A stretch of 63,292 bases of DNA, the filler included, from Sluysia triapertura (lineage: Eukaryota), in assembly GCA_046118255.1 (NCBI GenBank). It is 5 parts of 5 records of this genome, joined end to end, with 100 filler letters (N's around TTAATTAATTAA, not from the genome) between each part and the next. Parts side by side here need not be neighbours in the genome. Positions count along the whole stretch, not along the records: positions 1 to 16,260 come from JBJNIA010207701.1; 4 more parts are not named here. One strand, given 5' to 3'. Shown in pieces: positions 1 to 63,292 of the stretch. Position numbers and translations under genes: made by a program. The notes below the pieces were generated by a model. The model was not told the DNA's origin and ran no database searches. It saw only the letters and a list, made by a program, of their open reading frames with translations. Each line of letters opens with the position of its first letter. The first letter of the stretch is position 1.

Positions 1-662
1 CAATGTAATTCTTTGAGATAGGGTGTTATATGAGATCTTCTTCCAACTTGGAGAATTAATCTTGCTGCTTGATTAATGACAAAATTACTCTTAAAATTTA
101 TAATATAAAACTATATTGTGAATTATAAATTAAGACAAAAGTAATAACATAATAATAAACAATAAAGTGAATAAAATAATAATAATTAAAATTAAGCCAG
201 AAAAATAGAAACATATAGACTATAAAGTAATAACAAACTATAATGTAAATGAAATAATATCAAAAAAGTAATTTTACTATATATTAATGTATCACAAAAA
301 TTAAAAAAAGGCGTTATTATGAATAAATCAAATATAAATAGATGGGTTCCATTCAATCATTTCAAGTTATTTATTGAAGGTATTTGGTATTCAACTGCTG
401 TTCGAGTTAAAGGTATTTGGTATATAATTATTTTTGAGTCAAAGGTATTTAATAACTAACTGTTACTTGAATAACTGATATTTCATAATTTAAAATACAT
501 TAACATTTTAACTTTGAATATTTATCAGAACAACATTTGAAATAATTAAAATGTTAAATTTAAATTTAAAGAAATTTACGAGCGCCCAAATATAACAACG
601 TGTGGTATATTTTATATTATTCGAATTATTTCGTTTTATAGACTTATTAAAGATGTTACTTA

Positions 663-1048
663 TGTTGGAGTAAAAAGGCCTAAGATGCCACTTGGTATAA
701 TTGAATATAATAAAAATAAAATTGGTAGACGTGGCTGATAGCTCAGTGGTGGAGAATCGAACTGCAAAGCGAGAGGTCCCGGGTTCGATCCGGTCTGTCC
801 ATTTTATGAAGTCTAACGTTTGGTGAGACCACATATCGAATATCCTTCTGATGTTGAATTAAATGATTTATAAGATGTTTGAGACAAACATTATTGAATT
901 GGATGACATATGTTGGGATACATGCGTAAAGTGCAATTTAGTATAATGAACTATAATAATCTAAAATAGCTCAGTGGTAGAGCATCGAACTGCGCAGCAA
1001 AAGGTCCCAGGTTCGATCTCCGAGCAGTCCATTTTACGAAGTCTAACA
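663..1048 (+). mobile_element. Miniature non-autonomous LTR retrotransposon (TRIM) with tRNA-containing LTRs, Helenus-like
   Basis: LTR1 663-818 (TGTTG...GTCTAACG) and LTR2 911-1048 (TGTTG...GTCTAACA). Each holds A-box TAGCTCAGTGG, B-box GGTTCGATC and the tail GTCCATTTTAYGAAGTCTAAC. The 92-bp spacer begins TT-TGG (PBS-like). 4-bp TSD CTTA at 659-662 and 1049-1052. Confidence 0.75.
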
Positions 1049-1104
1049 CTTACATTTAGTAACTAAATTTTTAATCAGTTTAGTTTATATTACTTGGTTT
1101 TAAG

Positions 1105-1311
1105 AAGAGCTTTAATTTTAACATTAATCAAACAAAATTGCTCTCCATCTCTTACCCGAGACGAATGAACTGTAACCTCCAATCATTATTATAAGTGTTA
1201 GAAATTAATTATCTTATGCTCCTCAATTGCAATATTTGAACGTTTAAGTCGAGCAGAAAGTTATTACTTAAGACTTAACATTTTTAAAACCTATTCTAAC
1301 ATATTCTAACA
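1105..1311 (+). repeat. Dispersed LTR-like repeat (family C), copy 1
   Basis: Core like CTYCAYCTCTTA...GAGACGA.TGAAC.GTAACCTCC, shared with about 26070-26135 and 41037-41085. All three copies are followed by a TTCTAACA end. Confidence 0.55.
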
Positions 1312-1488
1312 TATTGAACTATTCTAAATAAGTTCAATATTTACAAAACACTTGTCACTTAAATTAATTATAACAAATTATTATTATTATTAAAATTAAT
1401 TATTAGCATTAATTATAATTCTAAACACGTATTGAAAAATAATACTTATTTGTGAGAAATTAATGTTTAATTTTCTTCAATCGTTTAA

Positions 1489-1681
1489 CCCATTCGCTGC
1501 CAAGCCCAAATTATATGAAATCATCCCCACTGCCATTTATATTTTGAGCGTTATTGTTTACCAAAACCCTGTTTGTGGCAAAAAAAATTTGCTTATTCAA
1601 AAGCCTGCATGTTATAATACATTTAAAGTAGGACGAGTATACTCGTCTTGGCAATGCATGACACCCTTGGCAGCGAATGGG
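1489..1681. mobile_element. piggyBac-type MITE
   Basis: Perfect 16-bp TIR CCCATTCGCTGCCAAG / CTTGGCAGCGAATGGG, with TTAA at 1485-1488 and 1682-1685. Confidence 0.92.
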
Positions 1682-2275
1682 TTAAATAAAATGGAAAATA
1701 CAGTATTTTCATAAATAGAATTTTGCAATAATTGATAAATATTAAATCACGCAAGATTTGGAAGAAAATATGACATTAGAAACTTACTTAAAATTAATAG
1801 AATTTTAAGTTATTTCCTAATAGATTAATTCAAGAACGTTTTATCTTATCTATTAGTAATGAAATTATTTGTAACAATGTTTAACGTGTCAACACTAAAT
1901 AATGTATTTTTGTTCTAGAGATTACATTATAATTAAGCCCAATGTGATAAAATTCTTGATTTCAAACTACTAAAGTGCAATAAGACTTTGCAGAAACAAT
2001 AAATAGTCAAACAATTCTAAAATCCTAATATCTAAAACGAAATCGTGACCGAAAAGAGGAGAGATATTTAAAAAATTATAATCTTTTATGGTTATACTCG
2101 AGTGAAGTAATCGTTGTCAAATTTGAAACTAGTAATTAATTAATTAATTATTCTCTTTGGTTTATATGTTAAATTTTATTTAGTCTTTTTGGTTTATCTT
2201 GCGTAGCGAGATAACCTGGTTTTTATCACGCTTTACAAGTTTCAGTTAAACACTGATCTGTCTAGACTACTTTAA

Positions 2276-2569
2276 CCCTTTGAGTCCGGCGAAGCGCTAT
2301 CACGCTTCACTTGTCGTATGCCAAAAATACGGCGCAGCGCGATAGCGCTTTTCTTGTTGCTACTGTTGTTAAAAAAGGAGTTCATGAAATTTGTGCAGCT
2401 TAACATTTTTGTAATAAGTGAAAATAAAATAGTTTTTTGTTCAAAATTACTTGTTACATAACAATTAGTGTTAATTATAACCATTTTCATTGTTTCCCCC
2501 AAAAAATACCACCAATTTCATCCCGGACTTTTAGCATATGCATAAAAAAATTATCCCGCACTCAAACGG
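2276..2569. mobile_element. piggyBac-type MITE, second family
   Basis: TTAA|CCCTTTGAGTCCGG ... CCGCACTCAAACGG|TTAA, with internal palindrome AGCGCTATCACGCT...AGCGCGATAGCGCT. Confidence 0.88.
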
Positions 2570-4456
2570 TTAAGACAATAAGAAAGATAAAGTAGAGAAA
2601 CTATAATATTAAAATAGCAATAATTCCAATAATAAAAAATGTGATAAAATAACAAATTTAACAATAAAAATAACGATAACACTGTGAATGGAAAAGATTG
2701 TTTTCAGAGGTATTTTAAAAGTAAATCTGTCAACTTTAGATTTAGCTAAATGTCAATAGTAACACAGGTAGAACATGCTTCAAGGTACTTGATTTGTGAG
2801 ATGCGTTGTGTTATAAAAGCAACAATAGCAGTAACAATAATGATATTAAAATTTTAATTTTATAATGTGAGTATGTTTGAAAGTGCATTATTATTTGTGA
2901 ATTGATGATTTGGGTTTTGACTTACCACACTAACATTACCCAATATTGTACTTTAAGTATTATTTAAATAAGATGAAACATATCTAATTAGGTTATGCTA
3001 CTCTAAAGTTTTTTATACCTCATTGGCGTTAAGGTTAGGTGAATATTTCAGATTAATTGTTATATTATTAATATTTAACATATAATGTTTAACCATACGA
3101 GAATCATGAGATGGAATATTACAGTGGTTCATCATTTGAATGTTTTGTACGTCTATATGATTTGTTGAATTCGTTGTGTCAAATATGTTTATCAAGCTTC
3201 TTTCAGAGTATGATTTTTAAAAATCATAAGAGAAAATAGTAATTTTATTTCAAAAAACAATAATTTCGAATATTTTTAGTTTGGTTTGAGAAACACTTTT
3301 AATTGATAATTTGAATATTTTTAATGAGAAAAAGCATTTTTATTTTTTAATGAAAAGTAATAAAGTGTGAAATATGACATTCTTGATTCCAGAAGAACTG
3401 CAATATAAGTTATTGATTTAAAAAGGGTAGCTTTTATACAGTTAAAATAATAAATAAAAAATTTACGAATTACTGCTAAAATTTCGAGATTATTCTAAAA
3501 TAAATTATCAAAACTGCGACACTTAGTACGAGGAAGACCTTTACGAAGATAAATTATAAAAAATCGTTAGTATGTTACTATGATATAAGTATAAGTTAGC
3601 AACAATTCGGTGGAAGTTACATTAAGCCAGTTATAAAATCGATTACTAAATCAAATTGTTCTACATTAGGCCATGCCTAATTATTAAAGTTTTTATTTGT
3701 TATTTGTTGGTAAAATTTATACTTATTGTACCATAAAGTACAAATTTTCTGTTATATCATTTGTTATAGACATATAAAAGAAAAAATAATTAAATTTAGA
3801 TAATATTGTGTTCTTTCATTTGTTATTGGAAAACTCATTAAGTTTAGAGTTGACTTTAAAATTTGAGCAATAACCCTCAGAATCTCGTTGGCAAATATTT
3901 AAATCCTGTAGGTGCCTCGTTAAGTAAAACCTAAAACGTATACAGTTAGTGAACCCATAAGTAAAAATCAAATTTTACAAAACGCCGTAAGGCTTTCCTT
4001 ATAAAATAAAAGCTTACATTCTGTTCCTCGTAGTTGATATAAATATTGGAACACAAGAACATATTTTTGTTATATTTACGATTTGACGATCATATTGTTC
4101 AAAAAATAATATATTTTTCAATAAATATTTTTGGAGAACATTACAGTCTTTTCTTTGTACTTTCTAATCACAAATTATCTAAAACAGAAACGCTAAAAAA
4201 TTTAATTATAAAATTTTTATAAAACTAAATCAAACTAGTATGGCTGATAAAATAATAAAGTACAAAAATTGGCTCAAAACGATCCATGTTTTATACACGT
4301 TATAAGCCAGTTTCTTTTGTAATGCAACTATACTGTCACATAAAATCTTTATTCTTTCATACAATAATAAACTCCAATAAACTTAAAGCAAATTAAATTG
4401 TCTATTATTGTTTCTGTGAGAAATTTTACTTTAAACCTTTAGGTTTTTACTTATAT

Positions 4457-5047
4457 TGTGAGACCCCTATGATGTTGGACTTACACAATTAAGGTCCAAC
4501 TCATAGGTGTCATCGTAAAAATAAGGTTGGAAGCTTTTGGGAAGTCAATAAAGCAACAAGCTTGATTTGTAATGATTTGAATCCGCTGTATAGCAAGGTT
4601 AGTTTCTCAATTTATATTCGATCTAAGTTGATCTGATAAGGTTTTTTAATTAAAATGTATACTAAAATTATAATTTATTACGATACGTGTATTTTAAAAT
4701 ATATTATAATTATATAAATGGATTGATTTTTGAAAGAATGCTCCATAAACAGTACCGTGAAGGAAAATTATAAGTTCTAAATTTTATTAATAAACGAGAT
4801 AGACAAAATTTTTTAAATATAAATTTCACTGACAAAAGTACTGAAAATTTAATACAATTATGTCGATGTAATACTACATTTCAGTGAAATGTAATAACAA
4901 ATGTAAATTCTACTAATAAGCAATGATATTAAAAAATTTAATTATAATGTAACAACAAATAAAAATTCTTCTAATAGGCAATAATATTAATACATTCAAT
5001 TAAAGATATGATTATAACTATTTTAAATATTGTTTCTTGAATTCACA
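4457..5047 (+). mobile_element. Solo LTR (family B)
   Basis: TGTGAGACCC start, CTTGAATTCACA end, ATAT on both flanks. Related starts at 5759(-), about 9080, 16615 and 21896. Confidence 0.55.
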
Positions 5048-5309
5048 ATATTTAGTATTAATATTATAAATAGATTTTGTATGTGTAATTAAATATTAAC
5101 AAAGATTAAATTAAAATTTTAGTTGATTTTAATATTTTTTGTAAAATAAATTGTCTTATAATTTATAAACAAACAACGTATAGTACTCAAATGATCGAAG
5201 GATTTAAAAATTTAATAGAAATCCTCTTTAATGAGTTCTGTTTCAAATGATTATAATTGATCGGTAAAATAATCGAGAATAAAACTTGTAAAGTTTTTTC
5301 CTTCTTGAT

Positions 5310-5759
5310 TGTGAATTAAAGTTTTTTCCTCTAACACGATATATATATATATATATATATATCCAATTTTTTTGTTTAAACAACCTTGATATTATATCAA
5401 TATAAATTGTTTATTTAATCTCTTGCCAAAAATTACATTCTTAAGTTAACTATCTTCACGTACTATTAACTTACATAGATTCAAAATTTTATTTAAAATC
5501 AATTTCATATAATTGAAATTAATATTAATTTTGTTTATAGATCCTATTTAATCGCGATCTTACGTAAAATCCCTATTTAAATCGTCATTGCAATAAAGGC
5601 GAAAACTAACTATTGGCATTATCACATTAGATAAATCTTCGTACTTGATTAAAGAAATTTCATTTTATAATTCCAATTGTTCTAAGATTAACTGCCTTTT
5701 ATACGCCACTTACGTTTTAGCCCTTAAGTGAGTATTTCTGATATCGAAAGGGACTCACA
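5310..5759 (-). mobile_element. Solo LTR (family B), inverted copy
   Basis: Minus strand starts TGTGAGTCCC...ACTTAAGGGCTAA..CGTAAGT, matching 21896, and ends CTTTAATTCACA like the 4457 copy. No matching TSD. Confidence 0.5.
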
Positions 5760-6706
5760 AAAGTTAAATTTGTTTACAAATAGCTGAAATACAAAAATCT
5801 TGAATTATTATTATTATCAATCAAGTTTCTATCAAATATTTTTCATTTATTATAATTAATTCTATGCTTTTGAAGTATTGTAATTTACTTCGTTGACCAC
5901 CTCCCCTTTTTCTTTCCAATAGACTTGTCCTCAGATACTTTTTAACATTTATTGATCTAGTAACTTGTTTACCACAAACTTATTTTTCTATGTAGATATT
6001 TAAGTAATAAGACATTTTCTTTGTCTGAGATGGAAATAGTTTTATCGAATTTAATTATATTTTTTTGAATTTTTTGCTAAATTATAATTGAATTAAAATT
6101 TCCTAAAGTATAATTTTTTAAGAAATAATTTAATTTTAATTAAATTAATTATTTATATTAATTTTATTTTGATATTTAAACGTTTTATTTAAGTTTTTAT
6201 ATTAACTTTGCTTATTTGCTCAATATTGTATTATAATACTGTGAAAATAATAATTAACGATTTTAATTATAGTCTTCGTGCTATTTACGGAAAGACACTT
6301 ATTTCTAATGCAGTACATGGAAGTTCTAATATAGAAAAGTTTCGGCATGAAATGTCAATTATCTTTCCTGATGGTTCGTTTTAGATATCCATTTTATGAA
6401 ATTATTTGAATTAATTTTAATAGCAGCATCATGTTTGAGAATCTTTGTGGTTTATCAACTGAAATTAGACATTTTATTGGTGTATCATTAAGTGTTGTTA
6501 ATAAATAGCCTTTTGAGGACATTTAAAAGAATTTAATTCATTGTTTGATTGGTAACAGTGCTCAAGGAACTTTAAAATACATTAAAAATAATATAAAACT
6601 TTAATATATTCGAAATATTTATTCAAAATGTGCTTATTACTTCGTGACCAATTTTTATTCTAGGATCCTGAATCATAGCGAACCAAAATAAATTTTGACA
6701 TCTTAA

Positions 6707-6770
6707 CACGTTCATTACCGGCGCTTGAGATGTAAACCTTGTACCACAACCCATGGAAATTTTTCTTATG
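6707..6770 (+). mobile_element. piggyBac-like terminus
   Basis: TTAA|CACGTTCATTACCGG...CTTGTACCACAACCCATGGAAATTT. A homologous end lies on the minus strand at about 21575-21634, followed by TTAA. Confidence 0.55.
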
Positions 6771-7124
6771 AAATGACTTTAAATAGTATTAGATTTTTTA
6801 ACGGCGGAAAAATAGTGCACCACCTTATCGAAAATTGATAAGGTAAACACTCCACACATTTATTTCAATTATTTCAACTATTATCTTTATAAAATATATT
6901 TTTTGTATCTGTGTCAATAGTTATCAGTAGTTATTAATTTATCAGATGTTTTTGAAATTGTACCGACAGATCTCGAGAAATCATAATTTGGCAATAACCA
7001 CATCTTTGGTAATAATTATTGCCACTTGTGCAACTTAAATTATTAAACAATATCTTTTTATTAATGTCCTTTAGCCACAATATAAATACTTTATTTCGTA
7101 CATGTAAATAAATATATTTAAAAG

Positions 7125-8325
7125 TGTGGTGGCTCACCTTATTATTCAAAATTTTAATACACCATAATATACTAAAGTTTATCATTCTACATCATCAAAA
7201 CCATGCATTACATCAAAAATCATTAAAATTATATTTTAAATTCAAATATAGTAATAAATTAAACGGAATTTCTCTTAACACCTTTAACTACACCACAACT
7301 CTGTTCATATTTTCTTTATTTTATTATTTTATCACGGACATCCTTTCTCGTCGACAAACGTTTCCAGATTATACTGTTTCAATAATTTTGATCTTTGTTT
7401 TATTCAATTTTTGTTTACTTAAACATTGAATTACAATAATAAAGAAAATGATAATAATCCAAATATTCTAAGCATTGATGATGATGATGATAATGATATC
7501 GATAGAATAAGCCAATCAAATTCATTATGCTTGATGGAAATGTGTGTACCTTTATAAATAATTGAAATATGCACCTGGAAATTCATAAATAAGAAAAATT
7601 TAAAATATTCATCTATAATTTGATAATGATGAAGATCGAATGACTTTGAAAGAGATGTTTGCGACTAATCATTATTTAATACAATTGTATGACACTATAT
7701 TAGAAGGTCTTGAAACTAAAGTTTTGCCTAATTCAATTAATCTTATACTTCATTTAGATACATTAGTAGAAAATGATGCAGTCATGATAGCAATGGAGAA
7801 AATTTTAAAAATGAATCTAAACGAAATGATATTCATACAAATTAAAGACGATTTTAGTTTAATTGAATTTAATTACTGGAATGAGAGTTATGAATTAGTT
7901 AAAATGAGATTTAATGTACGACATCAAGCTATTCCTTTAGGTGAGTCTGACGAGCGTTGTAAAGAAAATGTTTTTGTGAGTTTATTAATAATATTTTATA
8001 TTTTGGTCGACATATGCGATCAAACTATGAAGCTATACCATCACCTAACTATTCTCGTATATTAAACCATGATAAAAGTTTGAAATTAATTAAGCAAACA
8101 ATTGATATAAACTATCAGTTTTCTACTGGGTTTCCTGAAGATTTGACAATGATTTTTGAGCCGGTTTGGTTTATTCAATTGTTTGTAAGAAATATAGAAA
8201 CTATTAGTATTATTATTATAAATTTACAATATGGAATTGTTAAAGAAGTATTCACTACTAAAAGAAGATTGATTATTTTGACACTTTTAAAGATTTTACG
8301 TTATATGTTAAAATTCTTCATTTAA
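7125..8325 (+). mobile_element. Family-A LTR-like start followed by a decayed ORF of unknown function (7640-8325)
   Basis: TGTGGTGGCTCACC start and a C/A-rich tract like the copies at 32379, 57491 and 60171. Two overlapping ORFs look like one frameshifted gene. Confidence 0.45.
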
Positions 8326-9857
8326 AAAATATATTAAATTTTAAAGCTTATAAAAGCTTTTATATTGATTTTGATTTAAAATATATTTACAAATTAAAAA
8401 GTATAATTACGTCGAAATTTAACTTTTTATAAAATTAGTTATATTATTTTCAATGATGTACTAAAGAACGTTAGAGTGACGAGTGATTTGAATCCAGTTG
8501 ACGTATATGCTGTTATAACTACTAATGAAAAAGTAGCATATACAAACTTAAATATTAATCAGTGGCGAAACCATCACGTATCAGCAAGATCGACCAGCAA
8601 TCTAAGATGTAAGAATTTTATGCTCAATATGACTTATTTTATTCAAATGTCAAGAGTGATTGAAAATTTTATGTCGTGGTCAATATATAAAACAATTTTG
8701 TATTATTATATTATAGAATTTTTATTTTATAATGAATTTGTTACATGCCTTAAGCACCAATTTTATAATTATATTTCTTTTAAAATTAATACGAATTTTC
8801 ATATTGAATTAGACGATAGAATTAATAGTAATGCAAGTAATAATAATAATTTTATAATTAATGAATATAAAAAGCATAATTGTAAAGCTAATAAAAATAA
8901 AACCACAATAATGGAGAATATTAAAAAATAGTGGTGAAGTCGAATTCATTAAAAAGCTTGCTTAACCTCCACTTACTTATGCTCATAAAATAGCAAGAAT
9001 TAACATTGTCGAAAATCTAAACATTTCTAAGAATTTCTAAACACTTAATTATATTTAATTATAATGTTGTGTTTATATGTGTGAATCCTCTATGACTACA
9101 CATTTTAAGGGCCGATGCATATATGTCACCGTAAAAGAAAATGGGAAGTAATGGAGATCAAAAGATGATATTTTCAATTGTGTATGTTTCAAATAATTTG
9201 TATACGATCTAAAAGGATCTTTTAGATAAAATTTAAATTTATTATTATGAAAAATTAACTTTTATTATATGATTATTTTATTAAATTATAATTATATAAT
9301 TTAGTTGGTTACATATATCAAGAAGATATATAATTTTGGAAATTTTTGAATGCTATAGTTGTCAATAAATAGAAAAATTACTAGCGTCACATTTATCTCT
9401 TAATTCTTCTAGAATATGTATTTTTATTCTTTTTAATCAATGTATTGGTGGAGGATAATTGCGTATGTTTACGTATCATTAATATTAACTTATTAACTTT
9501 GAAAGGTTTATTTCTTTATAATACATAAAAACTCTAGTCTTCTAAATAATTTAATTTACAATACAAATTATGCGATAAATTATACAAACAACTGGTAAAA
9601 TGTTAAAAATGTTAAAAAACAAATGAAAATCAATATTCAAAAGTTAAATTTTGGTAGAAGTTTATTTCGATAAATTTATTGAAATTAATAATTAATAAAT
9701 ATTTATCAAATTAACTATTAATGCAATTCTTTTGTAATTTTTGTTAATTAATTAGACTTAATAGACAAGACAAAATAATAAAAGCAAACTAAAAGAGATT
9801 TATTAAACATATAATCTAAGTTAAATTTGATTGTTTTTAAAGAAATATGTGTCATCA

Positions 9858-11085
9858 TTATATTATACATAAGTTTATTGAAATACTATACATTTTTGCA
9901 CATACTGGAGAGCAGACTTTGGAATAAATAATGTTAAAATCATGATTAACTAAAAAAGAAATTAGAATTAGAATTAAAAGATCGTACTTGGAATATAGAA
10001 TACGATGTTCTTCTATTTTTGAATTGAGACCATGATTTATAACATGTTGTGGCAAATGGTAGATTATAATATGACATATAGAAAATAAAGTGTCTTTTGT
10101 ATCGATTGTACCGTCTTGATGTCTACCATGTCCCGGATAGATATATCGATTGTATCATTAGTTTCATGACTTAATGACCATTCCTCTAATAATAGGTTGT
10201 AGTCTAGCGAATAGATCATCATTTGTGTCGATTGCAATGCCTTGATGTCTACATATTTCATTAATAAAAATCATAACCATAATCATAAAAATCATAATCG
10301 GATACAAATGTTGATTGTATCAATAGTTTCATGATTTGATGACCATTTCTCTAATAACAGTGCACATATATCTGGTCTTTCCACTAATTTAGCATCATTT
10401 CCAAAAGATCCTTCAAAATTATCTTCAAACAATAAAGCGGCACAGTCCCGATTTTTCATAATTTGTCCCGCGTCCCGCGACGTTTTTCAAAGTCCCGACT
10501 TGTAGAATTAAGTTAAATTTTATATTTATGAAAATCATTGTTTTGCGTTCTAAGAATCCTTCAATTTGTTTTGCGATTTTTCTACAGTAAATCAAATGTG
10601 GACATCAGAAAAATCAAAATTAAGTGTCGAACTTTGAAAGCCCTTTTATGTGTCAAATATAAATTGACAAATTCTTGTGATGATTTTTACAATATTTTAT
10701 TATATAATGACAACAATCTACTGAAACAAATTCACTCAAATAAAAAATATGTCAAGGAATAAAATATTATACAGTTATATTTATAAATTGTATTTATGTT
10801 AAAAATAAAAAAATATTACGATATTATTTTTATTCTGTATGAAAATTTTTGTTGATACTTCCCGCTTTGCCCATCTAAATATTTGGTCACCTTGAACAAT
10901 AATGAAAAATCTATTTCAGTAATAAATCGCTGAGGAAATGTAGTTGGTAAAATGCTTGAAATATTCATGTAATCATTGATTGTTTTCTTATTTAACTACA
11001 TATCATAAACATAGTCATTACTTTTAAAATTCAAAAGAAAACTTTTATCCTTGTGTTTAATTATGTAGAAAAACTGTGTTTTCAT
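9858..11085 (-). pseudogene. Decayed intronless ORF of unknown function with an internal repeat, split by a hAT insertion
   Basis: Begins MKTQFFYIIKHKDKSF. Removing the hAT and one TSD copy restores ...EIDFSLLFEDNFEG.... Repeated unit LLLE(K/E)WS..HET.DTI.I.IR and VDIK..QS.Q. Confidence 0.45.
10436..10894 (+). mobile_element. Internally deleted hAT (Blackjack-like) DNA transposon
   Basis: 8-bp TSD AACAATAA at 10428-10435 and 10895-10902. GTCCCG subterminal repeats, right end TTGGTCACCTTG, and a transposase C-terminal remnant TLKALLCVKYKLTNSCDDFY...LLKQIHSNKKY. Confidence 0.85.
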
Positions 11086-12317
11086 TTATTTGCTAACTAA
11101 TTAATCTTGTAACTTAAATAAAATTTTACTTGCCACTTAAAATTGTTCTCAACATTTGTGTAGTAACAAAATCCGAGTTGGCATGCAACGGTTATAAAAC
11201 AAATGGTGACCAGAATGTACTATTGACTGTACATATTTATTTTATCGGTTGAATCATCTTTTAAAATAATTAAAATTAAATAAAATTAATTAATTCTACA
11301 TTTCAAATTTATCGTACTCTTTCGCATTTTCTATATTGTCATGAATTACACTAATCAAATATATTCATTTTTGAGTCTTTATTATATTTATGCAATATTT
11401 GATCTACATCTGTTGTTTCAATTTGAGCATTGTCAAACGTATTAAAAGAAAAATTGTACCAGGTACTTGAGACATCAGTAAAAGTACTTCTTGTTTTTGG
11501 TAAAATATATTTATTTAGTGAGTCATCAAAATTACCGATAAACGTTAAACCAGTATCACTAGAATAATTGAGTTTTATTTTGTTTTTTTTTAAATAGAAT
11601 AGAATAGAGAATGATAATACAGTTAAAGATGATGATTTAAAGAAAAAAGAAAATGAAGCTGGAAACTATAATAATAATCTGAAGAAAATGATTACTGTGA
11701 AATACGAGAAATGATAAATAAAATTGAAAATGTAGTAAAACAAAAGAATAAAGGAAACAAGCTGTTAAATTCGAACCGATTAGGAAAATAGATAGATGAA
11801 ATAATAAAAGATTTAGTAGCACCTAATAAACAACAAATAAGTTTACCTCAAAAAATCTACTATTGTTGAAGAAGTTATAAGAAGAAATAAAGTAAAGTAT
11901 GACACTAACTCAAGGAGTCAGAAATATGAGAAACAATTAAAAGAAAAAGGATGGTTAAAACCTGAAGAAAAGGTAAATATGCTAAGTAAAATGAAGAGTA
12001 TAAACCCTTGAAAATATTATAAATTTAAGGTAAATCCAATGAAATAAAGATACAGCTAGCAGAACTAATTAAAGATAAGATGCCACAAATCAGATCGGGA
12101 TCCTTCAGAATTTTATATCACAATGCAGTATTAGAATATGAAGACGGAATGATAATTAAACGAACCATAGTGGATGGCCTTACAAGTAACAAAATAATAA
12201 ATATAATGACGCACTTGACTATACAAAGAAATGGATATCAAGAAAACGCTTGCAATGGATTACTAAAAAGGAGGATGGAAGGCTATAATAGAGGAAATAA
12301 GTCCACAACAAGTAGAA

Positions 12318-13129
12318 ATGAATCGAACAGCAATTACTCAAAACTTCCAAATATTGCTGATTATAATTTTAATTTTATGTGGAATCAAACCAACTGGCAC
12401 TATTACAGCAGTCATGGGAAATTGGAAATAGTTTCTCGTTCGTAGACAAAGAGAATTGCTCGTAGGCGACACCAACAAGGTTATTTAACCTATGGAACAA
12501 ATATTTCATGTATACCAAGAAAGTGTATTAATACGCACAGAGGTTAAGGAATGTGTAGTAAAGCGAGCTGTGAAGTTACAGTATTGCGGTCAACATGGAA
12601 CGGTTTATCCATTAAAAGATAGAACTCCTTTCATACCGTTAATAATGTCCACAGAGACTTGCCTAGAATAAAGATTAAAATAAAGATAAAGAATAAAGAT
12701 AAAAAGTGATTTAATAATTGGAATAAATAAGGGTGTTATAAAATATTGTCATTATTTTGCCGTAGGAAGTTATACAGAAAACAGATACGGATATTATACG
12801 GAGTATAATTTATAATTTAGATGGAGTAACCTATAAAAATGTGATCGCCACCGAATATTATATGATCGAAAACTTGGAGTGCGACTTTTGACTCAAGTAC
12901 TAATAATATGATACAAGTACCAAACTGTAAAATAACAGATATAATTTGTGACACCGGAGTGTCTATACTAATTTATAAAGTGAATAGATTTGAATGCCCA
13001 TTGACTCATTTAAAAGCAACATTGTTTAACCAAACTAAAGGGTTTACATATAGGAAATTAGACACAACACAAATTCTAAATGTTGAAAAAGTAATAGAAA
13101 TATACCTGATCAACAAATCCCAGAAATAG
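12318..13129 (+). pseudogene. Envelope glycoprotein remnant, chuvirus-like
   Basis: Across frames: signal-like LLIIILILCG, then FSFVDKENCS, VYQESVLIRTEVKECVVKRAVKLQYCGQH...MSTETCLE and NCKITDIICDTGVSILIY...ECPL. The cysteine pattern recalls chuviral-type glycoproteins; recognised by eye, no search run. Confidence 0.55.
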
Positions 13130-13226
13130 AAACGCCAACTATCATAATGTCTACGAATTCAACAGATGGTATGGTGTTCGTTCTGAAATCACAGTAGAAG
13201 ATACAGCAGCATTATAGGAATAAATA

Positions 13227-13520
13227 ATGATTTTGGATAAGAGAAACGATGAGGAGATAATGAATATTATTAATATAATGAAAAATACCTTTTTTAACTA
13301 TCATTTTCAGAATAATGTTTTAAAATATAAAATGGAAGACAAATTTTTTAATCGTAGTACCTCAGTCAAAAAAATAATATTAAGAAATTATCGCCATGGT
13401 CAATTGGGAGGTCACCTTTCCACGAAAAGAACCATTGAAAGGATAAAAAGAAAGTATTATTGGATCAATAGGGACTACGAGATCACAAACTGGTGTAAAA
13501 ATTGTAAAATGTGTAATTTT
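13227..13520 (+). pseudogene. Gypsy-type integrase zinc-binding (HHCC) domain remnant
   Basis: H.QLGGHLSTKRTIERIKRKYYW...NWCKNCKMC. Confidence 0.85.
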
Positions 13521-13620
13521 GGGAACAAAGTGGTAAAAGAACAAGCTAAACATGAAAGCATACAAGATAATCACGATAATGCTACTAAACAAAATTTTAT
13601 ATGGCAAGATATAGAGCCAC

Positions 13621-13900
13621 CTCCTTATAGATTGTATAATAATTAATGGAAAGATAATACAAGGATTGATAGATGCAGGTTCATATGTAAGTATTAGACG
13701 ATATGAAGACATGCCAGAGCCAAAAAGATAGAGTTGATAGAAGTACTTGAAAAATTCGACGGAGTTGACACATCAACTATGGTATTTAATCGACAGAGTA
13801 GAAACTAAAATTGAACAATATAACTTCCATAGAGAGATAGCGATAGTGTGCAACTATCCAGAAGAAGTAATAATTGGAATGGATATCTTATAAAAGTTTC
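13621..13900 (+). pseudogene. Retropepsin-like aspartic protease remnant
   Basis: IINGKIIQGLIDAGSYVSI (DAG at 13672-13680) and EEVIIGMDIL at 13861. Confidence 0.75.
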
Positions 13901-16900
13901 CAGAAATACTTATAAAAAAGGAATAGAATTTAAAAAATAGATTAAAGAAACCAAATATTATAGAAATTCTATCAAATAAAAATCAGCTTATTTTTCAAAA
14001 AGGAAGATATAAATATACGTTTAATGGAAGAGATCAATATATAGAATCGGAAGATTTATTACAGAGATTAGGAAAAGCTTGTAAAAACCCAAAAGATATG
14101 AATAAACTGGAAACTACGGTCAATACCTTGATGAATTCACGTAATTCTTTACAATTATATCCGGATCTGAAACATAGACTAAACATAATAATACAAAATC
14201 GGCCATTTCATCAGAAAAGGAAAATATACGAATTATTTAGTAACATGGAGAACTAATATGACAGTTCTAAAGAGAATAGATGAAACGCAACAAAAAATAG
14301 AGAAGGAATTTCGTATCGGGCTAACAGTATCATCTTTACTAGATTTCGTAAAAACGTACTTGAACACGACACAAAAAGTAAATATGTATTATAGAGAAAG
14401 AGTATTGGACCGAGATTATGGACCATACTTAATTGACGAGAAATTGTAATTACAATTGGTAATGATGAATATATCGATCCCAGATCATCTAACGAAACAT
14501 AAACACATTTAGAAACTGTAAATCAAAAATTCTATCGTGAGGTGTTTAGAGAGTTATCAATAAGAAATCAAGAAAGAGAAAGATTACTACCCAGGCGTTT
14601 ACAACCTACTCATTTATTAGAAGATGCATTAAATAACGAAGAAAGAATACTAATGTTCCACAAAATGGAAAAATATAGATATTATGAAGCGTACAATCTA
14701 CGCGAGAGATTAGTAGAAGCTCTAAAGCTCCGATAGACGTAAAAGAATTGGAAACAATTAATACCATCTTAAATTCCAATGAACCATTACATGAATAAAC
14801 ATCTCTAAAGGACCAATTACTCGATGTAACCCAATCATGGCAACCAAGTCGAAGGACAAAGATATACCAATTACTTCGAGAAATAGGACACAGGTAAAGA
14901 TCCGTCTACAAATACAAGCGAATTCGAATAAGAATGAACATAATAGAAAAAGGAATGATAAAAGATCAAGATTTCGATATCGGTATGGATATAAGTTTAT
15001 TAAAAAATATCGAAGTTAAAGCATACGTCCATACTAGTGTAAACATTTATATAAGTGAAGATATTTAAGATATTATTGATGATTAAAGTGTGTGTTGATT
15101 AGTAACGTTTTACAGAATTTGTATTGAAAGCCTAATTGTTTACATTTATTACAAGCATATATTAATATATTGATATAAGAAAGTATTCAGAATCGTTTGA
15201 AGAAGAAACATAAGTATTGAAAATATTGTTGAATATTATTAAGTTTAAGCTTGAATTTTTCATAAATTCAACATTATTATTATTATTGTTGTTATTATTA
15301 TTTTTTATGCTATATTGCAATTCACTAAGTTCTATAAAATTAGCGTCATTTTTAAACGAATGAATTTTTTACGTTTTGAATCTTCTTTTTGATTATCAAG
15401 TGTAGACTTGATGAGTGAATTCATGTTTAGACATTTTCAAAATTGGTCAAGTTTTTGAATTTTATTTTCGGGGTTGATGAAATAAATGAGATTATTATTT
15501 CTTGTTAAAACTGACATCTTTGTTTCTTATCGAACTTCAAGCATGCTCAATAAATCTTCGATTTCACTCTAAGATACAATATTGATTCCGCAGTTTTTAT
15601 ATTTCAGGATAATTTTAGAGTTCATAACATAATATTTATGCCAGAAAAAGGAAATTACAAGTGTCAGTAAAATGTAGCGAAGAAAGAAAAGAAAAATGAA
15701 TAATAATCACAACGAGGTTGTATATTGTAAGTTGTAGTTTTGTTCATAAACTGATATGTAAATTTCATTATAAGTTCTTGGAGTGAAAAAAATCATACGA
15801 AAAAATTAAGGATATTAATTGTGAAGAAGTGGTCAAGTGTTTAAGAAATATGTGATTTATATTGAAGTAAATGTTTGTTATGGAATGATCTCTGAAATAA
15901 AATAGGTATAATTAGTTGAATCACACAGCAGATATAATTTAATTTTCGGAAAATTTTAAAATTAAAATTATGATTTGCTTGTATAAAGTTTATTTAAATT
16001 TTATTTATATTTTATTATTTATATTTTCTATTTTGTTTTGTGAAAAAAATTATAAATATTGTAAAAATTAAAAATATTAAAATTATAAAAATTATTATTC
16101 TTAAAAATTATAATTAAAATTGTGTTAAAAATTATAATTATAATTAAATTATTTTATAAAAGTGTTGGGATTGCCCAACTTTAGATTAGGAGACGAGTAA
16201 AAGACATATAGAATTATAAATAAAGGAAAAATTGATGAGAAGTAGCAGATGAAGTATTGTNNNNNNNNNNNNNNNNNNNNNNNNNNNNNNNNNNNNNNNN
16301 NNNNTTAATTAATTAANNNNNNNNNNNNNNNNNNNNNNNNNNNNNNNNNNNNNNNNNNNNTAATAATAATAATAATAATAATAATAATACATGGTGTTTG
16401 ATCGAAATCCAATTTAGCAAGAAAATAAGTGTTTCAAGATGAAACTTATCTCTAGAAAACGTTCATATTTATTTTCATCGTCTAGGACAAAGGTGCGCAA
16501 ACTAGGGCCGAGACCCGTGATGGGGACGCTAAAAATTTTAAAATTATTATATTTGTGCGAATTTTGGTTCGAAAAATAGAGTTTTAATCTACTTTATTTT
16601 ATATGTTTCTATTCGTGAATCCTCTGACACCGGGTTTACGCACTTAATGGCCGATGCATATATGTCAGCCTTTTTTAAAGAAAATGCAAGAAATGGAGTT
16701 ATCAGAGTGTGTAATCTTAAGTATATTTATGATAAATGCTAGTAAAGTTATTTTTTCGCTTATGATATGTTCTAATGAAAATTCCTTAAACCAAATTTAA
16801 ATTTATTGTGGTATAAACTAATTTAATATTTTTATGATTAATTCTAAAATACATGTATTAAAACAGACTATTTAATTCTAATACAATTCTTTTCTTTTAA

Positions 16901-18071
16901 TACGATTCTATTATAAAAAATTTTACGTTTATAAATTTATAAATTTCTTTTGAGTTTTCTTAATTTTTTCGATTAATAACAAAACAAATCAGTTTAGTAA
17001 ATTTGTATTAATTATTTAAATCACAATAAAAATAATATCAAAAAGGAAAAACAATTTTAAAACAATCAATGATAAGAATATCCGTTTAATAATAACTTTA
17101 CAATAAAAAAATTAAATAAGCAAATAAATTTTACTTAAAGTTTTTTAACGATTATTTTATTTCATTTTTTAAAATAACTGCACTTAATAATTAAATATGA
17201 ACTAATGTTATAACAAAAAATGGTAATTATATCTTGTGTCAAGAATTTGTAATTGTGTCCTGTAAAATTAACTCATAGCTGAAGTCTTTAGAACGAATTT
17301 GTATTAAAAATCAAAAATTTGTAATCAATTCCTTGAGACACAATTGTTTAAAAAAATTTAAAACACAAACTTGAATAAATAATTTTTTAAAATCAGTTAA
17401 TAATTATTTGTGTTAGATAACGTTTATTTATAGTTAAGTGATATGTGTATTATCAGGTCATCTGACATTTGTAACTAATGAGACGTTAGATGCATAAATC
17501 GCTCATACATAAATTATTAGTTAATGATAATAAAAATTATAATAATTATAATTATCCCGAATTCGATAATTCATTGTTTCATGTGAATATTATAATATTC
17601 GATTATATTTTATTCTCTGCTTACATGACTGTACGAACATATTCACTGATCTACGCGCATGCTTATACAACACATACATTCAATTGACCCTCTTTCCCGC
17701 ATTATTTGACGATAAAAATAGTCATCCTATGCATACTACACTTTTAACACACTGAGGAGGGATGATGGAAATTCAAAATTTTTGTAATTTCACACAGTAT
17801 CATGTAATAAACTAAAATTACAAATCTGTCCAGAATATAAAAGCATACGATAAACATAATATGTACTTTACTAAATGTTACACTTTGTTATGAATATCTA
17901 TTGTTGTGTTAATTAGTAAGGACTTCGATATTCTTGCTTTAATTGTACTATAATCATGTTTTTATTATAACGAAAATGTGTTTAATAACTACTTGATTTC
18001 ATTGGTTCAAGTTATGTTAACTTCAACCAATAATGTTGTAATTATTATATTTAAAGGTCATTTATTTTTAG

Positions 18072-18648
18072 ATGTGTCCAACAGAAAATTCTTCCATTGT
18101 TACGACTTGGAATCAATTGAAATCGGGCAAAAATTCTTTACTTTTAAAAAACAATAAAAAAGTCATGGTAACCAGTAGTACTAGTTGTCATGACATCAAA
18201 CAAGAACCAAAACTAATGTCATGGAATGTAATCAATAAAGAATCATCGAATTCAAATCTTTTAGTTAAAGCTGGAATTGGAATTAGTAGTAATACTATTA
18301 ATAAACGAAGTAGATCGTTTGTTAAAGGGTTTGGTCTTGATATTTCTAAAACTAGTAACGAATCACGAGCAAAATCTGAACCGAGAAATTCGTTTAAATC
18401 GTCAACAAATCTTTTTGAAATATATTCGAAATCAAAAGCTCTGAAAGAATCCAATTATACTACTACTACTGCTGCTACTGCTAATAACAATAATAATTTT
18501 ATTCCAAGACAACCATGTGAAATAGATTATGAAATTAAAGTAAATACAAAACGAAATTTCGGTGCTCAATTTCCACCAGTTGGAGAATCGAAATCACGAG
18601 CTAGATCAAGCAGTTTTGATGTGAAACAGCGGTTGTATAAATATCCAG
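18072..18648 (+). CDS. Coding exon of an uncharacterised Ser/Asn-rich host protein
   Basis: TTTTTAG acceptor ending at 18071, open frame of 192 codons, CAG|GTAAAA donor (phase 1). Confidence 0.7.
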
Positions 18649-18998
18649 GTAAAATTTATTAAAACAAGTCTCAAACAAATAAATAAATACTTTGTTGCAA
18701 ATGTGATTGGTAGATCTATTAACTTAAGGATTCGTTAGGAATTTACACTGAGAAACGATTTAAATTTGTTCCGTCCTTATTAAGCACATTTTTAGTCGAA
18801 ATATCTGATAATCTTTTATTAGAACCTTTAGCTTAAGACACATAATAAAGTCTTAATTTAATTTTAATTTAAGAAAATCAATAAGAACATTACTTAATCT
18901 GTTAGAAATAACATTATGATTACAAATGTTATAATTGTTACAGTTTATTCTATAAAATTCAATGAAAAATTCATTTAAAATGTCAGTATGGCACTTAA

Positions 18999-20749
18999 GG
19001 CACTTGAAATGTACGTGTCTTGATTCGAGATAATTTGAACATTATAATTCTGAAATTGTTATTATTTTGGATATTCAAATACGAAAAAAATATAGTGAAG
19101 TTTTATTAAAAATTAAATTAAATAATACTAAATCTTTAAACAAGAAGATGATCACGTTCTGTACGATCAAGCAGTTTTATATTGGCACAAAGTCTTCTAA
19201 AGTAACTTGTTAAATGTAATATTTAATTTATATTTAACATGTAAATAACGCAATTCAATTAAATTAAAGTTATGAAATATAATTAATTGAATTAATTCAT
19301 TATTAATTACAAATTTAATGATAATATAGTGGTGTCTCTACTTACGAAATTAATTCGTTCTTGAAGTAGAAAATTTCGTTAGTAGAGCACCCTTGTAAAT
19401 GGTCTAATCAGTTCCGATCTCCCTTAAACTTCTGGTCTGGTTCAATCCGAATTTCCCTCGTTTGCGTCCTCCAGGAGTTGATTTTTCGCAAATTATGGTC
19501 TCGGTCATAGTAACAACCTCTCCATCTCATCGTTCACTGCGGACCTCTTCGAAATGTCAGAGAGACCTTTGGAAGGAGTCGTAGCTTTTAGGACTTTTTG
19601 TTTTAATATCGTATATATTGTAGATGGATTACGGTCATATTATTTAGCTGGATCAACCAAACGCATTCCTTTTTCGTACTTTTCTATTATCTCTTTTCAC
19701 TACTTTTTTCCATCACTTTCTTTGGATCCATAGTTAATAAAATTTGACAAATTTCAATCTTAATAAAGATTTAAAACTGAAAACTCAAATATTTAAACAA
19801 AATTAAGTATTTCGTATCCTGAAATTTCTTTTGTAATTATTCTTCGTAACTGAAAATTCCGTAACTGTACATCTACATTTTGATATAAGAATTGGTAGAA
19901 CATCTTTACTCTTTAAATTTCGATGTTTACAACTCAATAATGTTACTGTCTTGACTATGGAAATCAACCATATATGTTATGCATAATTCGTCACCTTATT
20001 AAAATTGAAATTGTTGAATCTAATATTTAATTTATATTCAACACATAAATAATATAACATGTAAAGTTATCTATTATTTTACTAACTTCGTAAACTACCG
20101 TAAATAACCTCATACTAATACCTAAATTACAAGAGGTAATTGTAAACTTTTCGTTAATCTCATAACCACATGAAAACCGAATATGATAATAGAATCTTCT
20201 TCAAACTTAAGCATCATTTGATCAACACATTCTAGGGTATATTTGTATTCTGTTAAATATATATATATTCTAATTTGAACTTTCAATTTCTCATTATCCA
20301 TTATAGTGTCATAAAATTGAACATAAAATTGTTGAATATCTTTACGAGAACTTTTAGTCACAACAGCACTATTGATATTTTAATTAGAACCTTAAAATTT
20401 TTTAAAATTGATGGTGCTTTTCAAAAAGATCTATATATCTCAAATGCAGCATCTCCGAAGTTGATGTGTCCTCATATTAATCTATTGACTAAAGTTGATC
20501 AATCAAGTGCAAGAAATAAACGTACGTAAGCTAGCGAGAAAAGATATAGTGATCTTCAAAAAGATCTTCAAAGAAGATTTAGTTATGGTCGTCATGATTA
20601 AAATTTTCTGAATAAAACGAGTCAGTTGAAGTTGACGTTTTTGATTTGTTTGACCTTTCTGATGATTGTGATTTAAATGTAATATATTTTATTTCGATTG
20701 GGATATGAATGTGAATGAAAAAATAAAGTTGTCTTTGTTTTAAAGTGCC
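18999..20749. mobile_element. Putative TTAA-flanked TIR element (Kolobok-like?) carrying a decayed unknown ORF
   Basis: TTAA|GGCACTTGAAA ... TTTAAAGTGCC|TTAA. Contains a minus-strand ORF remnant at about 20122-20660 and a nested Tigger. Confidence 0.4.
19327..19867 (-). mobile_element. TcMar-Tigger/pogo deletion derivative
   Basis: Tigger-type end (T)AGTGGTGTCTCTACTTACGAAATTAATTCGTTC. The minus strand encodes EIIEKYEKGMRLVD..YDRNPSTI.TILKQK..KATTPSKG...VNDEMERLL..TETIICEK, a TIGD1-like HTH region. Confidence 0.85.
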
Positions 20750-22358
20750 TTAAGCACTAATTTCGACTAATTAATTTATTTTAGACAATTCTATAATGTT
20801 TTTATGAAAAGAAATTCGAATTCATAGGAAATTTTTAGATTGTCAAGCGTCCTCATCATTCGTTATCTCAAAATTAAACAGCAAAATAATTAAATTTTGA
20901 AATGAAAACCCTAAAATAATTTTGTAAAATTTTCAATTTGATGTTTACGTAAAATATATCCTTTCCCGTGATAAATAGTAATAGTAATATTTTAATTGTT
21001 CACAGCTATCATAAGTCTTTATATCTCTGTATATAGATTACTCAAAGTTTATTCTGTATAATTGTGTTACTGACTGAGCTTTAAAATCTAACTATTAATC
21101 GAATAACTTTTAATATAATTCGTTTATTTTATACCAGTCTCTTTCTTAAATAAATTTATATTCTCTTTATAACTTTATCCTAAATGTATAATGAATTCTC
21201 GCTTAAATTATTCAATATAACTTGTATAAGTTTAATTTGGAGATTGAGTTCAATACTTGTTTCCGTTCTTAAAGATGGAAATGCTATAATTTTAAATCTT
21301 TAACCATCCATAACAAATTAAGCCTTTAAGTCTTTCTCGAATTAAATCTTCAGTTCTTTAATAAATCAAAATGTTTAAGTTATAACTATCTATCAAGTTA
21401 ACTCCCTATCAAATATTAACAATCCCTTATAAACAAATAAGAATAATTTACAAATTTCACTAATTTTTAATATCAAATTATCTTTTTTCATTTTCTTAAT
21501 ATTTTCTATTTTTAACGAATTATACATATTTATAATGGATTCAACATCATTCAATTCACACAATACATTTTTCCACAATAAATTTCCATGGGCTGTGGTA
21601 CAAGATTTTTTTTCAAGCTCTGGTATCGAACATGTTAAATATTGGTTAAACTAAAAATGCAAGATATAATGCTAAGTAGGTGTTTCCGTAGCTGTGTGAT
21701 GAAATGAATTAAATAATTTAATGGAAGATGTGGTCTAAATTTTATATAATCGGTAATAATTCTTATAAATTCTGATCAAAATGTTTGCTACGTATAATTA
21801 AACTAATAGAGAGTTAAATCTTAAAAGAGCTTAAATGTATTTACCATGATCAAATTATCAAGGTTGTAAATTACCAAAATGCAAGATTTATAATTTGTGA
21901 GTCCCCTAACATCTTAGACTTATACACTTAAGGGCTAAGTCGTAAGTAGCAATTTGAATAGTAGTGGAGGTTAACTAGTCTATAATTGTTGCTTTAATAT
22001 TAATAAATGATATTTATTCTGGACTCGTTTATAAATGATTCTTAAATGTGTTTTGAAAATTTTAAAACTAATAATTAGTATTTTAAATGAAACTTTTCTA
22101 CCGTACAATTAAAAAAGGTATTTACGTCGGTACGAAAAAACGGCGTTCCTTACAGTTCTTCACAATAAACGAAGAATTATAATAACGAAAAATATGTTAA
22201 AAATGATATATACATATGCGTGTAAAATATTAATAAAAAATAATACAAATATCATAAATTTAATATCATAAGTAATAAAAATGTTACATGATTATTATAT
22301 AATCTTTTATTACAAGAATTAAAATTAAAATAAAATATTCTCACTTTATATATTAACG

Positions 22359-22670
22359 TGTGGTGGTACAGCCTCATAGACTACATGCATTGTAGTGTTC
22401 AACTCATTCATAAACTATCAACAAACCCAACTTGCCACATCTTTCACACATGACAACACCTAAAATATAATATACTTCAAACATATATTTTTAACATACC
22501 TTATCTTAAATATAATATATTTAGATTATAATGATTTAACATATAGCACTATTTTTAATCCGCTAATATCGCCTCTCCCAACTGCATCAATACTGCGTTA
22601 ATTATCACACCTTTTCTTTTGTAATATTACTTCTATTATTATTACTATTATTATTATTATTTTTACAAAC
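22359..22670 (+). mobile_element. Family-A LTR-like copy in an intron
   Basis: TGTGGTGGTACAGCC matches the start at 57491(-), TGTGGTGGTTCAGCC. Both have CACACCTTTTCT followed by an ATT-rich tract. Confidence 0.55.
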
Positions 22671-22861
22671 GTCTCTGAACTGCCTACCTTTTGTGATTAC
22701 GTAACTAAAGTGAATATGTATAGTACTGGTATATCGCATGAAGATATACCTTTTAAAAACATTCTCAAATTATGCATATTGTTTAGTTTCCGAATATTTT
22801 AAAGTGTTTAAATACATCGCAGTTTACATAAATTGTTCAATTGTGGATATTTAGATATAAG

Positions 22862-23088
22862 ATTCTTGCTCAACTCAAGTGGGTTCGCACTATGATAGAA
22901 ACAACAGTAATATTTCAACAGCTTCTAACACTAAAACTGATAATTCATTGGCTAAAGTAATTCGTGAAAATGAAGTACTAGAAGGACAAGGCCTTATGAA
23001 TGCTATTCAACAATTTGTTCAAAACAACAATAATGATGTTAACGATGATAAAAATACCATAAATGACGATGACACATGGAACGAATGA
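22862..23088 (+). CDS. Probable terminal exon of the 18072 gene, ending DDDTWNE*
   Basis: AG at 22860-22861 gives a phase-1 in-frame join with the 18648 donor (G+AT = Asp). The frame is open to TGA at 23088. Confidence 0.55.
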
Positions 23089-23525
23089 ATAAACTAAATT
23101 CCTTGCTATAACAAATAACTAAAATTTTAATTTTGATTAATACTGGTTTATTTTTCTAGTATATTTAAAATATTAATATCAGAACAGTACAATTGTTTGA
23201 TTTTTATAGTTTTGCTTTTTAAATTTACTTTTTAATATTGCTAATTTGTTTTAATAATTTGTTATATTTGTACTCAAAATCATTGAAATAATTTAGTAAA
23301 ATATTTAAGCTGCTATTTATATCAAATAATTTGTATAATTTTTATTTTAATTGATTTTTGCCCTAATTTTACATTTTATTAGAAAAATTATTTTGTTTTG
23401 ATGGAAATTAATTACTGTTATGCGAATCAATAGTAATTTATGCCTAATAAAAATAATATTCGAAGGTCATAGTTAAAAAATAAAATATTTTTACAAAAGC
23501 TAAGAATTCGAAATTTCTTTATTTT

Positions 23526-23918
23526 ATGAGTTTATATTACGCAGTAGCTAAAGGTAAGAAACCCGGAATTTATTCTTTCTGGGAAGAATGTGAAGCAACA
23601 ATTGAAAGTTTTGATGGTGTTTATTTTCGAAAATTGCTTACGAAGCCCGATGCTATGTTATTTCTGATGGAAAACAATGTTGTATCATCAAAATTTTGTT
23701 ATGCAGTTGCAGCTGGCCATGTTACTGGAATTTATTTAAATAGGGATGATTGCAAGGAACAAATAAATCAATATTCTGGAGCAGTTTTTAAAAAGTTTAA
23801 GACAGTGGATGAAGCAAAACATTTTATTGATAATTACAAAAAGCAAGTTAATATTTTAAATACCCAAAATTCAAAACGAAAAAGAAAAAATGAAACGGAA
23901 CTAATAGTAGTCAGTTAA
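23526..23918 (+). CDS. Protein with two tandem RNase H1 N-terminal hybrid-binding (Cauli_VI-like) domains; no catalytic domain seen
   Basis: YYAVAKGKKPGIYSFWEEC...DAMLFL and YAVAAGHVTGIY...CKEQINQYSGAVFKKFKTVDEAKHFI, followed by basic KRKRK. Confidence 0.8.
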   Translation: MSLYYAVAKGKKPGIYSFWEECEATIESFDGVYFRKLLTKPDAMLFLMENNVVSSKFCYAVAAGHVTGIYLNRDDCKEQINQYSGAVFKKFKTVDEAKHFIDNYKKQVNILNTQNSKRKRKNETELIVVS

Positions 23919-25214
23919 GCGAAAATGTAAAAGCTTCTGTATGCTTCACAAGAACATCCAAGAACCTGAGAACAAGCCTTACGATCAAGATGAAAGCACG
24001 AGATCAATTTAATGAATTTCCAGATGTTAGTCCTAATGTATTAAAGAAGTTTACCTTCAAAAAATAAAACCTTACCATCTCTTCAATTCTTTTATCATTG
24101 TTCTTTTTAAAACTATTTTAGAATCGAAAATATGTGTGGTTTTGTTAGTTTTGAATTTGAATACATTTCCGGATTTTATTATTTTGCTTTATTTGATGCA
24201 TTTAACTTATTTATTTTTACAGTAATAAGAACCTTAAGTCCACTTATTTTAATTTTCAATTAACACGTGTAACACATTGCAATATGACAATATTAACAGG
24301 CCATCACAGTGGTGATACTCATTTACTGCGATCAGTAAATTCACATTTATTCACAATTGCCACAGTGTATCTCAATCCAGATTTTTAATACATAATTTAA
24401 TATGATTAGTAAATGAGATATTTGTCCTCAATACTCTTTAACATTTTGTACATTAACATTTTGTTCATGAGTACATTAAGAAATTTATTTAAGTGCTTGA
24501 CTTCCTACATGTGCTGTAAGTGGAGTAGAAGATTTTCTGTCAATGCATACAAACTAAAAATATGAAGCGCGTTTTCTCTTGTATCATTTTCGTATACAAT
24601 GTCTCATATCCAAGATGATAAAATAATACCAAAAATCGACTGGCGCGCAGAATTGTCATCCGATGGTAAACAAAAATTTTCAGCTGATATTCATCATTTG
24701 ATATAATATAAGAATTAAATATTCTTAACACCAATACACAATAAACCTGAAATGTTTAACTCAAATGAAATGCCATTTTATAAGATATAATTTACAAATT
24801 TAAATCACGTGTAAAAATCATGTCCATTCAATTTGGTGCTATTTATTAGAAATAAGTGAAGATGTAACATTACCAAACAAGGACAGAAACATAAAAATGG
24901 CTCATAAACACCAATTTGTTACGTATTAGATGGTATCGACTGTTAATATTTAATATTTATGTGTTTTTATTTATTTATACAAATATATGTATAAAATAGT
25001 ATCTCCCTCTTAAAAATTTATTTCCCATTTATCAACATCAAATTCAAATTAATACTCACTCTAATATAATATTAACTCCACCAATCAGAATTATCAGTAC
25101 CAATTCAAATTAAAACATGCATGCAAACTATTAAACTAGGGGTTGGTCTAGTGCCGACATTTATATCTACTTACATAGATGAAATTTTTCATGTAACGAT
25201 AACGTGTGAAGTGA

Positions 25215-25216
<2 letters not shown>

Positions 25217-25280
<64 letters not shown>
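25217..25280. repeat. (AAT)n microsatellite
   Basis: About 21 AAT units. Similar tracts near 16361, 40320, 44690, 46212, 52215 and 63106. Confidence 0.95.
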
Positions 25281-25281
<1 letters not shown>

Positions 25282-26039
25282 TAAAGTGTAGAAAAATATT
25301 TAAAATTGCATTATTAAATTTTTATGTTATTAAACTATGAATTATTAAATTCAAAATTATGTTGCAGAGTATTGTTGTGTTATTAAACTTTCATTAAATG
25401 TTTATACTATGAAAATTCTTATTATTAAAATATCAAACCATTGTAAAACGATTCAATTGTTACTTATTAATAGTTATGTAGAATAATATCAAAGAAGTTA
25501 ATAGTAACACAATTTCCAGAATAATTGAAATTGTTTAATTAGATATACGATTAATTTTAAATTGTTTAATAAAAATCAAATTATTATAATAAAAAATTAA
25601 ATATCGAATTTTTGATATCGTTGAACAAATAAAAACACAATTATTAAAAAAATTGAGTATTAATAGACAAGTTCTATTCCTAAGTTCATTAATTGATATT
25701 TGGTTTCAAATTCCAATAGAGTTTTAATATTAATACTACGATTAATATTAATATTATTTGATATTAACATTGACATTCTGATTTAACTTGAATATTGATT
25801 AAAGTAACATTTAAATCAAGTAAATCTAAAAGCAACATTTTAATAATCAAATTAATTAAAGTTTAATGAAAATCGAAAGGCAATATTTTTACGTTTAAAA
25901 ACAATCACGCGTGGTATTTGTTATTTGTATTTTTGTTCTACCTTTATTTTTAGTTTTTTAACGATTCATTGTTTATTACAGTTCAAAAGACTTCGTTTGG
26001 ATAATTTTGTATCTTCTTTACTTAAGTTCAAGGAAGATA

Positions 26040-26247
26040 ATTTGTATCTTAACCTTATCAAACAAAATTACACTTCCATCTCTTACACCAGAGACGAGAG
26101 AACAGTAAACTCCAGTACATTATATTAAGTGTTACAATATTAAGTATTAAAAGCTTTAGACTTGACACACGAGAGTGATATTTAAAGAACTAATATCTTT
26201 CAATTCAAGTATCGATTTTAGTGCACAAGCTTAATAAATTTCTAACA
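26040..26247 (+). repeat. Dispersed LTR-like repeat (family C), copy 2
   Basis: ATCAAACAAAATT.C.CT.CCATCTCTTAC shared with about 1127-1155. Ends TTCTAACA. Confidence 0.55.
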
Positions 26248-28493
26248 ACAATAATAATAATAATTATAATAATAAAAATATGACCTTAAAGCATAAATAG
26301 TGTATAAATCCAATCAAATGTGAATTGGCTACTTCAGTGCATGAATGAATGTGATGATAGGATTGACAAAAAGAAAAAATTTGTAAAGTAGTAGTTTGTG
26401 TGTTAAAAATTTAGAGCTACAATTAACAATGAGCAGTTAAAATCTAGATAATAGAAAAAGAAAAGTTGTAAAATCAAGATTTAAACAATTTAGAAATAAA
26501 AGACGCCAGATAGTGCTGTTCGTGATAAATGTTAAAGCGAAGCACAAAAAGTTATGAATTAAAGTTCAATAGCGATCCCAAACTTGAAGTGAAATTAAAT
26601 AATGATGAGTTAAAGATAAATAGACTTAAAGTAAAATCAAATGATACCTAATTAAGTACATGAAGTGGAATTAAATAATGATGAATTAAAAACAAATAAG
26701 GTACAGAGTCATGGTAGATTATGTAGATATAAATTCAAATAAGTTATCATCAAACCAAATTAAGCTATGATAATCTAACCTAGACTAATCATGCTAGACT
26801 AATCATGATGTATAATCGAGTTTTATTTTTAAAATTGGATTCAACACACCAACTCATTGGAGAAAATCTTATTACTTCGGCCTATATCATATTTAAAGTA
26901 CGTATTACATGTGACTTCCCAAATTTTTCTCATATATTTTTATAGGGTAAATGAGCTCCCAAAAATTAGAGTAAATCACAAAATAATACCTATGATCTTT
27001 GAAAATAAGTATAACGTCTCAATAATAGACAGAATATTTTTAGAGTCCACATACGACTTGCAATAAATTCGTACTGTGAAATTAAGTCTAGAATAATGTG
27101 TTTCAAATACTTATTATCTACTAAAACTTATAATTGTTTGATGTTGAACTTGGATGAATATTATTAATATTAAATTACGACCATAAAAAGTTACACATTA
27201 CTTAACTTCACTTAATCATACATAGTTACCATTCTGATACAATCACTCGTGATACTACCTATAAACCCTATAACTTAACTAGTTTTGATATTTCTTTAAA
27301 AAATTATTAGATGTCACATAAAAGATAACATAAATAAGCATTCCTTCACTTCAATAGATTATTTACTACAACTAAATCATAAAACTCATTTCTAACCATA
27401 AGTAGTGCTATAATGAATCTAACTTTCGACGTTTTATGAAAAGGATTTCTAATGTGAGTACGAAAATATTGTAATTTTCTACATGGAATTGACCATTCGA
27501 AAAGCAATTTTTAGTATTGAAAATCGAAGCTGTTTTTAGAATTCTAACAGCATTCCTATTAGAATCAGTAGAAATTTTGTTATAAAACATATCCATAAAT
27601 GATTAAATTTAATAATATTATGATTGCTTTTATATATTATCTTTGTTTGTTTAAGATAGATTGTTTTTCAAATTTCTATAGATACTAACTTAAAGTATTG
27701 TAATAACGCAATACACATAAGAAATTTTAGCACAAAATCCCGATTTTATTTTCATATCTTTTATAAGCTGTGTATTTTCGTTGATTTCAGTTTCCAAATT
27801 TGTAATGTTTATCAGTATTACTTATTATTGTGACAAACAAAATAAATTCGATATTTTTAAACTTACTTCGAATTATCATTTCGGTTATATTGTAAGATTT
27901 ATCTAAATTATCTGATTCAACATAAATACAAGGTCGTAAAGCGGCGTAATTTGGTTTCACGGAAAAGTGTTTCGGCTTAAATCCAAATTTATCAATAATA
28001 TCTAAATAATAATAATTATAATAACAACAATAGTAATAATAATAATGATAATAAAAATAATAAATATTTTCAAATATTTGCTATTCACAATGATTAGTAA
28101 TAAAAAATAATTTAAATCTAGTAATTATGATATACAAAATGTGAAGGAAAAGCAAATTAAAAAGTGAATTTATATTCAATATAACACCGAATTGTAAAGT
28201 ACATAAATATTGAGTTATTTTTTATTAATAAATTTTATTTTATTAATAAATTTTTAATATTGTTTTAAAATGATATATATATTTTGCAATAAGTGATAGA
28301 CAAAGGACTTTAAAATAAGAAGAATTATAATTTTTAATGAACATAAGAATGAAATATCATGAAGAATCTAGTAATACTTCAATATATACCGAAATAAATA
28401 CGAAAAAATTGATCGAATAATTATAATTAACTGAATTAAAACATACGTATATAGTTCTGGATTGGCTCGAATAAATTTTATGAAGTTCTAAAG

Positions 28494-28738
28494 CAGTGAT
28501 TCTCAGCCTTTTTTTGTTGCGGCACTATTTTAAAGATTTCAAAATTTGGCGGCACAGTTTAAAAATTANNNNNNNNNNNNNNNNNNNNNNNNNNNNNNNN
28601 NNNNNNNNNNNNTTAATTAATTAANNNNNNNNNNNNNNNNNNNNNNNNNNNNNNNNNNNNNNNNNNNNTGATTGAAAAGTATCAGATCTTTGCGACCCCC
28701 TTTCAGTAGTCTCGCGACCCACAGTTTAAGAAGCCCTG
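28494..28738. mobile_element. hAT-Charlie-type MITE ends on either side of an assembly gap
   Basis: CAGTGATTCTCAGCCT left end and AGTTTAAGAAGCCCTG right end. The flanks TTCTAAAG and ATTTAGAC differ, so these are probably two separate copies. Confidence 0.7.
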
Positions 28739-29019
28739 ATTTAGACGAATATTTACCAACATTTAAACGAAATGTGTTAATCCTCAAATAAGATGACTTC
28801 GATTTTAAAAATAAATGAATTTCAAATTATTTTACAATGAAAAACGTTGCTTTTACTTAGGTGACAAACGTAGAAAAAACCTATAGGGTATCGCAGAATG
28901 GAACGCCTTTTAACTCTGGCATGCATGTGCCAAAATCATTTACTGTTACATGTAATTATGCCATTATACAGTTTCATAATATTAGATTTAATCAAAGGTG
29001 GATTATATATGGGTGCTTT

Positions 29020-29192
29020 TGTTGAGGTACAAGCCTAAAGTGCCGTGGAATAATGATAGTATAATTAACTATAATAAAACAAATTGTTGGGCAGGACTGA
29101 TAGTTCAGTGGTCAGTGCATCGAACTGAACAGCTGTGAACAAGAGGTGCCAGGTTCGATTCCTTGTCAGTCCATTTTATGAAGTCTATAACA
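29020..29192 (+). mobile_element. tRNA-containing LTR, same family as 663-1048
   Basis: TGTTGAGGTACAAGCCTAAAGTGCC...TAGTTCAGTGG...GGTTCGATTCC...CAGTCCATTTTATGAAGTCTATAACA. A possible start of a second LTR at about 29261 shares ATGCGTAAAGTG with the 911 copy. Confidence 0.75.
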
Positions 29193-29710
29193 TTATAATA
29201 TATAAAATAAGAATAAAACAATTTTTATTGAAAGAATCAAATAAAATGATGGATTATGTTTGTTAATGGAATGCGTAAAGTGAAAAAAGAAAGATGAAAA
29301 CAAAAACTTTCTATGAAGTTTTACTGTTGAAAGTGCAAAAAAATATTTATTAATTAAAGGTTGTTTGATTTAAAAACTATATAAAAGTGTAATAATATAT
29401 CTATTTTTTGCGATGATTTTAACTTACGCTATGCAAAATTATTCTGAAGGCGAGTGCACCTAATAGAGACGGTTTATATCCAACCGAATGCGGTCTATTA
29501 GGATTTTAAATGTGCCTAAAGAACTAGGCTTATCTAACAAGAGTACAATCCTTCTCTTAATCATTCAACTAGTACATTAAATTTAATCGATTACGTTGAA
29601 CTAGCCAAATTATGGTCTAATTGTGTTAGTACTTAAGCTAGCCGAATATGGTCTAGCAAATACAGAATAGATTTTATACATCCGTAATATATTATAACTT
29701 TTTAACAACA

Positions 29711-29905
29711 TGGGAACTCGTGTTTATAGATCCACCACAAACAATAATCTACAACGTTCAACGAGCACCAATAAATATGGACGGGACAATACACGCACAC
29801 TTAGATATATTAGATAAACAAATAAATGAATATATTTACGTTTGGAAAGAATCTCCCTTTGATTTAATAATTGATTCTAGGGGTGGTACAACAATAATAA
29901 AATAA
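29711..29905 (+). pseudogene. Possible retroelement protease fragment
   Basis: IYNVQRAPINMDGTIHAHLDILDKQINEYIYVWKESPFDLII resembles the C-terminal half of a retropepsin. No catalytic motif seen. Confidence 0.35.
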
Positions 29906-30475
29906 TAGAAAGCGTGAATTACTAATGTCGTAATAATCGTAATGTCGCTTATAAGACTGTGACGATTACTAAAGATAAATCATCAAGCACAGTGTTTACC
30001 ACAAATGTGGAGAGCTTTTCCAGATATTTTGTTCTAATTTTATTACGAAATTGAGAGCGTTTATGTAGTAGTCAGATAATTGATGAGTAGATTAAAAATT
30101 GGAAAATATAAATAATTACCTCACATAATTACTCGTTAATGAGCCGACCAATTTCAATAATTAAATTTCGACAGTAATTTCAGTCGGCTTCCAAATTACC
30201 TAAAAATAATGGAATTTGTGGCGAACTATTCCCTTATTTTTCAACATAACTCAATCAAAATTTATTATCGTATTACACTAATATTTTGATATTAAAATAA
30301 TATTTCAATTTAAAATAAGCATAAAACTAATCAAATACCATATTTAACTTCTATAATAAGATTTTATACAATACGTCATGCATTTAGTTGTGAAAAGATT
30401 TGGTTACGTTTTGAATTTAAATAAAATATTACTTTATAATTAAAATACAAATAACTTTTCTCGAATTTAATTAAT

Positions 30476-32379
30476 TCAATTAAAACAGTAAGAACGGTGA
30501 ACATATATTGTACTTAAATTTGCAAATTGTTTATTAATCAAATTTAAAGTTTGTTTTTTGGGGATTACTTTTTTGACATGTTCCAAATTTGATATTGATG
30601 CGTTCATAAAAGATGGTAAAGAATAATAAGACATAATTATAAAAGTATAAGTATGGTATACAAGTGTAAGTATAAGTATAATTACTTTAAGATTATGATG
30701 TTCGTGAATTATTTCTAAATCATTTTCATTATCAATAATTACTGTTGCAAAATAACTTGGAATATCATTAATCTGTAAATTTTTATAAAACTCACTAAAT
30801 CGTTTCTTGTCAGTCTCGAACATCAACTTCGACATATCGATTGCACGTATACTTTTAATAACTTAATTCATTTGTAACCAAACCCATTCACCCCTAATAA
30901 CTTTAACACCATCGACTTTTTGTTTAATATCAGATAAAATTATTTCAACGTGTAAATCGGACCGTTTCGGAACTTTTTTTAGAAAATTGAGAATATGGCA
31001 AAATTCTTAAATAATCTTCTTTGATTCTATCAAGAGTGATCCTGGTAAAACGGATAATATTAATTCATGAATAAAAACGTTGTAATCTAAAATTAAAGGA
31101 TTAATTATCAAATTACGTCATATGGTATCAGTTTTATAGTCTCTTGTATTCTTAACGTATACGTTATGGCCATCAATTATAGCATAATGTGGTGGAGTAG
31201 TTACTTCTAAATTTTCTTGATCATTAATTTTAACATTTATTGATTCTGTGATAACTTTATACTAAATTCTATGTGTTCTTTGTTTTTAATCATCATTTTT
31301 TTATTTCGAATAATGACCATAAGAATCTTTATATAATAGACTGAATAATAAACTGTGCTGGATAATTAATAAATTGTGGCTTTAGAATCACTATGAAAAT
31401 TTTTAGTGTATAATCGAAAAATTGTTGAATAGTATAAATTGTTAAATAAACTAATAAATTTGCTGGTAGATCTATTTTTACTTTTGTTCTTTTTAACCAA
31501 TGTCTTAGCCAATGTATGTGTTTTTTATTGGCTGATCAACCAGGAGAACAAATATATGATCTGGTTTGGTAGCCAATGCCGGCACAGAAAATTGACTGTT
31601 AATGAAACCTTAACCACTATCAATGATGGCAACAAATTACAAATGCGAATTTTGACACAAAGAAACAATGATTATAGTAATTATAATAACTAAAAATGAT
31701 AATAAAAATGAATAAAATAATAGTAAAAATAAAATGATGATAGTAATAATAATAACAATAATGTTATTATTATTATTGTTATAAATCGCATAAACCTTTT
31801 AAAGTTACAAGATCTTTCTGTATTTCTCTTATTATATAGACATATTATTTAAAGGTCTTTATTATGTTTGAAAGACAAAAAGTCTAAGTGTCGAGATTGT
31901 CAACTTCTGGTATTTTAAATTCATATTAATAATTTTCGATGAAATTTAAAAATGTAATTGTGATACTAATGTTGTAGAATAATACGTAAATGTTTTAAAT
32001 GAATTTTTAAATGCGATTTAATGGTTTTAACTGAAGATACAGTTTGAATATTGAAAACTTATGACTTAAGTGTTTTGAGGTAATATATAGATGTTTTATA
32101 TGAATTTTTAGATATACCTTGATGTTTTAGAATGAAAGTAAGGTTTGGATGTTAGAAGATTGGAACTTGAAATGTAGTAACATCTAATGTGTATTAATGG
32201 TGTTGAATGTATTTATGGTTTGAATGTTTATCGATGTGTTATTGTTATGAGTAAAAGGTTTTTGATGAATTGTTAATGAATTTGGTAGTGGGTATGTTTT
32301 TGATATTATGAAGTGTGAAATAAAGATGTTTTGAGAAGGTTAAGATAAAATTTGTAACAGTTATAAGTTAGCCACCACA
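30476..32379 (-). mobile_element. Family-A LTR-like start plus a decayed unknown ORF (about 31320-30476)
   Basis: Minus strand: TGTGGTGGCTAAC, C/A-rich tract, ATT tract, CCAAT cluster, then about 280 codons with a few stops. 31957-32001 resembles 59978-60023. Confidence 0.5.
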
Positions 32380-33492
32380 ACGCATTTAAATAACATGTCT
32401 GAATTGTCTCTCAGTGAGCATCAATTTAATATATACTTTAATTATACTTAGGTATTACAACATATATAAATTTAATTTTAGATTATAAAACTAATTAAAA
32501 TAACTAAGTTTTACGCTATCTGTGTCGACCTGCTTCGCAATATTTCAATATTAGGAATACTAATAAAATTCAACATTACACACTAATTCAACTGTTATTT
32601 TATCACGTACAGAGACTTTTCAAGAAATAATTAAATTAAACAATTTTTAATTAAATTAATTATTAATTAAAAAGTAAAACCTCATAAAGGGTTCTTTCTT
32701 TTTTATTTTGATTTAAATATTTTATACACTTATTCCATTAACATAATTCGTCGTAATATTTTATATTATTTCGTCAATAATACTTACTTTACTTTCATAC
32801 TATAAGCTATAATCATTTATCTACTCCAATCTTTAATCAAACTCAACAGTATAAATTCTATTTAATAATAAATATTAATAATGATTTAGAGTAGGATAAC
32901 AGTGGAAATTTTGTCGCGTTCTTGTATTAAATTAATAAATGTGATTCTTTAACAGAATTCCAGTATTTAACTTTATCACAACGAAAATGTGGAGTATCAA
33001 AATCAATAATATTTCAATAATAACTAAATATAAATCAGTTTCGTTTTAAAAAAATGTATTATTAAAATGACACTTAAATTTTAGCAACAGAATAACAAAT
33101 AAATTAATAATGTAAGTGTTTTTTCCTTTTCTGTGAATTCTAACCTCACCTAATAAGTACGTTTTACGTTTATTTCTAAAGGAAGTCTTATTAGGATTTT
33201 TACTCTAAACTAAAAACTTGAAATTAATACAAGTTTTATTGATAACAATGTTACAAAACTTATACTATAAAATTATTAACAAATCAGATTACAGTATATA
33301 TTTGTAAAAAATATATGACGGATATTTAATGTTATCACCTTTAGTTCTTTATTAATTTTTATATAAAACATTATTTTATAATCAAGCATTAAATTTGAAA
33401 AATTTCAAAAACATTAAAATTATATTTAAAATTAAAAGATTTATAGTACTTAAATTCATGAACTATTAAAACATTAGGGTCCTTAATCATAT

Positions 33493-33650
33493 TGTTGAGG
33501 TAAAAGGCCTAAAAGGTGCCATGAAGTATAATGGAATATAATAAAAATGAAATTGTTAGACGGGGCTGATAGCTCAGTGGTAGAGCATCGACTGTGCAGA
33601 CGATGGTCCCGGGTTCGATCCCCGGTCAGTCCCTTTTTTGAAGTCTAACA
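33493..33650 (+). mobile_element. tRNA-containing LTR, best-preserved copy
   Basis: TGTTGAGGTAAAAGGCCTAA...GAAGTCTAACA, collinear with 663-818 and followed by GA-TGG. Confidence 0.8.
33563..33639 (+). ncRNA. tRNA-like Pol III unit inside the LTR (Cys/Ala-like; not a canonical tRNA)
   Basis: Acceptor stem GGGCTGA/TCAGTCC, D arm GCTC-AGTGGTA-GAGC, T arm CCGGG-TTCGATC-CCCGG, irregular anticodon arm, then a T6 terminator. Confidence 0.6.
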
Positions 33651-34000
33651 GATGGAAAACCTTTTAAGGAAGTAATTAAAATATTAAGAAGTATTGACCG
33701 TTCAATTTCACAAAAGAAAAATAAGAATAACATTGATTATGTAAGCGATAACGAAGAAAAAGGGGATAAGAGCCCTAAAATGACAAGAAATAATAGAACT
33801 AATGTGCTTTTATTAGTAAATTATCGATATGTGACCTTTAATTTTTATGAATTAACAAATTATCGATTTGTGACCTTTAATCTTTATTTTAACAAATTAT
33901 CGTTACAATACTGTAAATTTTGAGATTTAGTCATTTTTATATTTCATTTGTATTATTGTTAAAATTTTAAAGCGTTTGTAATCTATTTTATAATTATTAA

Positions 34001-34400
34001 CACGTTCACAAAAAAATGTGACATTGATTTTTTTGATTGATTAATATCGGTTTTATTTGTGATATGACAAATTGACTTTAAGTTGCTCTCTAGGGTGACA
34101 TGAATCATGTATATATGAAGAATTAAGGCAAACATTTACATTAAATAAATTTTTAACGGCTACAGCTATCAATTTCAACTGAAAAAGTAACATTTTGGCT
34201 TAATAAATATCATTGTTAAAATAAGAGAATGTGATAATTTATATTGACCTGTTAACTGAGTGGAAGAAACCATGCATCTCACATGCAAAACAATGCGCAA
34301 CAGGTAAAATGTGGTAATGCGTCATTTAAAAGATGTAGTATGCATAAATAGGGGGTGTGTGCTTTTGTCTTATTATTGTAAGTTATTGGTAGCAAACGTG
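34001..34400 (+). mobile_element. piggyBac deletion derivative
   Basis: TTAA|CACGTT ... AACGTG|TTAA, with a remnant of the C-terminal Cys-rich domain (QVKCGNASFKRCSM..GVC). Confidence 0.7.
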
Positions 34401-37400
34401 TTAAGGAAAATATGTGTATTGTTGTCATTTCAACAACAAATAGCTTTAATAGATGTTATTTGATAATTAGTAAGAATATCGTCTTTTTTTGTATAACCTA
34501 AAATATAATATCAAAATTAATAAATGAATTAATGAAATTGGCGCAAAAAGAAATTGTGAATAGATATATTTCAAAATAATAAATTACTCTATTAGATTAA
34601 CTGCAAAATAATGAAATTACAATGACATGTAGCATAAATTATTCTTGTTAAATATATTAATACATTAATATAAATATCATTTAAAATATATTATATATTA
34701 AACGAATCAAATATCATGTGTTTGCTACTTTATTAAATGCAGCTAATATTATTACTAATTTCAATTGTATTATCAAACATTAATCGTCTTATATAAATAC
34801 GTGTGTGTGTGTGTTTCCGAAATAAAAATATTACGCTGTAAAAATCATTTTAAAATGATTTTTATGAGGTAAATAGCAAAATTTTAACATGTTATGGAAA
34901 TATTATTAAAATATTAAAAAACATATTTTCAGTCACAATTAAGAGCCTCAGAAAATAAAAGAACTCAAACAATTATATTGAAAAAAATTTTAAAATGGTA
35001 ACATTATTTATATTACACTTTCAAATTTTTGGTAAGCAGGAAAATTGGTTCAAAATTACTTAAATCATATGAAAATATGAGCATTCATTTACGTATTAAA
35101 ACAACCATTTACTTTGATACTTTCAACAAAAATAATGAGGTATTTGAGTAACGTCTTACAAAAGAGCGAATTTTATTCTGAAATTTTAAAGTTTAAATCG
35201 AGTTCTTCTTGACCATAACTAGAAGTTATCTACTCTGTCATTAACACTTCTTCACTGTTATGTTCTAGTGAGTGATGATAAAATTCTGATGATAAAATTT
35301 GGGTTGAATTTCATAGCTAGGTTAGAGTTTACTTAACTTAGATGAAAAATCAAGTTATACTATCCGTGAGTTGTATAGGCTTAAAAAAGTTAATTTCGAT
35401 AATTAAAATGTTGCACTGTTTTAATATTCATTATCTTGCATTTTCTAAATATGTTGACTTCAAAAATGATATATAAATGATAAATATATAAAAATTATTT
35501 ACTTAATTATAGCATATGTAAATCTAATTAATTGATATAAATTAGTTAATATCGATAATCACAATAATAATTATAATTCCGACGTGATTTTGATCGAGCC
35601 ATTTTATCTTTATAATATTTTGAATAACTATCAGAAATACGTTTCAACTCGTGACGAAGATTTTCTTCGATTCTTTTATAACTATCTGGAGAATCTGAAA
35701 CATTAGTAATAATAGTGATAATAAATTAATGCAAATGTTTATAAAGTCACGCAAGATTCAATGAGTCATTATAGACACACTCAGAGAGTTAAGAAAGAAA
35801 TAATTATATTATCCAATGAATGTTACATATGCATGTTATTTTGTATACATGATTGAATAGCATGTTAAATTGTTATAGGAATTTGTAACGTATCAGTAGA
35901 TCGCCAACTACTGAATTACATTTTTGTTTTTCGAAAATTGAAGCAAGGATATCATAACAAAGGATAATGAGCAAGAATTTCAATTATCTACGGTTTGAAA
36001 TGTAGCCTGATCAGACACCGACAAATTTTGATTGAAGTATTATAAAATTCAATAATTAAAAATGAAATTAAAAAAAATTAGAATAAAAATTAATCCAAAT
36101 AATAAATATTAGAGGAGTAACGCCTTGTAAGATATATTATTAAGGTATATTGTCTTGCACTATTTCCAAAAAGTATATGGTGCAATTCATTTAGATAAGT
36201 ATAAAAAACTTGACAATGTTGCAAAATGGAGAGATACGGAATAGAAAATATATTTAAAGATTTTTGAATTCTAATGAAAGTTACGATTCGACTATAGAAC
36301 ACATCATCTAAGTTCTGGTATTTAAAATTTTGGTTAATTTGGGCTATTCAATCTTGTTCGTGATCGTGGGGAATCTAATTATTCTTCAATCTTTCGTATT
36401 TAAGCTTAAAAATCGTAAGTTATTTTCAGTTAAGGTTTTTCCTCCGAAAATCTTAAAAATTTATCAATTATGAAGATAAAATTATTAACCAGTGCTCAAG
36501 TACTAATATTATTTTATTAATGGATGTACAAATTTTAAATTAGGCTTTAAATCGCTGAAACTTCGATTGTGTCATTCTTTTTTCTGATAATATAATCTCA
36601 AAGATGTGTGGAAAATAATGGAGTAAAAATTTTAATTTCACTACTTTTATTACGAAATCAACTGTTTGCTTATGTATAATAGAATTTGAAAAAGTAAAAA
36701 CCAAACAATACTACAAATTATCGAAAAAAGGTTTTATAAATGCTATCAAATAAGAATTTTTAGATTTAATTAATTGCTACAATGCAGTGTTAAAAATTAA
36801 TAACAAAAACATTGTTTCTATTATGTATTTCTTATTTAACCAAATTTAATAAATAATTAATAACGTTGTACATAGACATTTTTTCTTCAAGTAAAATATC
36901 AGAAATGAATATAATCATAAGTAACTTTTTTAATCAATATAAAAATAATATATTAATTTATATTGCGTTAATACCTACTGCAAAATAAGTACTACAACAA
37001 AGAACTTTTCCTTTTTCTTAAATATTTCATAGTCTCAGTATTTTAACATTTCCTGGCAGCTGGTTGCATATTTTGAAATGTAAAGGTATAGTATCTACCA
37101 TCTGCCTTATATGACTGTGGATTCTGCATAACATAATGGCATTCATTTTGATTTCCGAATTTTTTTATTACTTCTTTGGTGGTTATTTATTTATTAGTTT
37201 CATGAAATATTGTTATGCAATAAAAATAATTACAATAGAAATTTTTAACTTTGCTTTTTGGTACTCTACTTTTAAAATTAACCAAATAAAGTTTATATTT
37301 TTTGAAACAATTCTATTATTACTTATCTTTTTAAACGTTAAAGTCGAAAGGAGTGTGAAAAGATTAAAAATTAATTAAATGAACAAAAATACTTAACACA

Positions 37401-38699
37401 ATTTATATTATATAAACTACTGATAAAAATTATATAAAAATTGAAGCATAAAGAAAACGATTTAGACACAACGTTTGTGAAGAGAACCAACATGCACATC
37501 GTTTGATCAATCAGAATACCTTGGTGTTGTTTTTTAACCTATATCTGAGACTTTTGAATAAATTTATGAATAATACTTGTGCTGCTCATCGATAGCATAT
37601 TGCCAATCATTACAAACTTCTACTATGTGCTTTATTTTCATCTTTATTATTATTAAATTCAGTTAAAAGTGAGTTAAATTCTTTCATTATTAATTTGCTC
37701 TCTTTTTTTGGACATTTTGCGATTTTCGTCATACCGATTAATAGTGATATTAATTTCATTAGGAAGATTTTCATAATAAACTATTGAATGGTTAACGTGG
37801 CCAACATTTAACACAATGAGCATGCCATCATCCCGCATTGCAAACAATAATTTGTTTACTTTTTATCTGAATGGGTAGCATATCTAACAGGTCTCTTTGA
37901 TGAAAAATATTTCTTTAAAATCTTGACGTCCGATTTATGACTTTCTGATAGTTCACTAATTTCCAAATGAGAACTCAAGAACACGACATTTTATGCAAGG
38001 TTTTACGCCTTTCACACGAGAGAATAACAATATATACGCATTGAGATTCATTTAATTCTTCATCATTGTCTTCATTTTCTATTGGATTTCCACTTTGTAT
38101 TCCACATTTTGGACGAGTAATTGTTGGAAATATGTCTTCATTTAATAAACAAGTTCTGTCAAAAACATGTAAATAATTTAGTACCACTACTTCCGCATAA
38201 GACTTATGACATTGAGAACAAACAGTTGGTAAGTACGACTTTGTTTCTAGACTATCACCTAGAACGTAGTGGAGGGAAATTTCATCTGCATTTTATGTCA
38301 CAATTTGTTTAACAATAATTCCAAATAATTGATATAAATTATGAATTATTTTTTTGAATTGTTCCGATTTAAACAACTCAATTATTTTCTAAATCCATCT
38401 TTTTTATAATACCACTATTTATATATTTATGATTTTTAGTCAAATAAAAATTTTTAATAACAAAACTTTAAAATAAAAATAGTTAACAAGAATGTCTATG
38501 CCTAAAGTTGGCAATAATAAACTCATTTAAAAAAATGACTATAGATAAAATAATATCAGAAAAATTAATTAGAAATTGGAATAAATGTAATAGTAAGTTT
38601 AACATTTACAGTGATAGGAAAATTTAGAATTTCAAAATTATAAATATATAAAAAAATAATGAAAGATAAGAAACAATTATTGTAAAATACAAAAAGTAA

Positions 38700-39086
38700 A
38701 AAATCATGCAAGATTTTGTGTGTGATAGATGCGTCGAAATTAGTTTATAGAGAGGTAATGTCTAGTGTTGCAGGTCAAATGATTTCTTAGGAATCAATGA
38801 GTGGTGAGTGCTTTGAAGATAATTAAAATATGTAGAATGCATATTTAAGTACAAGTATTGTAGATGGAAAAGTAGCTGTGGATAAGGGAATGAGCATATA
38901 ATTCGGATGATGATATTAGTAAACGATGACAAAGAGTTTGTGTGATGTGTTATTGTGTATTTAGATTAAAACGAATATTGGTGATTGATTGTTTATTTGG
39001 TGTATGAGAGATGTTTAATGAAGAGGTTTTCTCTTTTGTGTGTATAAAACGTTAGAAAAATTTGAGTTATGAGGTAAACCACTACA
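38700..39086 (-). repeat. Family-A-like LTR fragment
   Basis: Minus-strand start TGTAGTGGTTTACCTC followed by the same C/A-rich strand asymmetry. Confidence 0.35.
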
Positions 39087-39114
39087 ACTTCCAAGAGATA
39101 TTAAGGACTTTCAT

Positions 39115-39600
39115 AATGTAAGCATTTATAAATTATTGTCCTGATTTACTTTTATTGGTACCCAATGCAATTCTTTAAAATAAAGCATTGTATGAGATCT
39201 TACATCGAAAATTAGTCTTGATGATTGATTCATTATTAATTGCATGTAATTTTTGCACTTATATGTGGAATTGAGTACAATGTACCATTGTTAAAATCGA
39301 TGTTTTTAGTTATCAATGAATTAACAATTAGTTTAACTGTTTCTTTATTAATAAATTTTAAAATATTTGATATTTTCTTTAATTGGTGTTTATCATTTTT
39401 AACAGTACTTTTAATTCGTACTTTCAGTTTCTCTTCTTACCATCTTCAATTAATTTTCATTAGTGAAGATTATAAATTCTGACTTTAATAGTTCTTTTGT
39501 TATTTGAATATTATTCTCTGTTATTCATTTCAAATTCAGTGTATAGTTGCACATCATCAGAATCCATAAGATATTGAAAACAATACGATTCGATTATTTT
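39115..39600 (-). mobile_element. L2/Crack-clade LINE reverse transcriptase remnant
   Basis: SDDVQLY, LIVNSLITKNIDFNN, MNQSSRLIF and KELHWVPIK. Confidence 0.75.

Positions 39601-63292: not shown

Follow-up and report, generated by a model that had tools for sequence, protein, structure and literature searches.

The stretch of DNA analysed here (the window; 63,292 nucleotides of Sluysia triapertura, filler included) very probably contains what is left of a Burro-like Ty3/Gypsy retrotransposon, a dead copy with internal deletions. Its relatives encode gag, env and pol in a single frame, and a planarian flatworm is its likely host. One strand carries, in the order known from the intact relatives, a Bcl-2-like domain, a predicted signal sequence, the N-terminal part of an envelope glycoprotein (env), an integrase zinc finger and a protease, and the copy bears stops, frameshifts and two large deletions (Table 1). 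It is a dead remnant of an already published kind: the original prediction had seen an undescribed Anakin-like capture, but the layout, with env placed between gag and pol behind Bcl-2, was published in 2019 and again in 2026, as far as the available descriptions go. The window itself is AT-rich eukaryotic DNA (GC 0.256) with (AAT)n runs and N gaps, and its 25.6% GC, these repeats and the likeness of env to Schmidtea elements together suggest the planarian host, in keeping with the earlier view that the host is probably not an arthropod.

Table 1. Features of the decayed element copy, in positions of the window
Feature	Position	Strand	Basis or remark
Element copy, decayed	11420..15290	+	approximate, ~240-bp resolution; coding strand A-rich
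Bcl-2-like domain remnant	12041..12281	+	immediately before env; interrupted by frame changes
Internal signal sequence of envelope (predicted)	12345..12410	+	alignment to relatives
Class III fusion glycoprotein, N-terminal part	12418..13194	+	tblastn, relatives' profile, hhalign
Integrase H2C2 zinc finger	13365..13517	+	PF17921, E 1.1e-11
Retropepsin-like protease remnant	13636..13896	+	PF00077, E 8.4e-05
Broken reading frames inside the repeat, no family match	13927..14736	+	high contig depth

The glycoprotein had been proposed at 12318-13129 on the strength of Cys-rich segments, and these are indeed present, EVKECVV...YCGQH...STETC in the frame of 12318 and CKITDIICDTGVSILIY...ECP in the ORF at 12866-13129; the interval does hold a glycoprotein, but the homology continues to 13194. 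All 14 relatives queried by tblastn match the remnant (each piece 26-52% identical, lowest E 6e-12), in collinear pieces that fall in three frames (12418-12513, 12474-12728, 12869-13117 and 13060-13194). A profile built from the env segments of nine relatives scores 54.1 bits in the window, against a maximum of 7.2 over all 40 triplet shuffles, and of the 1266 six-frame pieces into which the window was divided, only those at 12418-13197 reach an iE below 0.5. Profile positions 33-290 of 625 are found, and hhalign scores the two main pieces at 98.0% and 97.9% against the relatives' profile, aligning six conserved cysteines. When stops are read as X, 12318-12830 has one Pfam match, Monjiviricetes_fusion (PF24664), which is weak (E 0.051). 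Thus 12318-13194 (+) is a broken class III fusion glycoprotein of the chuvirus-G/herpes-gB type. Roughly its N-terminal 40-45% survives, distributed over three frames and interrupted by five or more frame changes and four or more stops. More than half of the gene is missing, including the central helix, the C-terminal domains and the membrane anchor. A word-indexed protein search with the broken env piece returned none among 350 candidates; no match was found in a phage collection, nor among viral contigs by protein or by pattern.

The identity of the glycoprotein can also be approached through the predicted fold of a relative, P0017. Its model is of middling quality overall (mean pLDDT 56.4, pTM 0.34), with pLDDT of about 85-90 across most of residues 211-400, the part retained in the window, and it shows a long central helix and a membrane anchor. 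Foldseek ranks herpesvirus gB best in the PDB (E 2.3e-10), and in the VIA comparison gB is reached with Z 9.1 (rmsd 10.5, 327 aligned), Z values of at least 8 being confined to two of 48,161 chains, both of them gB. Against BFVD the best match is the glycoprotein of Tacheng tick virus 4 (E 2e-33), followed by two more chu-like glycoproteins, and Atlas agrees with a chuvirus-like class III reading (score 0.96). Structural identity to viral glycoproteins is 14-19%. Judged from this model, the earlier designation as chuvirus-like is correct for a class III fusogen, and the comparison with viral fusion proteins, by PF24664 in the relatives and by fold, bears it out. Since glycoproteins of qin-, xinmo- and other negative-strand viruses (ranks 4, 8 and 9) score almost equally, however, the model singles out no chuvirus donor.

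What kind of element this glycoprotein belonged to is learned from its relatives. An exhaustive phmmer search of 1.84 billion proteins gave five matches (E 2e-6 to 1e-4), all with PF24664 (E 1e-13 to 1e-90) and four of them polyproteins of 1,299-2,855 aa that also bear retropepsins; two further protein searches added eight relatives, all of them ENA records. Six loci came from a metagenome scan with a degenerate motif, two of them real, L002 and L004, in which single ORFs of 3,426 and 3,703 aa place env before protease, RT, RNase H and integrase. Three others (L001, L003, L006) are chance matches at loci with bacterial-type genes, and L005 is a chance match with no long ORF. Both real loci are partial, and the contigs that carry relatives reach 32 kb. 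The relatives' gag domains comprise Ty3_capsid, Retrotrans_gag and zf-CCHC. P0014, for example, carries Ty3_capsid, CCHC, Bcl-2 (E 0.0015), env, proteases and ankyrin, while P0011, a cluster member of 4,844 aa, carries env, seven protease stretches, ankyrin and RT-RH-IN, and P0009 has four retropepsin Pfam stretches in its polyprotein. In the intact arrangement env is in frame within one polyprotein, which can be as long as 4,844 aa and has the order Gag - Ubl - Bcl-2 - Env - proteases - RT - RH - IN, and the window aligns with L002 in four collinear pieces that correspond to Bcl-2, env, env again and the zinc finger. Homologues of the glycoprotein are thus linked to pol, env preceding RT-RH-IN in one ORF.

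The pol of this lineage is of Ty3/Gypsy type, as had been predicted: RT-RH-IN of a relative finds Ty3-G Gag-Pol as its best PDB match (E 1.9e-122). BEL-type elements are marked by the Pfam families Peptidase_A17 and DUF1759; no such family occurs among the relatives' matches, the comparison being one of Pfam families. A PDB sequence search with the relatives' alignment retrieved proteases only, and no Pfam match to MATH or BIR was seen in the relatives scanned, most of which are partial. Beyond the shared order, P0011, P0009 and P0006 have several retropepsin units, some of them behind the integrase, and in these three and L004 a predicted membrane-anchored domain ends the polyprotein after pol. 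A separate exonuclease ORF (RNase_T, PF00929) follows the polyprotein at L002:10617-12107 (E 1.4e-05) and L004:12085-13473 (E 0.0011); L004 has an additional ORF of 222 aa that falls in no known family.

Upstream of env, the original prediction had noted a signal-peptide-like start. An ATG is found at 12318 and a hydrophobic segment follows it, but the ATG lies in frame with open sequence upstream, and the segment aligns with the hydrophobic segment that in the relatives precedes the [AG][YF]DC start and that sits within the polyprotein in eight of nine of them (in P0017, about 160 residues precede it); it is therefore predicted to be an internal signal sequence and not the start of a gene. 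The sequence directly before it is the best match, among the 1266 pieces, of a Bcl-2 profile made from three sequences. The match is weak when taken alone (iE 0.002), and its 14.5 bits in the window stand against a shuffle maximum of 8.8. Within it, 12137-12217 shares 44% identity with L002 aa 345-371, which belong to the Bcl-2-folding part of that protein, and the W...GGW at 12256-12281 is what we take to be a BH2-like motif; a direct Pfam scan of the window's upstream frames returned no Bcl-2. The modelled N-terminus of L002 contains a SUMO/Ubl fold (Z 12.5) and a Bcl-2 fold (Z 14.4, rmsd 2.6, 132 aligned, 6wgz_B); a Z of the latter size can be reached by chance with helical bundles, but Bcl-2 proteins make up most of the top rows, and in P0014 Pfam gives the same answer. 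Farther upstream, at 11420-12040, neither Pfam nor tblastn of the relatives recognised any gag.

Downstream, the integrase and protease remnants that had been reported beside the glycoprotein are both present. A deletion near 13190 joins env to the integrase finger, with loss of the rest of env, the proteases, RT and RNase H, and over 46 aa the finger shares 54% identity with L002, L004 and P0024; the integrase core is absent from this copy. The protease that follows the finger has DAG in place of DTG and contains stops. Protease units lie behind the integrase in two of the six integrase-bearing relatives, by a motif count that also picks up ankyrin false positives, and in a motif comparison the window protease matched no single pre- or post-integrase paralogue. 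The broken frames beyond it have no Pfam match below E 0.05 and no tblastn match to the relatives, and 14192-14446 gave no usable Atlas match. Because gag, RT, integrase core and LTR are all missing from the window copy, its class rests on the relatives and on the 46-aa zinc finger. A Gypsy remnant elsewhere in the window, at 52793-54469 (-), was considered as the missing RT and rejected, as it is a different element, 25-45% identical to the relatives' pol.

That remnant is an unrelated decayed Gypsy element with remnants of RT, RNase H and integrase core, and lies within a T/G-skewed stretch extending to about 58000. Other features of the window include a weak RT-like remnant at 47145-47425 (-) (E 0.097 to P0024), an ORF at 23484-23918 (+) in which the RNase H1 N-terminal (Cauli_VI) domain occurs twice (E 9.4e-31), an intronless rhodopsin-family GPCR (7TM) of about 450 aa at 49043-50536 (+) (7tm_1, E 3.5e-17), and tRNA-like dispersed repeats at 682-1045, 29140-29187 and 33513-33647, one of which ARAGORN calls at 33562-33634.

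Among the runs listed, one sequencing run, possibly the source sample, contains the stretch, and no RNA run does. The limits of the copy are visible in the depth of that run's contigs, which is not a copy number: it is 1,131-37,200 in the 16 bins of 11420-15291, whereas the bins on either side have 42 and 22.5. Composition changes over the same interval (GC 0.29 and AT skew +0.22, compared with flanking values of about 0.25 and -0.01). The element family is thus highly repeated, in terms of contig depth and not of copy number. Other repeats of very high depth (40,000-186,000) flank it at 10452-10935 and 16018-16250. An LTR element had been predicted, but no LTR is recognisable in the window copy: neither an LTR pair nor a target duplication was found there, the copy being truncated and a sequence gap following at 16261, and no repeat is shared by the two ends of 11420-15290.

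High depth in all retained parts would fit the view that the 3.9-kb deleted form has been amplified as a non-autonomous element in its own right, with intact helpers supplying mobility in trans. We consider this improbable, since depth drops to 34-71 at the env-integrase junction (13193-13300) and contigs diverge from the window sequence at 13188 (two contigs), 13525 and 13566; the deletions therefore look private to this copy or to a few copies, and no termini of such a form were found. The low-depth junction can also be read in another way, as the seam between a free endogenous chuvirus glycoprotein and unrelated Gypsy debris brought together by template switching or chance. Such insertions are common in arthropods, insect examples with adjoining gypsy fragments have been described (PMC10084718), and the nearest viral folds are indeed chu-like glycoproteins. 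The nearest sequences, however, are all retroelement polyproteins or their fragments, at 26-52% identity per piece as opposed to the far lower structural identity of viral glycoproteins, and the intact elements matched by env are also matched, collinearly, by the Bcl-2-like piece and the zinc finger, so that this explanation is already largely refuted and is the least probable of those weighed here. A deleted Burro-like copy remains the preferred reading. With the central helix, the anchor, RT and the integrase core missing, this copy is dead: it can neither produce a fusogen nor transpose on its own.

Two published systems come close to it. Burro (GYPSM1), as described by Arkhipova and Yushenova (2019; PMC6431247), comprises giant Gypsy-like LTR retrotransposons of Dugesiidae, longer than 30 kb and with long LTRs, that encode one polyprotein of about 4,900 aa in the layout Gag-Ubi-BCL2-Env-PR-dUTPase-RT. 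Ubi2/SUMO-like, ankyrin, dUTPase-like, MATH (possibly in a separate ORF) and BIR domains are listed, and the env matches mononegavirus fusion glycoproteins; the authors call Burro the first case of an in-frame env between gag and pol, propose that such elements are proviruses, and report decaying fragments with stops and frameshifts in Dugesia japonica. Our element resembles Burro in the BCL2-like domain directly before an in-frame env, seen as a remnant in the window, as a fold in L002 and by Pfam in P0014. Ubl and ankyrin are present in the relatives' polyproteins; the window copy recognisably retains neither. It differs in its length of about 3.9 kb, in having no LTR, gag or RT, and in that MATH and BIR were not seen in the relatives found, most of them partial. 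Set against the published description, it likely belongs to Burro proper.

Membership in the second group is well supported. Chary and Hayashi (2026; PMC13524379) describe Ty3/gypsy elements of GAG-ENV-POL order and gB type from Nematoda, Bryozoa and Platyhelminthes, with nine flatworm entries, six of them from Schmidtea (Smed_errantivirus_1-6); these are intact, about 14.5-18 kb long and present in multiple copies. Our copy shares with them a class III gB-type env before Ty3/gypsy pol, the pol being seen in our relatives while the window copy keeps the finger and no RT, and has env upstream of the integrase finger and protease on the same strand. The pattern YQES...EC...CG...C and C...C.TG...C of the Schmidtea elements can be recognised by eye, and the ORF at 12866-13129 has 22 of 59 ungapped identities, again by eye, with Smed_errantivirus_3, similar to its identity with the protein relatives. 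Unlike these elements, the window copy is dead. The word "Bcl" does not occur in the main text of that paper.

The original prediction favoured a recent and independent capture of a chuvirus glycoprotein by a new Gypsy lineage, as in Anakin, a BEL/Pao element of mosquitoes with a chuvirus glycoprotein (Dezordi et al., 2020; PMC7642597). The two cases are alike as LTR elements with a captured glycoprotein of the same broad type, but our lineage has Ty3/Gypsy and not BEL/Pao pol, and its env lies inside the polyprotein behind Bcl-2. A glycoprotein of the same Pfam family and a Gypsy-type pol are what a recent capture would produce; the layout and a related env are, however, already in print for flatworm elements, negative-strand viruses other than chuviruses offer nearly equal matches, and Chary and Hayashi, who note the Chuviridae envelope likeness, argue for an ancient, Pre-Cambrian env-pol association. 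A recent capture is thus highly improbable, and the match in layout to both sets of published elements (PMC6431247; PMC13524379) favours an ancient association. Troyka (PMC12440569) was also considered and rejected, as no env is described for it.

The anatomy of the relatives, together with general knowledge of viral polyproteins, suggests how an intact member of the Burro-like lineage might work. One polyprotein would be made, of which the Gag, Ubl and Bcl-2 parts would remain cytosolic, while env would enter the ER by way of the internal signal sequence, which signal peptidase would cut, and its anchor would bring the chain back into the cytosol. The element's own retropepsins would then free RT, RNase H and integrase. 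Env would serve as a putative fusogen on particles that spread from cell to cell or from soma to stem cells, and Bcl-2 would protect the host cell from death. The window copy itself was inserted by retrotransposition and has since decayed. That this genome harbours an enveloped, once or still infectious, high-copy flatworm family, with a polyprotein cut by a chain of retropepsins, one of them behind the integrase, is doubtful at present; a multi-retropepsin scheme is not described in the available text of PMC6431247 or PMC13524379.

Taken together, the dead fragment is one more instance of a published class, and for the question of fusogenic particles the intact Schmidtea elements in print serve at least as well as the window copy. 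Of the candidates for an infectious retrovirus-like agent in flatworms, the class itself, with a class III fusogen in frame between gag and pol and beside Bcl-2, is the best.
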